Of a stretch of 64,000 bases of DNA, positions 1-64,000 are shown in pieces. Each line of letters begins with the position of its first letter. Within the stretch, counting starts at the first letter, position 1. Both the position numbers and the translations under genes were made by a program. The notes under the pieces were generated by a model. That model had not been told where the DNA came from. It made no database searches and saw only the letters and a program-made list of their open reading frames with translations. Location of the stretch: the NCBI GenBank assembly GCA_964609855.1, contig CAZSTB010000005.1, forward strand, positions 1,467-65,466, read 5' to 3'. The DNA comes from an uncultured Bdellovibrionales bacterium. Lineage in GTDB: Bacteria > Patescibacteriota > Minisyncoccia > Moranbacterales > GWC2-37-73.

Positions 1-334
1 GTTTTCATCCAAATAGAAATACCGCCTCCTTGGAATTGTCAGGAGAAATGTTCCGCAAATTTTTACAGTCAATTGAAAATCTTAATAAGGTAATTGATTT
101 GTAATAACAGCGTATAACAAAGAATATCTGGCTCAAAAATTTCTTACAATTATATTTTTACATTAAGGAAAATGAAATTTTCTCGATCCAAATTCATCTC
201 CGCTACGCTACAATGAACTTCAGATATTCTTAACGTTCAACGAAATAAATTTTTTATCTTGGTTGTAATTTAGCGATTTGTGAATTACGCAGGGACAGAA
301 AATTTGCACCACAAGGGCATTTCCGCTGGTCATT

Positions 335-413
335 TTTTATTAATTTAAAGAGGGGGATAATGTGTTTTTCTGCTTTTTGGGAAGCATAAAAAAATAATTT
401 ATTTTCAAAAAAT
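335..413 (+). repeat. Conserved ~80-nt 5' leader, copy 1 (near-identical to 1318-1397). Contains the hairpin TTCTGCTT-TTTGGG-AAGCATAA at 368-389, then an A-rich tract running into the start codon.
   Basis: Direct comparison of 335-413 with 1318-1397: about 70 of 78 nt identical, and both end exactly at an ATG start. No SD. Confidence 0.8.
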
Positions 414-1280
414 ATGATTGGACATCTAATATATACATACGATCGACTTGATGATGCTAGAATCTTGCAAGAAATTTCAAAAAATTATTTAGCCAAAGAG
501 CTAGGTGATATTTTCCTCATTCATGCTTACAACGGAGAAAATTCATTTGGATATGAAAAATATCTTGAAGACAAATTGATAAAGATAAAAAATAAAGGAC
601 ATTTTGAAGGTGCTTGCGATTTGATAAATCAAGGAATTGCTGAAGCAGGAAGGAATTTAGACATAGATTATTTAATGGTGACCGCATCCGACACTTGGTT
701 GTTGAATGCTGATTATATTAAGAAAATAATTTCAGAAATGAAAGAGATGAATAAGGTGATTGCAACTTGTGCGTGGGATGATCGCGGAATAGTTGAACCT
801 GATATAAACAATACAATGAATTTGTTTAAGATTGGTTTTGCGACTGACTTTTTTATATTAGATATGAAATGGCAAAGAGAAAATAAGCTCTTTCCGCTCA
901 AATTCAAATCTATCGCAAGAAAATTTAATGATGTGAAAGTTTTTATGACTGGACATCTCGTTTTACTGGAAGATGTTCTAGCTTATGTATATGCTAAGTT
1001 TTTTATAAAAAAGTATAATTATAATTACGGTGTTTATAAACGAGAAATGATAAAATCTTTGTATCACATGGTTGATAGAGAGCCTATACATTTTCGCAAA
1101 GAAGATGGTATATGGAAAAGAAAAATGGAATGGCCAAGTTTGGGAATTTACACTTACCATGACGAAGATGTCCAAAAGAAGAAAGCTGTATTGCAATCAA
1201 ACGAGGAAATTTCAGGTGTAAATATAGAAAAATTAAGAAATACAGACGATTTGTCATATTTTAACAAGATAAATCAATAA
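414..1280 (+). CDS. Hypothetical protein (288 aa), possibly a nucleotide-sugar transferase-like fold. No confident family.
   Basis: Long ORF with ATG start directly after the conserved leader. AT-rich codon usage typical of the window. No recognisable motif. Confidence 0.5.
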   Translation: MIGHLIYTYDRLDDARILQEISKNYLAKELGDIFLIHAYNGENSFGYEKYLEDKLIKIKNKGHFEGACDLINQGIAEAGRNLDIDYLMVTASDTWLLNADYIKKIISEMKEMNKVIATCAWDDRGIVEPDINNTMNLFKIGFATDFFILDMKWQRENKLFPLKFKSIARKFNDVKVFMTGHLVLLEDVLAYVYAKFFIKKYNYNYGVYKREMIKSLYHMVDREPIHFRKEDGIWKRKMEWPSLGIYTYHDEDVQKKKAVLQSNEEISGVNIEKLRNTDDLSYFNKINQ

Positions 1281-1320
1281 GGAGTCTTTTTTCAAAAAAA
1301 TTCACCCCGACCCTCTTTTT
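1276..1320 (+). repeat. Mini repeat (core ATTCACCCC-GACCCTC) immediately after the stop codon; a second copy at 1911-1958. Looks like a hairpin-deleted version of module A of the 150-bp repeat family.
   Basis: caataaggagtcttttttcaaaaaaattcaccccgaccctcttttt versus caataaggagtttcaaaaaaatgaaattcacccctgacccctctttc. The core matches ggtattaACCCC[ggggcaagccct]GACCCTC of the element at 25167. Confidence 0.6.
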
Positions 1321-1397
1321 TTATTTAATAATGGAGGGAGATAAGAAGTTTTTCTGCTTTTTGGGAAGCAGAAAAAAATAATTTATTTTCAAAAATT
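1318..1397 (+). repeat. Conserved ~80-nt 5' leader, copy 2, with a perfect palindrome TTCTGCTT-TTTGGG-AAGCAGAA at 1352-1373.
   Basis: Near-identical to 335-413. The 8-bp arms are exact reverse complements. Confidence 0.8.
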
Positions 1398-1916
1398 ATG
1401 CATAACAATAAAATTACGGAAGATGAAATTAAAACAGTCACCGAGATATTGAAAAAAATTGAGCCTGGGCTTTTGCCATTTCCAATTTTTTTAGAAGTAG
1501 CTCGACTATATGTTAGCTGTATTGTTGAAATAGTTCCTTTTTACAACGACAATGGCAATATTCAGGTTTTACTTCAGGAGCGTGAACAAGAAGATCCGAT
1601 TTGGGGAGGAATGTTACATACGGCGGGCACTGTAGTTAGGGCAAATGATGAAGATGGAACTTTTAAAAGTGCGTTTGATAGAATATTAAATAAGGAGTTG
1701 CAAGGAATTTTGATTAAAGGTGAACCAACTTTTGTTAAATCAGTTTTTCATCAAGTAGCTAGAGGTAGGGAGCTAGCCTTAATTTTTTATGTTGAATTGG
1801 CGACAAATGAAGTTTCACATCTGGGAAAATTATATGACATTGAGAAATTGCCAGCTGAGATAGTTGATACGCAAGTTCAGTTTATTCAAGATGCTGCCAA
1901 ACAATTTGTTCAATAA
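1398..1916 (+). CDS. Hypothetical protein (172 aa). Weak Nudix-like resemblance only.
   Basis: ORF starts at an ATG right after the shared leader. No sequence similarity to the ORF at 414. Confidence 0.5.
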   Translation: MHNNKITEDEIKTVTEILKKIEPGLLPFPIFLEVARLYVSCIVEIVPFYNDNGNIQVLLQEREQEDPIWGGMLHTAGTVVRANDEDGTFKSAFDRILNKELQGILIKGEPTFVKSVFHQVARGRELALIFYVELATNEVSHLGKLYDIEKLPAEIVDTQVQFIQDAAKQFVQ

Positions 1917-1958
1917 GGAGTTTCAAAAAAATGAAATTCACCCCTGACCCCTCTTTCA
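1911..1958 (+). repeat. Mini repeat copy 2 (ATTCACCCCTGACCCCTC core) after the stop of the 1398 gene.
   Basis: Aligns with 1276-1320, including the last codons (caa taa) and ggagt. Confidence 0.6.
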
Positions 1959-2102
1959 TTTTTCAAAACAAAAAATCAAATTTTCTTAGATGCAAAATCA
2001 GAGTATAATGAATTTAACGATGAGATAAAAATTGACATCGTTGAACAACTCATATCTGGCTTAAAAAGTTTTGCCTTATTTGATTTTAAATAAATTTTTA
2101 AT

Positions 2103-2312
2103 ATGTTGTCAAAAGAAATTAGGAATTTTATTTCAAGCTTGGTTGTCTTCGGAATTGTTTCGTATTTTGCAATTAGGAATGGCAGATTGACGATTGAAGA
2201 TGCTCTGAACTATTTTATCTGGTTCGCGGTGTTCGTATTTTTGGTATCGATCGCTTTGCGTTTTATTACTGGCATATGGGGAAGTTGTGGTTTAAGAGGG
2301 AAAGAAAAATAG
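2103..2312 (+). CDS. Small hydrophobic protein (69 aa), hypothetical.
   Basis: ORF with two predicted transmembrane helices. Confidence 0.3.
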   Translation: MLSKEIRNFISSLVVFGIVSYFAIRNGRLTIEDALNYFIWFAVFVFLVSIALRFITGIWGSCGLRGKEK

Positions 2313-2324
2313 AAAACAGATGAA

Positions 2325-3803
2325 TTATTTCTTTAAATAATGAAAGACAGATCCAATGAAATACAATGAGCCGGTTATTGCAACCGGCTTTTTTGATTCT
2401 TTGATACTTTTGATGATCTGCGAATAATTGTTGGGAATCACTGAAAAGTTGCGAAAATTTTGAGATTCTAAAAAAGTTGCGATTTCTTTGTTGTCAACAG
2501 AGCTCCAATGATTGTCCATTCCTGAAGTTGAAAAATTAGTCAGCAAGATTTTATCAGCCAGGGGAATTATTTTCTTCAGTATATTCTTGAAATCCTTGCT
2601 TTTTTTGAAAGCGACAAGGAAAGTGAATTTTTGATTAGGATAAATTGCAGCCAAGTTAGTGGTAAAAGCCTCCATTTTTTGTGGATTGTGTGCGCCATCT
2701 ATTATTACGTTTTGTTTTTCAATCTTTCTAATTTCCATGCGACCAGGAATTGAAATGCTTTCAAGAGAAAATCTCAAAGCCTTTTCATTGATGTTGAAAT
2801 CGTCACGTTCTGATGCGATTGCTAGACAAGCCAGAGCAAGTGAGCAATTTTCAGCTTGATGTTTTCCAATGAGTCCCAATCTGACCTTTTTCAAAATTAG
2901 AGATTTTTCATTCTGAACTTGTTTCAGAATACCTCTCTGATTGCGCATTTTTATAGATCCTGAAACAAGTTCAGGATGACAATTGGGAGATTTGAAATTG
3001 AAATCAAATACTGTCTTAATCGGCGTTGAGGAGGTTGTGTAATAATTCTTTTCTTGTTTGATTGTGAAAAGCTGGGATTTTTTATCAATGCATCTTTCTT
3101 TGATAATTTTTTGTGCTCTAGCTGACTGTTGGATATTGATTGTTGTATTTTGCTTTCCTATTATTCCTGCTTTCTGCTCAGCAATTTTTGCAATTGTTTT
3201 TCCGAGAATTTCAGTGTGATCTAGTCCAATTTTTGTGATGATGCAGATCTTGTTTTTCGAGCTGACCGTGTTGGTTGCGTCCAAGGTTCCACCTAGACCA
3301 GTTTCCATGACCGCGTAGTCAATCTTTTCTTTGGCGAACATGAAAAATGCCAATCCTACATTTATTTCAAAAAATGTCGGTGCGCCATATTTGCAACTTT
3401 CCATTTTTCGTATTGCGGGAAGAATCTGATTGAAATATTTTAAAATCAATTTTTCACTCAGTAGCGCATTCGCATGTCCGCCATTTGTAGTGGCGGTTTG
3501 CGACGCGGTAGTGGAGCAAAAAACTTGCATTCTTTCTCTAATGTCAAAAATATGCGGAGAAATTGAAAGTCCAACCTTGAATCCCTGGCTTTGCAAAACA
3601 TGGCTAGTCAGGTAGGCGGTTGAACCTTTGCCGGATGTCCCTGCAATATGAATAACCTTTAGCTTGTTTTGCGGGTTGCCAAGCAGTTTCATGAAATATT
3701 TGGCTCTTTTGAGCCCAATATCTCCCATGAACAAAGCATCCCTGGTCGGGACACGGGTTTTGAGAAAATCTTCAAATTGCTGTAGACTATTTACTTTTAA
3801 CAT
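2325..3803 (-). CDS. folC: Folylpolyglutamate synthase / dihydrofolate synthase (Mur ligase family), extended (492 aa).
   Basis: HIAGTSGKGST P-loop and SPH motif typical of FolC/Mur ligases. ATG-initiated long ORF. Confidence 0.8.
   Translation of the reverse strand: MLKVNSLQQFEDFLKTRVPTRDALFMGDIGLKRAKYFMKLLGNPQNKLKVIHIAGTSGKGSTAYLTSHVLQSQGFKVGLSISPHIFDIRERMQVFCSTTASQTATTNGGHANALLSEKLILKYFNQILPAIRKMESCKYGAPTFFEINVGLAFFMFAKEKIDYAVMETGLGGTLDATNTVSSKNKICIITKIGLDHTEILGKTIAKIAEQKAGIIGKQNTTINIQQSARAQKIIKERCIDKKSQLFTIKQEKNYYTTSSTPIKTVFDFNFKSPNCHPELVSGSIKMRNQRGILKQVQNEKSLILKKVRLGLIGKHQAENCSLALACLAIASERDDFNINEKALRFSLESISIPGRMEIRKIEKQNVIIDGAHNPQKMEAFTTNLAAIYPNQKFTFLVAFKKSKDFKNILKKIIPLADKILLTNFSTSGMDNHWSSVDNKEIATFLESQNFRNFSVIPNNYSQIIKSIKESKKPVAITGSLYFIGSVFHYLKK
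2908..2982. mobile_element. MITE-like inverted-repeat element (~75 bp) inserted IN FRAME inside folC. Arms tcattctgaacttgtttcagaat / atcctgaaacaagttcaggatgacaa.
   Basis: 29-30 nt of this are identical to the tyrS-pheS intergenic element at 34561-34621 (tgtcatcctgaacttgtttcaggatctata). Encodes ...CHPELVSGSIKMRNQRGILKQVQNE... in FolC. Confidence 0.6.
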
Positions 3804-3889
3804 AGTTTTTTATGATATATCCTTAGAAACAAAAATACAAGTTTTCTGTTGACATTGTAATTGATATTTGTTAGCTTGATAGCAATCGA

Positions 3890-4065
3890 ATGGGGTCTAA
3901 TATTGCTCAGTTGCTTTGTAGAAGTATCTGTACAATAGGTGTTCGCCCATTTGTACTGTTCTGGGGTGGAGTCCGCCATGAATTCCCGAAGCCCCGGAAT
4001 GGGCCGATTTCAAGTGTGAGGGTGCCACCTTGTGGCCATGGCGGAAGTTCTTTGGAAAAACAAAA
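3890..4065 (+). other. GC-rich structured intergenic segment upstream of the zinc-finger gene; candidate 5' leader or ncRNA.
   Basis: GC content clearly above surroundings. CCGCCATG (3974-3981) pairs with CATGGCGG (4035-4042), enclosing a CCCGGAATGGG hairpin and GCCACCTTGTGGC. No conserved RNase P, tmRNA or SRP motifs found. Confidence 0.3.
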
Positions 4066-4083
4066 TTTAAAGGAGGTGCTATC

Positions 4084-4506
4084 ATGCAGTGGTTTGGATT
4101 TGAAGTTCAATCGAGATTTGATGAATATTTTAATACCATTCACAATAAATTGAACTGGCTCATGGTGCTTTCTAAATTTTTTCGCAAAGACGAAATTAGA
4201 AAAGTGTTTGGTGGTGCTTATGTGCTGTGTCCCTTTCACAATGAAAACACTCCATCCATGCGCTTCTCTTTCATTGCTGACAACTTTCTTTGTTTTGGAT
4301 GTGGTTGCGGTGGAGATATTTTTTCTTTCATTAAGCGCATGGAGGGCGGCTCCTTTGAGGCTATGCTTTTCATAAGAAAATATTTTCAGATCCCTTTGCC
4401 ATTTACAAGAAAAGAGTGGCGAGCTATTAAAGCTGAGATAAGAAGAAGACAAGCAGAAAACATAAATTTATATCTGCAAGTAGTCTCAGCAGAAGATGAA
4501 AATTAA
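4084..4506 (+). CDS. Stand-alone CHC2-type zinc-finger protein (DnaG primase zinc-binding-domain-like), about 140 aa.
   Basis: CPFHNENTPSMRFSF...CFGCGCGGDIFSFIK matches the primase CHC2 zinc ribbon. Strong SD (AAGGAGGTG) 7 nt before the ATG at 4084. Confidence 0.6.
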   Translation: MQWFGFEVQSRFDEYFNTIHNKLNWLMVLSKFFRKDEIRKVFGGAYVLCPFHNENTPSMRFSFIADNFLCFGCGCGGDIFSFIKRMEGGSFEAMLFIRKYFQIPLPFTRKEWRAIKAEIRRRQAENINLYLQVVSAEDEN

Positions 4507-4507
4507 G

Positions 4508-4545
4508 TGAGGTGATGATCTGCGGATTGTCACCTCTTTTTTTGA
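4508..4545 (+). terminator. Rho-independent terminator.
   Basis: gaggtga...tcacctc stem followed by TTTTTTT. Confidence 0.7.
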
Positions 4546-4636
4546 GCTTTTTTTATTATATAATCCATGCTAAAATCAGATAGAAATAATCCCAATGCTA
4601 AAAGCTGGTGAAGCTAATGCAGCTAAAAGCTAATTT

Positions 4637-5305
4637 ATGAAATTCGACATCATTACCATTTTCCCAGCTATTTTCGACAGCTATTTCAGTGAATCGATCA
4701 TTAAGCGTGCGCAAGAAAATGAATTGATAGAAATTAAAATTCACAATTTAAGAGAATACTCAAACAATAAGCATCATAATGTTGACGATACTCCTTATGG
4801 CGGGGGCGCAGGAATGGTGATGCAAGTTCAGCCGTTTTTTGATGGTTTACAAAAAATTAAAGATACGATTACTGTCGACCAATCCGTAAGAACTATATTG
4901 TTTTCCGCAAAGGGAAAACGCTTTACGCAAAAAGATGCGCAGAGACTAGCTGAGTACGACCGGCTTGTTTTACTTTGTGGCCGATATGAAGGAGTTGATG
5001 AGCGCGTGGCTGAAAATCTTGTTGACGAAGAAATTTCAATCGGCGACTTTGTTCTGACCGGAGGAGAAATACCAGCTATGGTAATTGTGGATAGTGTCAC
5101 TAGGCTATTGCCTGGCGCACTTGGGAATGACCAAAGTGCAATCGAAGAGTCTCACAGTGAAGAAGGATATCTTGAATATCCTCAATACTCTAAGCCGGAA
5201 AAGTTTAACGAGTGGAGTGTGCCGGAAGTTCTCCTTAGTGGAAATCATGCAGAAATTGAGAAATGGAGAACACAGAAATCAAAACGCGGGCCAAAAAATG
5301 AGTAG
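4637..5305 (+). CDS. trmD: tRNA (guanine37-N1)-methyltransferase.
   Basis: [18 protein letters not shown]-knot motif. Conserved N-terminal IFP..F. Confidence 0.9.
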
Positions 5306-5415
5306 TTAAAATTGCTTGATAATAAAATACAAACACAAACACATTGGTAGCCAATAATGATTGTCTAGATAGTGATTTTAAAAAATGGCTTTGAAATTAA
5401 TGGATTTGGTTATTA

Positions 5416-6537
5416 ATGTCACTTTTAATTATGCAACATAAATTAGGTGATAAGGCACTCTTGACCATCGTAGGGACACTACTTGTTTTCGGTTTGATTA
5501 TGATTGCCAGTGCGGGCGTAATTTATTCCGAGACTCGCTTTGGCGACTCTTATTATTTTTTTAAGCACCAACTTTTTTTTGGAGTTATTCCCGGGGCGAT
5601 CGCTTTATATGTTTTTCAAAAAATAGATTATCACTTCTGGCGTAAACTTGCGGTTCCGTTCTTTATTCTTTCGGTGATCTTTTTGATTTTGGTTTTTGTG
5701 CCGGGAATTGGTTCTAGGGTTTATGGCGCAAGTCGTTGGCTGCAGCTAGGACCTTTTTCTTTTCAGCCCTCTGAAATGGCAAAGTTGGCAGTGATTATTT
5801 ATCTTGCTGCTTGGCTTGAGAGTCGTGGAACGAAACGCATTAAGGATTTTTTTGAAGGAATGTTGCCATTTTTAGGCATTATCAGTCTCATAGCTTTTCT
5901 TATCATGAAGCAGCCTGACACTGGGACGCTTGGTGTTATTATTTTAACTTCTTTCGCATTGTTTTTTGTTGCAGGTGCTCATATGAGGCACTTATTCTCA
6001 ATGGGAACTCTAGGTTTTATTGCTCTTTGGGTTTTGGTTAAGATTGAACCTTATCGTTTGAATCGAATTTTGGCTTTTCTTGATCCAGGAGCTGATCCTC
6101 AGGGTATTGGGTATCAAATCAATCAAGCATTGCTAGCCGTTGGGAGTGGAGGCCTTTTTGGGGTAGGACTGGGACATAGTAGGCAAAAATATAATTATTT
6201 GCCTGAACCGGTTGGAGATTCTATTTTTGCAGTTATTGGTGAAGAAGTGGGAATGATTGGTGCGTTAATTCTGGTCTCGTTGTTTATTTTGCTGGCGATG
6301 CGTGGGCTAAAAATTGCAAAAAAAGCACCAGACATGTTCGGTACATTAGTAGCCACGGGAATCACTATGTGGATTGTAATTCAGTCCTTTATTAATATTG
6401 GGGCTAACATCGCACTTATTCCACTTACGGGTATTCCATTGCCATTCATTAGTTATGGTGGAACCTCGCTAGTTTTTTTAATGTCATCAATAGGAATATT
6501 GCTTAACATATCCAAACAATCAAATATGGAGAACTAG
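5416..6537 (+). CDS. ftsW: SEDS-family peptidoglycan glycosyltransferase (FtsW/RodA).
   Basis: Multi-TM protein with the conserved FtsW/RodA core. Sits immediately upstream of murG and murC. Confidence 0.8.
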   Translation: MSLLIMQHKLGDKALLTIVGTLLVFGLIMIASAGVIYSETRFGDSYYFFKHQLFFGVIPGAIALYVFQKIDYHFWRKLAVPFFILSVIFLILVFVPGIGSRVYGASRWLQLGPFSFQPSEMAKLAVIIYLAAWLESRGTKRIKDFFEGMLPFLGIISLIAFLIMKQPDTGTLGVIILTSFALFFVAGAHMRHLFSMGTLGFIALWVLVKIEPYRLNRILAFLDPGADPQGIGYQINQALLAVGSGGLFGVGLGHSRQKYNYLPEPVGDSIFAVIGEEVGMIGALILVSLFILLAMRGLKIAKKAPDMFGTLVATGITMWIVIQSFINIGANIALIPLTGIPLPFISYGGTSLVFLMSSIGILLNISKQSNMEN

Positions 6538-6719
6538 CTGGAATGCTAGCTTTTTCCCTGCTTTATTGTTAAAATAGAATAGCAATAAGATGACGTAAAA
6601 AGCAATTTTGAATTTTATAATTTTGAAATATGAATGAGTTTTGAATTATTAATTTTGAAATATTAAATCATTAAGATTTGATTTAAAATTTGGAGTTCGA
6701 AATCCATCATTAACTTTAT

Positions 6720-7829
6720 ATGAGAATAGTATTAACCGGAGGTGGAACGGGCGGGCATTTGACGCCACTTGTAGCTATTGCAGATAAATTAAAGGCTAAA
6801 TTGGGCCCGGAAGCTCAACTTTTATACATTGGTTCAGGGGCGGAAATGGAAAAGCAAATGATGGCACAAGAGGGTATTCCTGCTAAATTCGTCCAGAGCG
6901 GAAAAATGCGACGTTATTTCGCCATGGAAAACTTTGTTGATTTTTTAAAAATTCCCGTGGGATTTATTCAGTCGCTTTGGATCCTGCTTCGCTTTATGCC
7001 TGATGCTATTTTTTCCAAGGGCGGATATGTGGCGGTTCCAATTGTTCTCGCAGCATGGGTGTATCGTATTCCAATTATGATTCATGAATCAGATAGTATC
7101 CCAGGCGTTGCAAATCAATTTTTGTCGAAATTTGCAAATCGTATCGCAGTCGCTTATCCATCAGCTGAACAATATTTCCCGAAAGAAAAAACTGCACTTG
7201 TTGGAAATCCTATCCGTTTTCAGGTGACTGATGGCGACGCCGTGATGTTTCGGCAGCAGCTGGGATTTACGCAATCACGCAAGACTATTTTGATCCTAGG
7301 GGGTTCGCAGGGTTCGCGGGTTATAAATAATGCAATCGTGAAAATTTTACCCAAACTCTTGCATCATTATCAGGTGATTCATCAAACGGGTGAAAAAAAT
7401 TATGAATCAGTTTTACATGATGCTGCATACATGGGAATTAAATCGGGGCATGATGGATATTATGCAACAGCTTTCATGAACGCCAATCAACTTAGAGACG
7501 CGTTCGCGCTCAGCGATTTAGTTATCAGTAGAGCAGGTGCAACATTTATTACTGAAATTGCTGCAAATGGAAAAGCTGCAATTTTGATCCCGATTGCAAC
7601 CAGTGCTAATAATCACCAGGAAATGAATGCTAATGAACTTGCGCACATCGGGGCAGCATTAGTTTTGGAAGAGGGAAATCTCGGCGAGCACATTCTGATG
7701 GAGAAAATTGAAAAGATTTTAAGTGACGAAGTTTTAAGGCAAAGTATGATAGAGAAAATTAAAACCTTTTATCACCCAAATGCAGCGGAAATCATTTCCA
7801 ATGGTGTAATCGAAATTGCACGCGCTTAA
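6720..7829 (+). CDS. murG: Undecaprenyldiphospho-muramoylpentapeptide beta-N-acetylglucosaminyltransferase.
   Basis: MRIVLTGGGTGGHLTP N-terminal signature of MurG. Confidence 0.9.
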   Translation: MRIVLTGGGTGGHLTPLVAIADKLKAKLGPEAQLLYIGSGAEMEKQMMAQEGIPAKFVQSGKMRRYFAMENFVDFLKIPVGFIQSLWILLRFMPDAIFSKGGYVAVPIVLAAWVYRIPIMIHESDSIPGVANQFLSKFANRIAVAYPSAEQYFPKEKTALVGNPIRFQVTDGDAVMFRQQLGFTQSRKTILILGGSQGSRVINNAIVKILPKLLHHYQVIHQTGEKNYESVLHDAAYMGIKSGHDGYYATAFMNANQLRDAFALSDLVISRAGATFITEIAANGKAAILIPIATSANNHQEMNANELAHIGAALVLEEGNLGEHILMEKIEKILSDEVLRQSMIEKIKTFYHPNAAEIISNGVIEIARA

Positions 7830-7831
7830 TA

Positions 7832-9250
7832 ATGAACGAAACTAGCAAACATATGGATAATCTCGAAACAAAAAAAATCTATATTGTAGGAATTGAGGGT
7901 GCCGGAACTTCGGCTCTCGCGTTGCTATATAAAAATCTCGGTTATCAGGTTTCCGGAAGTGACAGTGGTGATCATTTCTATCAAAACGTGCTGCGAAATT
8001 CCGGTGTGGAAGTTTTTCAGCAATTCGATAAAGAAAATGTTCCCAAGGAACTTGATTTTGCAGTTTATTCAAGTGCCTATGGAGAGGGTAATCCTGAAAT
8101 TTCCGAAATTAAAAAGCGTAACATTCCACTTTTGAGTTATTCGCAAGCGTTGGGTCAATTCTTTAATGAGAAATTAGGGATTGCCGTTTGCGGGACACAT
8201 GGAAAAACAACAACCACCGCTATGTTAGCAAGTGCTATGAAACAAGCAGGTCTTGACCCCTTAGCATTGGTTGGCAGTAATGTTATTGAATGGGGCAGTA
8301 GCGTGCTACTGGGAAAGGGTGAATATTTTGTAGCCGAAGCTGATGAATATCAAAATAAACTGCAATATTACAACCCTTGGGCTGCTATCTTAACAAGCGT
8401 TGATTGGGATCATCCGGATTTTTTCCCGGACTTCGAGATTTATAAACAAACTTTCAAGGATTTCGTAAAAAGAATTCCTAAGACAGGAATGCTTGTTGTT
8501 TGGGGCGATAGTGCTGCTACGCTTGAAGTTGCAGAGTCAGCAGTCTGTAAGGTTATCACTTATGGTTTCGGAAGTGAAAATGATTTCATAATTTTAAGTC
8601 ATGAAACATCGGCTTGCATGCAAGATGATGGCGCAGAGAAATTTGAACAAGTTTTTGAAATAGAATTTCATGGGAAAAGTCTGGGTTCATTTAGGACGCC
8701 ACTTTCTGGAAAGCACAATATTCTTAATGCAACTTCGGTCATTGCACTTACTTCTGCGATGCAATTAGAATTGGAAAAAATAAAAGAAGCTTTGAATTGT
8801 GCACAAGGAACCACCCGTAGATTTCAATATATCGGTAAGTTTGAAAAAGCGATCTTGATTGACGATTATGCCCATCACCCAGATGAGATCAGGGCTACCT
8901 TGAGTGGGGCTAGTGATCGCTATAGGGGCAAAAAAATCTGGACAGTTTTTCATCCGCATACTTTTACGCGAACCAAAGCTTTGCTCCAAGAATTTTCACA
9001 AAGTTTTGATGATACGGATCGCGTTATCGTAATTGATGTATATGGAAGTGCGAGGGAAACTCAAGGCGGAGTTTCTTCTCAAGATCTAGTGAAACTTATA
9101 AATAAATATAATTTTGGGAAAGCAGATTACGTTCCTACGATTGATGACGCTATCGAATATTTTCGAGAAAAGGCAGGTGAATATGACGTATTGATCACGA
9201 TGGGAGCTGGAGATGTTTGGAAAATTGGAGATAAGCTGAAAAAAATATAA
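7832..9250 (+). CDS. murC: UDP-N-acetylmuramate--L-alanine ligase.
   Basis: YIVGIEGAGTSALA Rossmann motif and GTHGKTTTTAM P-loop of Mur ligases. Confidence 0.9.
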   Translation: MNETSKHMDNLETKKIYIVGIEGAGTSALALLYKNLGYQVSGSDSGDHFYQNVLRNSGVEVFQQFDKENVPKELDFAVYSSAYGEGNPEISEIKKRNIPLLSYSQALGQFFNEKLGIAVCGTHGKTTTTAMLASAMKQAGLDPLALVGSNVIEWGSSVLLGKGEYFVAEADEYQNKLQYYNPWAAILTSVDWDHPDFFPDFEIYKQTFKDFVKRIPKTGMLVVWGDSAATLEVAESAVCKVITYGFGSENDFIILSHETSACMQDDGAEKFEQVFEIEFHGKSLGSFRTPLSGKHNILNATSVIALTSAMQLELEKIKEALNCAQGTTRRFQYIGKFEKAILIDDYAHHPDEIRATLSGASDRYRGKKIWTVFHPHTFTRTKALLQEFSQSFDDTDRVIVIDVYGSARETQGGVSSQDLVKLINKYNFGKADYVPTIDDAIEYFREKAGEYDVLITMGAGDVWKIGDKLKKI

Positions 9251-9309
9251 AGGAAATGTGATTTTAATTTTATGTAATATCCTTTTTCAAATCTTTACAT
9301 CTCAAAATA

Positions 9310-12045
9310 ATGGAAAAACAAATATATAATTTAAGCGCCACAGAAGTGCTGAAAAAATTCTCAGTAACTACTGCTGGCTTGACCTCGGTTCAGGCGCAGC
9401 AACGCACAAAGGAATACGGTTTAAACAGCGTTGCAAAGAAGCAAAATTGGAGCTGGTTTGCTTTATTAATGAATCAGTTTAATGATGCTCTAGTTTGGAT
9501 CCTGCTTGCAGCAGGATTTTTAGCTTTTATATTTGGCGAGCAAAGAGATACGGTAATAATTTTTTTGATTATTTTTATTAATGCTGCCATCGGTTTCTTT
9601 CAGGAGTATAAGGCCGAAAAAACCTTGGAAAATATTCGACGCTTGGCAAGTGATAGGGCTTTAGTTTTGCGCGATGGTGAAAGAAAGGAAATCGATGCAA
9701 AATTTTTGGTGCCTGGCGATATAATAATTCTGGCTGCCGGTGATACTGTACCTGCAGATGCTTATCTGCTTGAGAGTTATGATGTTTATTGCAACGAATT
9801 TATTTTTACTGGCGAATCAAAGCCTGGAAAAAAAATGCTTCAAGTCATTGCTGAAGAAAATATAGAGCTTGCAGATATGGACAACATGGTTTTAATGGGA
9901 ACGGCACTTACACGCGGCAGTGCGGTCGCTATCGTAACAGGAACAGGATCCAATACGCAACTTGGGAATATTGCTCATCTTGTCAGTGAGGTTAAGGAAG
10001 AAGAAACACCATTGCAAAAACAAATGCGTGTTTTGGGTAGGGATGTTTCGATTTTGGCAATCATGGTTGGTACACTCGTGATGATTGGCGGCTATTATTA
10101 CAATGTTTCTATGTATGAAAACTTCTTATTCGCACTTGCGCTTTCTGTTTCAGTTGTTCCTGAAGGTCTTCCTGCGGCAATCTCAGTAGCTCTATCATTG
10201 GGCATGAAAAAATTACTGAAAAAGAATGTGTTGGCAAAAAAACTGAATTCAGTTGAGACATTGGCTTCTGTAAGTGTTATTTGTACAGATAAAACTGGAA
10301 CTATAACTCGCAATGAACTGATGGTAACAAATATCATTGCTGGCGACGATGAATTTATAGTAGATGGGGAAGGGTATAAGAATCAAGGAAATTTTTCAAT
10401 ATTTGGACGAGTTATAAAACCTCAGGATTATCCTCAATTAGGAATGCTCTTTCAGATAGCCACGATCTGTAATGATGCTACTCTCACTGAAAAGGCAGGC
10501 AGTCCGGTAATTACCGGCGACCCTACTGAAGTTGCCTTGCTTGTGGCTGCAAGAAAATATGCTAAACTGGATTCATTTTATGAAAATTTAGTAAAAATCG
10601 ATGAAAATCCTTTTTCTTCGGAGCGCATGTGCATGAGCGTAATTTGCAGGGCTGCCGATAAGAGTCTAGCCTCCTTTGTAAAGGGTTCTCCAGATGTAAT
10701 GATTGATCTTTGTACTCATAAACGCATCGGAGAATCAATCATTCCTTTTACGCCAGAAGAAAAGCAGAAGGCTAAAAATAGCTATAACGCAATGAGTAAG
10801 CAATCGTTGAGAGTATTGGCATTTGCTGAGCGGAGCTTGGATGGGGTTGAGAATGCGGCGCTTATTGATGAAGCGGAAAAAAAATTAGTATGGGTTGGGA
10901 TGATGGGAATGATTGATCCACCACGCTCAGATGTGCGGGTGGCAATTGAAGAGTGTATAAAATCAGGTATTAAAGTCGTCATGATAACTGGCGATTATGA
11001 AATTACAGCGGAAGCGATAGCGAAAAAAGTTGGACTGCTTAAATCTGCAAACGGCGAAGTTATAAACGGGAAAACATTGAATACTTTGACGGATGCAGAG
11101 ATTCTCCAAAAGGTCACGGAGAGAGAGATTGTTTTTGCTAGGATTGCACCTGAGCAGAAATTAAGGATTGCAAATTGTCTGAAAGCTGGCGGAGTCATCA
11201 TTGCAATGACTGGGGATGGGGTAAATGATGCCCCGGCTTTAAAAGCCGCGAATATTGGGATAGCGATGGGGATTACTGGAACAGATGTCGCTAAAGAGGC
11301 GTCTGATATGATTCTATTGGATGATAATTTTGCTTCTATTGTAAAAGTCATTAAGGAAGGAAGAACTATTTATCTTAACCTTAAGAAATTCGTATATTAC
11401 GTTTTTACTTCAAATGTAAGTGAGTTTTTTACGGTTGCTATCGGCTTATTGCTTCAGATACCAGCTCCGATTGCAGCAGTGCAGATTTTGGCAATCGATT
11501 TGGGAACAGATATATTGCCTTCATTTTCCTTGGGAAAGGAGCTTCCAGAGCCAAACATTATGAAGCATAAGCCGTTTGATTCTAATGAGAAAGTTTTAAA
11601 TTCAGAAGGAATTTGGCGATTACTAAAAGTGGGGCTCATTATGGCTACGGGAGCTGTTATTGCTTTTATTCTATCCATGAAACGCGGCGGTTGGGATTTT
11701 GGCAATAAAATCGATCCAAACAGCGTACTATATATTAGATCCACTACTGCAACTTATACGGTGCTGGCAATGACTCAGATGGCAAACTTGATGCAAGCAA
11801 GAAGCGAAACAATTTCAGTATTTAAGTTAGGGTTTTTTAAAAACATGTATGCTGTTTGGGCAATGATAATGTCTACCGGGATTCTGCTATCTTTTATGTA
11901 CGTACCATTTTTGCAAAAGTCGCTTCACATGACGCCAATATTTTGGCAAGATTGGATGATGGTTATCGTAACATTTTTGGCAGTCTTTGTTTTCGAGGAA
12001 GGTCGAAAGGCTGAAAGCTCAGAATTTAAGAATAGAAGAAAATAA
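9310..12045 (+). CDS. P-type cation-transporting ATPase (P2-type, Ca2+/Mg2+-like).
   Basis: DKTGTIT phosphorylation motif, MTGDGVNDAPAL hinge, 10 TM segments. Confidence 0.85.
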   Translation: MEKQIYNLSATEVLKKFSVTTAGLTSVQAQQRTKEYGLNSVAKKQNWSWFALLMNQFNDALVWILLAAGFLAFIFGEQRDTVIIFLIIFINAAIGFFQEYKAEKTLENIRRLASDRALVLRDGERKEIDAKFLVPGDIIILAAGDTVPADAYLLESYDVYCNEFIFTGESKPGKKMLQVIAEENIELADMDNMVLMGTALTRGSAVAIVTGTGSNTQLGNIAHLVSEVKEEETPLQKQMRVLGRDVSILAIMVGTLVMIGGYYYNVSMYENFLFALALSVSVVPEGLPAAISVALSLGMKKLLKKNVLAKKLNSVETLASVSVICTDKTGTITRNELMVTNIIAGDDEFIVDGEGYKNQGNFSIFGRVIKPQDYPQLGMLFQIATICNDATLTEKAGSPVITGDPTEVALLVAARKYAKLDSFYENLVKIDENPFSSERMCMSVICRAADKSLASFVKGSPDVMIDLCTHKRIGESIIPFTPEEKQKAKNSYNAMSKQSLRVLAFAERSLDGVENAALIDEAEKKLVWVGMMGMIDPPRSDVRVAIEECIKSGIKVVMITGDYEITAEAIAKKVGLLKSANGEVINGKTLNTLTDAEILQKVTEREIVFARIAPEQKLRIANCLKAGGVIIAMTGDGVNDAPALKAANIGIAMGITGTDVAKEASDMILLDDNFASIVKVIKEGRTIYLNLKKFVYYVFTSNVSEFFTVAIGLLLQIPAPIAAVQILAIDLGTDILPSFSLGKELPEPNIMKHKPFDSNEKVLNSEGIWRLLKVGLIMATGAVIAFILSMKRGGWDFGNKIDPNSVLYIRSTTATYTVLAMTQMANLMQARSETISVFKLGFFKNMYAVWAMIMSTGILLSFMYVPFLQKSLHMTPIFWQDWMMVIVTFLAVFVFEEGRKAESSEFKNRRK

Positions 12046-12049
12046 AAAT

Positions 12050-12982
12050 ATGATAAATATTCAAGAAAATATTGCCTTGGCGCCGCTGACTTCATTTAGG
12101 GTAGGCGGAAATGCGATTTTTTACGTTGAGGTTAGTGATGTGGAGCAATTAAAGGAGGCTTTGTCTTTTGCAGAAAGCAAGAAGATAGATTTTTTCGTGT
12201 TGGGTGGCGGCACAAATCTACTTGTTAGCGACAAGGGATTTGAGGGATTGGTTATTCGAATGAAAATGAATGAAATTTGCCTGAATGAAGAAATAATCAA
12301 TGTTCAAGCAGGAGTACCTTTAATAAAGACTATAAATATGGCTGCTACTGCAGGTCTTTCAGGGATGGAGAAAATGGCCGGCATTCCAGGAACGATCGGA
12401 GGTGCAGTAAGGGGAAATGCAGGGGCATTTGGAACGGAGATTTGTGATAGTGTCATAGAAGTTGAAGCCTTTGACTGTAAGAAAAAGGAGATTGCAATCT
12501 TTGATCGAACGATATGTGATTTTGCATATCGCTCAAGTATTTTTAAAAAAGATAAGCAGCTGATTGTTCTGTCGGTTAAAATTGCCTTAAAAAAAAGCAC
12601 CCCTACGGAGGTTCAGCAATTAACGAAAGATACTATAATTAAACGCGCAAGTACTGGCTTGCATGGAGTAAAAAGTGCGGGTTCATATTTTATGAATCCG
12701 AAAGTTGAAAATCAAAAGCTTAAAGATGATTTCGAGAGAGAAAAAGGCGTGGAAGCCAGGGAGGGTAAGCTGCCAGCAGGCTGGGTAATTGAACAAGCTG
12801 GTCTTATTGGTAAGAAAATTGGAGGAGCAGCAATAAGTGAAAAACATGCGAATTATATAGTTAATGATAATAATGCCACAGCGGATGAAATCATGATGCT
12901 GGTAAGTTATGTGAAGCAACAAGTTAGGGACCAATTCGGCGTGCAGTTGCAGGAGGAAATAAATTACATCGGTTTTAATTAA
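12050..12982 (+). CDS. murB: UDP-N-acetylenolpyruvoylglucosamine reductase.
   Basis: LTSFRVGG...LGGGTNLL FAD-binding MurB signature. ATG at 12050 lies just after the ATPase stop; the longer ORF from 11987 would overlap it. Confidence 0.85.
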   Translation: MINIQENIALAPLTSFRVGGNAIFYVEVSDVEQLKEALSFAESKKIDFFVLGGGTNLLVSDKGFEGLVIRMKMNEICLNEEIINVQAGVPLIKTINMAATAGLSGMEKMAGIPGTIGGAVRGNAGAFGTEICDSVIEVEAFDCKKKEIAIFDRTICDFAYRSSIFKKDKQLIVLSVKIALKKSTPTEVQQLTKDTIIKRASTGLHGVKSAGSYFMNPKVENQKLKDDFEREKGVEAREGKLPAGWVIEQAGLIGKKIGGAAISEKHANYIVNDNNATADEIMMLVSYVKQQVRDQFGVQLQEEINYIGFN

Positions 12983-13002
12983 TTTTTTTAATATATAAAC
13001 AA

Positions 13003-13365
13003 ATGAGCACAACAGAAAACATGAGGTTTTTTTTCAAAGGAGTTGCAGTCGATCAGAAAACTAGAGATTATATCGAAAAACGCCTGAGCGGTCTGGATAA
13101 ATTTGTTGATAATATTTTAAAATCTGAAGTTGAGATTGATTTGGATAAAAAGGGTAAATTTCGCGTTGAGGTAATTATTCAGACTCCGCGTAACATGTTT
13201 ATGGCTGATAATACGACTGATAGTATTGAGGCTTCAACTGATATGGTAGTTGATGAACTGCAAAAACAAATTACCAATTTTAAAGATAAATTGCGAACAC
13301 TGAAAAAGAGAGGCGCTATTTCTCTTAAGAAAAAAGTAGTAGTTGATGAATCTGCTCGTTTCTAA
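13003..13365 (+). CDS. hpf: Ribosome hibernation promoting factor (RaiA/HPF family).
   Basis: About 120 aa, matching the HPF/YfiA fold pattern. Terminator follows at 13391-13420. Confidence 0.75.
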   Translation: MSTTENMRFFFKGVAVDQKTRDYIEKRLSGLDKFVDNILKSEVEIDLDKKGKFRVEVIIQTPRNMFMADNTTDSIEASTDMVVDELQKQITNFKDKLRTLKKRGAISLKKKVVVDESARF

Positions 13366-13390
13366 TAGTGGTAATATTGGAACATAATAA

Positions 13391-13420
13391 AAGCAAGGCA
13401 TTAGCGCCTTGCTTTTTATC
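13391..13420 (+). terminator. Rho-independent terminator after hpf.
   Basis: gcaaggc-attagc-gccttgc followed by TTTTT. Confidence 0.7.
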
Positions 13421-13550
13421 GCAGCGGCATTATAGCAAAGAGAATTATGATGGCTCCAATAACTGCTAGAATGATACCAATAGGACCAAGAATTACTTCC
13501 GGATTTATCAGGCTCACAATCACTGATATAGCCCAAACGAAAACTAGAAT

Positions 13551-13698
13551 AAAAGGTATTATACCCCAGGGCAAGCCCTGGACCCTTCGAGTTCCGTGGC
13601 GCTCCGTCGCTGGGGTATTAAACCTTTTGATATCATCGCTCGCTCGGAAATGAAAGCATGCTTTCATTTCGCTCGCTTCGCTTGATAATAAAAATAAT
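13551..13698 (+). repeat. Composite intergenic repeat R1 (~150 bp, + orientation). Module A aaaaggtattataCCCCAGGGCaaGCCCTGGaccc, a variable middle, module B tttcatttcgctcgcttcgcttgataataaaaat.
   Basis: Strong alignment to the reverse complement of 42916-43052. Shares its ends with 25167-25295 and 28622-28790. Confidence 0.85.
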
Positions 13699-13806
13699 CC
13701 AAAATGCAAATTTCATGGAATTTGTTGTTTTTTAATTACCTAAATAATACATGAATTCAAGGGTTATATTCTTAACTAGTGTTTGTGTTAAGGGTGATAT
13801 GTGATA

Positions 13807-13834
13807 TTGACATTCAAATTCAAACTTGTATAAT
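13807..13834 (+). promoter_or_regulatory. Near-consensus sigma70 promoter (TTGACA-16-TATAAT).
   Basis: ttgacattcaaattcaaacttgtataat. Confidence 0.6.
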
Positions 13835-13839
13835 TGCAA

Positions 13840-13988
13840 TATGCTTACAAACAAATCAAATCAAAATATTTATACATTTATGTATTTTTGGTTTATCGGC
13901 CGCCAAGGTCGGTTTGTTTTTGCGAATAATGCATAAGAGTTTATACATTGTTCGAATTGATAAGCCGACCTTGAAGGGTCGGTTTTTT
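13840..13988 (+). ncRNA. Candidate small RNA (~150 nt) between the consensus promoter and an intrinsic terminator.
   Basis: Promoter at 13807-13834. Terminator ccgacc-ttgaag-ggtcgg plus TTTTTT at 13965-13988, and a related weaker hairpin at about 13905-13935. No SD-associated ORF. Confidence 0.35.
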
Positions 13989-14049
13989 GTTTTAATTTAG
14001 TTTCTTAACATCACTGTCCCAGTGTGGACAAAAAAAGGAGAAAATATTC

Positions 14050-14253
14050 ATGAAAAGAGGATACTTTGTGGAGTCTTCCAATGTAGGCATGAAGGGTCGA
14101 GAGCAGGCAATGAATGAGCAAATAATGGAGGGGCAAACTGGAATAATGCAGTATGCTTCAATAAATAACAATGATTTTGTTGCAGAATTCTGCCCCTATG
14201 ATATGGGTTCAATTGCACTGAGGAGAATGCGCTTGAATAGATCCAGACGCTAG
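14050..14253 (+). CDS. Small hypothetical protein (67 aa) with a strong SD.
   Basis: AAGGAG about 10 nt before the ATG. First gene of a two-gene unit that ends at the terminator at 14509. Confidence 0.45.
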   Translation: MKRGYFVESSNVGMKGREQAMNEQIMEGQTGIMQYASINNNDFVAEFCPYDMGSIALRRMRLNRSRR

Positions 14254-14300
14254 CTTATTCATTGTCAAAGATAAGAAAACATTGAAAAAAGAGGTGAGCT

Positions 14301-14489
14301 ATGAATGCTGGGTATTCAGTGGAAGACACCCTTGAAGATCCCTATGATAAATTGCAAGCAGCTATTGAGCTGAAAAAAGAACTGCAAAGAGAAATTGCCA
14401 TTAATCATGATCCAAAATTGAAAGAACAATTTTTTAAGCAGGAAATGTTGGTAACTAGTTTAAAAAAGTCACTGCAATTGTGTTGGTAA
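14301..14489 (+). CDS. Small hypothetical protein (62 aa) with an SD.
   Basis: AGAGGTG 6 nt before the ATG. Followed by a strong terminator. Confidence 0.45.
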   Translation: MNAGYSVEDTLEDPYDKLQAAIELKKELQREIAINHDPKLKEQFFKQEMLVTSLKKSLQLCW

Positions 14490-14508
14490 AAATTGCTTCA
14501 ACCGGACA

Positions 14509-14543
14509 GGGGAAGTTGCGTATTGCGCAGCTTCCCCTTTTTT
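14509..14543 (+). terminator. Rho-independent terminator.
   Basis: ggggaagttgcg-tat-tgcgcagcttcccc followed by TTTTTT. Confidence 0.8.
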
Positions 14544-14597
14544 CTTGTAGTGGTATAATAAGATTATCGTTCGTAGATTTTTTTGATAAAAAACAAT

Positions 14598-15170
14598 ATG
14601 AAATTTAATAAAAATACATTCGAAATAATATTCTTTGCTCGCGGAGGACAGGGTGCAAAGACCGCTTCAGAACTTGTTGCGCACGGAGCAGTTTTGGAAG
14701 GAAAATATGTGAAAGCCTTTCCTTTTTTTGGACCAGAGCGTTCTGGTGCTCCAACAAAAATGTTTTTACGTATTTCTGAAAGCGAAATTCGCACACAAGA
14801 GCCGATTATTGATCCTGATGTTGTCGTGGTGATGGATGAAACTGTTTTGGACACGGATTACGTGACTGCCAGTTTAGCCAAAAATGAGTCCTTGATTATA
14901 AATTCAAAAAATAGTCCGAATGAAATTAGAAAAAAGATTTTACATTTTGAAGGTAAGATTCATGCCATAGATGCAACTGGAATTGCGATCAGAATTACTG
15001 GAAATGCCAACCCTAACATGGTACTTGTTGGACAGCTTATTAAGATTTCAGAAATTATAAAGCTTGAAAGTGCGGCGGAAATTTTTCGTGAAGTATTCAA
15101 TGAAAAATTAGGAAAAGATTTGACTGAAAAGAATATCAAAGCCATGGAGGAGGGATATGATGCGCTATAA
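14598..15170 (+). CDS. porG: Pyruvate/2-oxoacid:ferredoxin oxidoreductase gamma subunit.
   Basis: FFARGGQGAKTA signature. Operon context with delta, alpha and beta subunits. Confidence 0.8.
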   Translation: MKFNKNTFEIIFFARGGQGAKTASELVAHGAVLEGKYVKAFPFFGPERSGAPTKMFLRISESEIRTQEPIIDPDVVVVMDETVLDTDYVTASLAKNESLIINSKNSPNEIRKKILHFEGKIHAIDATGIAIRITGNANPNMVLVGQLIKISEIIKLESAAEIFREVFNEKLGKDLTEKNIKAMEEGYDAL

Positions 15171-15296
15171 GAAAATAATTTAGAATTCGGAATTTCGAAT
15201 AATATCTGAATTACATAACGTTTTAAAAATTCAAAATTTAATCATTAGAAATTCATTCAAAATTCAAAATTATAAATTCAAAATTTGTTAAATATT

Positions 15297-15587
15297 ATGG
15301 AAAAAGGAGGAATTATAACGCATGACCAAAGTAAAGCTCCAAAAACCGGAGACTGGAAATATTCGTCGCCAGTTATTGATGCTGCCAAATGTATCGGATG
15401 TAAGACCTGCGTACCGCATTGCCCTGAGGCAGTTATGGAAATGAGGGCGAGAGCTACTGAAGAAATTGAAATCAGTGGAAAAATTGGAAAGGAAAAGGAA
15501 ATCGTTGGGGTTGATATGGAATATTGTAAGGGTTGCGGCGTGTGTGCTCAAGTTTGTCCGGTTAAGGCCATAAATATGAAAAAGTAA
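15297..15587 (+). CDS. porD: Pyruvate:ferredoxin oxidoreductase delta subunit (2x[4Fe-4S] ferredoxin).
   Basis: CIGCKTCVPHCP and CKGCGVCAQVCP cluster motifs. Confidence 0.8.
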   Translation: MEKGGIITHDQSKAPKTGDWKYSSPVIDAAKCIGCKTCVPHCPEAVMEMRARATEEIEISGKIGKEKEIVGVDMEYCKGCGVCAQVCPVKAINMKK

Positions 15588-15600
15588 ACTTTTTTCATAT

Positions 15601-15630
15601 TTAGTATCCAGTATATGGTATCCTGTATGG
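15601..15630 (+). repeat. Heptamer-periodic array (..TAGTA|TCCAGTA|TATGGTA|TCCTGTA..), left flank of the four-helix-bundle pseudogene.
   Basis: 7-bp periodicity ending in GTA. Inverted relative to 16005-16038 (tttGGTA x4 on the opposite strand). Confidence 0.5.
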
Positions 15631-16001
15631 AATACAAAAATTCAAAAATACAGTCGTTTACTGATCTAGAAGCCTGGAGAGAGGGTCATAGATTAGTATT
15701 GGGTATTTATAGGATATCGCAAAAATTTCCAAAAGAAGAAATTTATGGTTTGGTTAGTTAGATGAGAAGGTGTTCAGTTTCCATAACCTCTAATATTGCT
15801 GAAGGTTTCAGTAGGAATACCGTAAAGGATAAGTATCAATTTTATTGTGTAGCACATGGTTCGCTGACTGAATTGCAAAATCAATTATTGATTGCTCGTG
15901 ATATAAAATATTTGGAAAAAGCTGAGTTTGATAAAATTGCTTCGCAAACAATCACAGTAACAAAATTACTTAATGGTTTAAAGAGAATTAAAAATCAATG
16001 A
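15627..16001 (+). pseudogene. Four-helix-bundle protein gene (TIGR02436-type, '23S rRNA intervening-sequence protein' family) disrupted by a 1-nt insertion near 15718 and an in-frame TAG (at a conserved Gln) near 15760.
   Basis: Upstream frame reads MEYKNSKIQSFTDLEAWREGHRLVLGIYRIS. The downstream frame reads ...QKFPKEEIYGLVS*MRRCSVSITSNIAEGF, which aligns with the intact paralog at 55314-55676 (...FPKTEQYGIISQMRRAAVSIPSNIAEG). Confidence 0.7.
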
Positions 16002-17191
16002 AAAAAATACCAAATACCAAATACCAAATACTAAATACCCATCGCGTTCGCGCGATGAATGGTGGTTATGCAGTGGCGGAAGCTTTTCGTCAAATTCACC
16101 CTGATGTGATGGCGGTATATCCGATTACGCCGCAAACCACGATCATAGAAACCTATGCGAAAATGAAAGCTGACGGACTAGTTGCGACGGAGATTATCCA
16201 AGCTGAATCCGAGCATTCAGCCATGAGCGCAACAATTGGAGCTTGCAGTGCGGGGGCGCGAGCAGTGACAGCTTCAAGCTCGCAAGGAATTTTACATATG
16301 GCGGAAACTTTGCCGGTAGTGAGTGGCCTAGGTCTTCCTATTGTGATGGCTGTAAGTTCTAGAGCGCTTTCCGCACCGCTTAATATCCATGGCGAGCATG
16401 GAGATGTGATGGCTGTGCGCGACATGGGCTGGATTCAGATTTTTGCTGAGCAGGCGCAAGATGCATATGATAACACTATAATTGCCCTCAGGTTGGCTGA
16501 AAAAGCGGGGGTGCCAGTTATGCCGATTATGGATGGATTCCATACCTCACACACTACAGAGCGCGTGGAGATGATTGAAGATGAAATTATCCGGACTTTT
16601 GTCGGTGATTTTGCGCCCGAGCAAAAACTAACGGATTTTGAGGACCCTATCACACTTGGAACCTTGGCGCTGCAAAACACTTATTTTGAATTTAAAGTTG
16701 AGCAAGAAAAGAGGATGGAAAAAGCCAAATCTGAATATGTGAAAATTTGCAGTGAGTATGCAAAAATTTCTGGAAGAAAACATGGTCTTTTTGAATCCTA
16801 CAAAATGAAAGATGCTCAAGAGGTTATTGTGATGATGGGTGCAACTGCAGGCACAGCTAAAGATGTTGTGGATGCATTGCGCGAAAAAGGCAAAAAAGTT
16901 GGACTCTTGAAAATAAATTTATATAGACCCTTTCCCTATAAAGAAGTTGGCAATGAGCTTGCGCACATCAAGAAAATTGCAGTATTGGATCGCGCTATTT
17001 CATTCGGCGCTTACCCGCCGCTCTATCAAGACATAGTAATTGCTATGCAACATGCTGGCAGCCGTAAGCATGAAGTTTCCAGTTATATTTATGGACTCGG
17101 TGGACGAGATACGATGCAAAAAGATATCGAAAAAGTTTACAATGATTTAGAGGAGGGAGAGATTTCTAACAAAATAAAATACCTAAAGTAA
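15998..17191 (+). CDS. porA: Pyruvate:ferredoxin oxidoreductase alpha subunit. The N-terminal 16 aa are encoded by the heptamer array; the functional start may be the internal Met near 16049.
   Basis: ...YPITPQTTIIE motif of PorA. ATGA overlap with the upstream ORF stop. Confidence 0.8.
   Translation: MKKIPNTKYQILNTHRVRAMNGGYAVAEAFRQIHPDVMAVYPITPQTTIIETYAKMKADGLVATEIIQAESEHSAMSATIGACSAGARAVTASSSQGILHMAETLPVVSGLGLPIVMAVSSRALSAPLNIHGEHGDVMAVRDMGWIQIFAEQAQDAYDNTIIALRLAEKAGVPVMPIMDGFHTSHTTERVEMIEDEIIRTFVGDFAPEQKLTDFEDPITLGTLALQNTYFEFKVEQEKRMEKAKSEYVKICSEYAKISGRKHGLFESYKMKDAQEVIVMMGATAGTAKDVVDALREKGKKVGLLKINLYRPFPYKEVGNELAHIKKIAVLDRAISFGAYPPLYQDIVIAMQHAGSRKHEVSSYIYGLGGRDTMQKDIEKVYNDLEEGEISNKIKYLK
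16005..16038 (+). repeat. Heptamer tandem repeat (ccaaata)x4-5, right flank of the pseudogene cassette. Translated as KIPNTKYQILNT at the annotated PorA N-terminus.
   Basis: ataccaaataccaaataccaaatactaaatacc. Confidence 0.6.
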
Positions 17192-17283
17192 TTTTATTTT
17201 TTAATTTACAATGATCAATTTACAATTTACAATTAAATATCAATTACACAATGTAAAATGAAAATTTTGAAAATTCAATGAAA

Positions 17284-17307
17284 ATTGAAAATTGTGAATT
17301 GAAAATT
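17284..17307 (+). promoter_or_regulatory. Conserved 24-mer ATTGAAAATTGTGAATTGAAAATT directly upstream of porB. Identical copy at 48808-48831, related copy near 58807-58840.
   Basis: Exact 24-nt identity between two unlinked intergenic loci. Confidence 0.5.
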
Positions 17308-17315
17308 ATTTAAAT

Positions 17316-18224
17316 ATGAACAAAGAACTTACAAAAAAATTATCAGCCGGGCACGCGACATGCGCAGGCTGTGGAATTCCGGCAATTGTGCGCACAATCT
17401 TAGGTGCAACTGACGAGCCCGTGATCATTTCCAATGCAACTGGTTGCTTGGAGGTGACGACAACAATTTATCCCTCGACTGCCTGGAAAGTTCCTTATAT
17501 CCACAGCGTCTTTGGAAACGCCAGTGCAACAGCAGCTGGCATAGATGCTGCACAAAAAGCTTTAGAGAAAGCCGGCAAGATTTCCAAGAAAGCTAAAATT
17601 GTTGTTTTTGGAGGAGATGGCTCAACATATGATATCGGTTTGCAATCACTTTCTGGCGCACTCGAAAGAGGGCATGATTTTCTTTACGTTTGTTATGATA
17701 ATGGCGGCTACATGAACACTGGAGGACAAAGGTCTGGGGCAACCCCCTATGGCGCAACAACGGAAACGGCCCCTGCAGGATTGGAATCTTTTGGAAAAAC
17801 CCAACAGCGAAAAGACTTGATGGAGATCGTCAATGCCCATGGCATCAAATATTTAGCACAGGCTAATGTTGCGAATCTTGTTGATCTTAAACGTAAAGCT
17901 GAAAAAGCTTTTAATACTCCAGGTCCTTCATTTTTGTTGGTCTTGCAGCCGTGCACTCAAATTTGGAAATTTCCAACTTCGCAGTATGTTGCGATTGGAA
18001 AATTAGCTACGGAAACAAATTTCTGGCCATTGTATGAAATCGACAATGGAAAATATATTATAAATACTGTCCCAAAAGAAAGAAAGTCAATTGAAGAGTT
18101 TCTGAAAACCCAAGGACGCTTCAAGCATTTATTTGCTGAAAAAAATAAGGCCATAATTGAAGAAATTCAAAAAATGGTTGATAAAAATTGGGAAAAATTA
18201 TTGAGAAAAACTGAAATACAATAG
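17316..18224 (+). CDS. porB: Pyruvate:ferredoxin oxidoreductase beta subunit (TPP-binding).
   Basis: CAGCGIPAI and GGDG thiamine-diphosphate motifs. Confidence 0.85.
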   Translation: MNKELTKKLSAGHATCAGCGIPAIVRTILGATDEPVIISNATGCLEVTTTIYPSTAWKVPYIHSVFGNASATAAGIDAAQKALEKAGKISKKAKIVVFGGDGSTYDIGLQSLSGALERGHDFLYVCYDNGGYMNTGGQRSGATPYGATTETAPAGLESFGKTQQRKDLMEIVNAHGIKYLAQANVANLVDLKRKAEKAFNTPGPSFLLVLQPCTQIWKFPTSQYVAIGKLATETNFWPLYEIDNGKYIINTVPKERKSIEEFLKTQGRFKHLFAEKNKAIIEEIQKMVDKNWEKLLRKTEIQ

Positions 18225-18228
18225 TTTT

Positions 18229-18567
18229 ATGGTGGAAAAATTCCTAAACTTTACGAGATTTAAGCAGATTATTTACGTTACGATTTTTGAACTTATGATA
18301 TTGGGCGCTGTGAATTTATTTGCGCTTAGAGATGGATTGCTTAGTATTAAAGTTGTTAGTCTTCTCTATAGACCGATTTTTTCTTTGCCATCCCACCTTA
18401 ATTCTTTTCTGTTGGTGCCCTGCGATGGCGCAGGATGCGCTTTTCCAGATCTGACATTGCTTGGCACTATATACGCGATTATTTTGAGTGTGAGTATGGT
18501 AATAATTGTGGCATTTGGAATATGTTTATTGGTCGAAATGCTTGCCAGGCGTGCTAAAATTGGTTAA
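18229..18567 (+). CDS. Hypothetical membrane protein (112 aa).
   Basis: ORF with hydrophobic segments. No family recognised. Confidence 0.3.
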   Translation: MVEKFLNFTRFKQIIYVTIFELMILGAVNLFALRDGLLSIKVVSLLYRPIFSLPSHLNSFLLVPCDGAGCAFPDLTLLGTIYAIILSVSMVIIVAFGICLLVEMLARRAKIG

Positions 18568-18584
18568 TATATCATTTATGATAT

Positions 18585-18657
18585 GCCACCTTAGCTCAGT
18601 TGGTAGAGCGGCGCACTCGTAACGCGCAGGCCATCGGTTCAATCCCGGTAGGTGGCT
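18585..18657 (+). tRNA. tRNA-Thr (anticodon CGT); CCA not encoded.
   Basis: Cloverleaf: acceptor GCCACCT/AGGTGGC, D-arm TAGCTCAGTTGGTAGAGC, anticodon loop CTCGTAA, T-loop TTCAATC. One A-C mismatch at the base of the anticodon stem. Confidence 0.75.
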
Positions 18658-18664
18658 CAGTGTC

Positions 18665-18946
18665 TTGATTAGTTTCAAAATTATGGATTTTAAAGCTAGG
18701 AAAATAATTGCACTTTTTCTGACGATAACAAACGTTTTTCTGGCTGCTTTTCTTCATGGTTATGAATACGGATTAATCATGCTCGCAATGTCATTGATTG
18801 TGTTGGTGTTTTATATCTGGTTTAAGAATTTTTTTTCAACAGTAATTGGTGGCATATGTAGAAAAAGTCCAAATTTGCTTGAATTTATAGGCTTTGCTTT
18901 TTTGTTCATTTTTTTATTTTTTACATTGTTTGCCAAAAGTATTTAA
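18665..18946 (+). CDS. Hypothetical membrane protein (93 aa).
   Basis: ORF with two or three hydrophobic helices. Confidence 0.3.
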   Translation: MISFKIMDFKARKIIALFLTITNVFLAAFLHGYEYGLIMLAMSLIVLVFYIWFKNFFSTVIGGICRKSPNLLEFIGFAFLFIFLFFTLFAKSI

Positions 18947-18977
18947 TTGAATTTTATAAATTTATAATTTATAGCTT

Positions 18978-19496
18978 ATGAAAACTTTTATTTGTGAAAT
19001 TTGCGGGGATGCATATATTGGGGCAGAAAAACCGCATAATTGTCCATTTTGTGGAGCTAGATTGTCTTTCATTAAGGATGGCAATGTTGCTAAACCTGTG
19101 ATTGAGGTTAAAGATGAACTTTCTGATATCACTAAAAAGAATTTGGAAGAAACTTTGCAATTGGAAATTGATGCCAATGCGATTTATCTTTGCATGGCAG
19201 GCAAGAGTGATTCTTACGAGATCATGAAGATGTATAAACGTTTGGCAAAGGTTGAATTGGAACATGCAACTATCTGCACTAAGTTATTAGGAATACCAAT
19301 GCCTGAACTTAAGTCTGAGGTTTGCAGTGATGAGGATATTACAAATTTTCAAAAAACTTTGGAGTTGGAAGATCATGCGGCTGGGCTTTATGCGCGTTTT
19401 GCAAAAGAAGCAGTTGAAAAGCATGTTAAAATTATGTTTACCGCTTTAGCTCAAGTGGAAGCTGACCATATAATTCTGATTAAAAATTATTTATAA
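18978..19496 (+). CDS. Rubrerythrin-family protein with an N-terminal rubredoxin-like CxxC..CxxC domain ('reverse rubrerythrin' arrangement).
   Basis: CEICG...CPFCG zinc/iron ribbon followed by a ferritin-like four-helix region with E..H pairs. Confidence 0.55.
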   Translation: MKTFICEICGDAYIGAEKPHNCPFCGARLSFIKDGNVAKPVIEVKDELSDITKKNLEETLQLEIDANAIYLCMAGKSDSYEIMKMYKRLAKVELEHATICTKLLGIPMPELKSEVCSDEDITNFQKTLELEDHAAGLYARFAKEAVEKHVKIMFTALAQVEADHIILIKNYL

Positions 19497-19567
19497 GCGT
19501 ATCTTGTGTCTCGTATCTTGTATTTCATATGAATACAGGATGCTAAATACAAAATACTGAATACGAA

Positions 19568-20314
19568 ATGGAAGTTTGGATTTATACACTAGCTAGTGTC
19601 TTTCTAGTGAGTGCGGTTTCCTTGATTGGAATCGTTACAGTTTTTTTTGGTGAAAAAAAATTGAACAACGTCCTTCGTTTATTTGTCAGTTTTTCCGTGG
19701 GAGCTCTTCTGGGAGATGCTTTTATTCATCTTATTCCCGAGGCTTTTGAGGTAAGTAGTATCGCAGCATCATTTTCCATATTGACAGGTATGATTTCTTT
19801 TTTCATTTTGGAAAGGTTGATCCAGTGGCATCATTGTCATGAGGTCGGATGTGAAGAACATGGACACGCACTTCCATATGTAATCTTGACAGGCGATGGG
19901 CTGCATAATTTTATTGATGGCATAATAATCGGTGCTAGCTATATGGTCAGCATCCCTGTTGGAATTGCGACAACACTGGCTGTTATCTTTCATGAAATCC
20001 CGCAGGAAATCGGAGATTTTGGAACGCTTTTGTACGGAGGCTTTTCCAAGGCTAAGGCGTTGCTTTGGAATTTCCTGAGTGCGCTGACTTCCGTTGCTGG
20101 CGCTATCATGGTCTTGCTTGTTAGTTCTCAATTTGAATCGGTAACAAGCATACTTGTTCCATTTGCTGCTGGAGGATTTATCTACATCGCAACCGCTGAT
20201 ATGATCCCGGAACTCCATAAGCATAAGGTGCATAAATTTTCTGAAACTTTCAAGCAGGTTTTCTTCTTTATTTTGGGTATTGCAATTATGTATAGTTTAT
20301 TGTTTTTAGAATAA
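19568..20314 (+). CDS. zupT: ZIP-family divalent metal transporter (ZupT-like).
   Basis: HNFIDG and HEIPQEIGDF ZIP signatures. Eight TM segments. Confidence 0.8.
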   Translation: MEVWIYTLASVFLVSAVSLIGIVTVFFGEKKLNNVLRLFVSFSVGALLGDAFIHLIPEAFEVSSIAASFSILTGMISFFILERLIQWHHCHEVGCEEHGHALPYVILTGDGLHNFIDGIIIGASYMVSIPVGIATTLAVIFHEIPQEIGDFGTLLYGGFSKAKALLWNFLSALTSVAGAIMVLLVSSQFESVTSILVPFAAGGFIYIATADMIPELHKHKVHKFSETFKQVFFFILGIAIMYSLLFLE

Positions 20315-20322
20315 GATTAAAT

Positions 20323-21421
20323 ATGAAAGAAATTATTGAAAAACTTGAAGTGCTAAAAGCTAAACTCCCGCTCCTGCGGGACTATCTTTGACGTTGTAAG
20401 AAAGACGAGGAGAATTTCTGAACTCGAAGTAGCAGTTTCAGAGACTGGGTTTTGGAACGATCCACAACAGGCCGCAAAAGTTTCCAAGGAATTGGAATTT
20501 TTGAAAAATGAAATCCTCGCCATTGAAGAGGCTGAAGTGAAACTTAACGAGCTCCTTGAACTTTCAAGCATGTACGATTCCTTTTCTGATGTTGAACAAG
20601 CAGAAATTCGTAAGCAAATTGAAGAAGTCCAAAAAGAAATTGAGGCATTGGAATTTAAATCACTTCTTGGCGGAGAATATGATAAGAACGATGTAATTTT
20701 AGCGATTCGTGCTGGAGCAGGCGGCGTAGATGCGCAGGATTGGGCGATGATGTTGGAGCGTATGTTTTTAAGGTGGGCAGAAAAAAATAATTTCCAAACT
20801 AGGATATTGGATGAAACTCGCGGAGGCGAAGCTGGAATTAAGAGTGCGACAATTGAAATTTCTGGTTTTTATGCTTACGGATATCTCCAAAGTGAGGCAG
20901 GTGTTCATCGACTTGTTAGACTTTCGCCATTTAATGCTGATAACTTAAGGCAGACTTCTTTTGCGATTGCAGAAGTTCTGCCAATAATTGAAGAAATTGC
21001 CCAAGTGCATATTCAGCCGCAGGACTTAGTTATTGATACCTATCGGGCATCCGGAGCTGGTGGCCAACACGTTAATACTACCGACAGCGCAGTTCGTATC
21101 ACGCACGTTCCCACAGGTATTGTCGTTACCTGCCAAAGCGAACGTTCACAGCTTCAAAACAAGGAGCAAGCAATGAAAGTTCTCAAAGCGCGTATTCATC
21201 AGCGTTACCTGGAAGAGCAGGAGGCGGAAAAACAAAAATTGCGGGGTGAATATAAGAGCGCTGACTGGGGAAATCAGATCAGGTCTTACGTGCTTCATCC
21301 ATATAAGATGGTTAAGGATCATCGTACAAAACATGAAACAAGCGATGCGGAGAAAGTTTTGGATGGCGATTTGAACGAATTTATGGAGAGTTATTTGCGC
21401 TGGCAAGCTAATGAAAAATAG
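20323..21421 (+). CDS. prfB: Peptide chain release factor 2, requiring a programmed +1 ribosomal frameshift at CTT TGA C (20386-20392). ORF0 is 20323-20391; the +1 frame continues from 20390 to 21421.
   Basis: ORF0 is MKEIIEKLEVLKAKLPLLRDYL*. The +1 frame continues DVVRKTRRISELE... through SPF and GGQ motifs. The classic RF2 autoregulatory site CUU UGA C is present. Confidence 0.9.
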
Positions 21422-21602
21422 TGTATAATATGAAAGTAAAAAAGTTTTTCTAGAAATCGTTTTGGTTTACTATATTTGCTGTAAATTATCATTTCACTGA
21501 AGACACCTTTTGGATATTCATTCAAATTTCATTCATGCGAATTAAAAAATCCTGAAAATAAATTTCCGCATTAGCGGCAGGAAAATAAAGAAAAATAAAA
21601 AT

Positions 21603-22289
21603 ATGACAATGCTTAAATTTGAAAATGTTTCAAAAATATATCCAGGTAACTTCATGGCGCTGGAGGATGTTAATCTTACTATTGAACAAGGCGAATTCTT
21701 ATCAGTTGTAGGTCATAGTGGAAGTGGAAAATCAACACTCTTGAAACTGATCTACGCAGAAGAGCGAGCTACGAGCGGCCATGTTTATTTCAATGAAAAG
21801 CCTCTCGATTCTATTAAAATAAAGCATCTTCCATATTACCGACGCAATATAGGGACAGTTTTTCAAGATTTTAAGCTACTTCCGCAAAAAACCGCCTATG
21901 AGAACGTTGCTTACGCGCTTGAAGTCGGAGATGAGCTTATCGAAGAAATTGATGAGCGCGTACCAGAGATTCTAGATATTGTCGGAATGCTTGATAAAGC
22001 TGGAAAGTTTCCGCGTCAATTGTCTGGCGGTGAGCAACAAAAAATTTGTCTCGCCCGAGCTTTAGTGCGAAGACCTCTGATGATTATCGCAGATGAACCT
22101 ACGGGAAATCTTGATCCTGTTGCGACATGGGAAATAATCCAATTGCTATTGAAAATAAACAGTATGGGAACAACTGTTGTTTTGGCTACGCATAATAAGG
22201 ATATCGTTGACAAACTTAATCGCCGCGTGCTTGCCCTGGAAAATGGTAAATTGATTCGGGATATTAAGAAAGGGCGATATGCCATTTAA
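21603..22289 (+). CDS. ftsE: Cell-division ABC transporter ATP-binding protein.
   Basis: Walker A GHSGSGKST, ABC signature LSGGEQQ, Walker B IIADEPT. Followed by ftsX. Confidence 0.85.
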   Translation: MTMLKFENVSKIYPGNFMALEDVNLTIEQGEFLSVVGHSGSGKSTLLKLIYAEERATSGHVYFNEKPLDSIKIKHLPYYRRNIGTVFQDFKLLPQKTAYENVAYALEVGDELIEEIDERVPEILDIVGMLDKAGKFPRQLSGGEQQKICLARALVRRPLMIIADEPTGNLDPVATWEIIQLLLKINSMGTTVVLATHNKDIVDKLNRRVLALENGKLIRDIKKGRYAI

Positions 22290-22341
22290 ATTCATTCATG
22301 TTGAAACTTTAAGATTTTCAAATTCAAAATAGAACAAAAAA

Positions 22342-23253
22342 ATGAAAATTCCAAAACTAAAAAGAACATTTAAAGAAGGAATTCATAACGTCTATCGTAA
22401 CGGCTGGCTTAGCTTTGCTACTGTGAGTGTTTTAGCGATCTCGCTTTATGTCATCAGCATCACTGTTATTCTAGGAGTAACCGCAAACATTGTTCTCAAC
22501 AATATTCAAGATAAGATCAATGTCAGTGTTTATTTCAATCCGGATGTTGAAGAGGATAGCATTCTGGAAATTAAAAGTAAGTTGATCGGGTTTCAAGAAA
22601 TCAAATCCATAGACTTCGTTTCTAAAGAAAAGGCACTGGAGCAGTTTATGAAAATTGGAGAAAAAAATCCTTCAATTTCGCAGGCACTGGAGGAAATCGG
22701 AGAAAATCCATTGCTTTCCGCATTGGTAATAAGAGCCAAGGATCCTACGCAATATGATGTCATTACAAAAGCCATAGGTTCTTCCAGTTTTGCGTCAGAT
22801 ATTAGCCGCATAGATTATGAAGAAAATAAAGCGGCAATTGAGCGCTTATCAAATATAATGAAGCTTGTACAGCAAGTCGGGCTCACATTGGGAATAGTTT
22901 TTGTTTTCATCGGTGTGTTGATAACTTTCAATGCAATACGTCTGACGATGTATGCACACAAGCAAGAATTTGAAATCATGCGCCTGGTTGGAGCATCGAA
23001 CATTTATATCCGCATGCCGTTTGTTTTTGAAGGAATTTTTTATGGAGCAACATCTGCAATTATTGTGATGATCGGTTTGTTTATTACTTCCAAGTTCCTA
23101 GCACCCTTAACAGCAGGTAGTATTTCCGGCGGAGATATCGTTTCTTTTTATTTTTCAAACTTCCTTGTTATTTTCGGAGGATTACTTTTCTCGGGAATAT
23201 TTCTGGGTACACTTAGTGCTATAATCGCAATTAGGCGTTATCTTAAGATATAA
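22342..23253 (+). CDS. ftsX: Cell-division ABC transporter permease.
   Basis: FtsX topology: N-terminal TM, periplasmic domain, three C-terminal TMs. Follows ftsE. Confidence 0.8.
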   Translation: MKIPKLKRTFKEGIHNVYRNGWLSFATVSVLAISLYVISITVILGVTANIVLNNIQDKINVSVYFNPDVEEDSILEIKSKLIGFQEIKSIDFVSKEKALEQFMKIGEKNPSISQALEEIGENPLLSALVIRAKDPTQYDVITKAIGSSSFASDISRIDYEENKAAIERLSNIMKLVQQVGLTLGIVFVFIGVLITFNAIRLTMYAHKQEFEIMRLVGASNIYIRMPFVFEGIFYGATSAIIVMIGLFITSKFLAPLTAGSISGGDIVSFYFSNFLVIFGGLLFSGIFLGTLSAIIAIRRYLKI

Positions 23254-23259
23254 AGTTTC

Positions 23260-24528
23260 ATGAATAAGAATAATATCGCATGTCCAAATTGCGGAACAGA
23301 GATCTCTATCGATCAGGTTTTAACGCAGCAAATTGAATCTCAGCTGAAGAAATCTTATGAACTTAAGCAACAAGAATCACAAAAAATGCTCTTGCAGAAG
23401 CAAGAGGAGCTTTTGCTGAAAGAGCAGCAAGTTGATCAAATTGTTGCACAAAAGCTTTCTTCCGAAAAAACATTCTTATTGGATAAAGTTCGCGAAGACG
23501 TGCAAAAAGAAAAAATTCAGGAGATATCTTTTTTAGAGAAACAGCTGCAGGAAAAAAATGACAAACTTACCGAGGCTAGAAACGCGGAATTGGAAATCAG
23601 AAAGGAAAAAATGCAGCTTGAAGAGGATAAACGCTCCTTTGAAATAAAAATGCAGCAACAATTGGATGCGGAGAGGGTAAAGATTGTCGAAGATGTTAAA
23701 AGACAAGCGACCGAGGAGCAGCAATATAAGGTTGCTGAGTTAAATAAGCAGTTGAGTGATGCAATGAAAGTTAATGATGAGATGCGTCGTAAGCTCGAAC
23801 AAGGCTCCCAACAGACACAGGGAGAGGTTTTAGAATTAGAGATAGAAGAACTGCTTCGCAGAGAATTTCCCTTGGATGAAATTGCTCCAGTGGGAAAGGG
23901 GGTTAATGGTGCGGATATAATTCAGCGAGTTCATGATCGCTCAGGCAGACAAAGCGGACAGATTATTTGGGAATTGAAGCGCACTAAAACCTGGAGTGAG
24001 GGCTGGATTCAGAAACTTAAAGATGATCAGAGAATTGCCAAGGCTGATATTGCCGTGTTGATTTCAATTTCGATGCCTGATGGTGTTAAGTCTTTCCAGC
24101 AAAGAAACGGTGTCTGGGTCACTAATTTGAATTCGTTTCTGGGTCTAGCAAGTGCTCTGCGTATGAGTTTGCTGCAAGTTGCATCAATAAAATCGGCATC
24201 TGTTGGCAAAAATGAGAAAATGGAAGTTTTGTATGATTATTTATCCGGCATTGAATTCAAGCAAAAAATTGAAGGTATAGTGGAAGCTTTTGTTGGTATG
24301 AAAGAGGAATTGGAAAAGGAAAAACGCGCATACCAAAAGATCTGGGCACACAGAGAAAAACAAATTCAAAGAGTGGTGGATAATACGGTTGGTATGTACG
24401 GGGACCTCGGGGGACTTATGGGAAAAGCTCTTCCTCAAATAAAGCTTTTAGAAATTACTGATGGAGATGCATTGGAGATTTCAGCTGGCAGCGAAATCGA
24501 GGAAGATCGAACTGCAAGGCTGCTGTAA
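23260..24528 (+). CDS. DUF2130-like protein: N-terminal zinc ribbon, long coiled coil, C-terminal restriction-endonuclease-like domain.
   Basis: CPNCGTEI ribbon. EQ/K-rich heptad region. Conserved C-terminal region. Confidence 0.5.
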   Translation: MNKNNIACPNCGTEISIDQVLTQQIESQLKKSYELKQQESQKMLLQKQEELLLKEQQVDQIVAQKLSSEKTFLLDKVREDVQKEKIQEISFLEKQLQEKNDKLTEARNAELEIRKEKMQLEEDKRSFEIKMQQQLDAERVKIVEDVKRQATEEQQYKVAELNKQLSDAMKVNDEMRRKLEQGSQQTQGEVLELEIEELLRREFPLDEIAPVGKGVNGADIIQRVHDRSGRQSGQIIWELKRTKTWSEGWIQKLKDDQRIAKADIAVLISISMPDGVKSFQQRNGVWVTNLNSFLGLASALRMSLLQVASIKSASVGKNEKMEVLYDYLSGIEFKQKIEGIVEAFVGMKEELEKEKRAYQKIWAHREKQIQRVVDNTVGMYGDLGGLMGKALPQIKLLEITDGDALEISAGSEIEEDRTARLL

Positions 24529-24652
24529 TTAATTCATATTCGATTTAAGTGCTTTCGCTTTTTTGTAAAAAGATGTACAATGAATATATTATAATATTGC
24601 AATAAATAAAAAGACTTCATTTGCATGCTCGCAGAAAATAAAAAATAAAAAT

Positions 24653-25168
24653 ATGAACACCAAAAAGAAAACCTTAAAAAAAGTGGAGGCACCAAAGAAA
24701 AAAGCAGTTAAAAAGCCTGTGAAAACTTTGGCGATTATGAAGGGGACGAAAAAAGCTGAAAAAAAAGCTTCGGTAATCATTGTAAAAAAAACAGCAAGAA
24801 AAGCAGCAGTTAAAAAAACCAAGACAGTGGCTGCCTCAAAATTTTCACACAAAGAAGAGAAATGTTGTCTCAATCGAGAACCGGCGATTAAGCGATTTTT
24901 TTACATGACACTTGCAATTATAATCGGCCTACTTTTAGGAATAGCTGTCAATCTTTTTGTAGAATTAGCGTATTTGCAGCAAAAGATGATAGACGGCGAA
25001 GCGGTCAGGGTATACACATTGTTTGGAATGAACAGTTATCTGCCCATTGTTTCTCAGATATTTTTCTTACTTTCCGGCTTAATTTTTGGAGTTTGGCTTG
25101 GGATGTGGGGATGGCGGATGGTGTACATTGAACGTAGACACAGAATGTTCAAACATTGCTGCAAATAA
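24653..25168 (+). CDS. Hypothetical protein: lysine/alanine-rich histone-H1-like N-terminus fused to a 2-TM membrane anchor.
   Basis: About 70 aa of KKxxKKAxKK repeats followed by two hydrophobic helices. Confidence 0.5.
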   Translation: MNTKKKTLKKVEAPKKKAVKKPVKTLAIMKGTKKAEKKASVIIVKKTARKAAVKKTKTVAASKFSHKEEKCCLNREPAIKRFFYMTLAIIIGLLLGIAVNLFVELAYLQQKMIDGEAVRVYTLFGMNSYLPIVSQIFFLLSGLIFGVWLGMWGWRMVYIERRHRMFKHCCK

Positions 25169-25295
25169 AAGGTATTAACCCCGGGGCAAGCCCTGACCCT
25201 CGCATGTAACGAGATACCTGCCTGCCCTGTCTACCGATAGGCAGGCGGTAGGTAGTAAAACGAAAATTCATTTTCGCTTCGCTTGATAATAAAAA
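25167..25295 (+). repeat. Composite intergenic repeat R2 (+ orientation): module A, module C (tacctgcctgccctgtctaccgataggcaggcggtagg), module B.
   Basis: Ends match R1 and R3. The middle matches the reverse complement of 28700-28760. Confidence 0.8.
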
Positions 25296-25302
25296 TCACC
25301 AA

Positions 25303-25328
25303 CAGCTCCTAGTGAGCTGTTTTTTTTG
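25303..25328 (+). terminator. Rho-independent terminator.
   Basis: cagctc-ctagt-gagctg followed by T9. Confidence 0.8.
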
Positions 25329-25389
25329 TTTCTATTTTTTTGTTTTTACGCTAAGATAAATTAATGAACAGAATTAATGATAAAAAAAG

Positions 25390-27051
25390 ATGACTAAGAA
25401 AAACAAGTTAATATTGGAAAAGGAGCTTGAGAAATATTTTTCTTTTTCAAAATTTCGTCCAGGACAAAAAGAGATTATAGAAAGTATTATCGCAGGTAAG
25501 GATGTTGTAGCTCTGATGCCAACCGGCGGAGGAAAATCCCTCTGTTTTCAATTCCCGGCTATCTTGTCGGGCGGTATTTCAATTGTTATTTCGCCGCTTA
25601 TCGCGTTAATGCAAGATCAGGTCGATGCCTTGAACGCCAGGGGTATTGCGGCTGTCTATATTAATAGTGCACTTACTAGTGAGGAAATTTCGCAACATTT
25701 TCGCGATATACAGGCGGGAAAAATTAAAATAATTTACGTGGCTCCCGAGCGATTTGGCAATAGGGAATTTCAAGATATTTTTTCGAACTTGGAAGTGTAT
25801 CTGCTTGCAGTGGATGAGGCGCACTGTGTTTCACAATGGGGGCATGATTTTCGTCCAGATTATTTGGCAGTCAAGGATTACATAGCCATGCTCAAGAAGC
25901 GTCCCATTGTGGCTGCTTTTACAGCAACAGCAACTCCTGAGGTTAAAGACGATATTATCGAACGTCTTGCGTTGATTGAACCGGATGTTTTTGTGCGAGG
26001 ATTTGATCGACCCAATCTCAAATTTTTTGTGCGTGAGAATTTAAAGAAGAGAGAGCGCTCTGCAGAGGCGCTGAGAATAGTCAAATCTATCCCGGGATCG
26101 GGAATTATTTATGCGATAACCAGAAAGGAAACAGAGGAATTGGTAAGATTTTTTGGAGCAAACGGAATTGAAGCCGCTGCTTATCATGCTGGTATGCCCG
26201 CGATGAAACGCAGTAAGATCCAAAATGATTTCATGGAAAATAGATTCAAGGTTATTGTAGCGACGATAGCATTCGGGATGGGTGTCGATAAAGCTGATAT
26301 TCGTTTCGTGATTCATGTGGGCATGCCTTCAAGCCCAGAGGGTTATTATCAAGAGGCTGGAAGAGCTGGTCGCGATGGGGAACAGGCTTATTGCATTTTG
26401 CTGCACAGTAAGGCTGATGCAAGTCTGCATCATTATTTTATCATGGCGAACAAGGGAGAGATGTTTTCCCATGGTAAGGATTTAGCGCAAGCGCGCCAGG
26501 TTTTGAATATTAAATATTCAAGATTGGATAAAATGAAAGAGTACGTGAATTTGAAATCATGCCGCAGACTTTTATTATTGAAGTATTTTGGCGATCCAGT
26601 GGCTGCGACGCATAGTGGAAATTGTAATGGCTGCGACATCTGCCTGGATTATAAGTGGGAAAAATCAGAAAAAACTGAGGAAGAAATAAAAGCTGCTGGA
26701 GGCAAGGTAAAAAAAGTGAAAAAAACTAAAGCTGAATTAGGTGGCACGATCCTGGAAAGCGTGAAACTTTATCAGCAAGAACTTTCTGTAGAAAAAATCG
26801 CAAAAATTAGAAGTCTCGGAGTCAGCACGGTTTATAATCATCTTACACAATGGTATTTGGCTGGGGGAGAATTAGTTGTTGCTGACTTTGTTTCGAGTGT
26901 AGATGAGAAACTCATCAATGATGTTCTGGATAATTCAACTGGCTTTCAGGGATTGAAAATGATAAAAGAAAAGCTGGGTGAAAACATCAGCTATGAGCAG
27001 ATAAGGCTAGTTTTTGCTAAAAGGCAACGAGAAAAATCAAAGAAGTCATAA
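25390..27051 (+). CDS. recQ: ATP-dependent DNA helicase RecQ.
   Basis: DEAH box (LLAVDEAHCVSQWGHDFRP), zinc-binding CxxC cluster, RecQ C-terminal region. Confidence 0.85.
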   Translation: MTKKNKLILEKELEKYFSFSKFRPGQKEIIESIIAGKDVVALMPTGGGKSLCFQFPAILSGGISIVISPLIALMQDQVDALNARGIAAVYINSALTSEEISQHFRDIQAGKIKIIYVAPERFGNREFQDIFSNLEVYLLAVDEAHCVSQWGHDFRPDYLAVKDYIAMLKKRPIVAAFTATATPEVKDDIIERLALIEPDVFVRGFDRPNLKFFVRENLKKRERSAEALRIVKSIPGSGIIYAITRKETEELVRFFGANGIEAAAYHAGMPAMKRSKIQNDFMENRFKVIVATIAFGMGVDKADIRFVIHVGMPSSPEGYYQEAGRAGRDGEQAYCILLHSKADASLHHYFIMANKGEMFSHGKDLAQARQVLNIKYSRLDKMKEYVNLKSCRRLLLLKYFGDPVAATHSGNCNGCDICLDYKWEKSEKTEEEIKAAGGKVKKVKKTKAELGGTILESVKLYQQELSVEKIAKIRSLGVSTVYNHLTQWYLAGGELVVADFVSSVDEKLINDVLDNSTGFQGLKMIKEKLGENISYEQIRLVFAKRQREKSKKS

Positions 27052-27073
27052 ATATTTATAAATTTGATAAAAT

Positions 27074-27604
27074 ATGGCTAAATTTAATAATACCAAACAA
27101 ATTAAATTAATGAAGCCGTCCCTATTATTTAGTGAAAGCTTTATTGAGGCAATAGTTGAGTTTCAAGGGGAGAATAGGGAGCTTGATCTCGACACCGCTC
27201 AACTTAAGGAGAATTTTCGCGAGTATCTACAAAAAATTAAAACTGAAGAAGATGGCCTGAGCTTTCCTGCTGGATATGTTCCAGCATCAACTTTCTGGCT
27301 TATTGGTGGGGAGCAATTCATCGGTAAAGTTTCCATCCGACATAGACTGAATGAAACATTGATTCAGATGGGCGGCCATATCAGTTATCAGGTACGTCCA
27401 AGTAAGAGAAAACTGGGTTATGGAAGTATCGCGCTGGCTCTCGCTTTGCCAATGGCTAAAAAGCTTGGTTTGGATAAAGTTTTAATAACCTGCAGCGACG
27501 ACAATGTGGGTTCTTGGAAGATAATTGAAAAAAATGGTGGAATCCTGGAAAATAAAATTATATTTAACGATATTTTGAAAAGAAGATACTGGATCAGTTT
27601 ATAA
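27074..27604 (+). CDS. GNAT-family N-acetyltransferase (putative).
   Basis: RKLGYGSIALALAL acetyl-CoA binding-like motif and overall GNAT pattern. Confidence 0.5.
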   Translation: MAKFNNTKQIKLMKPSLLFSESFIEAIVEFQGENRELDLDTAQLKENFREYLQKIKTEEDGLSFPAGYVPASTFWLIGGEQFIGKVSIRHRLNETLIQMGGHISYQVRPSKRKLGYGSIALALALPMAKKLGLDKVLITCSDDNVGSWKIIEKNGGILENKIIFNDILKRRYWISL

Positions 27605-27871
27605 ATCTTGAAATAATGTTTCTAGGGCATTTGTATTAAAGCTGGAACATACAAATTGAAAAAAATGTGAAATTTGCTGAGAAGTGTGGATCATCACATT
27701 ATCAGCAAGGCTGAACAAATTCTCACGGAAACATCACGCGGGAATTTTTCGGTTTACCCGAATTCAATTGAGATGTTTAGTGTGATATAATAAAGGCACA
27801 TTGATACCAGCTGCGTGCATACTTGGTTGGCAATAGGCTATTAGGGCAGCTAAAAAATAAAATACTTAAAA

Positions 27872-28342
27872 ATGAAATATATTGCTTTTGAGAAATCTGT
27901 AGGTGGTGTGATATATAAGCAGCGGGATGAAAAAATCTTGTTTTTAATGTTACGCTACAGAAGCGGTCAGTGGGATTTTCCGAAAGGTCATATGGAAAAA
28001 AATGAAAATGAAGAGCAGACATTAAGACGGGAAATATTGGAAGAAACAAATATTGGCGAGCTAAACATCTTTCCAAAATTCAGAATTGCCGTTAATTATT
28101 TTTACAGTGCTAAGGGTAAGGAAAAGAAAGAGCGCATTAGAGAGGGACGCGGCATATATATATTTAAGAAAGTAGCGTATTATCTTTGTCGTACAACGCA
28201 GGAAGATGTAAAAATTGATTTTGAAAACACCGATTACGCATGGCTTGAATACCAACAAGCTTATGACCGAATATCTAACGACGGATCACGCAAAATTATT
28301 GCCGCCGCGCAACACGCGATTATTTCCAGAAAGAATGCATAG
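27872..28342 (+). CDS. Nudix hydrolase.
   Basis: Nudix box GHMEKNENEEQTLRREILEETNI (Gx5Ex7REUxEExxU). Confidence 0.75.
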   Translation: MKYIAFEKSVGGVIYKQRDEKILFLMLRYRSGQWDFPKGHMEKNENEEQTLRREILEETNIGELNIFPKFRIAVNYFYSAKGKEKKERIREGRGIYIFKKVAYYLCRTTQEDVKIDFENTDYAWLEYQQAYDRISNDGSRKIIAAAQHAIISRKNA

Positions 28343-28383
28343 CGTATTTTTGTATTAGTAGGTGTAAGAAATAATACAAAAAT

Positions 28384-28617
28384 ATGATTTATACCGGAGC
28401 GGAATATTCTTTAGAAAATATTTACCATCAATTATTGCAGCAAGCAAGATATGAAGATATCCGCACATATGAGCAATATAAGGAACTTGTGGATTTATTT
28501 ATTGAAGAAAAAAAGAGTTATGGATTCTTTTCAGAAGATGAGGATCTTGTTCAGATCAAACATTCATTGGAACTCCGCTGGCCAGAAATAGAGGCAAATT
28601 TAGCAGCAAAGCGGTAA
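28384..28617 (+). CDS. Hypothetical small protein (77 aa).
   Basis: ORF only. Confidence 0.3.
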   Translation: MIYTGAEYSLENIYHQLLQQARYEDIRTYEQYKELVDLFIEEKKSYGFFSEDEDLVQIKHSLELRWPEIEANLAAKR

Positions 28618-28621
28618 GTGA

Positions 28622-28790
28622 GTTGTAATATTTAATAAGCTCGCAGCTCCGGACGCAAATTTTTCTCGGCATGATTATTTTATTGTCAGTGAAGTCGAGC
28701 AAAGCAAAATGAATTTTTGTTTCTTGCCTACCGCCAGCCTATCCGTGACGGGGCAGGTAGCCATAAGTGAGCTATGACATCAAATAGTAT
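28622..28790 (-). repeat. Composite intergenic repeat R4 (- orientation, more degenerate): module B' (catgattattttattgtcagtgaa...gcaaagcaaaatgaattttt) plus module C'. Module A is degenerate.
   Basis: Reverse complement aligns to R2 (ctgccccgtcacggataggctggcggtagg; gaaaaattcattttgctttgctcgac). Confidence 0.65.
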
Positions 28791-28889
28791 TTATTTGCAT
28801 TTTGAATTTTTTTACGTTAGTATCAATATATATTTTAAAAAATGTTCTTTCGCAATGCGACTATAAATTCAAATCATAGGAGGTGTAGT

Positions 28890-29069
28890 ATGGATGATGG
28901 TAAGCGAATGACATACTGTGCAAGTTTGGGTATGATCGTGCTTTTAGTCGTAGTGATAACAGGGGTCCTGCTTTTTGTTAAGCCGGCAGAAAAAAAAGCA
29001 ACTGCTGGTACTGAGAATCAGAAAAACATGACCAAGACTAAGCTGTCTGAAAACGGCGCAAAGAAATGA
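28890..29069 (+). CDS. Small membrane protein (59 aa) with a strong SD.
   Basis: AGGAGG 8 nt before the ATG. Single TM helix. Terminator at 29088. Confidence 0.4.
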   Translation: MDDGKRMTYCASLGMIVLLVVVITGVLLFVKPAEKKATAGTENQKNMTKTKLSENGAKK

Positions 29070-29087
29070 ATCTAAATTTTACCCAAA

Positions 29088-29119
29088 AAGGGAAAAGACT
29101 GATTAAGTCTTTTCCCTTT
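29088..29119. terminator. Bidirectional rho-independent terminator.
   Basis: aaagggaaaagact-gatt-aagtcttttcccttt. Confidence 0.7.
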
Positions 29120-29133
29120 AAAATAAGGTTCTA

Positions 29134-29162
29134 TTGCAATATGTGGCGCGATAAATTATAAT
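29134..29162 (+). promoter_or_regulatory. sigma70-like promoter (TTGCAA-17-TATAAT) upstream of secD.
   Basis: ttgcaatatgtggcgcgataaattataat. Confidence 0.5.
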
Positions 29163-29291
29163 TGTAAGGTGTAAATATGTAATGTTTAAGGTAGTATTTA
29201 AATTAATTTACGTGTGAGGTCATTTTCTTAGTTTGAATTAAATAATTATCAAATTTTGAGCGGGCAATGCCTATTCAAATTTCACTATCGG

Positions 29292-30962
29292 ATGAATACC
29301 AAGAAAAAACTACAACTGAAATTCGCAGGCATCGTACTGCTGGCTGTTATGGTCGGGCTAATTGCATATCCTCAATCAGTTAAGCGTGTGCCATACTTGT
29401 ATGAAGCTTTAAATAAATTCAATGTAAAATTGGGATTGGATTTGCAAGGTGGTATTCACCTGGAATATAAAGCAGATGTTACGAATATAGAGCCATCGAA
29501 AATAAGTGAAGCCCTTCAAGGCGCACAAGATGTGATTGAAAGACGTGTAAATGCTTTTGGCGTAGGTGAGCCATTGGTGCAAACAGCAAAAAGTGGAGAT
29601 GATTGGCGGGTAATAGTGGAATTACCAGGAGTTAAAGATATTGAGCAAGCCAAGCAACAAATAAAAGAAACTCCTCTATTGGAATTTAAAGAGGAGGGTA
29701 TGGAGCCCCAAATCGCAGAAATGTTCGATTCTCAAAATGCACAAGCCAAAGAAAAAGCTGAGGGGTTACTAAGGGAAGTTAAGGCTGGGGGTGATTTTGA
29801 GCAACTAGCTAAGGAAAATAGTCAGGATTCTGGCTCGAAAGAAAAAGGTGGAGATTTGGACTTTGTTAAAAAAGGTGCATTTGTTCCTGAATTTGACAAG
29901 GTGCTTTTCGAGGAAAAACTGAAACCAGGAGAAGTTTATCCCGAATTGGTAGAATCGGATTTTGGTTGGCATATTATTAGATTGATGGAAACGAGAGGAG
30001 AAGGGGATGATCTCGAAGTCCGCGCCCAGCATATTCTATTGAGCAAACTGAATCTTGATCAATATCCGCAATTTAAATACAAAGCAACAGGGCTTACTGG
30101 AAAAAACCTAAAAAGTGCAAGTGTAGTTTTTCAGAGTCAAGGAATTGGAGAGCCGCAAATTTCTTTGAAATTCGATGATGAGGGTACAAAGCTTTTTGCC
30201 GACCTGACAAAGGCAAATCTTGGCAAAACAATTGCAATTTTATTGGACGGCGAAATTATCAGCGCACCGACTGTGCAATCTGAAATCACAAATGGTGAGG
30301 CTGTTATTACAGGGCAATTTACCGTACAAGAAGCAAAAGAACTAGCTAAAAGCCTGAATACGGGGGCACTTCCAGTTCCGCTTACGTTGGTTGGGCAACA
30401 AAGTATTGAAGCCACATTAGGCGCTGACTCATTGCGTACGAGTGTTATTGCTGGAGCAATCGGTCTTGGAGCGGTTATACTTTTTATGTTGATATTCTAT
30501 CGTTTCTTGGGTTTAGTCGCATCGTTGGCATTGCTCATCTACACTGCGCTGATGATTGCCATTTTTAAATTTACGGGAATCACACTTACGCTTTCTGGAA
30601 TTGCCGGTTTCGTGCTTTCTATTGGTATGGCCGTGGATGCGAATATCTTAATTTTTGAACGAACTAAAGAGGAAATCAGAAACGGAAGAACCATTGCTAA
30701 TTCACTTGACGAAGGATTTAAGCGGGCATGGACTTCCATTCGCGACGGTAACATCTCATCACTTCTAACTGCAGGTATCCTATATTTGATGGGCACGGGG
30801 TTTGTGAAAGGTTTTGCTGCCGCCCTGTTTATCGGAGTTGTAGTTTCAATGTTTACCGCAGTAGTAATTACTCGCACCATGCTTAAATTTATCATAAGTG
30901 ATTGGATTCATGGTCGCACTTGGATGGTTGGGGTTAGAAAATCCAAAATAAAGTCAGAATAA
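29292..30962 (+). CDS. secD: Protein translocase subunit SecD carrying a parvulin-type peptidyl-prolyl isomerase (PpiC) domain in the periplasmic P1-head position.
   Basis: SecD base (LGLDLQGGIHL, VIERRVNAFGVGEP) and C-terminal SecDF TM core. The internal segment GGDLDFVKKGAFVPEFDKVLFEEKLKPGEVYPELVESDFGWHIIRLMETRG matches the parvulin signature (GGDLGxxxxGxMVPEFE...FGWHII). Confidence 0.8.
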   Translation: MNTKKKLQLKFAGIVLLAVMVGLIAYPQSVKRVPYLYEALNKFNVKLGLDLQGGIHLEYKADVTNIEPSKISEALQGAQDVIERRVNAFGVGEPLVQTAKSGDDWRVIVELPGVKDIEQAKQQIKETPLLEFKEEGMEPQIAEMFDSQNAQAKEKAEGLLREVKAGGDFEQLAKENSQDSGSKEKGGDLDFVKKGAFVPEFDKVLFEEKLKPGEVYPELVESDFGWHIIRLMETRGEGDDLEVRAQHILLSKLNLDQYPQFKYKATGLTGKNLKSASVVFQSQGIGEPQISLKFDDEGTKLFADLTKANLGKTIAILLDGEIISAPTVQSEITNGEAVITGQFTVQEAKELAKSLNTGALPVPLTLVGQQSIEATLGADSLRTSVIAGAIGLGAVILFMLIFYRFLGLVASLALLIYTALMIAIFKFTGITLTLSGIAGFVLSIGMAVDANILIFERTKEEIRNGRTIANSLDEGFKRAWTSIRDGNISSLLTAGILYLMGTGFVKGFAAALFIGVVVSMFTAVVITRTMLKFIISDWIHGRTWMVGVRKSKIKSE

Positions 30963-31080
30963 TTTCGAATTTTTAATTTAGAATTTCGATTCAATTTTGA
31001 ATGACTAAATGTTTGAAACATCGGAACATTAATATTTTCATTCAAAATTGAAAATTGGAAATTCAAAAAATTTATCAACT

Positions 31081-31983
31081 ATGTATAACATTATTCCAAA
31101 AACTAAATACGCTTACATTTTCTCCATCGTCATTTCTCTGTTGAGCATCTTAAGTTTATTTGTATGGGGATTGAAGCCGGATATTGATTTCACTGGAGGA
31201 ACTCGCATGGGAATTAAGTTTGCAACTGAAGTTCCTGAAAAGCAAGAAATTTTTGATGCAGTTAAAGACCTTAATCTTACGAGTTTATCTGTTCAGGGTA
31301 GTGAAAATAATTCTGTATTCATGCGTTATGCTTCTGAGGAAGATAAGACTAATGAAGAAGTTTGGAAAACAATCAGTTCGAAATATCCAGACGCAACACA
31401 ATTAAGTGTTGATTTTATAAACTCTTCAGTATCAAAAGAACTGAAAACCAAGTCTCTTAATGCAATCGTGATTGCCATCATGTCGATCATGGCATATATC
31501 GCCTGGGCGTTCCGTAGGGTTTCCAAGCCGGTGCAATCCTGGAAATATGGCGCAGGTGCGGTTATTGCTTTGGCTCATGATATATTGATCACTGCCGGTG
31601 TGTTTTCTTTGCTTGGTCATTTTTACGGTATAGAAGTTGGAATTCCTTTTATTGCAGCACTTTTGACGATATTAGGTTTTTCCGTACACGATACGATTGT
31701 AGTATATGATAGAACTAGAGAAAATCTGCTGAGGACCTCTCATAAAGAACCATTTGCCGATGTTGTAAATCGCTCGCTCAATGAAACGCTAGTGCGTTCA
31801 ATCAATACATCTTTTACGGTGGTTATTACGCTGTTAGCTATCTACCTATTTGGGGGAGCGTCGATTAAATATTTTGCCTTGGCACTTTTGGTTGGTGTGA
31901 CTTTCGGAACATATTCATCAATTTTTATCGCCTCCGCCCTCTTGGTTACAAGTTACAATCTGACTGTGAAACATAGAAGTTAA
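31081..31983 (+). CDS. secF: Protein translocase subunit SecF.
   Basis: IDFTGGT motif, six TM segments. Follows secD. Confidence 0.85.
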   Translation: MYNIIPKTKYAYIFSIVISLLSILSLFVWGLKPDIDFTGGTRMGIKFATEVPEKQEIFDAVKDLNLTSLSVQGSENNSVFMRYASEEDKTNEEVWKTISSKYPDATQLSVDFINSSVSKELKTKSLNAIVIAIMSIMAYIAWAFRRVSKPVQSWKYGAGAVIALAHDILITAGVFSLLGHFYGIEVGIPFIAALLTILGFSVHDTIVVYDRTRENLLRTSHKEPFADVVNRSLNETLVRSINTSFTVVITLLAIYLFGGASIKYFALALLVGVTFGTYSSIFIASALLVTSYNLTVKHRS

Positions 31984-32022
31984 TTTTAAATTAAAAATTT
32001 TAAATTTTAAATTATTGAATAT

Positions 32023-32301
32023 ATGAGTATTCTAGACGCATTTAAAAAGAAAGATGAAAAGAAGAAGTCGGACAATCCGATGGATCCGAGTAATATGGGT
32101 ATGCTTCAACGCATGGCTATGAAAAAACTACAAAAAATGAGTCCAGAAGAAAGGGAGAATTTGATGAAGAAAGTTATGACTCCGGATAATATTCAAAAAA
32201 ATAAAGCAGATATCTTGAAAACTTTGGAAGCCATGAAAAAATCAGGTCAAATGAATGACCATCAGATTTTTGAAGCCAAGAAAAGATTAGGACTCTTGTA
32301 A
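32023..32301 (+). CDS. Small Met/Lys-rich protein (92 aa). Faint resemblance to the methionine-rich M-domain segment of SRP54 (speculative).
   Basis: NMGMLQRMAMKKLQKMSPEERENLMKKVM is a methionine-bristle-like region. Confidence 0.35.
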   Translation: MSILDAFKKKDEKKKSDNPMDPSNMGMLQRMAMKKLQKMSPEERENLMKKVMTPDNIQKNKADILKTLEAMKKSGQMNDHQIFEAKKRLGLL

Positions 32302-32318
32302 GCCTACTTGAGAAATTT

Positions 32319-32352
32319 AAAAGCCGGGAACGCGCAAAGCGTCCCGGCTTTT
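32319..32352. terminator. Bidirectional terminator between convergent genes.
   Basis: gccgggaacgc-gcaaa-gcgtcccggc flanked by A and T runs. Confidence 0.7.
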
Positions 32353-32353
32353 A

Positions 32354-33136
32354 TTATGCCTGAATCTCATTGAGCTTCGGCTTATGCTTCTTGGCATACA
32401 TCTCAGCATCTGCTCTTGATAATGCTTCCATTATATCCTCATTAGGATTAAAAACGTGAATCCCCATGGTTATGGAAAGAAGAATTCTCATACTCTTGCA
32501 ATAGAAAGGGGTCTTGCTTAGATTTTCGTGGATTCGCTGACAAATTATGCTGACCTCATTGAGCGCTTCAATTTCGCTATCGGAATTGCTGATTTTCAAG
32601 GCTGCGCAAAATTCATCCCCACCATATCTGCAGAGATAATTTTCCGTATCCTCTCTTATTTCTTGTCGCATAATTTCGGCGCATGTGCATATTGCTGAAT
32701 CTCCGAACGCATGTCCATAAGAGTCATTAATATTTTTGAACTTGTCTATGTCCATGAAAACCAAAATGAGATAGGTCTGCTGTCCCTTTCGGATATCTCT
32801 CAGTACTTGTTTTTGCAGTCGGCGAAGGGATTCTTCCAAGTATAGGCGATTATGAAGTCCCGTTAGGGGATCGCGCATTGAATTTTCCAGATGCTTAAAA
32901 AGACTTTTGCCTCCCCTTGTCCAGCCGTAGGAAAAGAAGAATACTATAAGTGATGGTACGAGGAATAGGAAGTAGCTTTTAAATTCCGGTGCGTTAACTT
33001 CCAAAAATCCGTAAATATAGAGATTTGCAAAAGATGAAGCCAGTCCTGCGATAATTACGATAATCCATCGCTTATTGCTATTTAATTTAACTATCCACCA
33101 GTCGTAGAGTTTCTCTTCCGATTTGCTTAGATGCAT
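32354..33136 (-). CDS. Membrane-anchored GGDEF-domain diguanylate cyclase.
   Basis: RYGGDEF active-site motif. Two N-terminal TM helices. Confidence 0.8.
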   Translation of the reverse strand: MHLSKSEEKLYDWWIVKLNSNKRWIIVIIAGLASSFANLYIYGFLEVNAPEFKSYFLFLVPSLIVFFFSYGWTRGGKSLFKHLENSMRDPLTGLHNRLYLEESLRRLQKQVLRDIRKGQQTYLILVFMDIDKFKNINDSYGHAFGDSAICTCAEIMRQEIREDTENYLCRYGGDEFCAALKISNSDSEIEALNEVSIICQRIHENLSKTPFYCKSMRILLSITMGIHVFNPNEDIMEALSRADAEMYAKKHKPKLNEIQA

Positions 33137-33294
33137 TTTTATTCTCCTATAAATGAACTAACTGCTTAATCTTGGTCGTAAAGCTTTATAGCACAAGTAT
33201 TGGGTTCTGGCAAGTAAAATGAGTTTGAGTATTGCTAAAAACGGCCATAATTGGTACTATTGATACATAATATTTGTAGAAGAAGTTTATTAGG

Positions 33295-33323
33295 TGGGTA
33301 TTTAAATAGGTATTTAAATACGT
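33295..33323. promoter_or_regulatory. Palindromic/direct-repeat operator-like site GGTATTTAAATAGGTATTTAAATACG in the divergent GGDEF/tyrS promoter region.
   Basis: GTATTTAAATAC is a perfect 12-bp palindrome. GGTATTTAAATA is directly repeated. Lies 20 bp upstream of the tyrS start. Confidence 0.4.
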
Positions 33324-33344
33324 ATTTTTTAAGAAAATTGGAAT

Positions 33345-34544
33345 ATGAACAAACAAAACCTGGAAAAACAGATAGATGAAATTCTTTCCCGCGGTGTTAA
33401 TGAGGTTATAGATAAAGAGCATCTTAAAAAAAGATTGCTTAGTGGTGAAAAACTTCGTATTAAACTTGGGATAGACCCGACTAGTCCTAATTTGCATTTA
33501 GGCAGGGCTGTTTCCCTGATGAAGCTAAGGGACTTTCAGCAACTAGGTCATCAGATAGTTTTGATTATTGGTGATTTTACGGGAGTAATTGGAGATACCT
33601 CGGATAAGGAAAGCGAAAGGCCGATGCTTGAAAAAGAAACTGTTGAAAGCAATCTGACAACTTATCTTGAGCAGGCCGGAAAACTTTTAGATATGGACAA
33701 TGTTGAATTTCACAGAAATTCCGAGTGGTTAGGTAAATTGACCTATGGGGAGATTTCTGAACAGGCAGATACTTTTTCTTTGGCAGAATTTATTGCGCGT
33801 GAAAATATTAAGAAGAGATTGGAAAAGGGTACGCGCGTTTCTCTGCGTGAACTTCTGTATCCATTGATGCAAGGGTATGACAGTGTGATGCTAAAAGCGG
33901 ATGTTGAACTTGGCGGGACAGACCAGCGTTTTAATCTGCTGGCTGGTAGAGAATTGCAGAAAAAATACAAGCAACTTCCTCAGGACATTTTAATGGTTAA
34001 TTTAATCGAAGGTTTGGATGGGCGCAAAATGAGTTCATCTTGGGGCAATACGATTAATCTTACTGATGATGCAAATTCGATGTTTGGAAAGGTTATGAGT
34101 ATGGGCGACGAGCTTATTGGAAAGTATTTCATTCATTGTACGCGTCTTCCAATGGAAGAAATAGTTGAGATTGAAAAACAGATGAAAGACGGCGCTCTGA
34201 ATCCTCGCGATGCTAAACTCAGACTTGCGGGAGAGATTACTGAGATTTATCACGGAGAAGAAGCGGCTCGTCAGGCGCGCGAATATTTTATAAACACTTT
34301 CTCTAAAAAGGAAATTCCGACTGATATTGCGGAATTTAAGATTGAGGGAGAGATGAAATTGGCGGAATTAGTTTTGAAATCCGGAAATGCTTCGAGCATG
34401 GGCGATGCCCGTCGCAAGATTGAACAGGGGGGCGTTTCCGTGGACGAAGAAAAGTTTCTTGATCCGCAATTTATCGTGACAAAAGATTTGGACCAAAAAG
34501 TTTTAAAGATCGGAAAAATGGGATTTGTAAAAATTGTATTTTAG
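33345..34544 (+). CDS. tyrS: Tyrosine--tRNA ligase.
   Basis: Class I HIGH-like (PNLHLG) and KMSSS motifs. C-terminal S4-like domain. Confidence 0.85.
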   Translation: MNKQNLEKQIDEILSRGVNEVIDKEHLKKRLLSGEKLRIKLGIDPTSPNLHLGRAVSLMKLRDFQQLGHQIVLIIGDFTGVIGDTSDKESERPMLEKETVESNLTTYLEQAGKLLDMDNVEFHRNSEWLGKLTYGEISEQADTFSLAEFIARENIKKRLEKGTRVSLRELLYPLMQGYDSVMLKADVELGGTDQRFNLLAGRELQKKYKQLPQDILMVNLIEGLDGRKMSSSWGNTINLTDDANSMFGKVMSMGDELIGKYFIHCTRLPMEEIVEIEKQMKDGALNPRDAKLRLAGEITEIYHGEEAARQAREYFINTFSKKEIPTDIAEFKIEGEMKLAELVLKSGNASSMGDARRKIEQGGVSVDEEKFLDPQFIVTKDLDQKVLKIGKMGFVKIVF

Positions 34545-34560
34545 AAATAATTATTGTTTA

Positions 34561-34621
34561 TGTCATCCTGAACTTGTTTCAGGATCTATATTTTAGATTC
34601 CGGATTAAGTCCGGAATGACA
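34561..34621. mobile_element. MITE-like element with TGTCATCC...GGAATGACA termini and two arm hairpins (atcctgaa/ttcaggat; ttccgga/tccggaa), between tyrS and pheS.
   Basis: Termini are inverted repeats. The left arm is identical over 29 nt to the element inside folC. Related termini at 52815-52888 and 60051-60121. Confidence 0.6.
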
Positions 34622-34631
34622 AGGGGAATAT

Positions 34632-35660
34632 ATGAAAGAAAAAATCGAAAAAATTAAATCAGAGGCGTTGGTTGAAATAAGTTCGGCGGCATCTTTTGAC
34701 ATGGCTGAAGAGCTTCGCATTAAGTATTTGGGAAGAAAAAGTGAATTTAACAATATCCTGAAAGGACTTAAGGATTTGGATGTCGACGAGCGAAAAAATG
34801 TCGGGCAATTGGCAAATATAGTGAAAGCCGAAATCGAGACAGCTTTTTTGGAAAAGGAAAAGGAACTTTCTGAAAAAAGTTTTGATTTTTCTGCGGAAAA
34901 AATCGATGTGACGATGCCGGCAAAAAAAATCAGAAGAGGGTATTTGCATCCTCTAACTATAATTCAAAATGAACTTGAAGATATTTTTACCTCAATGGGC
35001 TTCGAAATCGCAGATGGTCCTGAAGTTGAAACAGAATTTTACGCATTCGATGCGCTTAATATTCCAGAGAACCATCCCGCAAGAGACAAATGGGATACCT
35101 TTTGGCTAAAGCAGGTTGGCGATAAGGAAAAAGTTTTATTGCGTCCACACACCTCACCAGTACAGGTGCGGTATATGGAGTCGCATAAACCTCCGTTTCG
35201 CATCATTGCTCCCGGGAAATGTTTTCGTAATGAATCCACTGATGCTACCCATGAACATTCATTTTATCAATTTGAAGCGTTAATGGTAGGAGAAGACGTG
35301 AATGTCGGAAATTTCAAGTATGTCGCTCAACAATTTTTTTCAAGATTCTTTAAGAAAGAAATTACGATCAGACTTAGGCCGAGTTTCTTTCCTTTTACGG
35401 AACCAAGTTTTGAATTTGATGTCAGCTGCACGGTATGTGGTGGAAAAGGATGTTCTTCATGTAAAAATACCGGTTGGCTTGAAGTTGGCGGCGCAGGCAT
35501 GGTGAATCAGGCTGTTTTTGAGGCAGCAGGATATCCCAAAGGAAAGTATCAAGGGTTTGCTTGGGGATTCGGACTCGAAAGGCTTTTGATGATGCGTCAT
35601 AAAATCAATGACGTGAGACTTTTTCATGGAGGGGATATTCGATTTATAAAACAATTTTAA
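34632..35660 (+). CDS. pheS: Phenylalanine--tRNA ligase alpha subunit.
   Basis: Class II motifs 2 and 3 (FRPSFFPFTEPS; GFAWGFGLERL). Confidence 0.9.
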   Translation: MKEKIEKIKSEALVEISSAASFDMAEELRIKYLGRKSEFNNILKGLKDLDVDERKNVGQLANIVKAEIETAFLEKEKELSEKSFDFSAEKIDVTMPAKKIRRGYLHPLTIIQNELEDIFTSMGFEIADGPEVETEFYAFDALNIPENHPARDKWDTFWLKQVGDKEKVLLRPHTSPVQVRYMESHKPPFRIIAPGKCFRNESTDATHEHSFYQFEALMVGEDVNVGNFKYVAQQFFSRFFKKEITIRLRPSFFPFTEPSFEFDVSCTVCGGKGCSSCKNTGWLEVGGAGMVNQAVFEAAGYPKGKYQGFAWGFGLERLLMMRHKINDVRLFHGGDIRFIKQF

Positions 35661-35664
35661 ATTT

Positions 35665-38112
35665 ATGAAATATAGTTACAATTGGCTTAAAGAACTTTCT
35701 GGCACAACTAAAAATCCCCAGGAATTAGCACAACTGCTCATGCTTCACGCATTCGAAGTTGAAGGCATCGAGCAGCAGAATAAATTGGAGGGAGTCGTGG
35801 TTGGTGAAATATTAGAAATTACCAAACATCCCAACGCGGATAAATTACAAATTACCAAAACTGATATTGGATCGGAAGTTTTGACTATAGTTTGCGGCGC
35901 AAAAAATATCGCAGTGGGGGATAAAGTTCCCGTTGCGGTTGTTGGCACCTCTCTTCCTGCCTCAGCGAAAGACGGGACTGGAGAATTCGTAATCAAGGAA
36001 GCTGAGATTCGCGGCGAAAAATCTTTCGGTATGCTTTGCGCAGAAGATGAGTTGGGACTAGGCGCAAGTCACGAAGGTATATTGCAACTTGATAAGCAAC
36101 TTGCGGTCGGTAGTACTATCGCTGATGTTTTGGAGTTGAGTGACGCCACGATAGAAATAGACATTCTTGCTAACAGGGCGCACGACGCACTTTCGCATGT
36201 GGGAATGGCGAGAGAGATTGCGGCATTGGAGGGAAGAGAAATAGATTATGATTATGACGGTTTGAAATTGCCAAGAAAAAATAGCAAGAAACTGACGGTT
36301 GCGATTCAGGATAAAAATATTTGTTCAAGATATATTGGAATCGTAATGGAGAATGTTAAAGTTTCGCAGTCGCCGCAATGGATTAAAAACAGACTGAAAA
36401 ATTCAGGCATACGCTCAATTAATAATATTGTGGATGCGACAAATCTAGTGATGTTGGAAATTGGACAACCGCTGCATGCTTTTGATTTTGATAAAGTGAA
36501 GTCATCAGTAATTAAAAATCAGTCAGTAGCCAATATTACTGTTCGCAGCGCTAATAAGGGAGAGGAAATTGTGATTTTGGATGGAAGCAAAAAGAAATTA
36601 TCCAAAGATGATATTGTTATCGCAAACGAAAAAGAGGCGATTGCTCTTGCTGGAGTGATGGGCGGTCTGGAAAGTGGCGTAACCGAAGAAACAACCTCAA
36701 TTATTTTGGAGGCGGCAAATTTTTCTCCTGCCATGATAAGAAGAACTAGAATGAGGCTAGGTTTGGCAAGTGATGCGGCAATGCGCTTTGAAAAAGAAAT
36801 CGATCCTAATATTGCCGAGAAGGCCGCTATGAGGGTGGTTGAAATTTTAGAGCACATCGCAGATGCAACTTTAGAGGGAATGGATGAAAAATATTTAGCA
36901 AAGAAAGAATCCTGGAAAGTGCAATTAGATTTGGCAAAAGCTGATAAATTATTAGGCGTAACTATCGATAAGAAAATCAGCAAAAAAATTCTTGCAACTT
37001 TAGGCGTAAAAGTTTCCGGATCAGGTAATATTATCAAAGCTACAATTCCCACCTTTAGATTGGATTTGCAATCAGCTGAAGATTTGATAGAGGAAATCGG
37101 CAGAGTTTACGGCTATGAAAAAATTACACCTATTGCACCATTGGTGTCGGTTGCTCCTGCTCAAATAAATGAAAAAAGGTTATTCGCGCGCAGCATGAAA
37201 GATATTCTGGCTTCTCTTGGTTTTTTTGAGATGTACAATTATTCTTTCTATTCTCAAAAAGACGTGGAATTAGCTAAGCTTTCGGGTAGCAAGCATTTAG
37301 AATTGGAAGCACCCATGAATCCTGAGCAGGCTTTGATGCGCGTGAGCTTGATTCCTGGCGTCTTGAAAAATGTCAGAGAGAATCTGAAGAACTTCAAGGA
37401 ATTTAATGTTTTCGAAATTGGAAAAATATATTTACCGAGCGAGGATATTTTGCCTCAAGAAAAAAACATGCTCGTGGGAGCAATTATTATTGAGAAAAAA
37501 AATGCCAAAGAGGAAAAAATGGATTTGCGCCACAGTTCAAATTTTTTCCATGGAAAATCCGTTATGGATCATGTGCTTGAGCGACTTGGAATTACAGACC
37601 AGTATTACGATGATTACAAACATGAATCAGAGAACTCACCAAGCACACTTTGGCACAAAGGTCGTAGCGCTCAAATAAAAACTGAGGGCAAGGGAGAAAC
37701 TATCGGGTATATCGGTGAAATCAGTCCACTCGTTCTTGAGGGATATGATATCAGTACTCGTGTAGTGGTTTTCGAATTGGAAATGGATAAACTGGCTGAA
37801 ATTTCTGAGAGTGAGCGAGAATTCACACCAATCAGAAAACATCCGACTTTGACCAGGGATATTTCTTTGATTGCCGGTGCGGATGTACGAATTGATGACA
37901 TTCTGATGATTGTTCAAAGAGCAGGAGGTGACCTTGTTTTAGATGTCGATCTTTTTGATGCTATTGATTTTTCAGATAACACTTCTAGTTTTGCATTCCA
38001 TCTTATTTTTGGAGCAGCAGAGCGTTCTTTAACCGGAAAAGAAGTGGATGAAATAATGCAAACCATCGCTGGAGAACTTGAGGAGAAGCTTGATTTAAAA
38101 ATGCGTAGATAG
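35665..38112 (+). CDS. pheT: Phenylalanine--tRNA ligase beta subunit.
   Basis: tRNA-binding N-terminus, B3/B4 and B5 domains, C-terminal FDX-ACB-like domain. Follows pheS. Confidence 0.9.
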   Translation: MKYSYNWLKELSGTTKNPQELAQLLMLHAFEVEGIEQQNKLEGVVVGEILEITKHPNADKLQITKTDIGSEVLTIVCGAKNIAVGDKVPVAVVGTSLPASAKDGTGEFVIKEAEIRGEKSFGMLCAEDELGLGASHEGILQLDKQLAVGSTIADVLELSDATIEIDILANRAHDALSHVGMAREIAALEGREIDYDYDGLKLPRKNSKKLTVAIQDKNICSRYIGIVMENVKVSQSPQWIKNRLKNSGIRSINNIVDATNLVMLEIGQPLHAFDFDKVKSSVIKNQSVANITVRSANKGEEIVILDGSKKKLSKDDIVIANEKEAIALAGVMGGLESGVTEETTSIILEAANFSPAMIRRTRMRLGLASDAAMRFEKEIDPNIAEKAAMRVVEILEHIADATLEGMDEKYLAKKESWKVQLDLAKADKLLGVTIDKKISKKILATLGVKVSGSGNIIKATIPTFRLDLQSAEDLIEEIGRVYGYEKITPIAPLVSVAPAQINEKRLFARSMKDILASLGFFEMYNYSFYSQKDVELAKLSGSKHLELEAPMNPEQALMRVSLIPGVLKNVRENLKNFKEFNVFEIGKIYLPSEDILPQEKNMLVGAIIIEKKNAKEEKMDLRHSSNFFHGKSVMDHVLERLGITDQYYDDYKHESENSPSTLWHKGRSAQIKTEGKGETIGYIGEISPLVLEGYDISTRVVVFELEMDKLAEISESEREFTPIRKHPTLTRDISLIAGADVRIDDILMIVQRAGGDLVLDVDLFDAIDFSDNTSSFAFHLIFGAAERSLTGKEVDEIMQTIAGELEEKLDLKMRR

Positions 38113-38248
38113 CGTAAAAAAAAGCAGAATATTCAAAAACAAAGGAGATTAAACCTCCTTTGTTTTTTGAGTTTTTTCGCTCTTGACAAATATTTTATAT
38201 GTGTTAATATAATTTGAAACCTAATATAATCATATTTTGTCTAAAAAA

Positions 38249-39307
38249 ATGGAAACAGCATCAAATAAGGAGCAACAAGTCACTGCAATTGAAGAGCTAT
38301 GCTTTTCTGATGCCCTGAAGCAACTTGTAAGTGACCTAACTTTACGGTCACAAGAGATCATCTTTACTCGTTATGGTGTTTTTAATTCTCACGCCATGAC
38401 CCTGGAAGAGATCGGTAAAAAATATAGCATCACGCGTGAACGCGTGAGGCAGGTTATTCGTGAAGTTTTGAAAAAAATCCGTGAAAAGAAACAAGATCCG
38501 ATTTTTCTGCAAACAGAAAAGCATATTGTCTTGGCCTTGGAAAAAAATAATGGTATAATGGAGGAAAGTCAGTTGCTTGCTTTTTTAGGGAAAAATGATA
38601 CTAGTCAAAAGGCGGCAGTGAGTTTTTTTCTGGAATGCATCGATTCGATTGAATCTAAGGAAATCAAGGGTGAACTCCTATTTTCTTATGCTAAACCTGA
38701 ATTTGATTTAGAAAACTGGCGCGCAATAAAAAATATTGCAATAGCATCTTTGAAAAACAAGAAAAAACCACTTTCCCTAGAGGAGTTATTTGATGCTATG
38801 AAAGCTGAAGTAAGATTTCCGAATTTTTCAAAAGAAATATTGGCTAGTTTCCTGGCTGTTTCTGAGGAGATTAGGCAAAATACTTTTGAAAAATATGGAA
38901 TCGCTAAATGGAAAGAGATTTCACCGAAAGGAACAAGAGAAAAGGCGTATCTCGTTTTAAAAGAAGCGGCAGAACCTTTGCATTTTAGGGATATCGCAAA
39001 AAAGATAGACAAGTATCATTTGAATAAGAAGAAAACACATCCGCAAACAGTTCATAATGAACTCATTAAAGATAAGAATTTCGTGTTGGTTGGAAGAGGG
39101 ATTTATGCGCTTGTTGAATGGGGTTACAAAAAAGGCACGGTTAAAGATGTTATTGAAGAGATTTTGAAAAAAGCACAAAAACCCCTAAGTAGGGAAGAAG
39201 TGTTAAATAAAGTATTGGAAATCAGACACGTGAAAAAATCCACAATCGTGATAAATTTGAACAACTATTTCTCTAAAAATAAAGGAGGGGTGTATTCAAT
39301 CAAATAA
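38249..39307 (+). CDS. DNA-binding protein with an N-terminal sigma-70 region-4-like HTH and C-terminal HARE-HTH (RNAP delta N-terminal-like) domain(s).
   Basis: MTLEEIGKKYSITRERVRQVIREVLKKIR matches sigma70 region 4. PLHFRDIAKKI...VGRGIYALVEW matches the HARE-HTH pattern. Confidence 0.5.
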   Translation: METASNKEQQVTAIEELCFSDALKQLVSDLTLRSQEIIFTRYGVFNSHAMTLEEIGKKYSITRERVRQVIREVLKKIREKKQDPIFLQTEKHIVLALEKNNGIMEESQLLAFLGKNDTSQKAAVSFFLECIDSIESKEIKGELLFSYAKPEFDLENWRAIKNIAIASLKNKKKPLSLEELFDAMKAEVRFPNFSKEILASFLAVSEEIRQNTFEKYGIAKWKEISPKGTREKAYLVLKEAAEPLHFRDIAKKIDKYHLNKKKTHPQTVHNELIKDKNFVLVGRGIYALVEWGYKKGTVKDVIEEILKKAQKPLSREEVLNKVLEIRHVKKSTIVINLNNYFSKNKGGVYSIK

Positions 39308-39348
39308 GCTGACTTTCGTAAATTCGAATCGGTTAAAATAAAACAAAC

Positions 39349-40626
39349 ATGGATATTCTTTCAAGTTCACTTCAGGAAATATTATCTTCATTAAAAGAGG
39401 TTGGTCAGGTAATGAGCTATACATGGTTCATTGTTTTGCCGCCTCTTTTTTATTTTCTGTTTATGGAGCTTTGGATAGCGCATATTAGTGGATCATATGC
39501 GGGAACTTTGGAATGGGTGCTTTTGGAAATTATCCCCCCAAAAAATATTGAAAAAAGTCCTAAACCTATGGAGGCCCTGTATAATGGTATGGCTGGAACG
39601 GAGGCGAGTTTGAATGTTTTAGACCAATTTGTTGCTGGAAAATTTCAAGATACTTACAGCTTGGAAATAGTAAGTGATGGTGGCGATGTGCATATGTACA
39701 TCAGAACGCAAAAGAAATATCGACATTTAGTTGAAGCGCATCTTTATTCTCAATATCCGGATATTGAAATTTTGGAAGTGCCTGATTATGTTGATGATAT
39801 TCCAAAAGTTGTGCCGAATGCCGAATGGGATCTTTGGGGAGCTGATTTGCAATCAGTAAAAAAAGAACCAGGTTATCCGATTAGAACATACAAAGCTTTT
39901 GAAGAAGATATCACTGGCAAAATGATCGACCCCTTGGCTGGGTTGGCAGAATCGATGGGGAAACTTCCACCGGGGCAAAAACTCTGGATGCAGATCATCA
40001 TTTCCGCACATCCACCGGTATGGAACAGTACGGTTGGCAAAAAACTTACGGATAAGTTGAAATTCAGAGAAGTAAAAAAAGATGATCCCTGGGAAAAATT
40101 CATTCAGGATCTTAAGGATGTTTTTGGAAACCTTTGGGCGGCAACGCAAGGACCCGTCGAATTTGAAAAAGCAAAAAAGAAAGAAGAGTCCCCATTGGAT
40201 ACCAGGCTTTCACCTGGAGAACGCGACGTGCTTAAGGCTGTCGAAGATAATCTGGGGAAAATTCAATTCTTAACGAAAATTAGATTCCTACTCGTCGGAA
40301 GAAAGGAAAATTTTGACAAATCTTTTGTATCTTCTTTCATGGGAGGTATAAAACAATTCGGGGATGACAATCTAAATTCGCTTAAGCCGGAAGATTCGTC
40401 AAAGACGTACGCGAATTTCATCATGAAAAAATCTCGCTTGAGATATCGTCAGAGAAAGATTCTTAGACGTTATCGCGGCCGAAGTAGAGATGGTGTGACC
40501 TTAACAATGAGTAGTGAGGAATTGGCAACGATTTTCCATTTGCCTGATATGAATGTTATGGCACCTTCGCTTTCTCGTGTGGAAGCAAAACGTGGCGGTG
40601 CGCCATCTAACCTGCCTATAGAATAA
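39349..40626 (+). CDS. Hypothetical membrane-anchored protein (425 aa). Partner of the downstream ATPase.
   Basis: N-terminal TM helix (WFIVLPPLFYFLFMELW), large soluble domain, basic C-terminus. Confidence 0.45.
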   Translation: MDILSSSLQEILSSLKEVGQVMSYTWFIVLPPLFYFLFMELWIAHISGSYAGTLEWVLLEIIPPKNIEKSPKPMEALYNGMAGTEASLNVLDQFVAGKFQDTYSLEIVSDGGDVHMYIRTQKKYRHLVEAHLYSQYPDIEILEVPDYVDDIPKVVPNAEWDLWGADLQSVKKEPGYPIRTYKAFEEDITGKMIDPLAGLAESMGKLPPGQKLWMQIIISAHPPVWNSTVGKKLTDKLKFREVKKDDPWEKFIQDLKDVFGNLWAATQGPVEFEKAKKKEESPLDTRLSPGERDVLKAVEDNLGKIQFLTKIRFLLVGRKENFDKSFVSSFMGGIKQFGDDNLNSLKPEDSSKTYANFIMKKSRLRYRQRKILRRYRGRSRDGVTLTMSSEELATIFHLPDMNVMAPSLSRVEAKRGGAPSNLPIE

Positions 40627-40630
40627 AATG

Positions 40631-40706
40631 CAGGAATTAGCTAGTAGGATTTAGCTTGTAGCAAACAGCTTTCCTGATTCCTAACTCCTAATTCCTAACT
40701 CCTGAT
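40631..40706. repeat. Inverted pair of heptamer arrays with no cargo: caggaat|tagctag|taggatt|tagcttg|tagc ... loop ... cctgattcctaactcctaattcctaactcctgatt. Predicted long imperfect hairpin.
   Basis: 7-bp periodicity (TAGNNNN / NNNNCTA). The right array is the reverse complement of AGGAGTTAGGAATTAGGAGTTAGGAATCAGG, matching the arrays at 55307 and 57070. Confidence 0.55.
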
Positions 40707-40734
40707 TTTTAATATTTAATACTACAACGTTAGT

Positions 40735-42885
40735 ATGGCTAATAACGAAATCGCATTCTTTGCAAAAACAAATTTTAGAAATGAAGAAAGAGTTTTCGGA
40801 ATAAAAACTGACGACCGCACCCGGCACATGTACATCATTGGAAAGACCGGTATGGGTAAGACGAACTTGCTGGAAAATCTGGTAGTGCAAGATATTCGCA
40901 ATGGTCATGGAATTTGCTATATCGACCCGCACGGCGACACGGCTGAAAAACTTCTAAAAGCAGTACCGGCGAATCGTATCAATGATGTTATTTATTTGAA
41001 TCCGTCCGACCAAAATTTCCCTTTGGCATTTAATGTTATGGAATCTGTAGATCCTGATTATCGCCATTTGGTGGCGTCGGGCTTGATTGGCGTTTTCAAA
41101 AAAATCTGGGCCGATTCTTGGGGACCTCGCTTGGAATATATTTTACGTAATGCTATCTTAGCGCTTTTGGAATATCCTGGCAGTACTTTGCTTGGAGTTA
41201 CACGTATTTTGGTAGACAAGAAATATCGCGAGAAAGTCGTTGAAAAAGTTACCGATCCTGTAATCAGGCAATTTTGGGTTGATGAATTTCCAAAATGGAG
41301 CGACAAAGTTTTGCAGGAAGTGGTATCTCCGATTCAGAATAAGGTTGGACAATTCTTGTCCAGTTCTTTGATTAGAAACATTGTCGGTCAGACGCAATCT
41401 TCCTTTGATATTAGAAACGCGATGGATACTAGAAAGATTTTAATTCTAAATCTTTCAAAAGGAAGAATCGGTGAAGATAACAGTGCCTTGTTGGGCGCGA
41501 TGATGATCACTAAGATTCAGCTGGCCGCCATGGGACGTGTTGATATTCCTGAAGAAGATCGAAAGGATTTTTATCTGTATGTCGATGAGTTTCAAAACTT
41601 CGCGACGGAATCTTTTGCAAACATTTTGTCTGAAGCTCGAAAGTATCGTTTGAATCTTATTTTAGCGAATCAGTATATCACTCAGATCGACGAAAAAGTT
41701 CGCGACGCGATTTTTGGTAATGCCGGAACGATTATTTCATTTCGTGTGGGCGCTACGGATGCGGAATTTTTGGAAAAAGAATTCGCACCAGTTTTTGTGC
41801 AGAACGATATTGTGAACCTTCCGAAATATAATGTATATCTGAAACTCATGATTGATGGTATTGCGGGCGACGCTTTTTCGGCAAAAGTTTTGCCTCCGGT
41901 GTACATTGGCGACACCATTGATAATGAGGAAAAAATTATTGCGGCTTCACGTGAGCGTTATGCTTCAAGCAAGGAAGAAGTTGAAGACAAGATTTCTCGT
42001 TGGGCAGGTATTATGCCGGCACAAGGATTTCAGACTGTGAACAAGGGTCCGATGGCAGGAGCTACTACCTATCCGAATCCTGCAGCCCGAACGGCGCAAA
42101 ATTATACCCAAAGTCAGCAATTTCAGCCTGCACAAAGCGGTTCGCAAAATTCTGCAAATCAAGTGCAGAACAACTCTCCGCAACCTCAAGCTCCCAAATT
42201 CGAGCCTCAGCGACCCCAAGTGGCTCCACCTGAGCTGCCAAAGGAGACGCGGCTGCAATTTACAGCTCCTTTGCCACCTGTAGCCCCTCAGCAGCCCCAT
42301 AGCTCGATTGAACCTCAGAAAGTTATACAAGCGCAGCCCCAATTCCAGTCAGCTCCCGAATTCGACGATTTAGGAGAATATAATCAACCGGAACCTCCTA
42401 AGCCTGTCTTTGAAGCGGTTTGCGATATGTGCGGCGAAAACATTCAAGTTCCATTTCAGCCGGATGGAAAACGCCCAACTTTTTGCAAGGATTGTCTCAA
42501 GGATTATCAGCGAATGACGGCAAAGGAGAAATTAAACCAGGAAAGAAAGATGCAGCGCGAGCAGGAGGACTCTCGTCAGCAAGCTGTTCCTTTTCAGCCG
42601 CCAAGAATGTCACAGCCAACTCCGAGTTATCCGCCAACGCATGGGATGCAACAACCACAGTATGCCGCACCTTCAAGATCACAGCGAGAGCAACCTAGAA
42701 CATCTACCCCAACCGAAAGACGTGTTGAACCGAAATCTTACGCTCCGCAAGAAGCTCCAATGTCACTTTCTCAAATGTCTCACATTGCACCTAAGAAATT
42801 TAAGTCGCAACGTCAGCGTCCGAATGTGAATTTGGATGAAGTGAGAAATTTGATCAATCAAACGCGCAGTGGCGAAGAAAAATAA
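40735..42885 (+). CDS. TraD/TraG/VirD4-family (type IV coupling protein-like) P-loop ATPase. Soluble form with a Q/P-rich low-complexity linker and a C-terminal CxxC...CxxC zinc ribbon.
   Basis: Walker A YIIGKTGMGKT, Walker B LYVDEFQNF. The C-terminus CDMCGENIQVPFQPDGKRPTFCKDC is a zinc ribbon. Confidence 0.5.
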   Translation: MANNEIAFFAKTNFRNEERVFGIKTDDRTRHMYIIGKTGMGKTNLLENLVVQDIRNGHGICYIDPHGDTAEKLLKAVPANRINDVIYLNPSDQNFPLAFNVMESVDPDYRHLVASGLIGVFKKIWADSWGPRLEYILRNAILALLEYPGSTLLGVTRILVDKKYREKVVEKVTDPVIRQFWVDEFPKWSDKVLQEVVSPIQNKVGQFLSSSLIRNIVGQTQSSFDIRNAMDTRKILILNLSKGRIGEDNSALLGAMMITKIQLAAMGRVDIPEEDRKDFYLYVDEFQNFATESFANILSEARKYRLNLILANQYITQIDEKVRDAIFGNAGTIISFRVGATDAEFLEKEFAPVFVQNDIVNLPKYNVYLKLMIDGIAGDAFSAKVLPPVYIGDTIDNEEKIIAASRERYASSKEEVEDKISRWAGIMPAQGFQTVNKGPMAGATTYPNPAARTAQNYTQSQQFQPAQSGSQNSANQVQNNSPQPQAPKFEPQRPQVAPPELPKETRLQFTAPLPPVAPQQPHSSIEPQKVIQAQPQFQSAPEFDDLGEYNQPEPPKPVFEAVCDMCGENIQVPFQPDGKRPTFCKDCLKDYQRMTAKEKLNQERKMQREQEDSRQQAVPFQPPRMSQPTPSYPPTHGMQQPQYAAPSRSQREQPRTSTPTERRVEPKSYAPQEAPMSLSQMSHIAPKKFKSQRQRPNVNLDEVRNLINQTRSGEEK

Positions 42886-42915
42886 TCTATCAGATAAACT
42901 CCTAGTAATGGGAGT

Positions 42916-43052
42916 TTATTATCAAGCGAAGCGAGCGAAATGAAAAATTAATATTTTCCATTTCCGAGCAAGTGTAGATATCAAAAGGTATAATACCTCG
43001 CAGCTCTGCCCCAAAGGGTCCAGGGCTCTGCCCTGGGGTATGATACCTTTTA
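42916..43052 (-). repeat. Composite intergenic repeat R3 (- orientation), closest relative of R1.
   Basis: Reverse complement: aaaggtatcataccccagggcagagccctggaccc...ggtattataccttttgatatc...tttcatttcgctcgcttcgcttgataataaa. Confidence 0.85.
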
Positions 43053-43076
43053 TTTTTTTGAATAAATTTATGCTTA

Positions 43077-44312
43077 ATGATATTATTAGGGAAAGGGATA
43101 ATTACTAGCTGGTTAACTAATATGAAAGGCGAACACCTAATTCGGATAAGTAATAATGGGGAAGAGGAAATTCAGGGAAAAAAGTATGAATCTGAAGCCG
43201 CTTTGGAAATCATGAAATTACCGGAGATTATCGTAGGGTATGAAAGAAGTGAGATTTTATTATCGATACTTTTTAAGGGATATGACAATGATTGGGGTGG
43301 TCATAAACATGAACTCGTTTCTGAAGTTGATGATTTCTTCGTTGAAAATCCGTTAGATAAAACAGGTATCGATTTTTTGCGTCAAATTGGAGCGCTGAAT
43401 GATGACGGCGTTGACGAAGAAGCCTTATATGAAATGGCTCTGACAATGGATCATCCGGAGCGTATCATTATGGTTAATGAGTTTATCTTAAAAAATAAAG
43501 ACTACATACAGAATCCGGAAAATGTAAGAGAAAAACTGATTGAAGAGCTACACAAATTAGATGCATCGCTTCCCTCATCCCTGAAAAGTCATTTTCGACA
43601 AGCAATATCCGAAGATATGCAGAAGCGGAACGATAAGATCAAGGAAACAGAAAGACAAATTTCTGAACTCATTGATTTTTTCAAACCTGATCCAGCGACG
43701 ACTAAAATTCAATTAATAAAAATTCTTCCTACAGATTTCCTATATCCGGAGCAATCCGGAACGGCTTTTGAATTTGGCAATATGACTATTTTGCGAACCC
43801 ATATCGATAACAATGAAAACCTGGAACATGAATTTTTGCATTGCATCATCAATCCTGTCGTTGAAAAATTAGCAGAAAAATTGAGTGATAAGCAAAAGAA
43901 CAAAATTAGTGAGATGGGGAGTTACAGACTCAAAATTGAGGAGGGATATGGCAATGGATATTTTAGTTTACTCTGCGAAGAATTCATACGGACTTATAAT
44001 GAAGTAATTCAGAAAAATCAGAAACCGCTTTCATATTTGAATTTTATGGAGAAAATAAATGAAATCAGTGATGAAAAATTTCAAGTTGCATTAAAATCAG
44101 ACGAAGCTTTAAAGAGGCGATGCGACCAATTGGATGTTTGTACATTAGATGATTTGAAAAATAACAGCAAGAAATATTATGATAGATTTGGTGACGGTGA
44201 ATTAAGGAGCGTCGTTTACGAATTTTATCAGGCTTATATCAAAGAAAAATCACAAAATGAGCGGATTTCTTTTGAGCGTTTTGCGCTGGATGAATTAGAA
44301 AATTTTATATAA
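43077..44312 (+). CDS. Hypothetical protein (411 aa) with an HExxH motif (HEFLH); putative zinc-metallopeptidase-like.
   Basis: Long ORF. HExxH at about residue 250. No other signature. Confidence 0.4.
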   Translation: MILLGKGIITSWLTNMKGEHLIRISNNGEEEIQGKKYESEAALEIMKLPEIIVGYERSEILLSILFKGYDNDWGGHKHELVSEVDDFFVENPLDKTGIDFLRQIGALNDDGVDEEALYEMALTMDHPERIIMVNEFILKNKDYIQNPENVREKLIEELHKLDASLPSSLKSHFRQAISEDMQKRNDKIKETERQISELIDFFKPDPATTKIQLIKILPTDFLYPEQSGTAFEFGNMTILRTHIDNNENLEHEFLHCIINPVVEKLAEKLSDKQKNKISEMGSYRLKIEEGYGNGYFSLLCEEFIRTYNEVIQKNQKPLSYLNFMEKINEISDEKFQVALKSDEALKRRCDQLDVCTLDDLKNNSKKYYDRFGDGELRSVVYEFYQAYIKEKSQNERISFERFALDELENFI

Positions 44313-44340
44313 GGTTTTATTTTTATAACATAAAATTATT

Positions 44341-44997
44341 ATGAGACTATTACTTACATCTGCTGGGCTAACAAATAAGTCAATAATTAATGCGCTCTTG
44401 GAGCTGACGCAAAAACCTTTTTCTGAGCTTAATCTTGTTTTCATTCCAACTGCTGCCAACATTGAAGAGGGGGATAAGGGATGGCTGATTGATGACTTGG
44501 TCAATTGCAAAAACCAAGGATTCAAATCGGTTGATATCGTTGATATTTCAGCATTGCCCAAAAATGATTGGCTTCCAAGACTTGAGGAAGCAGACGTGAT
44601 TTATGTTGAAGGGGGCAACAATTTTTATTTGATGAGATGCTTTGAGAAATCCGGACTGAAAGAAATTTTGGTAGAGCTTTTGAGGACAAGAGTTTATGTC
44701 GGAGTAAGTGCTGGCAGCGTTGTCATGTGTCCAAGCGGAGATCTTTCCATGTCTGAGAGATTGTGGTCAGAAGAAGTCGGAGAACATGATAGTGATGAAG
44801 CTTTGGGGTATGTTGATTTTTTGCTCAGGCCTCATCTCAATTCTCCATATTTTCCAAAGCTTAATTTGGAAAACCTTGAGGAAATTGCAAAAGAATTTCC
44901 TGATACTTTTTATGCGATTGATGATCAAACAGCAATCAAAATCGTGGATGGGAAAGTCGATATCGTTTCCGAAGGTGTTTGGAAGAAATTCAATTAG
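44341..44997 (+). CDS. Peptidase S51 (dipeptidase E / cyanophycinase-like) family protein.
   Basis: LLTSAG...ADVIYVEGGN...VYVGVSAGSV pattern of the class-I glutamine-amidotransferase-like S51 fold. Confidence 0.6.
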   Translation: MRLLLTSAGLTNKSIINALLELTQKPFSELNLVFIPTAANIEEGDKGWLIDDLVNCKNQGFKSVDIVDISALPKNDWLPRLEEADVIYVEGGNNFYLMRCFEKSGLKEILVELLRTRVYVGVSAGSVVMCPSGDLSMSERLWSEEVGEHDSDEALGYVDFLLRPHLNSPYFPKLNLENLEEIAKEFPDTFYAIDDQTAIKIVDGKVDIVSEGVWKKFN

Positions 44998-45095
44998 CAA
45001 TATGATGCAAGATTAACGCGGTCTTCGGAAAGTGTCATCGTTGTTTAGGATATAGCGTTTACAGAAAAGGTAAATACTGTTAGAATGGGGTACAT

Positions 45096-46265
45096 ATGAA
45101 CAAAAAATCGCCAAAAAAACGAGTGATTGTGGGGATGAGCGCGGGAGTTGATTCTTCCGTGGCGGCCGCACTTCTGAAAGAGCAGGGCTATGACGTCGTG
45201 GGAGTTTTTTTGCATTTCTGGAAAGAACCTGGCCAGGATGCTCTCAGGGAAAATAAGTGTTGCTCGGTGGAATCACAGCAAGATGCTCGTAAAGTTGCTC
45301 AGCTTTTGGATATCCCACTTTATACTGTGAATGCAGCGGCGGAATTTAAAAAAGAAGTTGTGGATTATTTTTTGGAAGAAACTAAAGCTGGAAGAACTCC
45401 AAATCCATGCGTAGTTTGCAACGAAAGAATAAAATTCAATTTTCTCTTTAAGAAAATGTTGGAGATGGGTGCTGATTTTGTGGCAACCGGTCATTATGCG
45501 GAGCTTAAAAATATTGATGGAAAATTTCATCTCTATACATCAACTGATGAGGAAAAAGACCAGACTTATTTTTTGTATTCAGTTTCGCAGAAACAACTTT
45601 CCAGAATTTTGTTTCCAGTTGGAGGATATAAAAAACCCGAAATTAGAAAAATTGCTGAAAAAATCAATTTGCCGGTTTTTGATAAGGAGGATTCCCAAGG
45701 ATTATGTTTTACGCCGGAAAAAACTCCAACCAAATTCATTAAACGAAATTTGTCTTTATCGGCAGGTGACATTGTGACGACTGAAGGCCCGCCTCGCGTC
45801 GACGAACAAGGCGTCTTGCGAGTCGAGGCGGGAAAAAAGATTGGAACACATGAAGGACTGGAGCTTTATACGCTTGGACAAAGAAAGGGAATCAATATTG
45901 GAGGCAACGGTCCCTATTTCGTTGTTGAGCGGGATTTTAAAAACAATATCCTGATCGTTACAAATGACGAACAAGATGAAAAAATTTACAAAAAAAGTAT
46001 GCTGGTTGAGGTGAAAAGTTGGATTGCGGAAAAGCCGTCATTGCCCTTGGAAGTTAATGTGAAAATCAGATACAGACACCCGTTGGTTAGGTGTATAATT
46101 AAAAGCGTTTCCACATCTGATCAGAAAAATATAAGGATAGCTAGAGATGCCGAACTGTATGAGGTGGAATTTTTAGAAAAACAAAAGGCCGTCACACCGG
46201 GACAATCAGCAGTTTTTTATGCGGATGATAATGAAGTTTTAGGGGGAGGAACGATTCTTGGATAA
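45096..46265 (+). CDS. mnmA: tRNA-specific 2-thiouridylase.
   Basis: PP-loop VIVGMSAGVDSSV. Conserved catalytic Cys region. Confidence 0.9.
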   Translation: MNKKSPKKRVIVGMSAGVDSSVAAALLKEQGYDVVGVFLHFWKEPGQDALRENKCCSVESQQDARKVAQLLDIPLYTVNAAAEFKKEVVDYFLEETKAGRTPNPCVVCNERIKFNFLFKKMLEMGADFVATGHYAELKNIDGKFHLYTSTDEEKDQTYFLYSVSQKQLSRILFPVGGYKKPEIRKIAEKINLPVFDKEDSQGLCFTPEKTPTKFIKRNLSLSAGDIVTTEGPPRVDEQGVLRVEAGKKIGTHEGLELYTLGQRKGINIGGNGPYFVVERDFKNNILIVTNDEQDEKIYKKSMLVEVKSWIAEKPSLPLEVNVKIRYRHPLVRCIIKSVSTSDQKNIRIARDAELYEVEFLEKQKAVTPGQSAVFYADDNEVLGGGTILG

Positions 46266-46325
46266 AATTTCAAATTTCAAATTTAAAATTAAAAATTTAT
46301 TGAGTCGCTTTGCGACGAAACTTAT

Positions 46326-46586
46326 ATGCAATTATCACCTGAACTCTTGTCACAGAGAAAAAAGATGCAGATGGAAATCATGCTGAAGGATTCCGATATT
46401 AAAAAGCTTATGCGCTCTAAAATGCAGGTTGAAATTATCATTCGCGAATTGAAACATAAGCAGGCGCAGATTCAAGTAGATTTGATTAATAAGGAAAAAG
46501 AATTGAAAAAGATGGAGGGCGCGAATATACAATTTCAAAATGAGCTGATTAAACTCAAGCATCAAATGAATAATCTAGGAAGGTAA
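46326..46586 (+). CDS. Hypothetical coiled-coil protein (86 aa).
   Basis: ORF only. Confidence 0.3.
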   Translation: MQLSPELLSQRKKMQMEIMLKDSDIKKLMRSKMQVEIIIRELKHKQAQIQVDLINKEKELKKMEGANIQFQNELIKLKHQMNNLGR

Positions 46587-46621
46587 TTCAAGCACCGTTA
46601 TTTAAATTAAATGCAAATTAT

Positions 46622-46849
46622 ATGATTTATTTAAGAGACTTCGTTTTAAAACTCGCTAAAGAAAAGGAAATTAAATTACACGAGCATACGAAATTGGCGA
46701 TTAGAGAAATTGAAAGAAAAATGGAAAAGAATGATAGCATTGAAGTGCGAGATATTATGAGCGATTTGAAAGATGAGACGGATTTGAAAAAAGGTTTTAG
46801 CTCGAGTGAGTGGGGTGCAATTGAAAAAGAAGTTAAGAAAATGATCTAA
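46622..46849 (+). CDS. Hypothetical small protein (75 aa).
   Basis: ORF only. Confidence 0.3.
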   Translation: MIYLRDFVLKLAKEKEIKLHEHTKLAIREIERKMEKNDSIEVRDIMSDLKDETDLKKGFSSSEWGAIEKEVKKMI

Positions 46850-46854
46850 AAAAT

Positions 46855-48717
46855 ATGAAAGCAAACGAACTGAGAACAAAATATTTTAAATTTTTTGAAT
46901 CAAAGGGTCATACGATTGTTCCTTCTGCGAAGCTTACGCCAGAAAACGATCCGACCACACTTTTCACGGGCTCTGGAATGCAACCTATGATTCAGTATCT
47001 GCTGGGTGAAAAGCATCCGCTTGGGACAAGATTGGTTGATTCGCAAAAATGCTTCCGCGCTCAGGACATCGAAGAAGTCGGCGACAATCGTCACACCACT
47101 TTTTTCGAGATGCTTGGGAACTGGTCTTTTGGAGACTACTTCAAAAAAGAGCAAGTTGCTTGGATGTTTGAATTTTTGACCAATGAAATCGGACTTGATC
47201 CTCAAAAACTTTTCATCACGGTTTTTCGCGGAAATGATGAGCTTGGAATTTCCCGAGACACCGAGGCTGTGAATTTTTGGAAAGAAAAATTCGCGGAAGT
47301 TGGGATCGAGGCCAAGGATGTTGATTTTTCTGAAAGGGATGGAATGCAGGGAGGAAAGATTTTCTACTATGAAGAAAAGAAGAATTGGTGGAGCAGGGCA
47401 GGTGTGCCGGACAATATGCCAGTCGGCGAGCCAGGCGGACCGGACAGCGAGATGTTTTGGGATTTTGGCGCAGAACTTGGATTGCACGAGAAATCGGAAT
47501 TCAAAGAGTTGCCGTGCCATGTGAACTGTGACTGCGGACGCTTTTTGGAAATCGGAAACAATGTTTTCATGCAATACATCAAAACCGACAAAGGTTTTGA
47601 GCAGCTTCCGAAAGGGAACATTGATTTCGGAGGAGGGTTGGAAAGAATGGTGGCGGTCAGTGAAAACACCCCTGACATTTTCCTGACTGATCTTTTTTCG
47701 GCAATCATTAAAAAAATTGAAGAGCTGTCAGAGAAAAAATATGGCGAAACTGAAGATGTAACAAAATCATTCAGAATCATCTGCGACCATTTGAAAGCTG
47801 GCACATTTTTGATCGGCGACGGGGTTATCCCATCTAATACTGGAGCTGGTTATGTTTTGAGACGACTTATCCGTCGCGCAGTTCGCTACGGAAAACTGAT
47901 CGGAATTGAAAAAGATTTTTCAGTGAGTGTGGCTGAGATTGTGATTCAGATGTATGGCGAACAATATCCGGAGTTGAGCAAGAAACGTTCAGAGATTTTT
48001 GCAGAATTGAAAAAAGAAGAAGAGAAATTTAGGAAGACTATTGAGAATGGACTTAGACAATTCAATAAATTATCAGAAGGGAACATTTCGGGAAAGGATG
48101 CTTTCGATCTTTATCAAACGTATGGTTTCCCTTTTGAGCTTACGGTTGAATTGGCGAATGAGAAAAAAATATCCGTGGACGAAGTGGAATTCAATGAAGA
48201 GCTGAAAAAACACCAAGAACTTTCCAGAACTGCCTCAGCAGGAATGTTCAAGGGAGGACTGCAAGATGTTAGCGAGGAAACCACTAAACTTCATACAGCT
48301 GCTCATTTGATGCTGGCAGCACTTCGCACGGTTTTGGGTGATCATGTTTCTCAGAAAGGTTCAAACATCACATCTGAACGACTTAGATTCGATTTTTCTC
48401 ATGGCGAAAAGATGACCGATAATCAGAAAAAAGAGGTTGAAAAATTGGTAAACGAAGCTATTGTTGCTGATGCGACTGTCAAAAAGGAGGAAATGACGCT
48501 TGATGAAGCCAAAAAAGCCGGCGCAATGGGCGCTTTTGAGTCAAAATATGGCGAAAAAGTGACCGTGTATACCGCTGAAAAAGATGGGGTGCTGTTCAGT
48601 AAAGAAATATGTGGTGGACCGCATGTTGAGCATACTGGAGCCCTAGGACGCTTCAAGATACAGAAAGAAGAGGCCTCGTCAGCCGGAGTAAGGAGGATTA
48701 AGGCTGTTTTGGAATAA
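46855..48717 (+). CDS. alaS: Alanine--tRNA ligase, short form (620 aa) with catalytic and editing domains but no C-terminal C-Ala/DHHA1 domain.
   Basis: Class II AlaRS N-terminus (FTGSGMQPM, WSFGDYFK). Editing-domain HxxxH...CGGxH. ORF ends right after the editing domain. Confidence 0.85.
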   Translation: MKANELRTKYFKFFESKGHTIVPSAKLTPENDPTTLFTGSGMQPMIQYLLGEKHPLGTRLVDSQKCFRAQDIEEVGDNRHTTFFEMLGNWSFGDYFKKEQVAWMFEFLTNEIGLDPQKLFITVFRGNDELGISRDTEAVNFWKEKFAEVGIEAKDVDFSERDGMQGGKIFYYEEKKNWWSRAGVPDNMPVGEPGGPDSEMFWDFGAELGLHEKSEFKELPCHVNCDCGRFLEIGNNVFMQYIKTDKGFEQLPKGNIDFGGGLERMVAVSENTPDIFLTDLFSAIIKKIEELSEKKYGETEDVTKSFRIICDHLKAGTFLIGDGVIPSNTGAGYVLRRLIRRAVRYGKLIGIEKDFSVSVAEIVIQMYGEQYPELSKKRSEIFAELKKEEEKFRKTIENGLRQFNKLSEGNISGKDAFDLYQTYGFPFELTVELANEKKISVDEVEFNEELKKHQELSRTASAGMFKGGLQDVSEETTKLHTAAHLMLAALRTVLGDHVSQKGSNITSERLRFDFSHGEKMTDNQKKEVEKLVNEAIVADATVKKEEMTLDEAKKAGAMGAFESKYGEKVTVYTAEKDGVLFSKEICGGPHVEHTGALGRFKIQKEEASSAGVRRIKAVLE

Positions 48718-48807
48718 AAGGCTCAAAATAACCAATTTTCAATAATCAATTCTCAATTCACAATGAATTTTCAATTTTCAATTTTTTAATTGCAAATTCT
48801 GGTTTTA

Positions 48808-48831
48808 TTGAAAATTGTGAATTGAAAATTG
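48808..48831 (+). promoter_or_regulatory. Second copy of the conserved 24-mer ATTGAAAATTGTGAATTGAAAATT, about 25 bp upstream of the rplU promoter.
   Basis: Identical to 17284-17307. Confidence 0.5.
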
Positions 48832-48857
48832 GAAATTCTGGCAAAATGCCTTTGTAC

Positions 48858-48886
48858 TTGACTTTATTTGCCAGTTTAGGTATACT
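48858..48886 (+). promoter_or_regulatory. sigma70-like promoter TTGACT-17-TATACT for rplU.
   Basis: ttgactttatttgccagtttaggtatact. Confidence 0.55.
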
Positions 48887-48916
48887 TATTTAGTAACAAT
48901 TATCTATATTAATGAC

Positions 48917-49225
48917 ATGTTGGCAATTATTAAAACCGGTGGAAAGCAATACAAAGTTGCTGTTGGTGACAAGATTAAGATTGAAAAGCTTGAAGGAGAA
49001 GCTGGATCAGTAATTTCTTTTGAAGAAGTACTTTTCGTTGGAGATGACAAAGATGTAAAAATCGGAACTCCTTTAGTTGCTGGTGCAATCGTTGAAGGAA
49101 CTTTGGTTGAACAGGGACGTCATAAGAAAGTTTGGGGAATTAAGCATAAGCCAAAGAAAAGATATAAAGTTAAGTTTGGTCACAAACAACTTTTCACTGA
49201 GGTGGAAATTACAAAGATTGCGTAA
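48917..49225 (+). CDS. rplU: 50S ribosomal protein L21.
   Basis: MLAIIKTGGKQYKV N-terminus. No rpmA follows; a terminator lies at 49249-49278. Confidence 0.9.
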   Translation: MLAIIKTGGKQYKVAVGDKIKIEKLEGEAGSVISFEEVLFVGDDKDVKIGTPLVAGAIVEGTLVEQGRHKKVWGIKHKPKKRYKVKFGHKQLFTEVEITKIA

Positions 49226-49248
49226 GACACCATACAATATATACAATT

Positions 49249-49278
49249 TGAAAACCGAGGCGAAAGCTTCGGTTTTTT
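49249..49278 (+). terminator. Rho-independent terminator after rplU.
   Basis: aaaccgaggcg-aaag-cttcggtttttt. Confidence 0.8.
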
Positions 49279-49373
49279 GTTGTCTGAAAATTAAAAATCC
49301 CCGCTCGAAACTACGAGAGGGGAATAATAGAAGAGATTCAACTGCAGCCCTTTTTGTTGAGATTTGTGTACAC

Positions 49374-49736
49374 CTAAGCTAAGGCTTTCAGATTGTTTTT
49401 AGCGATACTTGAAAGACCTTTCCTGATTTCTTCAGAGGTGGGACTTTTGAGTGTGCTCTTTTTCAAATAATATTCCGCCGCTTGACCAATTCTGCCATGC
49501 ATTTCTCTTGCAAAACGGCGCATCGCAATCAGGATTTCTTCCCTGGTTATGTTGCCTGTCGTTTCAATAGTGACATCTTTTATCTCACTTTCGAAAGTAG
49601 CATCATCATCTTTGCATTCGAATGAGGCGCGAACAAATGCCCCATCGATAACAGTTGAAAACATCCCAGCTGCAACCTGATGAATCGCTCTGTGTTTGTC
49701 TCCGATCAGAATTTTCAATGAAAGTAGTTCGGTCAT
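49374..49736 (-). CDS. Hypothetical protein (120 aa).
   Basis: ORF. Terminator-like hairpin tccccgctcg...cgagagggga downstream at 49285-49320. Confidence 0.4.
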   Translation of the reverse strand: MTELLSLKILIGDKHRAIHQVAAGMFSTVIDGAFVRASFECKDDDATFESEIKDVTIETTGNITREEILIAMRRFAREMHGRIGQAAEYYLKKSTLKSPTSEEIRKGLSSIAKNNLKALA

Positions 49737-49745
49737 TTCTGTCTC

Positions 49746-50270
49746 CTAGATCTTGGGTTGGGATGAGAACTCTGTCTGATGCTGTTGAATGTGATTGAAA
49801 TGCAATTCTGTCGGATCAGTTGCGTACCCTTTTATTTGTGCAGCTTCAAAAACAAACTTCCCTTTTTCGTTAATAATTTTTCCAGAAAAAGCGTATAGGG
49901 GGTGTCTAAATTCAGTTATTTCCACTGAGGCTGAAAAGCGTTCGCCTATTTTTATAGATTGTGTAATTTTTATGCCATCAAGACTTACGACTTGCGGCAG
50001 TTTACCATTAAGTATGCTTCGAAATTGCATGTGGGCATGTAGCGCACAAAGCTGACTTAGTATTTCAATCAATACAACCGCTGGAATTACTTTGCTCGTC
50101 CTGAAATGTCCGAGTGTCAGTAAATTGAATTTGGAGAGCTTTGTCATCGTCGATGTCTGCATGCGGTCGTGTGAGGCGTACGGAATAAGGTTACATGGCC
50201 ATCTGTGTGTAAGAATTTTTCTTACATCCGCTTTTTCAACAACGATTACGTCATTGCATAAAAATTTCAT
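49746..50270 (-). CDS. Hotdog-fold protein (FabZ/MaoC-like dehydratase or thioesterase).
   Basis: LTLGHFRTSKVIPAVVLIEILSQ resembles the FabZ GHFP/P(G)VL[IM]E motif. Confidence 0.45.
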   Translation of the reverse strand: MKFLCNDVIVVEKADVRKILTHRWPCNLIPYASHDRMQTSTMTKLSKFNLLTLGHFRTSKVIPAVVLIEILSQLCALHAHMQFRSILNGKLPQVVSLDGIKITQSIKIGERFSASVEITEFRHPLYAFSGKIINEKGKFVFEAAQIKGYATDPTELHFNHIQQHQTEFSSQPKI

Positions 50271-50323
50271 CTCTCCTCCTAATTTCCTTATTTTAATGAA
50301 CTATTCGTCATTGCATCTGTAAA

Positions 50324-50911
50324 CTATAACAATTCTTTTCGATTTGTCAAAGCTTCCGAGAGAGTGAGTTCATCGGCATATTCAAGATCGGCACCTGTTG
50401 AAAGTCCGCGGCCAAGGCGCGTGATTTTAACATTCAGCGGCAGAAGTTTTCTTTTAAGATAAAGGGATGTTGCGTCTCCCTCAGTTGTTGGATTGGTGGC
50501 TAAGATAACTTCTTTGATTTCTTCTTTTTCGATGCGACTGAGCAATTCAGGAATTTTAAGATCGGTGCCACTATCACCAACTTGAATAACGCCGCCAAGA
50601 ACATGGTACAAGCCATTATAAACTTTGGTGCGTTCTAGGGAAATGATATCCAACGGTTCCTCGACAACACAAATTGAATGTTGGTCGCGATCTTTGCTTT
50701 TGCAGTACTCGCAAAGTTCTGCCTCTGCAATATTGAAACATTTATGACAGATTCGCATGTTTTTTATTTCCAACAAGTTTTCTGCAAAATCTCGAATTTT
50801 TTCGATATCCTGCTTGAAAAGAAAAAGCACAAGGCGTTCGGCCATTTTGGGACCGACTGATGGAAGGGAAGAGAGATTTTTGATTAGTTTTTGAAAAGCC
50901 TTGGGATACAT
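50324..50911 (-). CDS. recR: Recombination protein RecR.
   Basis: Helix-hairpin-helix N-terminus, C4 zinc finger (CHKCFNI...CEYC), Toprim domain. Confidence 0.9.
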   Translation of the reverse strand: MYPKAFQKLIKNLSSLPSVGPKMAERLVLFLFKQDIEKIRDFAENLLEIKNMRICHKCFNIAEAELCEYCKSKDRDQHSICVVEEPLDIISLERTKVYNGLYHVLGGVIQVGDSGTDLKIPELLSRIEKEEIKEVILATNPTTEGDATSLYLKRKLLPLNVKITRLGRGLSTGADLEYADELTLSEALTNRKELL

Positions 50912-51010
50912 ATGGGGCAGCTTATTAGGTTTTTAGCTTCTTAGCTTTTTAGGAATAACTTAGTACTTTGCTGAAAAGCTAAGAAGCTACTGCCTGAAAA
51001 GCTGTTAAAA

Positions 51011-52414
51011 TTATTGCAGGTTTTCAGTGTGGATTCTTTCAAGTGATCTGAAAGAAGCGCTGTTTTCCTGGAAGAAGGCGTTTACTTCACCTACTGGTCC
51101 GTTACGATGTTTAGCGATAATAATTTTTACGATACCTTTATTTGGAGTATCAGGTTTTTCGCGGTCTTCTCTGTATAGGAAAAGTACGACGTCAGCATCC
51201 TGCTCAATCGAACCGGATTCGCGAAGATCGGACAGTTTAGGAATTTGAGGAGAACGAGCTTCCACTGCGCGAGAAAGCTGCGAAAGGGCAAGGATTGGAA
51301 TGTTGAGTTCGCGAGCTAGATTTTTAAGTCCGCGAGAAATTTCAGAAATTTCCTGCACGCGATTGTCTCCGCCGCGTCCTTCCATAAGCTGTAAGTAGTC
51401 GATAACAATAAGCCCGAGATTATGTTCAGCTTGAAGTCGCCGCGCCATGGTACGCATTTCCATGATGTTGGCACTGGCCGTATCATCAATAAATAATTTC
51501 GCTTCGGAAAGAATACCCATCGCTTCACCGATTCTTTGAAAGTCATTATTTTCACCTTCACTTTTTAGTCGTCCGGTTCTTAGTCGCCAAAGATCAACAT
51601 TGGCTTCCGCTGCAAGCATACGGTCGACAAGCTGATCGGCACCCATTTCTAATGAGAACATAGCCACAGCAGCATTTTCACGCACCGCCACATGTCTGGC
51701 GATATCCAGAGCAAAGGAAGTTTTACCGACAGAAGGTCGCGCCGCCAAAATTAAAAGATCGGATTTTTGAAGACCTGCAAGAATATTATCCAAATCAATA
51801 AAGCCGGTCGGGATACCACGGAATTTGTTGCCATCGCGATGAAGTTCATCAATACGATTGAAAGCGGATTCCAAAATATTTCTAATCGGAATAAAGTCCT
51901 GTTTTATATATTTTTGTGAAACGGCAAAAAGTTTTTGTTCCGCTTCATCGAGAATTTTTTCAACGTCATCTCCTTCGCGAAACCCTGCCTCAATGATATC
52001 TGTGGCGGCAAAAATAAGTCTTCGCAGCAAAGCTTTTTTCTGAACTACTTTGGCATAATGCACGATGTGCGAAGCTGAGGGAACAGTTCCAACAAGGGAA
52101 GCGAGATAGCTAGAGCCCCCAACTTTTTCCAATTGCTTTTGCTCATCTAGTTTATTGGAAATACTTAGCACGTCCAGAGGTTCTCTTTCTTCATAGAGGG
52201 AAAGCATCGCTTCATAAATCGTATTATGGGCATCTTTATAGAAATCCCCAGCTTTCAAGAGATCGGCAACCTTTATAACCGCATCTTTTTCCAGCATCAA
52301 AGAACCCAAAACTGATTGTTCAGCTTCCATGTTATGAGGCGGGGTTCGCAAATTGTCTACATTTACTGTTGTAGGTTGCGGCTTGGGTTTGAAATTGTGA
52401 AAATCTTTTGCCAT
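51011..52414 (-). CDS. dnaB: Replicative DNA helicase DnaB.
   Basis: DnaB N-terminal domain and RecA-like core with Walker A (AARPSVGKTSFAL). Confidence 0.9.
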   Translation of the reverse strand: MAKDFHNFKPKPQPTTVNVDNLRTPPHNMEAEQSVLGSLMLEKDAVIKVADLLKAGDFYKDAHNTIYEAMLSLYEEREPLDVLSISNKLDEQKQLEKVGGSSYLASLVGTVPSASHIVHYAKVVQKKALLRRLIFAATDIIEAGFREGDDVEKILDEAEQKLFAVSQKYIKQDFIPIRNILESAFNRIDELHRDGNKFRGIPTGFIDLDNILAGLQKSDLLILAARPSVGKTSFALDIARHVAVRENAAVAMFSLEMGADQLVDRMLAAEANVDLWRLRTGRLKSEGENNDFQRIGEAMGILSEAKLFIDDTASANIMEMRTMARRLQAEHNLGLIVIDYLQLMEGRGGDNRVQEISEISRGLKNLARELNIPILALSQLSRAVEARSPQIPKLSDLRESGSIEQDADVVLFLYREDREKPDTPNKGIVKIIIAKHRNGPVGEVNAFFQENSASFRSLERIHTENLQ

Positions 52415-52814
52415 ATTAAAAAGGTTTTAGCATCCAGTTAGCAGCTGTTAGCTTTAAAAAATCATATTTATCCGAAAGCTAAAAGTCGAAAGCTTAAAGC
52501 TAATATATTATAGCAACTGTGCAGGGGTTAGCAACCATGGAAAGCTGGCATTTGTGCACGATTTGCGCACATATTGACAAAATAATAAAAAAATAGCAAT
52601 ACGATGTTCCTTAAGGTAATATTTCAAATTTTTCAGCACGAAACATTTTTTCAAAAAAGGGGATATCTTGAAGCAGAAGTTACTGAGAAACTAGCAATTC
52701 AGTAACATTAAGAAAAAGGATCATATGCAATCTTACTGGACTAGATTTAGAATATTTATAAATTGCATGAAAATGGATTGAATTTGCAACACCAGATCAA
52801 ATAATTTATTCCAC

Positions 52815-52888
52815 TTTGTCATCCTCAGCTTGACTGGGGATCCAGAGCCCTGCCTAGCCCTGGATTCTCGTTTACACGGGAATGACAT
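52815..52888. mobile_element. MITE-like element TTGTCATCC...CGGGAATGACA (about 74 bp) in the long non-coding region upstream of dnaB.
   Basis: Terminal inverted repeats match those at 34561-34621 and 60051-60121. Confidence 0.5.
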
Positions 52889-53042
52889 AGGAGGTTATTT
52901 GATTTTGCAAGGTTTGGATATGGCTAACGAAAGAAGCTTGGAACGTTTTGATAATTACTTTTCTTAAATTTTATTTGAGCATACGATTATCTGAAAAACT
53001 TAACCAAAATGAATCCCTACAGCCATATTGCGTATGATTCTA

Positions 53043-53079
53043 AAAGGCAGGAGTCGTAACTGATGACTCCTGCCTTCTA
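53043..53079. terminator. Hairpin terminator-like structure.
   Basis: aggcaggagtc-gtaactgat-gactcctgcct. Confidence 0.5.
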
Positions 53080-53178
53080 ATTTATCGTGTTGACTCATTG
53101 ATTTAAAGAAGATAAACTAAAAATCATTGATAGTTGTTTACCAATCTATCGGCATTTGCCGAAAAAGGAGCGTGTGAA

Positions 53179-53772
53179 GTGGGGATTACTTATGGAAAAT
53201 GTATTTTTTTTATCTGGTACAGGGGCTTTATTGCCTCATGTCTTCGATTCATGGTGTTGACTATGATTTTGGGTTTCATTGCAATTTGTTTTTTTCTTTG
53301 GTATTGTCCTTCCCCTGAAAGCTTGGGGTATTCCGATATCAAGCAAGAGGATTCCTTTTTATATGTTCCTCGTTTCATATCGGATGGGGCTCAATTGCAA
53401 CAAGGGTATTATCTTGCAAAAGTTGATTGCACCAAAGAGGCATTCCACGTCTATTCGCTAGACTGCTACATATTGAATCTAAATACTTCACTTGTAACAG
53501 ATGGTCTTCAGATGGAATACAAGGCGAAAAGAACGCCAGAAAGTACGGATTATTATATTTATGAATATCTGATAAAAAATGAGATAATTAGCGATGCCAT
53601 TCTCAAGCGACCGATGTCTGTGGCATTCCAAGATGGAAAAGCATTTGTCAGTTATGAATATCGAAGACAGAATTCCAGGATTGGCTTTGCAGTTTTATAT
53701 TGCGCCATGATTATTCTTTCTTTGCTTATCCCGTATCTTTTGATTGCAGATTGGATAAAAGGAAGAAGATGA
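53179..53772 (+). CDS. Hypothetical membrane protein. Start taken as the GTG with AGGAGC SD; the ORF is open from 53134.
   Basis: SD AAGGAGC 7 nt before GTG. TM helices at both ends. Confidence 0.4.
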   Translation: MGITYGKCIFFIWYRGFIASCLRFMVLTMILGFIAICFFLWYCPSPESLGYSDIKQEDSFLYVPRFISDGAQLQQGYYLAKVDCTKEAFHVYSLDCYILNLNTSLVTDGLQMEYKAKRTPESTDYYIYEYLIKNEIISDAILKRPMSVAFQDGKAFVSYEYRRQNSRIGFAVLYCAMIILSLLIPYLLIADWIKGRR

Positions 53773-53795
53773 TGGTTTTATAGATGATTTCAGAA

Positions 53796-53830
53796 AAGGC
53801 GAGGGCTGTAACAGCTCCCGCCTTTCTTTT
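53796..53830. terminator. Bidirectional terminator between convergent genes.
   Basis: ggcgagggctg-taa-cagctcccgcc followed by TTTCTTTTTT. Confidence 0.65.
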
Positions 53831-53870
53831 TTATCATGAATCCTGAATTTCAGAATAAATTCTTGAGATA

Positions 53871-55301
53871 TTAGGAAGCTGGCTTTATCTTTGGTCCTTC
53901 GCTTGTATCTTCGACCACGAAGCCATGTTTTTCAATAAGTGCTCTGAGTTCGTCTGATTTTTTGAAATCTTTTTGATCTCTGGCAGCTTCGCGTTTTTGC
54001 ATGAGTTCTTTCACTTCTGTAGGAATTTCTGCTTGACCCTGTAGGATGAGTCCAAAGACGCTATTCATTCTGTTCCAGAGCGACAAAATTTTCTTGGCAT
54101 CCTCGGAGCTGATGTCCTCATTGGTTTGGCGAATATTGAATTCGGTTATAAGTTCATAGAGTTGACTTAATGCAAGCGGAGTGTTGAGGTCATCATCTAA
54201 GGCGCTCTCAAATTTTTCCTTGTGAGATGTGATTTCAAATTCTTTGGCGCTTGGTTTTTCTGATTTGGCTAAAATTTCTAAATTCAAAATGAAATCATTA
54301 ATTTTTTGCAAGTTCTTATGAGCTTGCATTATGGCATCCCAAGAAAAATCCATTTGAGAACGGTAATGCGATGAAAGGAATAGGACCCTCAGATCCATCG
54401 GTGAAAAACCTTTCTCAATGATGTCTTCAAGTTTGTATAAATTACCCTTGGATTTGCTCATTTTTTCTCCATTCATCAAGAGATGGCGACCATGAATCCA
54501 GAATCGGACATATTTTTTTCCGGTGAAGCATTCAGTTTGTGCAATTTCTGCTTCATGATGCGGGAAGATGTTATCTTCGCCACCAGTGTGAATATCAATG
54601 GTTGAACCGAGGTATTCCGTGCTCATGGCGCTGCATTCAATATGCCAGCCTGGATAACCGATTGACCATGGAGAATGCCATTTTAAAAGATGGGCTTCAG
54701 GCGCTTTGAGCCAAAGTGCGAAATCCCAGGGATTTCTTTTGTCTGGATGTTCTTCGAGGCGAGCTCCTACTTTTAAATTTTCCAGCGTATTGCCAGAAAG
54801 TTTTCCGTATTCTTCAAATTTGGTCACATCAAAAAATACATTGCCATTCACTTCGTAAGCGTAGCCTTTTTCAATCAGTCCTTCGATTATTTTAATCATT
54901 TGCGGAACGTGCTTGGTGGCGCGTGGGAAATATTGAGCAGGCAAAATATTCAATTGTTTTTCAACATCCTTAAAATATTCCTCATAAAATCTGGCTATTT
55001 CTTCAGGGGTCTTTTTTTCAGCTAAAGCAGCCTTAAGCATCTTATCTTCGCCAGCATCACCTTGGGCAATATCATCAGCGGTAAGATGTCCGACATCGGT
55101 AATGTTTTTGATTTGTCGAACTTCATAGCCAATGTATTCCAAATAGCGTCTTACGATATCAGAAAGTAGGTAGGCACGAATATTACCAATGTGCACAAAG
55201 CCGTAAACTGTGGGACCGCAAGTATACATCCCAACCTTACCGGGATTAAGCGACTCAAATTCTTCCTTTTGTTTGGAGTAGGTATTGTAAATCTTTAACA
55301 T
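53871..55301 (-). CDS. cysS: Cysteine--tRNA ligase.
   Basis: Class I motifs: HIGN (HIGH variant), KMSKS, and zinc-binding Cys residues. Confidence 0.9.
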   Translation of the reverse strand: MLKIYNTYSKQKEEFESLNPGKVGMYTCGPTVYGFVHIGNIRAYLLSDIVRRYLEYIGYEVRQIKNITDVGHLTADDIAQGDAGEDKMLKAALAEKKTPEEIARFYEEYFKDVEKQLNILPAQYFPRATKHVPQMIKIIEGLIEKGYAYEVNGNVFFDVTKFEEYGKLSGNTLENLKVGARLEEHPDKRNPWDFALWLKAPEAHLLKWHSPWSIGYPGWHIECSAMSTEYLGSTIDIHTGGEDNIFPHHEAEIAQTECFTGKKYVRFWIHGRHLLMNGEKMSKSKGNLYKLEDIIEKGFSPMDLRVLFLSSHYRSQMDFSWDAIMQAHKNLQKINDFILNLEILAKSEKPSAKEFEITSHKEKFESALDDDLNTPLALSQLYELITEFNIRQTNEDISSEDAKKILSLWNRMNSVFGLILQGQAEIPTEVKELMQKREAARDQKDFKKSDELRALIEKHGFVVEDTSEGPKIKPAS

Positions 55302-55306
55302 AGGCG

Positions 55307-55340
55307 TTAGGAATTAGGAGTTAGGTTGTAGGGATGAGGA
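55307..55340 (+). repeat. Heptamer array TTAGGAA|TTAGGAG|TTAGGTT|GTAGGGA|TGAGGAT, left flank of the intact four-helix-bundle gene. Overlaps its last codons.
   Basis: Strict 7-bp periodicity. Inverted relative to 55727-55759. Confidence 0.7.
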
Positions 55341-55676
55341 TAATTTATTTAGCATCCTCATTATTTCCTGTAGTAAGCAATCAATTGCTTTATACTTCAT
55401 TGGGTCAGAATAATTCAATCTTTTTGTGATTTCTATCTGCGTTTCAAGTTCTGATCCACTACCGTAAGCAATTATTAAAAAATGCCTGAATTCTTTTCTG
55501 CTGCTTCTTCTGCGGCCTTCAGCTATGTTTGAAGGGATAGAAACGGCAGCACGTCTCATTTGAGATATGATGCCATATTGTTCAGTTTTTGGAAAGTCCT
55601 CGGTTAGTTTGTATATTTCCAAGACCAAATCCATGGATTTTTGCCAAACAATTAGGTCTTTGTATGAAGTTATCAT
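55314..55676 (-). CDS. Four-helix-bundle protein (TIGR02436-type; the family first found in 23S rRNA intervening sequences), intact copy.
   Basis: ITSYKDLIVWQKSMDLVLEIYKLTEDFPKTEQYGIISQMRRAAVSIPSNIAEG matches the family core. Confidence 0.75.
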   Translation of the reverse strand: MITSYKDLIVWQKSMDLVLEIYKLTEDFPKTEQYGIISQMRRAAVSIPSNIAEGRRRSSRKEFRHFLIIAYGSGSELETQIEITKRLNYSDPMKYKAIDCLLQEIMRMLNKLSSSLQPNS

Positions 55677-55726
55677 GAGGATATGGAATTTGAATATTTA
55701 CTTCTAATTCTTTATGCTGGTAATAA

Positions 55727-55759
55727 GCTACAACCTAATTCCTACAACCTAAATCCTTA
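55727..55759 (-). repeat. Heptamer array, right flank (reverse complement AGGATTTAGGTTGTAGGAATTAGGTTGTAGC). Forms an inverted pair with 55307-55340 around the gene.
   Basis: gctacaacctaattcctacaacctaaatcctta on the + strand. Confidence 0.7.
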
Positions 55760-55765
55760 TAGATA

Positions 55766-56668
55766 CTATAGCCAATTTTTGAATTTGAATATTATAAAAG
55801 TTGAAATTGCGATGGCGGCCATTGCTCCAACATGAATCCAGAAAAGTGTTGGATTATTGGAGATGCTAGCACTCATAGAGATGATGCTGGAGTACAGCGT
55901 CAAAAGAAATATGATTATTGAAAAAGTTGTCAGAACTTTCATTGTGAAATCCAGTTTGTTTGAAAGCAGGGAATTGTTAGTTTCCTCCATAGATTCAATT
56001 GTTTCTTTATTGCTTTCCAGCGCATTCCAGATGCGGATGTTTGTGCCAGCCAAGTTTTGAAAATATGGCGCAAGGTCAGATGGAATCAGCTCAGTTTTCA
56101 TTTGAGCCAAAGATTCAATGATGTGTCGTTGAGGTTTCAGAGTTCTTCTGAAATTCAAAATATCACGCTTCACAATGGAAATTTCAAAAACCATTTCTTT
56201 TTCATTTTCGTTAAAAACCTGCTCCTCAATGTTAAGAAGTTTTTCATGAATATGGTCGATTCTTGGAAAACAGGAATCAAGCAGCATTTCCAGAATGCTG
56301 TAAAGTAGATGCGATGGACTTTGACTCATGAAAATTCGCCTTTTCCCTTCACTGGCTTCCAGTTCTGCGAAAAAACTGTCCAATTCAAGTATTTCCTTAT
56401 TGTGTCCTGTAATGAGATGATCCTTGGTAATCACAATGTCTAATTCTCCTGGATAAGTCGTTCTTATTTTCGTATCGTAAAGCGGGATGTGAATTGTCAG
56501 AAAAACACAATTATTGTAAAGAGTAGCTTTTGCTCGATAGGTTGGCGTAGCAAATTCTTCGATGGCAATTGGATGGATATCAAAATTTTCCTGCAAATAA
56601 AGTACATCGTCCGCGCTAGGATCCGAAAAGTCTGTCCAGGTTATATTTTTGAATGTTACTTGTTTCAT
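55766..56668 (-). CDS. CorA-like divalent cation transporter family protein. Divergent; the canonical GMN motif is not evident.
   Basis: About 300 aa: cytoplasmic domain plus two C-terminal TM helices, as in CorA/ZntB. Confidence 0.45.
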   Translation of the reverse strand: MKQVTFKNITWTDFSDPSADDVLYLQENFDIHPIAIEEFATPTYRAKATLYNNCVFLTIHIPLYDTKIRTTYPGELDIVITKDHLITGHNKEILELDSFFAELEASEGKRRIFMSQSPSHLLYSILEMLLDSCFPRIDHIHEKLLNIEEQVFNENEKEMVFEISIVKRDILNFRRTLKPQRHIIESLAQMKTELIPSDLAPYFQNLAGTNIRIWNALESNKETIESMEETNNSLLSNKLDFTMKVLTTFSIIIFLLTLYSSIISMSASISNNPTLFWIHVGAMAAIAISTFIIFKFKNWL

Positions 56669-56810
56669 GTTTTTCTTTTTTGTTTTTTAGTTGCACGAAT
56701 CTCTTGCCTGGTAAATATTTTTGTGTCTAATTTAAAAGGCATTATTATATTAAATTATACACTAAATCGCTTGATTGACAAAGCAAGGCAATCTATGTAG
56801 ATTAATAGAT

Positions 56811-57074
56811 ATGAAAGTGATGAAATTAGCTAAAAAAATGTTCTTATTTTTGATTAAAGTCTATCAAAAAGTTTTTTCTCTTGATCATGGGATACCTTCA
56901 TTTTTTTGGGGTGGTAGGATTTGTAGATTTCATCCATCCTGCAGTCATTATATGTATCAGGCAGTTGAAAGATTTGGAATTATTAAGGGTTTCTGGCTTG
57001 GATTGAAGAGATTTTTCAGGTGCCATCCCTGGAACGATGGGGGATATGATCCGGTGCCGAAGAGCAGGAGTTAG
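56811..57074 (+). CDS. yidD: Membrane protein insertion efficiency factor YidD.
   Basis: [18 protein letters not shown]...[14 protein letters not shown] is a near-complete YidD signature. Confidence 0.85.
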
Positions 57075-57180
57075 GTCGTAGGAAGTAGGTGGTAGGATGA
57101 AACTGGAATTATGAATTAGGCTGTGGGAATGATGTGGTAGGATTTAGGAATTAGGTGGTGGGTTGTGGTGATTAAAATTG
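57070..57180 (+). repeat. Two direct heptamer arrays (GCAGGAG|TTAGGTC|GTAGGAA|GTAGGTG|GTAGGAT ... TAGGATT|TAGGAAT|TAGGTGG|TGGGTTG|TGGTGAT).
   Basis: 7-bp periodic TAGG repeats in the same orientation. No cargo ORF between them. Confidence 0.55.
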
Positions 57181-57280
57181 GATTATTTATATATAAGCGG
57201 TAGTTTTTTAAAAATATGGAATGTGAAAATGGTAAATAAATCAAGTTTATAAATTATAGAAACATACTAGGAGGTAAGCG

Positions 57281-57463
57281 ATGGAAAATTGCGACGGAAA
57301 AGTAATAAACATGAAATGTCTCGGTTGCCAATTTCTTCCTTTGTGTTTGGAGGAAAAGGTGTTTTCAAAGGAGTTGGATGGAGATAAGGAAAAGTTGATC
57401 TTGAACTCTTGTCCGAAAACGGAAAAGGGCGATGGTCACATCGCTTGTTGTTGCTGCGATTAA
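57281..57463 (+). CDS. Cys-rich small protein (60 aa, 9 Cys, C-terminal ACCCCD) with a strong SD.
   Basis: AGGAGG 8 nt before the ATG. CxxC-type spacing in several places. Confidence 0.45.
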   Translation: MENCDGKVINMKCLGCQFLPLCLEEKVFSKELDGDKEKLILNSCPKTEKGDGHIACCCCD

Positions 57464-57557
57464 TGCATGATTACATATTCAAAAACAAGGAGGTGAAACT
57501 TGGTGAATTTTAAATTTTCCATTGGAATGTAACCTTAACCTGTAAAAGGAGTGATTT

Positions 57558-57797
57558 ATGCCGAGGAACCAGAGAGAAACAACCAGAATCATCGGCCGTG
57601 GAAAAAAAACAAGAAGCGCGGGCTTGATTGTTGCACCTCCAAGCAATGATGAGATCATCGTAACCGTTCATCCATCCTGTCCACTTAAGTCAGGTGGTTA
57701 CGTAGCGCCGGGAAATGGCCCGTTCGATACCATGCCACTTTCAAGCAGGGAATTGGATATCTGTCACAATAAATGCGGAAAAGCGTGCGTGCTGTAA
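57558..57797 (+). CDS. Small Cys-containing protein (79 aa) with an SD.
   Basis: AAGGAGTG 6 nt before the ATG. Terminator aaaccgctctga-gtatat-cagagcggttttt at 57818-57848. Confidence 0.45.
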   Translation: MPRNQRETTRIIGRGKKTRSAGLIVAPPSNDEIIVTVHPSCPLKSGGYVAPGNGPFDTMPLSSRELDICHNKCGKACVL

Positions 57798-57868
57798 TTA
57801 GCATGTCGCTTAAAGAAACCGCTCTGAGTATATCAGAGCGGTTTTTAATTTTTTTGTAAAAATAAAGA

Positions 57869-57895
57869 TTAGCACTCGGACTTGACGACTGCTAA
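57869..57895. promoter_or_regulatory. CIRCE operator (TTAGCACTC-N9-GACTGCTAA; one mismatch to consensus) overlapping the hrcA promoter TTGACG-17-TATAAT (57882-57910).
   Basis: ttagcactcggacttgacgactgctaa, followed by atcggcatat tataat. Confidence 0.75.
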
Positions 57896-57964
57896 TCGGC
57901 ATATTATAATGAATTTGTAATAAAGCTAGGAAGCTAAAAAGCTAAATCCTAATAAGTTGTTCAT

Positions 57965-58708
57965 ATGAACGAAAGACAAGAAAAAATTTTAGCAGCTGTC
58001 GTTGAAGAATATACTCAAACGGCTGTTCCTGTTGGGAGTCAGATTCTGGCTGGTAAATATGGCTTTCAGGTAAGCTCGGCAACCATCAGAAATGACATGA
58101 TGACTCTTGAGGAGGAGGGATATTTATATCAGCCACATATTAGTGCTGGTAGAATTCCAACTGATAATGGTTACAGATATTTTGTGGAAGAGGTCATGAA
58201 AGATAAGGTGCTTTCAAAAGAGGAACAGCAGATAATGCAAAAAGAATTTTTAAAATTAAAGGCTCAAAATAAACGACTCACGAGAACAACAGCGAAACTA
58301 CTTTCCCATGTTAGCGGAAATTTTGCTATCAGTAGTTTGCAGGAAAACGATGAATTTGCGGAATTTGGAATGCGCGAACTTATGGAGGCTCCGGAATTCC
58401 AAGAAATGGATGAAATGTGCAGGGTAGTTGAAATGCTGGATTATATCGATGAGAAATTTGACCAGCTGACAAAGGGTATTAAGGAGGGAGAAACGAGGAT
58501 ATTCATTGGGAAAGAAAATCCTATCCATCCAACTGCCAATTGTTCTATGATTGTTTCCCCCTATAGGTTGAAAAACGGCGAGAAAGGAATCCTGGCATTA
58601 ATCGGACCAAAAAGAATGAAGTATGCTCAGAACAAGTCTATGATTGATTATGTAAAAAAGCTCCTGGGAGCATCAATGGTGATAATAGTAATGATAAATA
58701 TCGTTTAA
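57965..58708 (+). CDS. hrcA: Heat-inducible transcription repressor HrcA (short form).
   Basis: N-terminal winged HTH (ILAAVVEEYTQTAVPVGSQILA). CIRCE site upstream. grpE-dnaK downstream. Confidence 0.8.
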   Translation: MNERQEKILAAVVEEYTQTAVPVGSQILAGKYGFQVSSATIRNDMMTLEEEGYLYQPHISAGRIPTDNGYRYFVEEVMKDKVLSKEEQQIMQKEFLKLKAQNKRLTRTTAKLLSHVSGNFAISSLQENDEFAEFGMRELMEAPEFQEMDEMCRVVEMLDYIDEKFDQLTKGIKEGETRIFIGKENPIHPTANCSMIVSPYRLKNGEKGILALIGPKRMKYAQNKSMIDYVKKLLGASMVIIVMINIV

Positions 58709-58845
58709 ATAATTTTCAATGCTCAATTCTCAATTTTCATTGAATTTTCAAATCATAATTATTGATAATGCATCTGTTTAAGAACTTTTTCATTGTAAAT
58801 TGATTGTGAATTGAAAACTGTAAATTGAAAATTGATATTAAATTT

Positions 58846-59436
58846 ATGTCAAAAGAACACAAAAAAATGAAAGATGAAAAAGAGTCGTCGCAAGAATCTG
58901 AAACCCCTAAAGATATTAAGGATATTGAAGAGGAAATTGTGATCGAGCAAGACCCGTCTGACGCCGAGGCAGTAAATGAAATTGCAGAGTTAGAGAAAAA
59001 GGCCTTGGAAAACTTGGAGGGATGGAAGCGTTGTCAGGCTGATTTTGAAAACTACAAAAAAATGCAGGCTGAGTCTCAAAAGGATATGGTGCGCTATGCT
59101 ACGCAGAATATTGTTATGGAAATCATTCCTGTGCTCGATAATTTCCACATGTCGACCGCGCATATTCCGGAAGATCAAAAGGACGGCGGATGGGTTGTGG
59201 GAATCATGCATATTCAAAAACAGTTGGAAAATGTTTTAACTGAAAATGGTGTCCAAGAAATTGCTCCCAAGATTGGTGAAAATTTTGATCCGGTAATGCA
59301 CGAAGCAATTGAAGACAAGGAGTGTACGCATTGCAAAAGTGAGAAAAAATTTGAAAATAAGATCAAAAGTGTGGCGATGAACGGATATAAGATTGGGGAC
59401 AAGGTGATTCGTGCGGCAAGAGTTGTAGTTGAATAA
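58846..59436 (+). CDS. grpE: Nucleotide exchange factor GrpE.
   Basis: RCQADFENYKKM and IPVLDNFHMSTAHI motifs. Confidence 0.85.
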   Translation: MSKEHKKMKDEKESSQESETPKDIKDIEEEIVIEQDPSDAEAVNEIAELEKKALENLEGWKRCQADFENYKKMQAESQKDMVRYATQNIVMEIIPVLDNFHMSTAHIPEDQKDGGWVVGIMHIQKQLENVLTENGVQEIAPKIGENFDPVMHEAIEDKECTHCKSEKKFENKIKSVAMNGYKIGDKVIRAARVVVE

Positions 59437-59442
59437 AAAAAG

Positions 59443-59478
59443 ATCCAAGCTCTCAGGAGGTGAAAAGCTTGGATCATG
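59443..59478 (+). terminator. Terminator after grpE.
   Basis: gatccaagct...agcttggatc hairpin. Confidence 0.6.
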
Positions 59479-59567
59479 CAGACAATCATTGAAAGTCTGC
59501 GCATACAGGCATTATAAACGGGGAAAGTTATTTGTCAATTTATGTTGAAATAAAAAGAAAGCGCCCG

Positions 59568-59774
59568 CTAAATGGGGCGCCGATAAGGATCGCAGTTTCT
59601 GCTAGAGGTGGTCAAGAGGTGTTTTTTCGCAAGGAATGAATTCGTCGCTGTGTTGTTCTTGGACTGGGAATCCGAAAAGATATATCTTCGGTTTTTTACC
59701 TGCAGGTGCCAAAACTTCTTCTTCCCCAGGCTTGACGATGACTTTCGGCTTTGTTTCTTCTGATAATCAGACAT
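59568..59774 (-). CDS. Small basic hypothetical protein (68 aa) with an SD and its own promoter (TTGACA-17-TATAAA at about 59820-59848, - strand).
   Basis: AGAGGTG 5 nt before the ATG. Near-consensus -35. The sequence is low-complexity, so the call is tentative. Confidence 0.35.
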   Translation of the reverse strand: MSDYQKKQSRKSSSSLGKKKFWHLQVKNRRYIFSDSQSKNNTATNSFLAKKHLLTTSSRNCDPYRRPI

Positions 59775-60050
59775 GGCACACCTCTTGAATTCATTGTTAA
59801 CGTACTAACGAGTATAGATTTTATATCACATATCATGTTCATTGTCAAGTACCGGGAAATAAAAAAAACCCGCATGGGCATTTGTTGAAATATCCCGCAC
59901 GGGCGAGCAGGCAAGCGCTGTGCCAAGCTCTGGATTCAGTATACAACGCACAATAGACAATATGCAACAGACAAAAGACAAAAGACAACATGCAAAATAC
60001 AACAGTCAAATGTAAAATACAACAACTACAATTCTAAACATGCAGGCACA

Positions 60051-60121
60051 TTGTCATTCCCATGAAAATGGGAATCCAGGTTCGAGAGAATCCACGGATT
60101 ATAAATTCATGGGAATGACAA
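60051..60121. mobile_element. MITE-like element TTGTCATTCC...GGGAATGACAA upstream of dnaK.
   Basis: 10-bp terminal inverted repeats. Internal hairpin attcccatgaaaatgggaat. Confidence 0.55.
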
Positions 60122-60224
60122 TAAAAATTAAATAATTTAATAAATTATAAAATCCTATTGGAATTACTATTTGTACATTTGTAAATTTGTAATAGATTTG
60201 TAATTTCGTAGGAGCAAAAAGAAT

Positions 60225-62150
60225 ATGGGAAAAATTCTCGGAATCGATCTCGGAACCACTAACAGCGCCATGGCGGTTGTGATGGGTGGAAAACCTGAAA
60301 TCGTGGAAAACAAAGAAGGTGCAAGAACAACCCCTTCAATGGTTGCAATTTCAAAAACCGGAGAAAGATTGGTTGGGCTTTTGGCAAAACGTCAATCAGT
60401 GACCAATCCTGCCAACACTCTTTATTCAATCAAGCGTTTGATTGGACGAGCTTATCATGACGCTGAAGTTCAGCGCGATGAAAAACTTATGCCATACAAG
60501 ATTGTGCATGCTGGAGAAATGGTGAAAGTGACCATGGGAGACAAGGACTACACTCCGCAAGAAATTTCTGCCATGATTCTTGGAAAATTGAAAGCTGACG
60601 CCGAAGAAAAACTGGGAGAAAAAATCACTGACGCTGTAATCACGGTTCCTGCATATTTCGATGACGCTCAAAGAAAGGCAACTAAGGAAGCTGGAGAAAT
60701 CGCTGGTTTCAATGTTCGTCGAATCATCAACGAACCGACAGCCGCAGCCTTGGCTTATGGTTTCGATAAAAAAGCTGACGAAAAAATCGCAGTCTATGAT
60801 CTTGGTGGAGGAACTTTCGATATTTCCATCTTGGAAGTTGGGGGAGACACGGTTGAAGTTAAATCAACCAACGGAGACACCCACCTTGGAGGAGATGACT
60901 TCGATCAGATCATCATTCAATGGATCATCGATGAATTCAAAAAACAGGAAGGAATCGATCTTTCAAATGATCCTCTTTCGCTTCAAAGAATCAAAGAAGC
61001 TGCTGAGAAAGCTAAGATCGAACTTTCAACTGCGGCTGACACTGAAATCAATCAACCGTTCATTACATCCGATGCAACCGGTCCGAAACATTTGGTGATG
61101 AAGATGACCCGCGCAAAACTTGAAGAATTGGTTGGCGAGCTTGTTGAAAAAACTTTGGAACCAGTCAAGAAAGCTCTTGCTGATGCAAAACTAACAGTTG
61201 GCGACATCAATGAAGTTGTGATGGTTGGAGGAATGACCCGCATGCCGCTTGTTCTTCAGACTGTTGAGAAATTCTTCGGCAAGAAACCGAACATCTCAGT
61301 GAACCCTGACGAAGTTGTTGCGCTTGGAGCTGCAATTCAAGGAGGAGTGCTGGAAGGTTCAATGAAAGATGTTTTGCTTTTGGATGTCACACCACTTACA
61401 CTCGGAATCGAAACAATGGGAGGAGTTTCAACTCCGCTTATTGATCGCAACACAACTGTCCCAACTTCAAAAACTCAGACATTTTCAACTGCCGCTGACA
61501 ATCAGCCAGGCGTTGAAATTCACGTGCTCCAAGGTGAACGCGAATTGGCTTCTGGAAACAAGACTCTTGGAAAATTCCTGCTTGATGGAATTCCACCAGC
61601 ACCACGCGGAGTTCCTCAGATTGAAGTTGAATTCGACATTGATGCAAACGGAATTCTGAATGTGACTGCCAAAGACAAAGCAACTGGAAAATCTCAGTCA
61701 ATCAAAATCGAAGCTTCATCCGGACTTTCAAAAGAAGAAATCGAGAAGATGAAGAAAGATGCTGAAATGCATGCTGAAGAAGACAAGCAAAAGAAAGAAT
61801 TGATTGAAGCTCGCAACATGGCTGACACTCTTGTCTACACAACCGAGAAAGCGATGCGAGATGCTGGCGATAAAGTGACCGAAGAGGAAACTAAGCCAGT
61901 GAAAGATGCAATCGAAGAACTTAACAAAGTGAAAAACGGAGAAGACTTGAATGAAATCAAGGCCAAAACCGAAGCGCTTTCACAAGCTGCCCAAAAGATT
62001 GGTGAAAAACTTTACGCTGCCGCTCAAGAAAAAGAGAAGGCTGATAAAGAAGCCAACGCCGGCGCAGAAGGCGAGACAGTGAAAGAGGCCGAAGTTGAAT
62101 CAGATAAAAAAGATGAGACTGAGGAAAAGAAAGACGAAGACAAAAAATAA
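60225..62150 (+). CDS. dnaK: Chaperone DnaK (Hsp70).
   Basis: [16 protein letters not shown] and other Hsp70 signatures. EEKK-rich C-terminal tail. Confidence 0.95.
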
Positions 62151-62155
62151 TCTTT

Positions 62156-62187
62156 TTAAAGAGCGAGGCATTTAGCCTCGCTCTTTA
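62156..62187. terminator. Bidirectional terminator after dnaK.
   Basis: aaagagcgaggc-attt-agcctcgctcttt. Confidence 0.8.
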
Positions 62188-62195
62188 ATATAAAT

Positions 62196-62969
62196 ATGGA
62201 AAAGATAAAAAAATATATTAGAGATGTTTTAAAGGTGCTCATACCAAATGAAATTATGAGAAAATCATCATTTATGGCGCTTGTTTCTGCGTTTTTAATT
62301 CTAAATTTTTTAGGATGGCTCATAGCTAAATTTTTAGATTTGTTTTTCTTGAGTTGGTTTTCGAAATATGGTGGTAAATTTATCACATACATACTGAGTC
62401 TTATTTTTAAGCCATTTAATGTTAATTTTTTGGTGGTCTTTTTGTATTCAATCTTTTTTATTATTGTCTATAGGTTTTTCGATAAAAAATATCTTAATAA
62501 AAAAGAAGGTGTTGTTATTTATGAACATGATTTCAGATATGGTGATAGTGGTTGGGTTAAAAATTATTGGGGATCAACCAATCCGCAGAAGACAAATAGG
62601 ATTGAAAATCAATCTATGATATTTGAAGCAACACCAGGGGAATTATTGCATGAAAATAAAGAATTTGGAGCATATCATGATTTATCTGATGGAATTTATG
62701 AAGGAAATGAATACGAAGTTTCTTGTGTGGTAAGATCTGAACCTGATACAACAATGAAATTTCAAATATGGATACATGACGATATAACAGGCAATGGATC
62801 AACAAGGAGGGCGCGTTTTCCTGAACAACCGGAGACTCCAGCAGAAACTTTAAAAACCATACGAACAAGGTTTGTAGCAAGTAATACAAATGCCATGAGA
62901 ATACATCTACATAATATAGGAGGTAATGGAAAAATTATTATAGAAAGTGTTAAGGTTGTTAAATTGTAA
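62196..62969 (+). CDS. Hypothetical membrane-anchored protein (257 aa).
   Basis: Two N-terminal TM helices and a soluble C-terminal domain. Confidence 0.4.
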   Translation: MEKIKKYIRDVLKVLIPNEIMRKSSFMALVSAFLILNFLGWLIAKFLDLFFLSWFSKYGGKFITYILSLIFKPFNVNFLVVFLYSIFFIIVYRFFDKKYLNKKEGVVIYEHDFRYGDSGWVKNYWGSTNPQKTNRIENQSMIFEATPGELLHENKEFGAYHDLSDGIYEGNEYEVSCVVRSEPDTTMKFQIWIHDDITGNGSTRRARFPEQPETPAETLKTIRTRFVASNTNAMRIHLHNIGGNGKIIIESVKVVKL

Positions 62970-62985
62970 TTTTTTGCAAAAATTA

Positions 62986-63294
62986 ATGAAATTCATCATC
63001 ATCTACATCACTCATAAAAGTCTCAAAGAGGCGAAGAAAGTTGCTGAGCATTTGCTTGAGAAAAAAATGATTGCGTGCGTGAACTATTTTCCAATCCAAA
63101 GTTCTTATTGGTGGAATGGAAAAATTGAAAATGCAAAAGAAATTGTATCTCTTGTTAAGACTAAAAAAGAAAATTGGACAAAGATTAAAAAGGAAGTTGA
63201 AAAAATCCATCCTTACGACGTGCCATGCATAATGAAAATTGAAGTTGAAGCAAATGGAGATTATGCAAGATGGATAGAAAAAGAAACGAAATAA
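62986..63294 (+). CDS. cutA: Divalent-cation tolerance protein CutA.
   Basis: MKFIIIYITHKSLKEAKKVAEHLLEKKMIACVN and HPYDVPCI match the CutA1 fold. Confidence 0.8.
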   Translation: MKFIIIYITHKSLKEAKKVAEHLLEKKMIACVNYFPIQSSYWWNGKIENAKEIVSLVKTKKENWTKIKKEVEKIHPYDVPCIMKIEVEANGDYARWIEKETK

Positions 63295-63625
63295 AAAAGA
63301 GGCGGGGATTTATGTTTCACCATTTGAAGTACGTAGGCAATGCGCAAGTGGACGAGCGTAAAAATTTTCGCGAGACGACTCGAGAGGTGCAGTGAAATTT
63401 TAGCTCGGTAGCGTAGCGCATGCCACAGTATCTTCATCAGGCGAGAGTTTTCTTTCCTCCAGGTTTCTTTTGCGGAAAAAGAAATGTGGAAAACTATAAA
63501 AAGCCTCGCGACATTATTGCAATACCTTGGTTATTATAGAGAAATGCGCTGCATGATTCATACCTCCGAATGTGAAAAATGGTTGCACTCAAAAACTTTC
63601 TAAACAAAAGCTTGTAAAAAATTTT

Positions 63626-63665
63626 AAGGGACCTTGCGATATTGACCGCAAGGTCCCTTTTTTAC
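63626..63665 (+). terminator. Strong rho-independent terminator.
   Basis: gggaccttgcg-atattgacc-gcaaggtccc followed by TTTTTT on the + strand. Confidence 0.75.
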
Positions 63666-63949
63666 GGAAGCAGATCTAGATACTCAGGCGCATCAAAGAT
63701 GTATTCCGTCCGCCACCATGAGGTGTGCGCTCTTCCTGCATGAGAGGTTACAAGTTTGTAACCTACTTCAATGAAGCGGTTGATAATTGCCAGGGATTTT
63801 TTTGCACTGGAATCGCAATCATCGGTCAGTGCGTTTACTACCGATTTGAACAGGGACCCACTCTTGATTTTTGAGCTGGGTAAGTAGTAAACATCAACAT
63901 TTATTGCATTGCTATCGTCAAATTCCTGTATGCTAACTTTTACCAACAT
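63662..63949 (-). CDS. Hypothetical protein (95 aa) with a strong SD.
   Basis: AAGGAGG 6 nt upstream of the ATG on the - strand. Confidence 0.45.
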   Translation of the reverse strand: MLVKVSIQEFDDSNAINVDVYYLPSSKIKSGSLFKSVVNALTDDCDSSAKKSLAIINRFIEVGYKLVTSHAGRAHTSWWRTEYIFDAPEYLDLLP

Positions 63950-64000
63950 AAAGCCTCCTTTTCAAAGTGCTACTTTGGGATATAAAGCTAACCATATATT

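Follow-up and report, generated by a model that had tools for sequence, protein, structure and literature searches.

Repeated leaders at the far end of a probable integron-like cassette array in a CPR bacterium

Two unrelated genes with a common leader and 3' junction

The DNA analyzed here, referred to as the window, is a stretch of 64,000 nucleotides from a CPR (Patescibacteria) bacterium. Near its start lie two genes, ORF414 and ORF1398, each preceded by a copy of the same leader, which contains the hairpin HP1, and followed by a copy of the same 3' junction. The first ~2.1 kb were divided into the following features, all on the plus strand (+):

3-104 (+): 3' end of the preceding cassette ORF, which runs off the window start; its frame is uncertain (stop at 102-104 in frame 3, at 91-93 in frame 1)
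105-235 (+): site A, branched and attC-like, with a 5' box CAGC-GTAT-AAC at 108-118 and its ACG end at 233-235
120-130/221-231, 136-143/174-181, and 193-197/213-217 (+): stems P1, P2, and P3 of site A in a predicted three-way fold
236-241 (+): cassette start, TT plus CAAC, directly 3' of the putative crossover ACG↓TT
242-306 (+): B-left, the outer left terminal inverted repeat (GAAATAAATTTTTTATCTT...GGGACAGAAAATTTG), predicted to pair with 1977-2046 in a joint fold of the cassette ends
307-331 (+): 25-nt insertion CACCACAAGGGCATTTCCGCTGGTC, present in this copy only and absent from all other aligned copies; a local bulge in the fold
332-364 (+): inner section of the left repeat arm, with the G-rich box AGGGGGATAATGTG (351-364) at its end; 332-355 is predicted to pair with 1948-1976, C-rich box included
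365-392 (+): HP1 copy 1, TTTTTCTGCTT-TTTGGG-AAGCATAAAAA, with the mismatch T387, outside the terminal inverted repeat
393-413 (+): A/T-rich 21-nt spacer, copy 1, abutting the ATG, without a Shine-Dalgarno (SD) motif, like most genes of the genome
414-1280 (+): ORF414, 288 aa, cargo
1279-1322 (+): degenerate right-end module T2, with AAGGAGT (1279-1285), the C-rich box TTCACCCCGACCCTC (1301-1315), and a T7 run (1316-1322)
1323-1348 (+): remnant of the inner left arm and G-rich box copy 2 (GGAGGGAGATAAGAAG, 1333-1348), assigned by alignment
1349-1376 (+): HP1 copy 2, a perfect 11-6-11 palindrome
1377-1397 (+): A/T-rich spacer, copy 2
1398-1916 (+): ORF1398, 172 aa, cargo
1915-1969 (+): complete T2 module, its AAGGAGT overlapping the stop codon, with hairpin arms at 1920-1936/1954-1969 and the C-rich loop TTCACCCCTGACCCCTC at 1937-1953
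1970-2039 (+): right terminal inverted repeat, reverse-complementary to B-left (nhmmer minus-strand match 2058-1941)
2035-2077 (+): truncated A site closing the cassette, with ACATC (2035-2039), GTTG (2040-2043), AAC (2044-2046), and the 5' arm of P1 (2048-2058)

The leaders belong to an 87-nt direct repeat with 86% identity (330-416 versus 1314-1400). Over the 78 nt 5' of the two ATGs, 67 positions are identical (85.9%), which bears out the similarity reported by a first-pass annotation of this DNA, although not at the level of about 90% given there. Identity is unevenly distributed, with 48 of 50 positions matching from HP1 to the ATG (364-413) and 24 of 34 in the 34 nt 5' of HP1. The palindrome TTCTGCTT-TTTGGG-AAGCAGAA is perfect at 1352-1373 and has one mismatch (T387) at 368-389, as described earlier for 8-bp arms; the true arms, however, are 11 nt long (TTTTTCTGCTT/AAGCAGAAAAA, at 365-392 and 1349-1376), and the run written as T5-TTCTGCTT had been overcounted, as it comprises five T in total. 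These two copies are the only matches with up to three mismatches in the 64-kb window, where 0.00 were expected from 100 shuffles. A canonical terminator at 2368-2390 served as a comparison for HP1.

The repeated 3' junction, TCAATAAGGAGT...TTCACCCC(T)GACCC(C)TC, was confirmed after both genes (1274-1320 and 1910-1956), and so was the dissimilarity of the two proteins (BLASTP E = 0.22). The A/T tract without an SD motif in front of the ATG is real but ordinary, given that only 4 of the 46 genes of the window have an SD-like motif. Neither ORF414 nor ORF1398 had a Pfam match at the curated cut-off or a match at E <= 0.01 in NCBIfam or PADLOC. ORF414 homologs were found in CPR genomes only, in differing contexts. 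A conserved ORF414-ORF1398 pair was considered and rejected, the 172-aa neighbor of the ORF414 homolog at locus L058 being unrelated. Likewise, a leader peptide or other small ORFs in the leader and the 3' junction (e.g., MKFTPDPS...) were dismissed, neither frame nor start codon being conserved from copy to copy. ORF414 and ORF1398 are best read as unrelated cargo in a common cassette chassis.

Leader copies, branched sites, and linked recombinases in other genomes

Further copies of the leader and junction are present in 10 or more other CPR contigs, where they precede more than 10 unrelated genes. Leader homologs were found at loci L013, L014, L036/L039, L043, L045-L052, and L061, and the ORFs 3' of them include a membrane protein family, cbiM, and ORFs of 310, 303, 514, and 203 aa, among others. 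These copies always lie within same-strand arrays of A, a branched inverted repeat of ~150 nt, and HP1 is spaced 21-24 nt from the ATG in most of them. B-left is conserved at seven loci (L013, L014, L043, L045, L049, L050, and L061), and the T2 module, with a covarying stem and a fixed loop, follows unrelated ORFs at six (L013, L014, L036, L043, L046, and L049). The right terminal inverted repeat of the window is near-identical to the 3' end of the L014 cassette. The only match in viral contigs was a chance one inside a coding region. The first-pass annotation had named a simple local duplication as an alternative and the lack of additional copies anywhere as grounds for giving up its own reading. 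Copies upstream of unrelated genes exist in many other genomes, and a simple local duplication fails to explain this spread.

Many same-strand copies of A and B were found per locus, with at least 12 A sites in ~10 kb at L050/L051. In the window, an nhmmer search with the A model matched 105-249 (E = 2.4e-27). Among 19 A copies, 91% of the cells of stems P1 and P2 were paired, and 15 of 21 pairs had changed on both sides; double-change cells numbered 73, compared with 25.6 in shuffles, none of which reached this value (0/500), and slid controls gave at most 52% paired cells. At least seven different P1 arm types occur, all of them paired, and some inner stems carry a bulged base. In two A sites of L050, arms pair across sites. 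The single-stranded junctions of A are strongly conserved, for which a plain attC model gives no explanation.

One cassette of 502 bp occurs in two different contexts with 100% identity, and the identical stretch begins and ends within ACGTT. In 14 of 24 cases, the 4 nt that follow GTT (N4) are perfectly reverse-complementary to the 4 nt that precede AAC in the next site (N4'), and the other 10 pairs are imperfect; 100,000 permutations gave 1.8 such cases on average and never more than 9. Within one and the same site, such complementarity was found in 3 of 26. The window obeys this rule, as CAAC at 238-241 is the reverse complement of GTTG at 2040-2043.

At L014, L039, L043, and L045, a divergent recombinase gene lies beside the first site, and at further recombinase loci, chosen on contig size only, A sites were present on the divergent side in four of four. 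The recombinase scored above the cut-off for NF040815 ("tyrosine recombinase/integron integrase"). With TIGR02249, it reached 210-212 bits against a cut-off of 265, in a match split into two stretches. Residues 181-240 of VchIntIA (2a3v) were skipped in the alignment, whereas XerA (4a8e) aligned continuously, characterizing the recombinase as XerA/IntI-like, most similar to XerA, and devoid of the IntI-specific insertion. At L014, L045, L060, L061, L062, and L063, an attI-like motif, ...TATGCGAAAACACTTCGCATAYAAANGAG↓TT-N4-GAAAT, is situated ~90-110 nt away from the start of the recombinase and marks the beginning of the first cassette, whose N4 matches the site that follows. A candidate promoter element, a TGnTATAAT-like box directed toward the cassettes, was recognized from its sequence at six loci, at most ~25 nt from the recombinase start. 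Of the features that define integrons, the attI-like site beside a divergent recombinase and the G↓TT crossover are thus found here, and the IntI insertion is absent; the GC-skew signature of a dif/Xer terminus site is likewise absent in three of four genomes. The recombinase gene is not within the window, and by analogy the window array may be tied to such a gene through L014, whose A and B flank are near-identical.

Because of the ACG↓TT boundaries, the N4/N4' rule, and the arrays starting at an attI-like site by the recombinase, the comparative data support the view that A would act like an integron attC site and that cassettes would join at ACG↓TT. With good though incomplete confidence, the first ~2.1 kb of the window are therefore best regarded as the tail of an integron-like array of gene cassettes, in which the leader and junction would be cassette ends. 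In this scheme, cassettes start with TT-N4-GAAAT and end with CATC-N4'-AAC plus the A core, N4 being complementary to N4'. Arrays in other genomes start at the attI-like site beside the divergent XerA/IntI-like tyrosine recombinase, with an outward extended -10 box between the two. A widespread family, the B-type cassettes, has long terminal inverted repeats extending the A stem. Their left end runs from B-left to the G-rich box, followed by HP1, ~21 nt of A/T, and the ATG, corresponding to the leader as first noticed; their right end, T2, consists of AAGGAGT over the stop codon, a hairpin with the C-rich loop TTCACCCCTGACCCCTC as predicted partner of the G-box, and the reverse complement of B-left, corresponding to the 3' junction.

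When the two cassette ends of the window were folded together, 58 cross pairs joined 235-355 to 1948-2046, G-box and C-box included, and HP1 folded locally outside of them. In this predicted fold the 3' junction is not an independent motif, as the first-pass annotation had treated it, but the inverted-repeat partner of the leader's G-rich box. Its proposal of gene cassettes with conserved boundaries is supported, in that the conserved pieces would be the two ends of one mobile cassette family. Judged by the ACG↓TT boundaries, however, the two ORFs do not represent two intact cassettes; both lie in one cassette, probably two fused. The right arm, A, and B-left are missing between ORF414 and ORF1398. 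The junction leading into leader copy 2 can be aligned with complete T2 modules as far as the T run, beyond which it follows the leader; nhmmer accordingly matched 1317-1401 to model positions 121-205 only, and leader copy 2 is the only one among ~25 copies without upstream B-left and A. The simplest account would be a deletion between two T runs that fused two neighboring B-type cassettes. The contrast between 3' and 5' leader identity described above fits gene conversion or recent local duplication better than two long-independent cassettes, and such a local event may have homogenized the last 50 nt of the leader copies. At the other end of the cassette, 2033-2077 matches positions 6-49 of the A model only, and since the remainder of the site is missing after 2077, the array appears to end here.

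With regard to the CPR in general, we lean toward the view that lineages including Moranbacteria, Pacebacteria, Wolfebacteria, and relatives carry an undescribed integron-like gene-capture platform. It would combine a Xer-related "Cand"-type recombinase without the IntI insertion, large branched attC-like sites, and chassis cassettes with their own 5' leader (G-box plus hairpin) and 3' module. This platform could be a sister or ancestral form of integrons. No account of such CPR cassette arrays was found in the open-access literature searched, and an earlier description is possible.

Hairpin HP1 and alternative explanations

In other leader copies, HP1 stems have different sequences, such as TTTTTTGC/GCAAAAAA, TTTTTGCC/GGGTAAAAA, CCGCC/GGCGG, and CTGCTC/GAGCAG, with loops of 5, 6, 7, or 10 nt, and one class of leader copies forms a weak hairpin only. 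This comparison was made by single-sequence folds, as a plain alignment is not structure-aware for divergent copies. Judged from these folds, what is conserved in HP1 is the structure and not a particular sequence. Our best guess, a weak one, is that HP1 may form a stem-loop in the mRNA, just 5' of an SD-less start, contributing to stability, to processing, or to an open start region; it may possibly act as single-stranded DNA instead. HP1 is not an intrinsic terminator, because the T5 before and the A5-7 after the palindrome pair with each other, and it was flagged in a terminator scan only via a loose A/T tail.

The first-pass annotation had suggested that the hairpin could be an operator, an RNA switch, or a processing site. 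The perfect 11-6-11 dyad invites the alternative that HP1 is an operator for a dimeric regulator and the leader a promoter/operator module shared by both genes. Its position 21 nt before the start would suit this role in an SD-poor genome, in which transcripts may be short-leadered, and at L036 an extended -10 (TGTTATAAT) directly follows the hairpin. Nonetheless, the spacing of the arms varies among copies, and changes affect both arms at once, or an unrelated stem takes their place, which is the signature of a structure and not of a sequence-specific site. Furthermore, no regulator gene travels with the leader, and there is no consistent -35/-10 around HP1: no sigma-70 consensus promoter was found in the leader or the window, and TATAAT-like boxes occur at inconsistent positions in other copies. 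We consider the operator explanation unlikely.

The dif sites recognized by Xer recombinases have an 11-6-11 geometry over 28 bp. HP1 shares it, its two copies stand in direct orientation 984 bp apart with one of them imperfect, and the linked recombinase is most similar to XerA, so that HP1 could be read as a dif-like Xer core site and ORF414 as a Xer-integrated element, analogous to IMEX or a pdif module. The mapped cassette boundaries, however, are at ACG↓TT and not at HP1, which also lacks the GAAAT and GCATAT-type motifs common to the attI-like and A sites. Elsewhere each cassette has a single HP1, whose stem and loop vary, and in the window the repeat shared by both copies reaches beyond the palindrome, by 35 nt on the upstream side and 24 nt on the downstream side. 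A terminus dif is contradicted by the GC skew, which has the same sign on both sides of the recombinase locus in three of four genomes (L061, L062, and L063) and switches only at L060. Together, these observations leave the dif-like explanation very little room.

Hardly any weight can be given to a plain recent segmental duplication of the upstream region without mobile-cassette meaning. In the stretch that runs from HP1 to the ATG, the two copies of the window are closer to each other than to any other copy and have in common the derived bases AATAATTTATTTTC, not seen in other genomes; as a full explanation, this is contradicted by the comparative evidence, as the leader stands before more than 10 unrelated genes in other genomes and the 3' junction is also widespread, both mapping to cassette ends.

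It is similarly improbable that A and the leader are structured RNAs (a noncoding RNA or riboswitch-like leader) and not recombination sites: the strong P1 and P2 covariation, the conserved single-stranded junctions, and the position before genes would fit, but Rfam gave no match, even at E <= 10, over A (105-249), either leader, or either 3' junction, A-C cells are as frequent as G-T cells among the non-Watson-Crick cells of A (9 versus 5; uninformative as to which DNA strand folds), unlike in RNA helices, and the exact cassette boundaries, the N4 rule, and the recombinase link would be left unexplained. A transposon with terminal inverted repeats and an ACGTT target duplication was rejected, as the sequences inside the boundaries are generally not mutual inverted repeats and the A core lies outside the paired ends.

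Relation to known systems and implications

The putative CPR cassette arrays most closely invite comparison with sedentary chromosomal integrons, for instance the superintegron of Vibrio cholerae and its VCR attC sites. Both have a divergent tyrosine recombinase, next to which lie an attI or attI-like site and an outward promoter, a candidate one in the CPR, and a same-strand array of small, mostly uncharacterized ORFs, toxin-antitoxin genes among them. In both, an imperfect palindrome belonging to one sequence family comes after every cassette, the limits of duplicated cassettes are exact, and the crossover at G↓TT lets a cassette begin with the last bases of its own site. Unlike integrons, the CPR recombinase lacks the IntI-specific insertion and is nearer to XerA. 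A has AAC...GTT and a covarying inner stem, and it is larger than attC (~150-nt core plus up to ~120 nt of extra stem per side) and branched, with three helices and conserved junctions; AAC...GTT is the only conserved part of the R boxes, and most N4 boxes are not RRRY. In addition, part of the CPR palindrome is at the cassette 5' end, and thus cassettes share a long leader.

IMEX, which integrate at dif by Xer recombination (for example, CTX phage, whose single-stranded attP is folded), and the pdif modules of Acinetobacter likewise use a Xer-family recombinase and array successive elements at one site, and in CTX phage a folded hairpin is the recombination substrate. By contrast, the CPR site is beside the recombinase gene, with no GC-skew switch in three of four loci, and the CPR units are single-gene cassettes without phage or plasmid functions and are not flanked by inverted 28-bp sites. 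In its sequence, HP1 resembles the mRNA-stabilizing 5' stem-loops of ompA and Bacillus subtilis aprE in being a strong hairpin at a fixed short distance upstream of the start, with compensatory changes. It differs from them in its location on a mobile cassette end and in the U5/A5 flanks contained within its stem.

If confirmed, these arrays would represent integron-type gene capture that does not need the IntI-specific domain and that occurs in the CPR, a reduced-genome section of the bacterial tree that is very large and whose means of gene exchange are poorly known. The abundant "XerD-like" recombinase of the CPR would gain a concrete function beside or instead of dimer resolution, and assembly breaks at these loci would be explained. 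What appeared as an odd local repeat is, in this reading, a defined part of a mobile element, and, again if confirmed, the cassette ends, with leader, hairpin, and 3' module, would be candidate portable expression signals for mostly SD-less organisms.

The repeated leader and its copies

An 87-nt direct repeat (330-416 versus 1314-1400, 86% identity) precedes ORF414 (414-1280) and ORF1398 (1398-1916). The first-pass annotation had put the identity of the two leaders at about 90%; a shared leader was confirmed, but the figure was not, since 67 of the 78 nucleotides ahead of the two ATGs are identical (48/50 from hairpin to ATG and 24/34 ahead of the hairpin). The leader palindrome is, as annotated, perfect in copy 2 (1352-1373), with one mismatch in copy 1 (368-389); including the T and A runs, it forms an 11-6-11 structure (1349-1376 and 365-392). 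No further match with up to three mismatches was detected in the 64 kb, and shuffles expect 0. The shared 3' ends were also borne out, the junction TCAATAAGGAGT...TTCACCCC(T)GACCC(C)TC being present at 1274-1320 and 1910-1956. The two proteins are indeed unrelated to each other, and neither gave a significant family match; Rfam returned no match over repeat, junctions, and A site. The SD-less start is real and the norm here, with an SD-like motif in only 4 of 46 genes (long ORFs, window 1-64000). Starts of window ORFs are typically preceded by A/T runs.

The proposed check for further leader copies was run. A search for the hairpin, its loop left free, in one genome of each species gave mostly chance matches, but six loci matched in the flanks too, and a metagenome scan added seven. 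Their similarity reaches approximately 130 nt 5' of the hairpin (CGAAATAAATTTTTTATCTT...GTGATTT...GGGACAGAAAATTTGATTTTTTATTTATTAAGGGAGGGAGATAAGGAG), and the genes 3' of the leader differ from locus to locus. The window comes from a bacterium of the candidate phyla radiation (CPR). Among the loci, L043 belongs to a Moranbacteria genome; the exact window proteins are present in runs SRR446575-7. A profile search of the leader region yielded many added copies, on the same strand and 0.5-1.5 kb apart per locus. Logan short-read contigs of the same organism (L001-L003) end or start exactly at 331, 1377, and 2056, that is, at the repeated leader and the truncated A site, indicating that these repeats break assemblies.

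The A site and the cassette boundaries

Every copy from the profile search has an element of approximately 150 nt, A, on its 5' side. Features of the window referred to here are as follows.

105-249: full A, a three-way junction in the predicted fold
2033-2077: truncated A
2103-2312: 69-aa ORF, 3' of the window cassette
2368-2390: terminator, followed by housekeeping genes

From 5' to 3', A reads ACATC-N4'-AAC-A, stem arm P1, GGYTCAAAA, hairpin P2, TTTTCTCGACCCAAATT, hairpin P3, AACTTC, P1', and (T)AACG|TT-N4-GAAAT, N4 and N4' being 4-nt boxes and ACG|TT the predicted crossover. Covariation strongly supports the predicted P1 and P2: 91% of cells were paired, both sides changed in 15 of 21 pairs, and double-change cells numbered 73 versus 25.6 in shuffles (0/500 as high), with slid registers at most 52% paired. 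At least seven P1 arm types occur; each of them is complementary, and in some a base is bulged. In the A sites of all loci (for example at 131-135, 182-192, and 218-220 of the window), the single-stranded junctions GGYTCAAAA, TTTTCTCGACCCAAATT, and AACTTC are near-invariant across genomes of 37-46% G+C, which would seem to exceed the apparent need of a hairpin recombination site. On the L050 reverse strand, the P1 arms of the sites with crossovers at 5696 and 6202 are unpaired within the site and instead complement those of the other site. Such a pattern would be expected if a cassette had entered the interior of a site, or if recombination between two sites had taken place in their conserved core. 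ORF-less mini-cassettes with a simple hairpin site of approximately 48 nt (TTGATCTGAAATGTCGCTCCACTACGTTYGCTCCATTTCARATCAACG), a second, shorter site kind in A arrays, were seen at 3070-3120 of the same strand and beside the attI-like site in L061, L062, L063, and L043.

In L050, one 502-bp unit occurs twice in differing surroundings, 100% identical, and the identity starts and stops inside ACGTT. N4 after GTT is the exact reverse complement of the next site's N4' before AAC in 14 of 24 pairs from 8 loci (permutations: mean 1.8, maximum 9 in 100,000), versus 3 of 26 for complementarity within one site. Integron cassettes likewise open with the distal part of their own recombination site. The window obeys the N4 rule: TT-CAAC lies at 236-241, GTTG-AAC at 2040-2046. 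By these boundaries, 236 to ~2046 is one cassette, closed by the truncated A. The annotated gene cassettes with conserved boundaries were thus upheld, but not as two separate cassettes, because the ORFs share one. The truncated A followed by the 69-aa ORF, the terminator, and housekeeping genes marks this region as the distal end of an array that has its main part upstream of the window. The terminator is canonical, bidirectional, and intrinsic (GAGCCGGTT...AACCGGCTT plus T run), lying between ORF2103 and a folC-like gene that converges on it. Ordinary terminators are in use in this organism.

Cassette ends and the probable fusion junction

Joint folding of the cassette ends (1905-2051 joined to 233-425) gave 58 cross pairs between 235-355 and 1948-2046. 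By this pairing, the cassette has a long terminal inverted repeat, with the leader through its G-rich box (351-364) as left arm and the C-rich motif of the 3' junction as the partner of that box. A 25-nt insertion (307-331) is private to this copy; the leader hairpin, HP1, and the A/T spacer of 21 nt are not part of the repeat. At the right end, a module termed T2 was seen again 3' of unrelated ORFs in six other loci, in the order AAGGAGT overlapping the stop codon, a stem of 15 bp, the fixed loop TTCACCCCTRACCCCTC, and the reverse complement of B-left, the outer part of the left arm. Its stem covaries (TGAAA/TTTCA, GGAA/TTCC, GGGCA/TGCCC). Complementary ends extended in this way were also present in cassettes of other families. 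The 9-mer ATAAGGAGT, perfectly SD-like in a genome hardly using SD, lies directly 5' of both leader and 3' hairpins in the same orientation (365-392/1349-1376, 1915-1936, and related loci); at the 3' hairpin, unrelated ORFs take their stop codon from it.

The second junction (1279-1348) matches T2 as far as the T7 run and then goes on as the inner leader, and its leader is the sole copy among ~25 without B-left and A. The simplest account would be that DNA from the T run in T2 to the one in the next leader was deleted, which would have taken out right arm, A, and B-left and fused two cassettes of the B-type family, the one with leader and T2. The two outer ends have the common CAAC/GTTG boxes, as in L014, L050, and L061. 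From HP1 to ATG the copies are nearly identical, which may reflect a conversion at a later time or a recent duplication of this stretch.

Recombinase platform, leader hairpin, and cargo

A divergent tyrosine recombinase of 270-280 aa adjoins the first site in L014, L039, L043, and L045; none was found in the 64-kb window. Its score exceeds the NF040815 threshold ("tyrosine recombinase/integron integrase") and lies under that of TIGR02249; it aligns continuously to XerA, and shows a gap against VchIntIA at the IntI-specific insertion. In CPR this recombinase family is very large (6027 matches at E <= 1e-30), most members being on short contigs. At all four further recombinase loci, picked solely for long contigs, A sites lie on the divergent side within ~2.7 kb. 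GC skew showed no switch at the recombinase locus in three of four genomes, which argues against a dif site at the terminus. Both this arrangement and that of IMEX elements were rejected for the CPR arrays.

From recombinase start to first crossover, TGnTATAAT toward the cassettes and then ATATTCG..GCAATAT..TATGCGAAAACACTTCGCATAYAAANGAG|TT are conserved. Extended -10-like boxes (TGCTATAAT, TGTTATAAT, TGATATAAT, TGGTATATAAT, and TGCTAATAT in L014, L045, and L060-L063), on the cassette strand and facing the cassettes, with ~10-25 nt between them and the start codon of the recombinase, are a candidate platform promoter.

At the HP1 position of other loci, a hairpin is kept while its stems change (TTTTTTGC/GCAAAAAA, TTTTTGCC/GGGTAAAAA, CCGCC/GGCGG, and, in L061, CTGCTC/GAGCAG; loops of 5-10 nt), a pattern more in line with a conserved structure than with an operator read by sequence. 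In one class the stem is weak, and the loop is the same as in the P3 hairpins of A. Transcription from the promoter-like box would place HP1 in RNA just 5' of an SD-less start, favoring a putative RNA role, be it in stability, in processing, or in holding the start region free of structure; action as single-stranded DNA is conceivable.

L014, from the same study, carries the A/B flank and 3' end of the window with another cargo gene, indicating that cargo is exchanged within a chassis. Homologs of ORF414 occur as the second gene of another-type cassette (L053) and at places that are not in an array (L055, L058); one adjoins CBASS genes in another CPR genome. Cargo on the cassette side included cbiM/cbiN, Bro-N and DUF218 proteins, a toxin-antitoxin pair of the HepT/MNT kind, and a Y1 transposase of IS200 type. 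Together with the CBASS neighbor, these genes account for L063 8179-8800, L062 7904-9926, L036 375-1422, L060 6547-7218, and L055 1314-6906.

In the searchable literature, a description of CPR cassette arrays of this kind was not found beyond mention of a "Cand" subgroup of Xer-related recombinases in candidate phyla (PMC8138268). Although the recombinase lacks the insertion that defines IntI of canonical integrons, and A sites deviate from canonical attC, the CPR cassette arrays, judged from sequence, would work like a sedentary chromosomal integron.

Follow-up and report, generated by a model that had tools for sequence, protein, structure and literature searches.

Four palindromic elements in a Moranbacteria genome, one in frame within folC, are probable inverted REP dimers of the CGTC/TGTC-tagged class

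Locus and anatomy of the palindromic elements

The window, the whole 64-kb stretch of DNA analysed here, carries trmD divergent from a folC-family gene, then ftsW, murG and murC, a synteny common to the window and its relatives. By its FolC homologs, the window belongs to Candidatus Moranbacteria, within the Candidate Phyla Radiation/Patescibacteria. Four short palindromic elements, ranging in length from 61 to 76 nt, lie within folC and in the tyrS–pheS, dnaB–ORF 53134 and grpE–dnaK spacers (Table 1), and all four loci had been recorded in the initial annotation, essentially at these positions. Two of the copies sit between co-directional genes. The pattern TGTCATYC-N30-60-GRATGACA has three matches in the window and none in 100 dinucleotide shuffles, and the folC copy is also recovered once one mismatch per terminus is allowed.

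Table 1 Coordinates of folC and of the four probable REP dimers, with their modules and flanking repeats
Feature	Position in window	Strand	Remarks
folC-family gene, Mur-ligase-type folylpolyglutamate/dihydrofolate synthase homolog, 492 aa	2325..3803	-	Pfam Mur_ligase_M + Mur_ligase_C
REP dimer in folC	2906..2981	-	within ORF 2325..3803; folds as single long hairpin
folC copy, left module TGTCATCCTGAACTTGTTTCAGGATC	2981 down to 2956	-	spacer 2932-2955
folC copy, right module	2906-2931	-	degenerate; terminus TTTCAT, not TGTCAT
Imperfect 11-12 nt direct repeat, left copy AAATCTCCCAAT (coding KSPN)	2982..2993	-	flanks folC element
Imperfect direct repeat, right copy AAATCTCTAAT (coding KSLI)	2896-2906	-	flanks folC element
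REP heterodimer, tyrS-pheS spacer	34561..34621	+	16 nt past tyrS stop, 10 nt ahead of pheS start
tyrS-pheS copy, modules	34561-34586; 34596-34621	+	first identical to folC module; second with stem ATTCCGGA
REP heterodimer, 720-nt spacer	52817..52887	+	between divergent dnaB and ORF 53134
52817 copy, modules	52817-52842; 52863-52887	+	first with stem ATCCTCAG/CTGGGGAT
REP dimer, grpE-dnaK spacer	60052..60120	+	104 nt upstream of dnaK

Each element is made up of two inverted modules of approximately 26 nt, with their tags oriented outward and their tails inward. A module consists of a TGTC tag, a 5′ stem arm of the form AT-YC-NNNN, a loop of 4–5 nt, a complementary arm NNNN-GR-AT and a C plus the tail. 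The ends had previously been described as terminal inverted repeats of about 10 bp; they are indeed inverted, but each is really a 4-nt tag with a hairpin module of about 26 nt. The window stems (ATCCTGAA, ATTCCGGA, ATCCTCAG and ATTCCCAT) differ among the copies, and each has its complementary 3′ arm. The tag is TGTC in seven of the eight modules and TTTC in the remaining one, at the degenerate terminus of the folC copy (TTTCATTC). Loops are CTTGT, CTTAA and CTTGA (5 nt) or GAAA (4 nt); of the tails, three are CCA and three CTA. No solitary module is present in the 64-kb window.

All four copies are inverted dimers, two of them homodimer-like and two heterodimers. The homodimer-like copies, in folC and at 60052, form one long hairpin each, with a z-score of −7 to −8 for the latter, whose left module has a 4-nt loop (ATTCCCAT GAAA ATGGGAAT) and the tail CCAG and whose right module is degenerate. 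In the heterodimers at 34561 and 52817, the tags form a short closing stem around two module hairpins and a spacer hairpin. In the tyrS–pheS copy the spacer hairpin is small and formed by 9 nt, and the overall fold is a closing stem with three hairpins; in the 52817 copy it is a CCAG..CTGG hairpin, both modules have a CCAG tail, and with G:U pairs allowed both hairpins are perfect on the + strand only. The internal arm hairpins noted in the initial annotation are real: z-scores for the four copies span −2.1 to −8.2, with −2.3 to −8.2 for RNA and −2.1 to −7.1 for DNA folding. The 29–30-nt identity reported between the folC and tyrS–pheS copies was likewise reproduced, as an exact 30-mer (2952–2981 and 34561–34590).

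In-frame insertion at a β-hairpin turn of FolC

The folC element encodes residues 275–299 of FolC (window 2907–2981; peptide CHPELVSGSIKMRNQRGILKQVQNE) in frame and free of stops. The best solved relative is the Thermotoga maritima FolC (1o5z, E=8.8e-49), with which the alignment is broken between query residues 255 and 309, the segment being absent from the T. maritima protein. The insertion point is a two-residue β-hairpin turn just ahead of the GxHQxxN motif. The two-residue turn, between FDFxF and LKNIxLGLIGxHQ, is retained in 12 of 40 Moranbacteria FolC orthologs and extra residues occur in the other 28; among more distant orthologs from the Candidate Phyla Radiation (CPR), 52 of 53 have a tight turn with no insert. 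The nearest ortholog, P0004 (74% identity), has an empty site (DNA TTTAATTTTTGTTTTTTTAATTTAAATTTAAAAAAT). A protein identical to the window FolC is encoded on one NCBI contig and forms a cluster of one member, the nearest FolC proteins being approximately 68–74% identical.

The alignments with orthologs show that the folC copy has truly been inserted in frame, with conserved blocks on either side, as the initial annotation had proposed; neither of the two observations named there as contrary to it holds, the segment not being conserved in orthologs and the 30-nt identity being reproduced. The addition of about 25 codons holds for the element itself, which leaves the frame intact, whereas the net gain relative to empty orthologs is approximately 29 residues (31 in place of the 2-residue turn). 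Four of the extra residues are accounted for by the direct repeat around the element (KSPN and KSLI).

In the AlphaFold model of FolC (mean pLDDT 81.5), residues 275–298 have pLDDT values below 50 and are flanked by strands 264–271 and 301–309, placing the insert at the tip of a β-hairpin, where it is predicted to be surface-exposed. Direct reading of the sequence indicates a sole stop-free combination of frames for the folC dimer, with CHPELVSGS or VILNLFQD on the left and ILKQVQ.. on the right, and this is the combination observed.

The insertion had been described as a rare case of a miniature element tolerated inside an essential enzyme. The rarity is overstated, as in-frame REP/RPE insertions are documented in housekeeping genes of Rickettsia and other bacteria, and two more in-frame palindromes occur within the window itself; for a CPR bacterium, the essentiality of the enzyme is presumptive. 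These are of other sequence types: one corresponds to FolC residues 95–111, and the other to MnmA residues 232–246, an exact 15-residue gap in comparison with Escherichia coli MnmA. They suggest that palindromes recur within the coding sequence of this Moranbacteria genome.

The same FolC turn in relatives

The left module of the FolC insert is identical to that of the window at 26 of 26 nt in two relatives (L001 and L002), whose FolC proteins are only approximately 66% identical to it, and whose right modules and junction codons are unlike those of the window. In a further relative, L004, the folC insert (TGTCATTCCCGCGAAGGCGGGAATCCAG...CTGGATCCCCAGTCAAGCTGGGGATGACA) is read in another frame, as VIPAKAGIQ...WIPSQAGDDN, and its module is also present between genes, in a copy 200 nt downstream of folC. 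The same turn holds a single hairpin bearing both tags in L127, a lone inverted module in L128, a palindrome with no tag in L126 and, in L125, an insert that has ceased to be palindromic; in one insert type, ..LFQNQTTASKW.., a palindrome is no longer visible in the DNA. A neighbour-joining tree of FolC, computed with the insert columns removed and carrying no support values, divides the three CHPELVSGS carriers among three groups, and in every one of these there are sister proteins with an empty site.

From these sequences, the FolC turn in Moranbacteria appears to have been repeatedly hit, or re-modelled. Either insertion occurred independently several times, which is favoured by the junctions differing among orthologs, or a single old insertion was lost time and again and renewed by conversion from copies elsewhere in the genome. 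The broader proposal, that palindromic repeats recurrently colonise Moranbacteria housekeeping proteins in frame as in Rickettsia (two sites in FolC and one in MnmA here), with the FolC turn as a hot spot entered independently by different CGTC-type modules in several lineages, is tentative and is considered to be on the doubtful side.

Spread across phyla and covariation of the stems

An exact 25-mer of the module, GTCATYCTGAACTTGTTTCAGRATC, was found in at least 120 genome stretches, from isolates as well as metagenome-assembled genomes, in a scan of one genome per species. Among the matches listed, the hosts comprise Patescibacteria, Bacteroidota, Alphaproteobacteria, Spirochaetota, Elusimicrobia, Firmicutes, Campylobacterota, Melainabacteria, Ignavibacteria and others. 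At least 10 phyla have one and the same 25-nt stem-loop variant. Most of the stretches listed contain dimers, with partners such as GATGCTGAAACAAGTTCAGCATGAC.

In 180 modules collected from all loci, the first base of the tag is T in 95 and C in 85, stems are perfectly paired in 164, and loops measure 5 nt in 170, 4 nt in 8 and 6 nt in 2. The first C of the tail is constant and the remainder varies (CTC 53, CCA 42, CTA 35 and CTT 22), with CCA present in only about a quarter of the modules, a point against the family assignment made below.

The stems covary. For 80 distinct sequences, picked by the flanks YGTCAT-N17-ATC only, stem pairing is found in 87% of cells, compared with 70.6% in shuffles (reached in 0 of 500) and 18–47% in slid controls, and double-sided stem changes number 109, compared with 37.8 in shuffles.

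Family assignment

CGTC-tagged REPs were defined by Di Nocera, De Gregorio and Rocco (2013, BMC Genomics 14:522, PMC3733652). In that survey, the tag is given as CGTC, in many repeats TGTC, with CCTC allowed; the stem is 8–9 bp long, nearly always with A-T at positions 1–2; the loop has 4 nt in family 1 and 5 nt in families 2–4; and the tail is short and unpaired, 3 nt, with the consensus CCA. The repeats are described there as occurring mainly in inverted homo- or heterodimers with structured spacers, intragenic dimers are reported to encode 20–30 residues, and, according to the survey, CGTC repeats have no associated or dedicated transposase. [quoted passage not shown]

Most window modules, by their sequence, fit CGTC-2 (8-bp stem and 5-nt loop), and the 4-nt-loop module of the 60052 copy looks like CGTC-1. 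The peptide RHSELVSGS of Sulfurovum SUN_0512 is entered as a CGTC-2 REP in Additional file 3 of the survey (PMC3733652); it is the translation of CGTCATTCTGAACTTGTTTCAGGATC, the same module with a C tag, a match made by back-translation and not by nucleotide comparison. The exact 25-mer is also present in a Sulfurovaceae genome (L016).

Copying mechanism and rival explanations

A conserved tag beside a variable, always paired hairpin is the type of substrate used by HUH tyrosine (Y1) transposases. The Neisseria REPIN 21-mer ATTCCCGCGCAGGCGGGAATC, to which the module of the L004 FolC insert is identical at 20 of 21 positions, has been assigned to a Group 2 RAYT (preprint, bioRxiv 10.1101/2021.07.10.451892). 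The tag with its paired hairpin and this Neisseria REPIN–RAYT link together favour a Y1-type enzyme that copies the modules as single-stranded hairpins. It is probable, in our judgement, that the four loci, one of which resides in folC, are inverted dimers of selfish REP modules of the CGTC/TGTC superfamily, copied in trans by Y1-type activity. The modules would be non-autonomous selfish repeats that spread as single-stranded hairpins and generate no target duplication, and the agent acting in trans would be a tyrosine HUH transposase (Y1, RAYT-type), as proposed for the closely similar Neisseria dRS3 REPINs. One dimer would have landed in folC at the two-residue turn, and would have survived there because it offered the sole open frame combination (CHPELVSGS...ILKQVQNE) and formed a protruding, disordered surface loop. 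The transposase, the single-strand mechanism and the neutrality of the FolC loop are parts of this scheme that we infer; the data themselves show the anatomy of the elements, their place in the family, the covarying stems, the insertion relative to orthologs, the lack of target duplications and the occurrence in many phyla.

The searches for an enzyme count against a Y1 agent, as does the lack of a dedicated transposase for CGTC repeats in the 2013 survey. A RAYT/TIRYT profile, derived from the aligned sequences of Additional file 5 (PMC3733652), detected no Y1/RAYT gene in the 64-kb window and a single Y1 gene in approximately 1 Mb of element-bearing loci (L021; PF01797 E=1.6e-6), and the latter is flanked by a different, unrelated hairpin. 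All-against-all clustering of open reading frames from 120 element-bearing loci gave no recurrent neighbour gene. Small GIY-YIG genes adjoin modules in L099 (on both sides) and L065, and GIY-YIG was rejected as the mobilising gene, two of five such genes being adjacent, approximately the chance level. Among genes enclosed by outward-tagged modules 250–2500 nt apart none was recurrent, the sole case being the GIY-YIG gene in L099.

The elements had initially been labelled MITE-like. A classic MITE arises by deletion from an insertion sequence of the DDE-transposase type, is recognised at its terminal inverted repeats and duplicates the target site when it inserts. Such an origin would explain the inverted ends and the presence of AAATCTCCCAAT and AAATCTCTAAT on either side of the folC copy, the 76 nt of the element and 11 nt of repeat making up the net 87-nt gain over the empty turn. 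The search for duplications that the initial annotation had suggested, however, found none beyond chance in 57 dimers from many genomes (offsets 0–2), for which the observed distribution equals that of a shuffled-partner control; the three remaining copies of the window likewise have none, nor do those of L001, L002 and L004. No repeat comparable to that flanking folC was found at those three copies or in the 57 dimers, and it is therefore treated as an isolated feature, which could be a local duplication made upon insertion, or chance. It is also not predicted by the Y1 mechanism. The unit is a hairpin module and not a pair of terminal repeats, as indicated by the lone module in L128 and the both-tag single hairpin in L127, and no parent insertion sequence occurs among the genes flanked by modules in the element-bearing loci. 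As the lack of duplications renders a DDE-type mechanism unlikely, descent from a classic MITE is given very little credence: what stands of the earlier label is a repeated palindromic family, its ends being tag-plus-hairpin REP modules.

Selection by the host for a structural element, either as an RNA hairpin in the stabilisation or processing of transcripts or as a DNA site for a conserved host or phage protein, is unlikely as the primary explanation. Neisseria dRS3 repeats, for example, are integration sites. In its favour, the stems covary, one exact stem-loop variant is kept across phyla, two copies lie between co-directional genes, and the hairpins at 52817 are both perfect on one strand only when G:U pairs are allowed; intergenic copies may act as RNA hairpins. 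Against this, coding-region copies occur in different frames, their presence varies among orthologs, and the location relative to genes is not fixed. Strand-specific G:T wobble, considered as a sign of RNA-level or single-strand selection, showed no bias relative to the tag (7 versus 5). No Rfam family was detected, the only match at the gathering threshold and at E<=1 being a chance miRNA-hairpin match on the folC palindrome, and a hammerhead or other small ribozyme was rejected for the three-way-junction fold, its conserved core motifs being absent on inspection. A structural role selected by the host and mobility can coexist. Least credible is an old, lineage-specific FolC loop under protein-level selection, with a coincidental or secondary similarity to the intergenic copy. 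The extra residues at the turn in 28 of the 40 Moranbacteria FolCs and the non-palindromic insert type ..LFQNQTTASKW.. would fit such a loop, but the peptide is unconserved, the same DNA module being read in different frames (CHPELVSGS and VIPAKAGIQ); the codons at the junctions are not the same; proteins with and without an insert are intermingled in the tree; the module DNA is identical at 26 of 26 positions between FolCs with a protein identity of only about 66%; and no insert is present in 52 of the 53 more distant orthologs. The ortholog alignments and ortholog DNA already contradict it.

Implications

The assignment to inverted REP dimers extends the CGTC-tagged class, represented by Neisseria dRS3 and Rickettsia RPE-4/6, to the CPR, and makes folC a further housekeeping gene known to tolerate inserts of this type. 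The repeats explain odd low-complexity segments in CPR proteins (CHPELVSGS, VIPAKAGIQ, LDSRLRGNDK and ILKQVQND) and spurious small open reading frames, and REP inserts mark insertion-tolerant protein loops. Both the recurrent hits on one FolC loop in one clade and the exact 25-mer shared across phyla, in a class with no agreed transposase, could help to find the copying machinery. If the reading of a colonised hot spot were true, filled and empty FolC alleles would reveal which targets are preferred when CGTC REPs are copied, and the 25-nt variant in at least 10 phyla would suggest an enzyme that spreads horizontally or is universally conserved, not lineage-bound RAYTs.

Comparison with known systems

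Bacterial MITEs such as Correia elements are likewise short, non-coding and multi-copy, with inverted ends, and are occasionally found in genes, but the elements described here have neither target-site duplications nor a parent insertion sequence among the loci searched, and their repeat unit is a tagged hairpin. They share with REPIN–RAYT systems (PMC3116915; bioRxiv 10.1101/2021.07.10.451892) the inverted REP doublets, able to fold as one long hairpin in the folC and 60052 copies, and the lack of target duplication. They differ in that no cognate RAYT was found in the 64-kb window or in approximately 1 Mb of element-bearing loci, and in that half of the window dimers are heterodimers, which cannot fold into the one long hairpin typical of a canonical REPIN, a point against a REPIN reading. 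The module also occurs in many phyla, whereas REPIN–RAYT systems are described as mostly vertically inherited; simple vertical REPIN–RAYT inheritance does not account for a stem-loop variant that is identical in different phyla.

The closest likeness in structure is to the CGTC-2 and CGTC-1 REPs (PMC3733652): in the tag, the 8-bp A-T-first stem, the 4–5-nt loop and the short tail; in the inverted homo- and heterodimers with short structured spacers; and in the intragenic dimers of 20–30 residues and the lack of a linked transposase. Spacers in the window measure 9–24 nt and so reach or fall short of the lower limit of the 20–100 reported there, and the tail is CTA as often as CCA, compared with the published CCA consensus. 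The host, a member of the CPR/Patescibacteria (Moranbacteria), is absent from the hosts named in the parts of the survey used here, as is folC from its list of interrupted genes, and no report of REPs or MITEs in CPR/Patescibacteria was found in the literature searched.

Rickettsia RPEs resemble the coding copies in being in-frame palindromes within housekeeping proteins, to which they add short surface segments, and in affecting several genes of a small, reduced genome; they belong to an unrelated phylum, and elements of the RPE-1 type are longer. RPE-decorated Rickettsia proteins are reported as expressed (PMC3733652), whereas translation of the FolC insert is predicted. The folC copy conforms to the Rickettsia pattern, being an in-frame insertion that is absent from orthologs and probably at the surface of a conserved protein. 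The elements are thus of a known kind, CGTC-class REPs with in-frame palindromic insertions as in Rickettsia, and what is new is the CPR host group, folC as a target and the repeated use of one β-hairpin turn within a clade.

In-frame palindromic insertions in FolC and MnmA

FolC, the product of the ORF at 2325..3803, carries a second in-frame insertion in addition to its dimer of TGTC modules (tagged hairpins of the REP class). The inserted residues, F95–A111, are encoded by a palindrome, GCGTCGCAAACCGCCA..TGGCGGACATGCGAATGCGC, that is GC-richer than the module dimer and of a different type, and residues 98–113 have low AlphaFold confidence. Only 5 of the 40 orthologues contain the insertion (P0001, the window's own FolC, together with P0002, P0006, P0014 and P0029), and these carriers are scattered in the FolC tree, forming no common group. 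The copy in the Moranbacteria folC relative L001 has an additional hairpin nested within it; no further copies of the palindrome were found elsewhere in the window.

The GC-rich palindrome in MnmA raises the number of in-frame palindromic insertions in housekeeping genes to three, two of which are in FolC. It encodes residues 232–246 (PPRVDEQGVLRVEAG), which correspond to an exact 15-residue gap in E. coli MnmA (2der), located at a β-hairpin turn. Neither the window nor the fetched loci yielded a second copy.

Repeats and hairpin-associated genes in the window and in fetched loci
Feature	Position	Strand or orientation	Details
Second FolC insertion	3471–3521; hairpin 3465–3507	(-)	F95–A111, FCSTTASQTATTNGGHA
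MnmA palindrome, GC-rich (ORF 45096–46265)	45788–45832	(+)	CCCGCCTCG...CGAGGCGGG; outer stem 9 bp
Direct repeat, 87 nt	330–416; 1314–1400		Copies 86% identical
Structured intergenic repeat, ~145 nt	13546–13692 (+); 42915–43054 (-)	Opposite	Two copies
A+T-rich degenerate intergenic repeats	6600–6667; 15223–15287; 17198–17320; 48724–48840; 58704–58834	Both	AATTGAAAATTG-like units
G/T-rich degenerate spacer repeats	40631–40712; 55301–55340; 57021–57172		TAGGAGTTAGG-like
Y1 transposase gene (IS200-like, PF01797)	L021 3671–4411		Patescibacteria MAG JAHJQJ010000031.1
GIY-YIG nuclease gene between TGTC modules	L099 1524–1897		101-aa product; uncultured Gammaproteobacteria MAG

Other repeats of the window

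Each copy of the 87-nt repeat lies directly upstream of one of two adjacent ORFs, 414..1280 and 1398..1916, neither of which has a Pfam match. The repeat takes in the ribosome-binding region as well as an 11-bp hairpin (TTTTTCTGCTT..AAGCAGAAAAA), and may serve as a common leader or regulatory element of both ORFs.

The ~145 nt repeat, with blocks 86–100% identical between copies and the hairpins CCAGGGCAAGCCCTGG and GAAATGAAAGCATGCTTTCATTTC, has no match in Rfam and no relation to TGTC modules. Among the A+T-rich repeats, 17266–17314 and 58704–58752 are complementary, at up to 94% over 49 nt. The last G/T-rich block follows a small, putatively YidD-like ORF (translation read by eye), in a 1.3-kb stretch whose only ORFs are small and Cys-rich.

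Hairpin modules in other genomes

An exact 25-nt stem-loop variant of the REP module is common to genomes of at least 10 phyla (genome_contigs stretches L005–L124), its carriers including cultured isolates of Sphingomonas, Pedobacter, Roseivirga, Salegentibacter and Treponema bryantii. In L099, the GIY-YIG gene is framed by a pair of TGTC modules with outward tags, separated by 374 nt, and takes a place like that of a REP-dimer spacer; in L065, another such stretch, a GIY-YIG gene lies 90 nt from a module. By a rough estimate, these adjacencies are not significant.

The Y1 gene of L021 has the hairpin GTGCACCTCCAAGGTGCAC on either side, both in direct orientation. This is a REPtron-like layout in a CPR genome, with a REP type that differs from the TGTC modules.

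Follow-up and report, generated by a model that had tools for sequence, protein, structure and literature searches.

The 64,000-nt stretch of Patescibacteria DNA analysed here (the window, to which all positions refer) holds two intact and two degenerate copies of one repeat, a density of approximately 1 copy per 16 kb. RecQ homologs place its host in Candidatus Moranbacteria. R1 (13548-13698, + strand) is full length and matches the family with 86.8 bits in the CM search and E = 1e-41 in the profile search. It consists of domain A (13551-13628), an AAAAGGT...ACCTTTT stem with GC hairpins, followed by GATATC (13629-13634), a left direct repeat GCTCGCTCGG ending at 13647, the hairpin P3 (13647-13670), and the conserved 3' end CGCTCGCTTCGCTTGATAATAAAAAT (13670-13695). 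A 97-aa ORF (13416-13709) spans R1. R3 (42912-43054, − strand) is also intact and full length (CM 78.1 bits; profile E = 8e-36), with domain A at 43051-42983, P3 at 42964-42937, and the 3' conserved end at 42936-42915; it lies antisense to both neighbouring + strand genes.

The other two copies are altered. R2 (25164-25298, +; profile E = 1.5e-11) is rearranged: the 5' half of domain A is kept, its first bases containing the stop codon of the ORF at 24653-25168 (TAA, 25166-25168), while the 3' half and the left GCTCGCTCGG are missing. A GC-rich hairpin CCTGCCTGCCC...GGCAGGCGG (25217-25245) occupies the place of the remaining domain A, GATATC, and the left direct repeat, and is followed by half of P3 and then by the 3' conserved end (25274-25293). 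The canonical terminator reported after R2 in the earlier note was located directly past the repeat and outside it, as an intrinsic terminator hairpin at 25301-25321 (+), which is kept in a relative that lacks R2 (L028). R4, for which limits of 28622-28790 had been given, was repositioned to approximately 28674-28796 (−). Short and decayed, it has no domain A (CM E = 0.39; fold z +0.33); a mini 5' hairpin AAATAAATACTATTT is followed by GATGTCATAGCTCAC, an R2-type GC hairpin, and a degenerate 3' end ...GCTCGACTTCACTGACAATAAAATAAT. R2 and R4 are homologous (local score 68 versus 15.6 ± 2.1 in shuffles, equalled in 0 of 1,000), and have in common the hairpin CCTGCC...GGCAGG, which bears out the two kinds of middle described previously. 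The 20-mer TCGCTTCGCTTGATAATAAA occurs exactly 3 times in the window (13673, 25274, and 42915(−)) where chance predicts 0 occurrences. The copies are homologous, their alignment being far above chance; the profile with which R1, R2, and R3 were found was built from full-length copies.

The earlier note had counted four full copies with shared ends plus two mini copies. The 20-mer and the profile E-values bear out R1, R2, and R3 as copies, but R2 and R4 are not full ones. The supposed mini copies at 1276-1320 and 1911-1958 align with module A no better than shuffles do: for module A of R1, 600, 307, and 181 of 1,000 shuffles scored equally, for module A of R2 13 of 1,000, and the best match is a single 9-mer. 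Both segments, at approximately 1.3 and 1.9 kb, form the 3' ends of two paralogs in tandem (families D5 and D9) and do not belong to the repeat. The position immediately 3' of a + strand stop codon, claimed for every copy, applies strictly to R2 and roughly to R3, where the stop lies approximately 30 nt from the 3' end of the antisense element. It is looser for R4, whose corrected 3' end (28674) lies approximately 57 nt from the end of a 77-aa ORF at 28617, and fails for R1, which is 183 nt downstream of the end of hpf (13365) and is adjoined by a small − strand ORF. Since the + strand carries nearly all the genes of the window, such adjacency is hardly informative.

A full copy comprises approximately 145 to 155 nt in two folded domains, within a family range of 70 to 190 nt. 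In domain A, the inverted repeats AAAAGGTATTAATACC and GGTATTAAACCTTTT pair as an AT-rich stem of approximately 15 bp, capped by 3 short GC hairpins. Domain B has a short TTATC/GATAA closure around the direct repeats GCTCGCTCGG and CNCTCGCTTCGC (two GCTCGCT), which lie on either side of the covarying P3 with its flanks CTCGG and CNCTCGC, and an A-rich tail GATAATAAAAAT forms the 3' terminus of the element. Folds were predicted for R1 (−51.7 kcal/mol, z −4.45), R3 (−47.7 kcal/mol, z −4.73), and R2 (z −2.55), and the CCAGGGC/GCCCTGG hairpin described in the earlier note is genuine, as are the other stems. For P3, 93% of the cells in 10 pairs are paired and 7 pairs carry compensatory changes; for the full-length structure the values are 39 pairs, 93% paired, and 9 compensatory pairs, and in both cases 0 of 500 shuffles were as good. 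The sequence of the outer stem P1 varies by subfamily (AAAAGGT/ACCTTTT, AAATTGGT/ACCAATTT, AAAGTGGC/GCCACTTT) with pairing kept.

Modules come and go, multiply in tandem, and are broken up by nested GC-rich hairpins. Additional GC hairpins sit at several sites in the element, which explains the two versions of the middle; domain B is present 3 times in L018 and twice in L043 and L046, and at one locus L061 is an internal deletion variant relative to L047 and L063. Full, short, tandem, and nested-hairpin versions thus all occur, as in REP/BIME mosaics. The order of modules (A, then B in variable tandem number) recalls BOX of Streptococcus pneumoniae (boxA-boxB(n)-boxC), an architectural analogy without sequence homology. 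BOX is limited to one genus, whereas the present family spans several lineages; both sequence and host differ, and we know of no nested GC hairpin interruptions in BOX modules. BOX elements are described as intergenic sequences with predicted stable folds that encode no protein (PMC3184786).

Database searches returned no described element, in line with the earlier note. In the whole window, the only Rfam match above the gathering score is a tRNA at 18585; at permissive E-values, R1 gave chance-level matches only (sR16, 17 bits; Yfr10, 18.8 bits) and 13690-14600 gave none, so we reject identity with a known RNA family. Neither blastn against phages and plasmids nor a gapped pattern run against viral contigs produced a match, and an 18-mer had matches in four viral contigs, which are related and carry it at a single homologous position, probably by chance; an origin from phage or plasmid has no support. 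Our literature searches found no matching element and no account of interspersed repeats in Patescibacteria. A protein-coding or IS fragment was rejected too, since the ORFs that cross the copies are short and unlike each other, and indels and stem covariation speak against coding. The copies align and are non-coding, which removes the concern, raised at the outset, that they might be unalignable or pieces of genes or insertion sequences.

Copies are also found in other Patescibacteria. The exact 20-mer occurs at 27 loci in species-representative genomes, with titles naming Moran-, Falkow-, Magasanik-, or Parcubacteria or the Patescibacteria group, and a related pattern at 32 metagenome loci. 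Pooled, the scans give 65 unique copies, a set that under-samples diversity and host range and inflates the apparent invariance of the 3' motif, as both scans demanded that motif exactly. Within such a set, the 3' module is nearly invariant over deep Patescibacteria lineages, and copies inside one genome can diverge considerably (R1 versus R3). This combination fits constrained, long vertical persistence equally well as recent transposition; REPINs, too, have been proposed to persist vertically over long times.

The sites upstream of recQ show insertion polymorphism at orthologous intergenic positions. L028, with a RecQ 78% identical, has no element at the R2 site of the window; in L030 an element is located between greA and recQ, in L032 the two genes are likewise adjacent with none between, and L029 has no element upstream of recQ and two other ORFs between greA and recQ. 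Being small, non-coding, and polymorphic between related genomes, the repeat resembles a MITE in these respects. The nearest relatives of the window are either the same strain or only 78% identical in RecQ. The boundaries of the repeat were deduced from a single identical pair, L016 and L021, 148-nt copies on one Falkowbacteria contig with unrelated flanks. No target-site duplication surrounds them (...GAATGAAT and ACGATG border one copy, ...AAATTAAG and CCCGAT the other). In front of the 5' end there is always an A-rich word of the form AAT[A/G]AA[A/T], and AATAAA forms the 3' terminus; being constant across copies, these words are part of the element or of its target rather than duplications. 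Terminal inverted repeats are also absent: between the 5' end AATAAAAGGTATTA and the 3' end CTTGATAATAAAAAT only the 5-nt TATCA/TGATA is complementary, and inverted repeats are confined to the inside of each domain. The follow-up in relatives suggested by the earlier note yielded copies in other Patescibacteria and presence/absence polymorphism, with no duplication at the targets of L016 and L021.

These ends separate the repeat from several known families. Correia elements (CREE) and Neisseria REP2 are similar in size (100 to 155 bp), in their frequent position just upstream of genes, and in their promoter-like boxes, but the 26-bp terminal inverted repeats, TA duplication, and IHF site of Correia are all absent here. 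A Correia-type or other DDE MITE (e.g., RUP, Nezha) is not supported, as its defining features, terminal inverted repeats and target-site duplication, are missing. ERIC/IRU (approximately 127 bp) is also similar, a 100- to 150-bp imperfect palindrome in either orientation with no known transposase, and ERIC size variants arise via insertions or deletions at defined internal sites. ERIC is, however, one long palindrome in an unrelated phylum, while the present element has two distinct domains. ERIC copies are reported as intergenic, non-coding, co-transcribed, present in either orientation and across species, and with effects on mRNA stability, and ERIC-type copies as having terminal inverted repeats and TA flanks (PMC3184786), neither of which is found in our repeat.

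The lack of terminal inverted repeats and target duplication (L016, L021) would suit a miniature derivative of an HUH/Y1 single-strand transposon, either of the palindrome-associated IS200/IS605 type or a REP/REPIN served by a remote, single-copy RAYT-like enzyme. Hairpins lie close to both ends with pairing rather than sequence conserved, the A-rich word at the 5' end and the AATAAA terminus resemble a target or cleavage motif, and the GCTC-type direct repeats adjoin a hairpin in an arrangement that we take to resemble HUH enzyme binding sites. IS200/IS605 elements likewise have subterminal hairpins and a conserved word at the left end, but they show strong strand bias, whereas this repeat is found 13 times in sense and 11 times in antisense orientation between co-directional genes, and 2:2 in the window although GC skew there is uniformly positive; it is thus unbiased with respect to gene and hence replication direction. 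In sequence, the left hairpin (AAAAGGT...ACCTTTT) bears no relation to the right one (GGAAATGAAA...TTTCATTTCC), whereas the subterminal hairpins at the two ends of IS200/IS605 elements are similar and recognised by one TnpA. In a set of 150 ORFs located up to 3.5 kb from a copy, on loci of 8 to 20 kb, no transposase or recombinase family recurs among the 25 families listed. No Y1 transposase, TnpB, or RAYT-like protein is present in these recurrent families or in the window ORFs scanned, and no autonomous IS with the same ends among either set of ORFs. REP/BIME and REPIN-RAYT systems share GC-rich intergenic hairpins in mosaics and the absence of target duplication, yet REPs occur in hundreds of copies and are linked to a RAYT gene. 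With a unit of approximately 150 nt, no tag at P3, and no RAYT-like gene seen in its neighbourhood, the repeat does not match a REP; REPs are imperfect palindromes of 20 to 40 nt with a GTAG or CGTC tag (PMC3733652). Possible roles of REP/BIME in mRNA stability and protein binding have been discussed (PMC3184786). Taken together, we consider an HUH/Y1 derivative distinctly unlikely.

A different explanation is that the copies are a functional structured RNA maintained by selection and not by mobility, acting in cis as a UTR module (a leader, a stabiliser or processing site, or a platform bound by a protein specific to the candidate phyla radiation, CPR) or as an sRNA encoded in many copies. 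Besides the strong, covarying secondary structure, this is favoured by the GC-rich single-stranded flanks of P3, which are conserved even where they lie outside the search pattern, and by orthologous copies held across species upstream of pilM (L019, L024) and of a gene for a 275-aa protein (L010, L023, L059). Differences between these copies are confined to loops or are compensatory, including an in-place change from G-C to T-A between L010 and L023. With the ascertained 20-mer removed, the element is 88% to 90% identical at orthologous loci, compared to 71% to 75% for neighbouring non-coding DNA (P = 0.0005 to 0.03) and 87% for the coding flank, from which it does not differ significantly. 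The 35 conserved sites show 0 differences, yet 20 of them are the exact search pattern and were left out in the retest. Constraint at orthologous loci is only suggestive, and hints at a role beyond that of a passive passenger. Several observations do not sit well with an RNA: sense and antisense copies are equally common (13:11), G.U pairs are not in excess over A.C mismatches in stems (11 versus 19), and close relatives lack copies at orthologous sites. Copies also decay, R2 (95%, versus 98% for its flanks) changing at least as fast as its surroundings and R4 having lost the fold, and no Rfam family matches. Downstream genes have no common function (pilM, a permease, a transglycosylase-like protein, an AI-2E transporter, FtsW, a metallo-beta-lactamase, and unknowns), and a riboswitch-like leader for one gene class was rejected because they are functionally unrelated. 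We regard a structured RNA as rather unlikely. Of the roles put forward in the earlier note, that of a miniature interspersed repeat has the best support, though not as a Correia-type MITE or REP, and the balanced orientation and the missing G.U excess weaken the case for an obligate sRNA or 3'-UTR role.

The element may nevertheless make up the entire 5' UTR of many genes, given that a promoter-like box precedes it at many loci and an ATG follows within 6 to 18 nt, a point that also favours an RNA role. Native genes of the window start in an A-rich context with no Shine-Dalgarno sequence, and at four independent loci (L019/L024, L027/L057, L013, and L016) GATAAT stands exactly 6 nt ahead of ATG, comparable to the promoter-like boxes of Correia elements. 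The repeat could be read as a portable promoter or leaderless-start cassette, with TTTTCA in the 3' arm of P3 as −35 box, a 17-nt spacer, GATAAT as −10 box, and a start at the ATG 7 nt downstream. A promoter scan did flag TTTTCA-17-GATAAT in R3 (42946-42918, −; 9 of 12 matches), and the spacer between the P3 3' arm and GATAAT is of constant length family-wide. The −35-like hexamer, however, lies within a covarying stem and is often unlike TTGACA, most copies have no gene in register, and approximately half are antisense or followed by terminators. Moreover, an element end that abuts ATG yields the same spacing trivially, and AT-rich DNA contains many promoter-like matches, with counts in 2 of 3 regions showing no excess over shuffles and in the third approximately 1 sd above. 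Such a cassette appears highly improbable.

The indifference to orientation and the missing RNA-strand signature would be natural for a host signal read at the DNA level whichever way round it lies, a role also proposed for BIMEs. A nucleoid, gyrase, replication, or DNA-uptake factor might, for instance, use the copies as a binding or structural site. Non-palindromic GC-rich words are conserved in an AT-rich genome, and several P3 hairpins are perfectly palindromic through the loop (e.g., AAATGAAAGCATGCTTTCATTT in R1). However, a protein that recognises double-stranded DNA would not be expected to bind at stems that covary rather than stay conserved; copies are modest in number and patchy in occurrence, orthologous sites can do without them, and no candidate binding protein was identified. 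We judge this explanation very unlikely.

On balance, and with little more than an even degree of confidence, we lean towards a new modular interspersed repeat family, comparable to ERIC, BOX, and REP, that is non-autonomous and carried passively in UTRs. The repeat was probably mobile formerly, and behaves as neither a gene nor a known RNA; we infer mobility from distribution alone. Spread, past or present, would depend on an enzyme acting in trans and encoded outside the element, with insertion into A-rich (AATAAA-like) spacers beside start and stop codons. An inserted element would then be carried passively within 5' or 3' untranslated regions and co-transcribed. Its A-rich ends may re-create the A-rich start context of the host, which lacks Shine-Dalgarno sequences, and its GATAAT may serve as an outward −10 box at some loci, so that insertions would be tolerable or mildly useful and therefore retained.

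Patescibacteria genomes are very small and gene-dense, and the repeat is shared by Moran-, Falkow-, Magasanik-, and other lineages. It interrupts metagenome assemblies (assemblies of the same strain other than that of the window break inside R2) and is liable to be misread as short ORFs. As a marker, it can serve to type strains and to follow horizontal exchange between CPR bacteria, and it provides a way into how UTRs are built without Shine-Dalgarno sequences. If intact copies are under selection, this would be a rare repeat family kept in streamlined genomes. A bolder proposal, which we hold only tentatively and think improbable, is that the repeat has become a domesticated, lineage-persistent signal specific to Patescibacteria, a nucleic-acid module of two domains, its conserved single-stranded GC-rich words and its hairpins being read by a CPR-specific factor and the element acting at many genes as a Shine-Dalgarno-less leader, promoter, or transcript-end module. 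Were this true, bacterial genomes that are among the smallest would harbour a REPIN-like "replicator turned regulator".

We read the 4 places reported in the earlier note (R1 to R4) and found clear sequence kinship. The 20-mer TCGCTTCGCTTGATAATAAA matches exactly at 13673 (+), 25274 (+), and 42915 (-), and in none of the shuffles of the window. Searching with a profile made from full-length copies recovers R1 (13548-13694, +; E = 1e-41), R3 (43054-42914, -; E = 8e-36), and R2 (25164-25295, +; E = 1.5e-11). R4 gives no match with this profile and only E = 0.39 with a covariance model of the 3' module; its alignment to R2 (approximately 28796 to 28674, -) nonetheless scores 68, versus 15.6 ± 2.1 for shuffles (0/1,000 as good). 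Read along the minus strand, R4 comprises a small A/T hairpin (AAATAAATACTATTT), GATGTCATAGCTCAC, an R2-like GC hairpin, and a decayed 3' end. Relative to shuffled sequences, folding is much more stable in R1 and R3 (z = -4.45 and -4.73) and weakly so in R2 (-2.55), with no gain in R4 (+0.33). Thus, of the 4 full copies originally claimed, all are related, but only R1 and R3 are intact, R2 being rearranged and R4 decayed. The 2 versions of the middle described there are real and arise from a nested hairpin of the CCTGCC...GGCAGG type in R2 and R4; within the window, GGTATTAWACCTTTTGATATC occurs only in R1 and R3. The supposed mini copies (1276-1320 and 1911-1958) match the 5' module at chance level. 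They are parts of a tandem paralogous gene pair in which segments on either side of the genes are duplicated as well (families D5 and D9). These ORFs (414-1280 and 1398-1916; window 330-1958) are of unknown function, with duplicated 87-nt upstream and 47-nt 3' segments, which the earlier note read as mini copies.

Full copies consist of 2 domains. In domain A, AAAAGGTATTAATACC pairs with GGTATTAAACCTTTT to form an AT-rich stem of approximately 15 bp, capped by 3 short GC hairpins (CCAGGGC-loop-GCCCTGG, CCC-loop-GGG, and CGCRGC-loop-GCYGCG). Domain B is closed by (T)TATC pairing with GATA(A) and encloses, in order, TGCGCTCGCTCGG, hairpin P3, and CNCTCGCTTCGCTT; its 2 GC-rich words are direct repeats and unable to pair with one another. 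The 3' terminus is GATAATAAAAAT. P3 varies in sequence while its pairing is kept, with arms GGAAATGAAAG/CTTTCATTTC, GGAAAAGAAGA/TCTTCTTTTC, GGAATCGAAAG/CTTTCGTTCC, GGAAATAATCCC.../...GGGATTATTTC, and GTCATGCAGCGC/GCGCTGCGCGAC. Across 21 P3 sequences, 93% of cells are paired and 7/10 pairs show two-sided changes, equalled by no shuffle. The full-length structure of 11 Moran-type copies has 39 pairs, 93% paired and 9 compensated (shuffles 0/500). The outer stem of domain A likewise shows compensated differences between subfamilies (AAAAGGT/ACCTTTT; AAATTGGT/ACCAATTT; AAAGTGGC/GCCACTTT; AAAAGGC/GCCTTTT; AAATAAACCC/GGGGTATTT).

For loci outside the window (L-numbers), taxon labels are the depositors' own. 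Exact copies of the 20-mer stand at 27 loci in species-representative genomes, titled Moran-, Falkow-, Magasanik-, or Parcubacteria or Patescibacteria group, with a few bins labelled Gammaproteobacteria or Bdellovibrionales. One match in a Bacteriovoracaceae bin (L025) sits in a coding region and is a chance match. A second pattern leaving the hairpin free, GCTCGG-N18-48-CTCGCTTCGCTTGATAA, yielded 32 metagenome loci, and profile searches of the collected DNA gave 65 unique copies. Both database scans demanded the exact 3' motif; copies met only as neighbours (L008b, L041b, L047a, L049, L030, and L070) have 1 to 4 changes in it, indicating that the family is wider than sampled and that the search itself accounts for part of the apparent 3'-end invariance. 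In 4 related viral contigs from IMG/VR (L034-L037, approximately 50% G+C), CCTCGCTTCGCTTGATAAT comes directly after a hairpin resembling a terminator, at a single homologous site; as the remainder of the element is missing there, this 18-mer match is probably due to chance.

The element is modular. Short forms (L010, L023, L030, L048, and others) are reduced to domain B and a minimal 5' hairpin, while L020 and L026 lack P3 and one direct repeat, which would follow from deletion between GCTCGCT repeats or, alternatively, if P3 were an ancient insertion. Domain B occurs in tandem at L018 (3 times), L043, and L046. Further GC-rich hairpins are nested at positions that differ among copies: inside the first GC hairpin (GCCTGCCTACCGGTAGGCAGGC, seen in L063 and L047), inside the third (as in L041, L064, and L047), before P3 (L004 and L007), or after it (L043). 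One locus seen in different metagenomes has an internal-deletion variant (L061 versus L047 and L063). At L005 (2050-2390), diverged domain B modules form a dense cluster, inverted and direct, with a variant 3' end ...CTCGCTTCGTTTGAAGATAC; it adjoins a Sua5/YrdC-like gene (Sua5 family in the scan) and a type I methylase (read from translation), and a 194-aa ORF is spuriously open through the repeats.

The window has 32% to 42% G+C, positive GC skew throughout, and almost every gene on the plus strand. Its genes include murB, hpf, ftsW, murG, murC, trmD, a P-type ATPase, recQ, a NUDIX gene, and a TraD-like ATPase, with secDF identified via Pfam matches on a same-strain contig (L039); RecQ homologs 70% to 78% identical bear the name Candidatus Moranbacteria. 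A-rich runs, e.g., AATAAAAATATG, precede the gene starts, which have no Shine-Dalgarno sequence. A position immediately 3' of a plus-strand stop codon, ascribed to every copy in the earlier note, applies to R2, which starts at the stop codon of ORF 24653-25168 and has a terminator (25301-25321) downstream, but not to R1, which lies 183 nt past hpf and adjoins a small minus-strand ORF. The longest reading of that ORF (97 aa from 13709) crosses R1, suggesting a possible insertion of R1 at, or into, the 5' end of the ORF. The ORF itself (13416-13550) encodes one C-terminal transmembrane segment (...ILVFVWAISVIVSLINPEVILGPIGIILAVIGAIIILFAIMPLR*) and is provided with a separate terminator (13416-13389). 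R3 and R4 are both antisense, R3 occupying the spacer between 2 plus-strand genes and R4 lying between small plus-strand ORFs.

Comparison of related genomes reveals presence and absence at equivalent sites. In the relative L028, the 172-aa gene, recQ, and a homologous terminator are all present, with no element at the site that R2 occupies in the window. In L030 and L031, a short copy lies between the stop codon of greA and its terminator; L032 shares their greA-recQ adjacency, yet has no copy. L029 has no copy upstream of recQ, 2 other ORFs separating recQ from greA. On one Falkowbacteria contig, L016 and L021 are identical over 148 nt, from GGTATC to GATAATAAA, in unrelated flanks, at which no target duplication was found. 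Independent same-strain assemblies stop inside R2: Logan contigs L039 and L040 both begin 167 nt upstream of recQ, within the element, showing that short-read assembly of this genome is broken by the repeat. Of the copies between co-directional genes, 13 run in the sense direction and 11 in antisense; 6 lie between divergent and 4 between convergent genes. Copies often occupy the entire spacer, with either end 0 to 30 nt from a start or stop codon. AAT(A/G)AA(A/T) always precedes the 5' end, and the 3' end is AATAAA(AAT); these A-rich words do not covary within a copy and hence are not target duplications. No recurring transposase or recombinase family was found among 150 neighbouring ORFs (simple longest-ORF calls), and none in the window ORFs scanned. 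Separately, 2 of the 150 are LAGLIDADG endonuclease ORFs, and in a Magasanikbacteria bin (L002, 1790-1863) a copy lies antisense between apparent 5S and 23S rRNA genes, as judged by eye.

At orthologous loci, the element at first appeared more conserved than its flanks, but this test was biased by counting sites of the exact search pattern. Of 3 pairs compared with those 20 sites removed (L007/L022 being the third), the 2 informative ones are L019/L024 and L010/L023. L019/L024 show 88% identity versus 71% to 75% in the flanks (P 0.004 to 0.03), and L010/L023 90% versus 72% in the upstream spacer (P 0.0005) and 87% in downstream coding DNA (P 0.32). Differences between orthologous copies sit in loops; those between L010 and L023 make up a single compensated change in P3, G-C to T-A. 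The 193-nt copies of L047 and L063 are identical beside a flank 91% identical, for which assembly mixing is a possible explanation, one copy being at a contig end. Some intact copies may thus be under constraint, or gene conversion may have homogenised them. Others, by contrast, are plainly decaying: R2 differs at 7/132 sites from L038, a strain with 99% identical RecQ and 98% identical flanks, and R4 has lost its fold.

Watson-Crick covariation cannot distinguish strands. In P3, G.U pairs (11) are not commoner than A.C mismatches (19), which, together with the unbiased orientation, gives no sign of one transcribed strand as the selected molecule. Many sense copies are placed between a promoter-like box (TTGACA-17-TATAAC approximately 20 nt upstream of L027; TGTATAAT before L010; TGCTATAAT before L026) and an ATG, and at such loci the element would form the 5' UTR. 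The gap from GATAAT to ATG is exactly 6 nt at 4 independent loci, and R3 has TTTTCA-17-GATAAT; these boxes match consensus sequences in DNA that is AT-rich, which is not evidence of function.

Other small features accompany the repeats in the window. A perfect sigma-70-type promoter (TTGACA-16-TATAAT, 12/12 matches) lies at 13807-13834 (+), and a strong terminator (13962-13985) follows approximately 130 nt beyond, in a gene-poor stretch of approximately 1.2 kb from R1 to the POR gamma gene. This pair makes 13807-13995 (+) a candidate small RNA of approximately 150 nt, for which an Rfam search gave nothing significant. The exact 30-mer TGTCATCCTGAACTTGTTTCAGGATCTATA (hairpin CCTGAAC/GTTCAGG) occurs at 2952-2981 (-), in frame in a minus-strand FolC/Mur-ligase-like ORF (2325-3803; ...NCHPELVSGSIK...), and at 34561-34590 (+), in the spacer following a tyrS-like ORF; a related hairpin (2905-2930), 26 nt off, is also inside ORF 2325-3803. 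This resembles a further small palindromic repeat that coding sequence can accommodate, in the manner of Rickettsia palindromic elements. Many spacers (e.g., 6600-6667, 15223-15287, 17249-17314, 48724-48840, 55301-55335, 57065-57172, and 58704-58834) hold runs of 7- to 8-nt words, often as inverted pairs 50 to 65 nt long (AATTGAAA...; TTAGGAGT/TTAGGAAT...; GCTAAAAA...; TTTGTAAA...), and similar runs lie beside elements at L007, L020, and L066.

The element belongs to the bacterial interspersed intergenic repeats, the class implied by the REP/BIME/Correia-like role suggested earlier, but fails the defining tests for DDE-type MITEs, REPs, and IS200/IS605 derivatives. Unlike the first, it has neither terminal inverted repeats nor target duplications; compared to REPs, it is of the wrong size and has no tag, and no RAYT-like gene was seen among families recurring in neighbouring ORFs or in the window ORFs scanned. 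Compared to IS200/IS605 derivatives, the element has no strand bias and its 2 end hairpins are dissimilar. Nearest in architecture and behaviour are ERIC and BOX (PMC3184786): the element is modular, found in either orientation, conserved across species, and without a transposase of its own, and would be co-transcribed. No description of interspersed repeats in Patescibacteria was found in the literature searched, and we conclude that the element represents a new family by sequence and, within the interspersed intergenic repeats, also a new variant by architecture. In our preferred reading, the element would be mobilised in trans into A-rich spacers, after which copies would be passively co-transcribed and, on occasion, might be co-opted.
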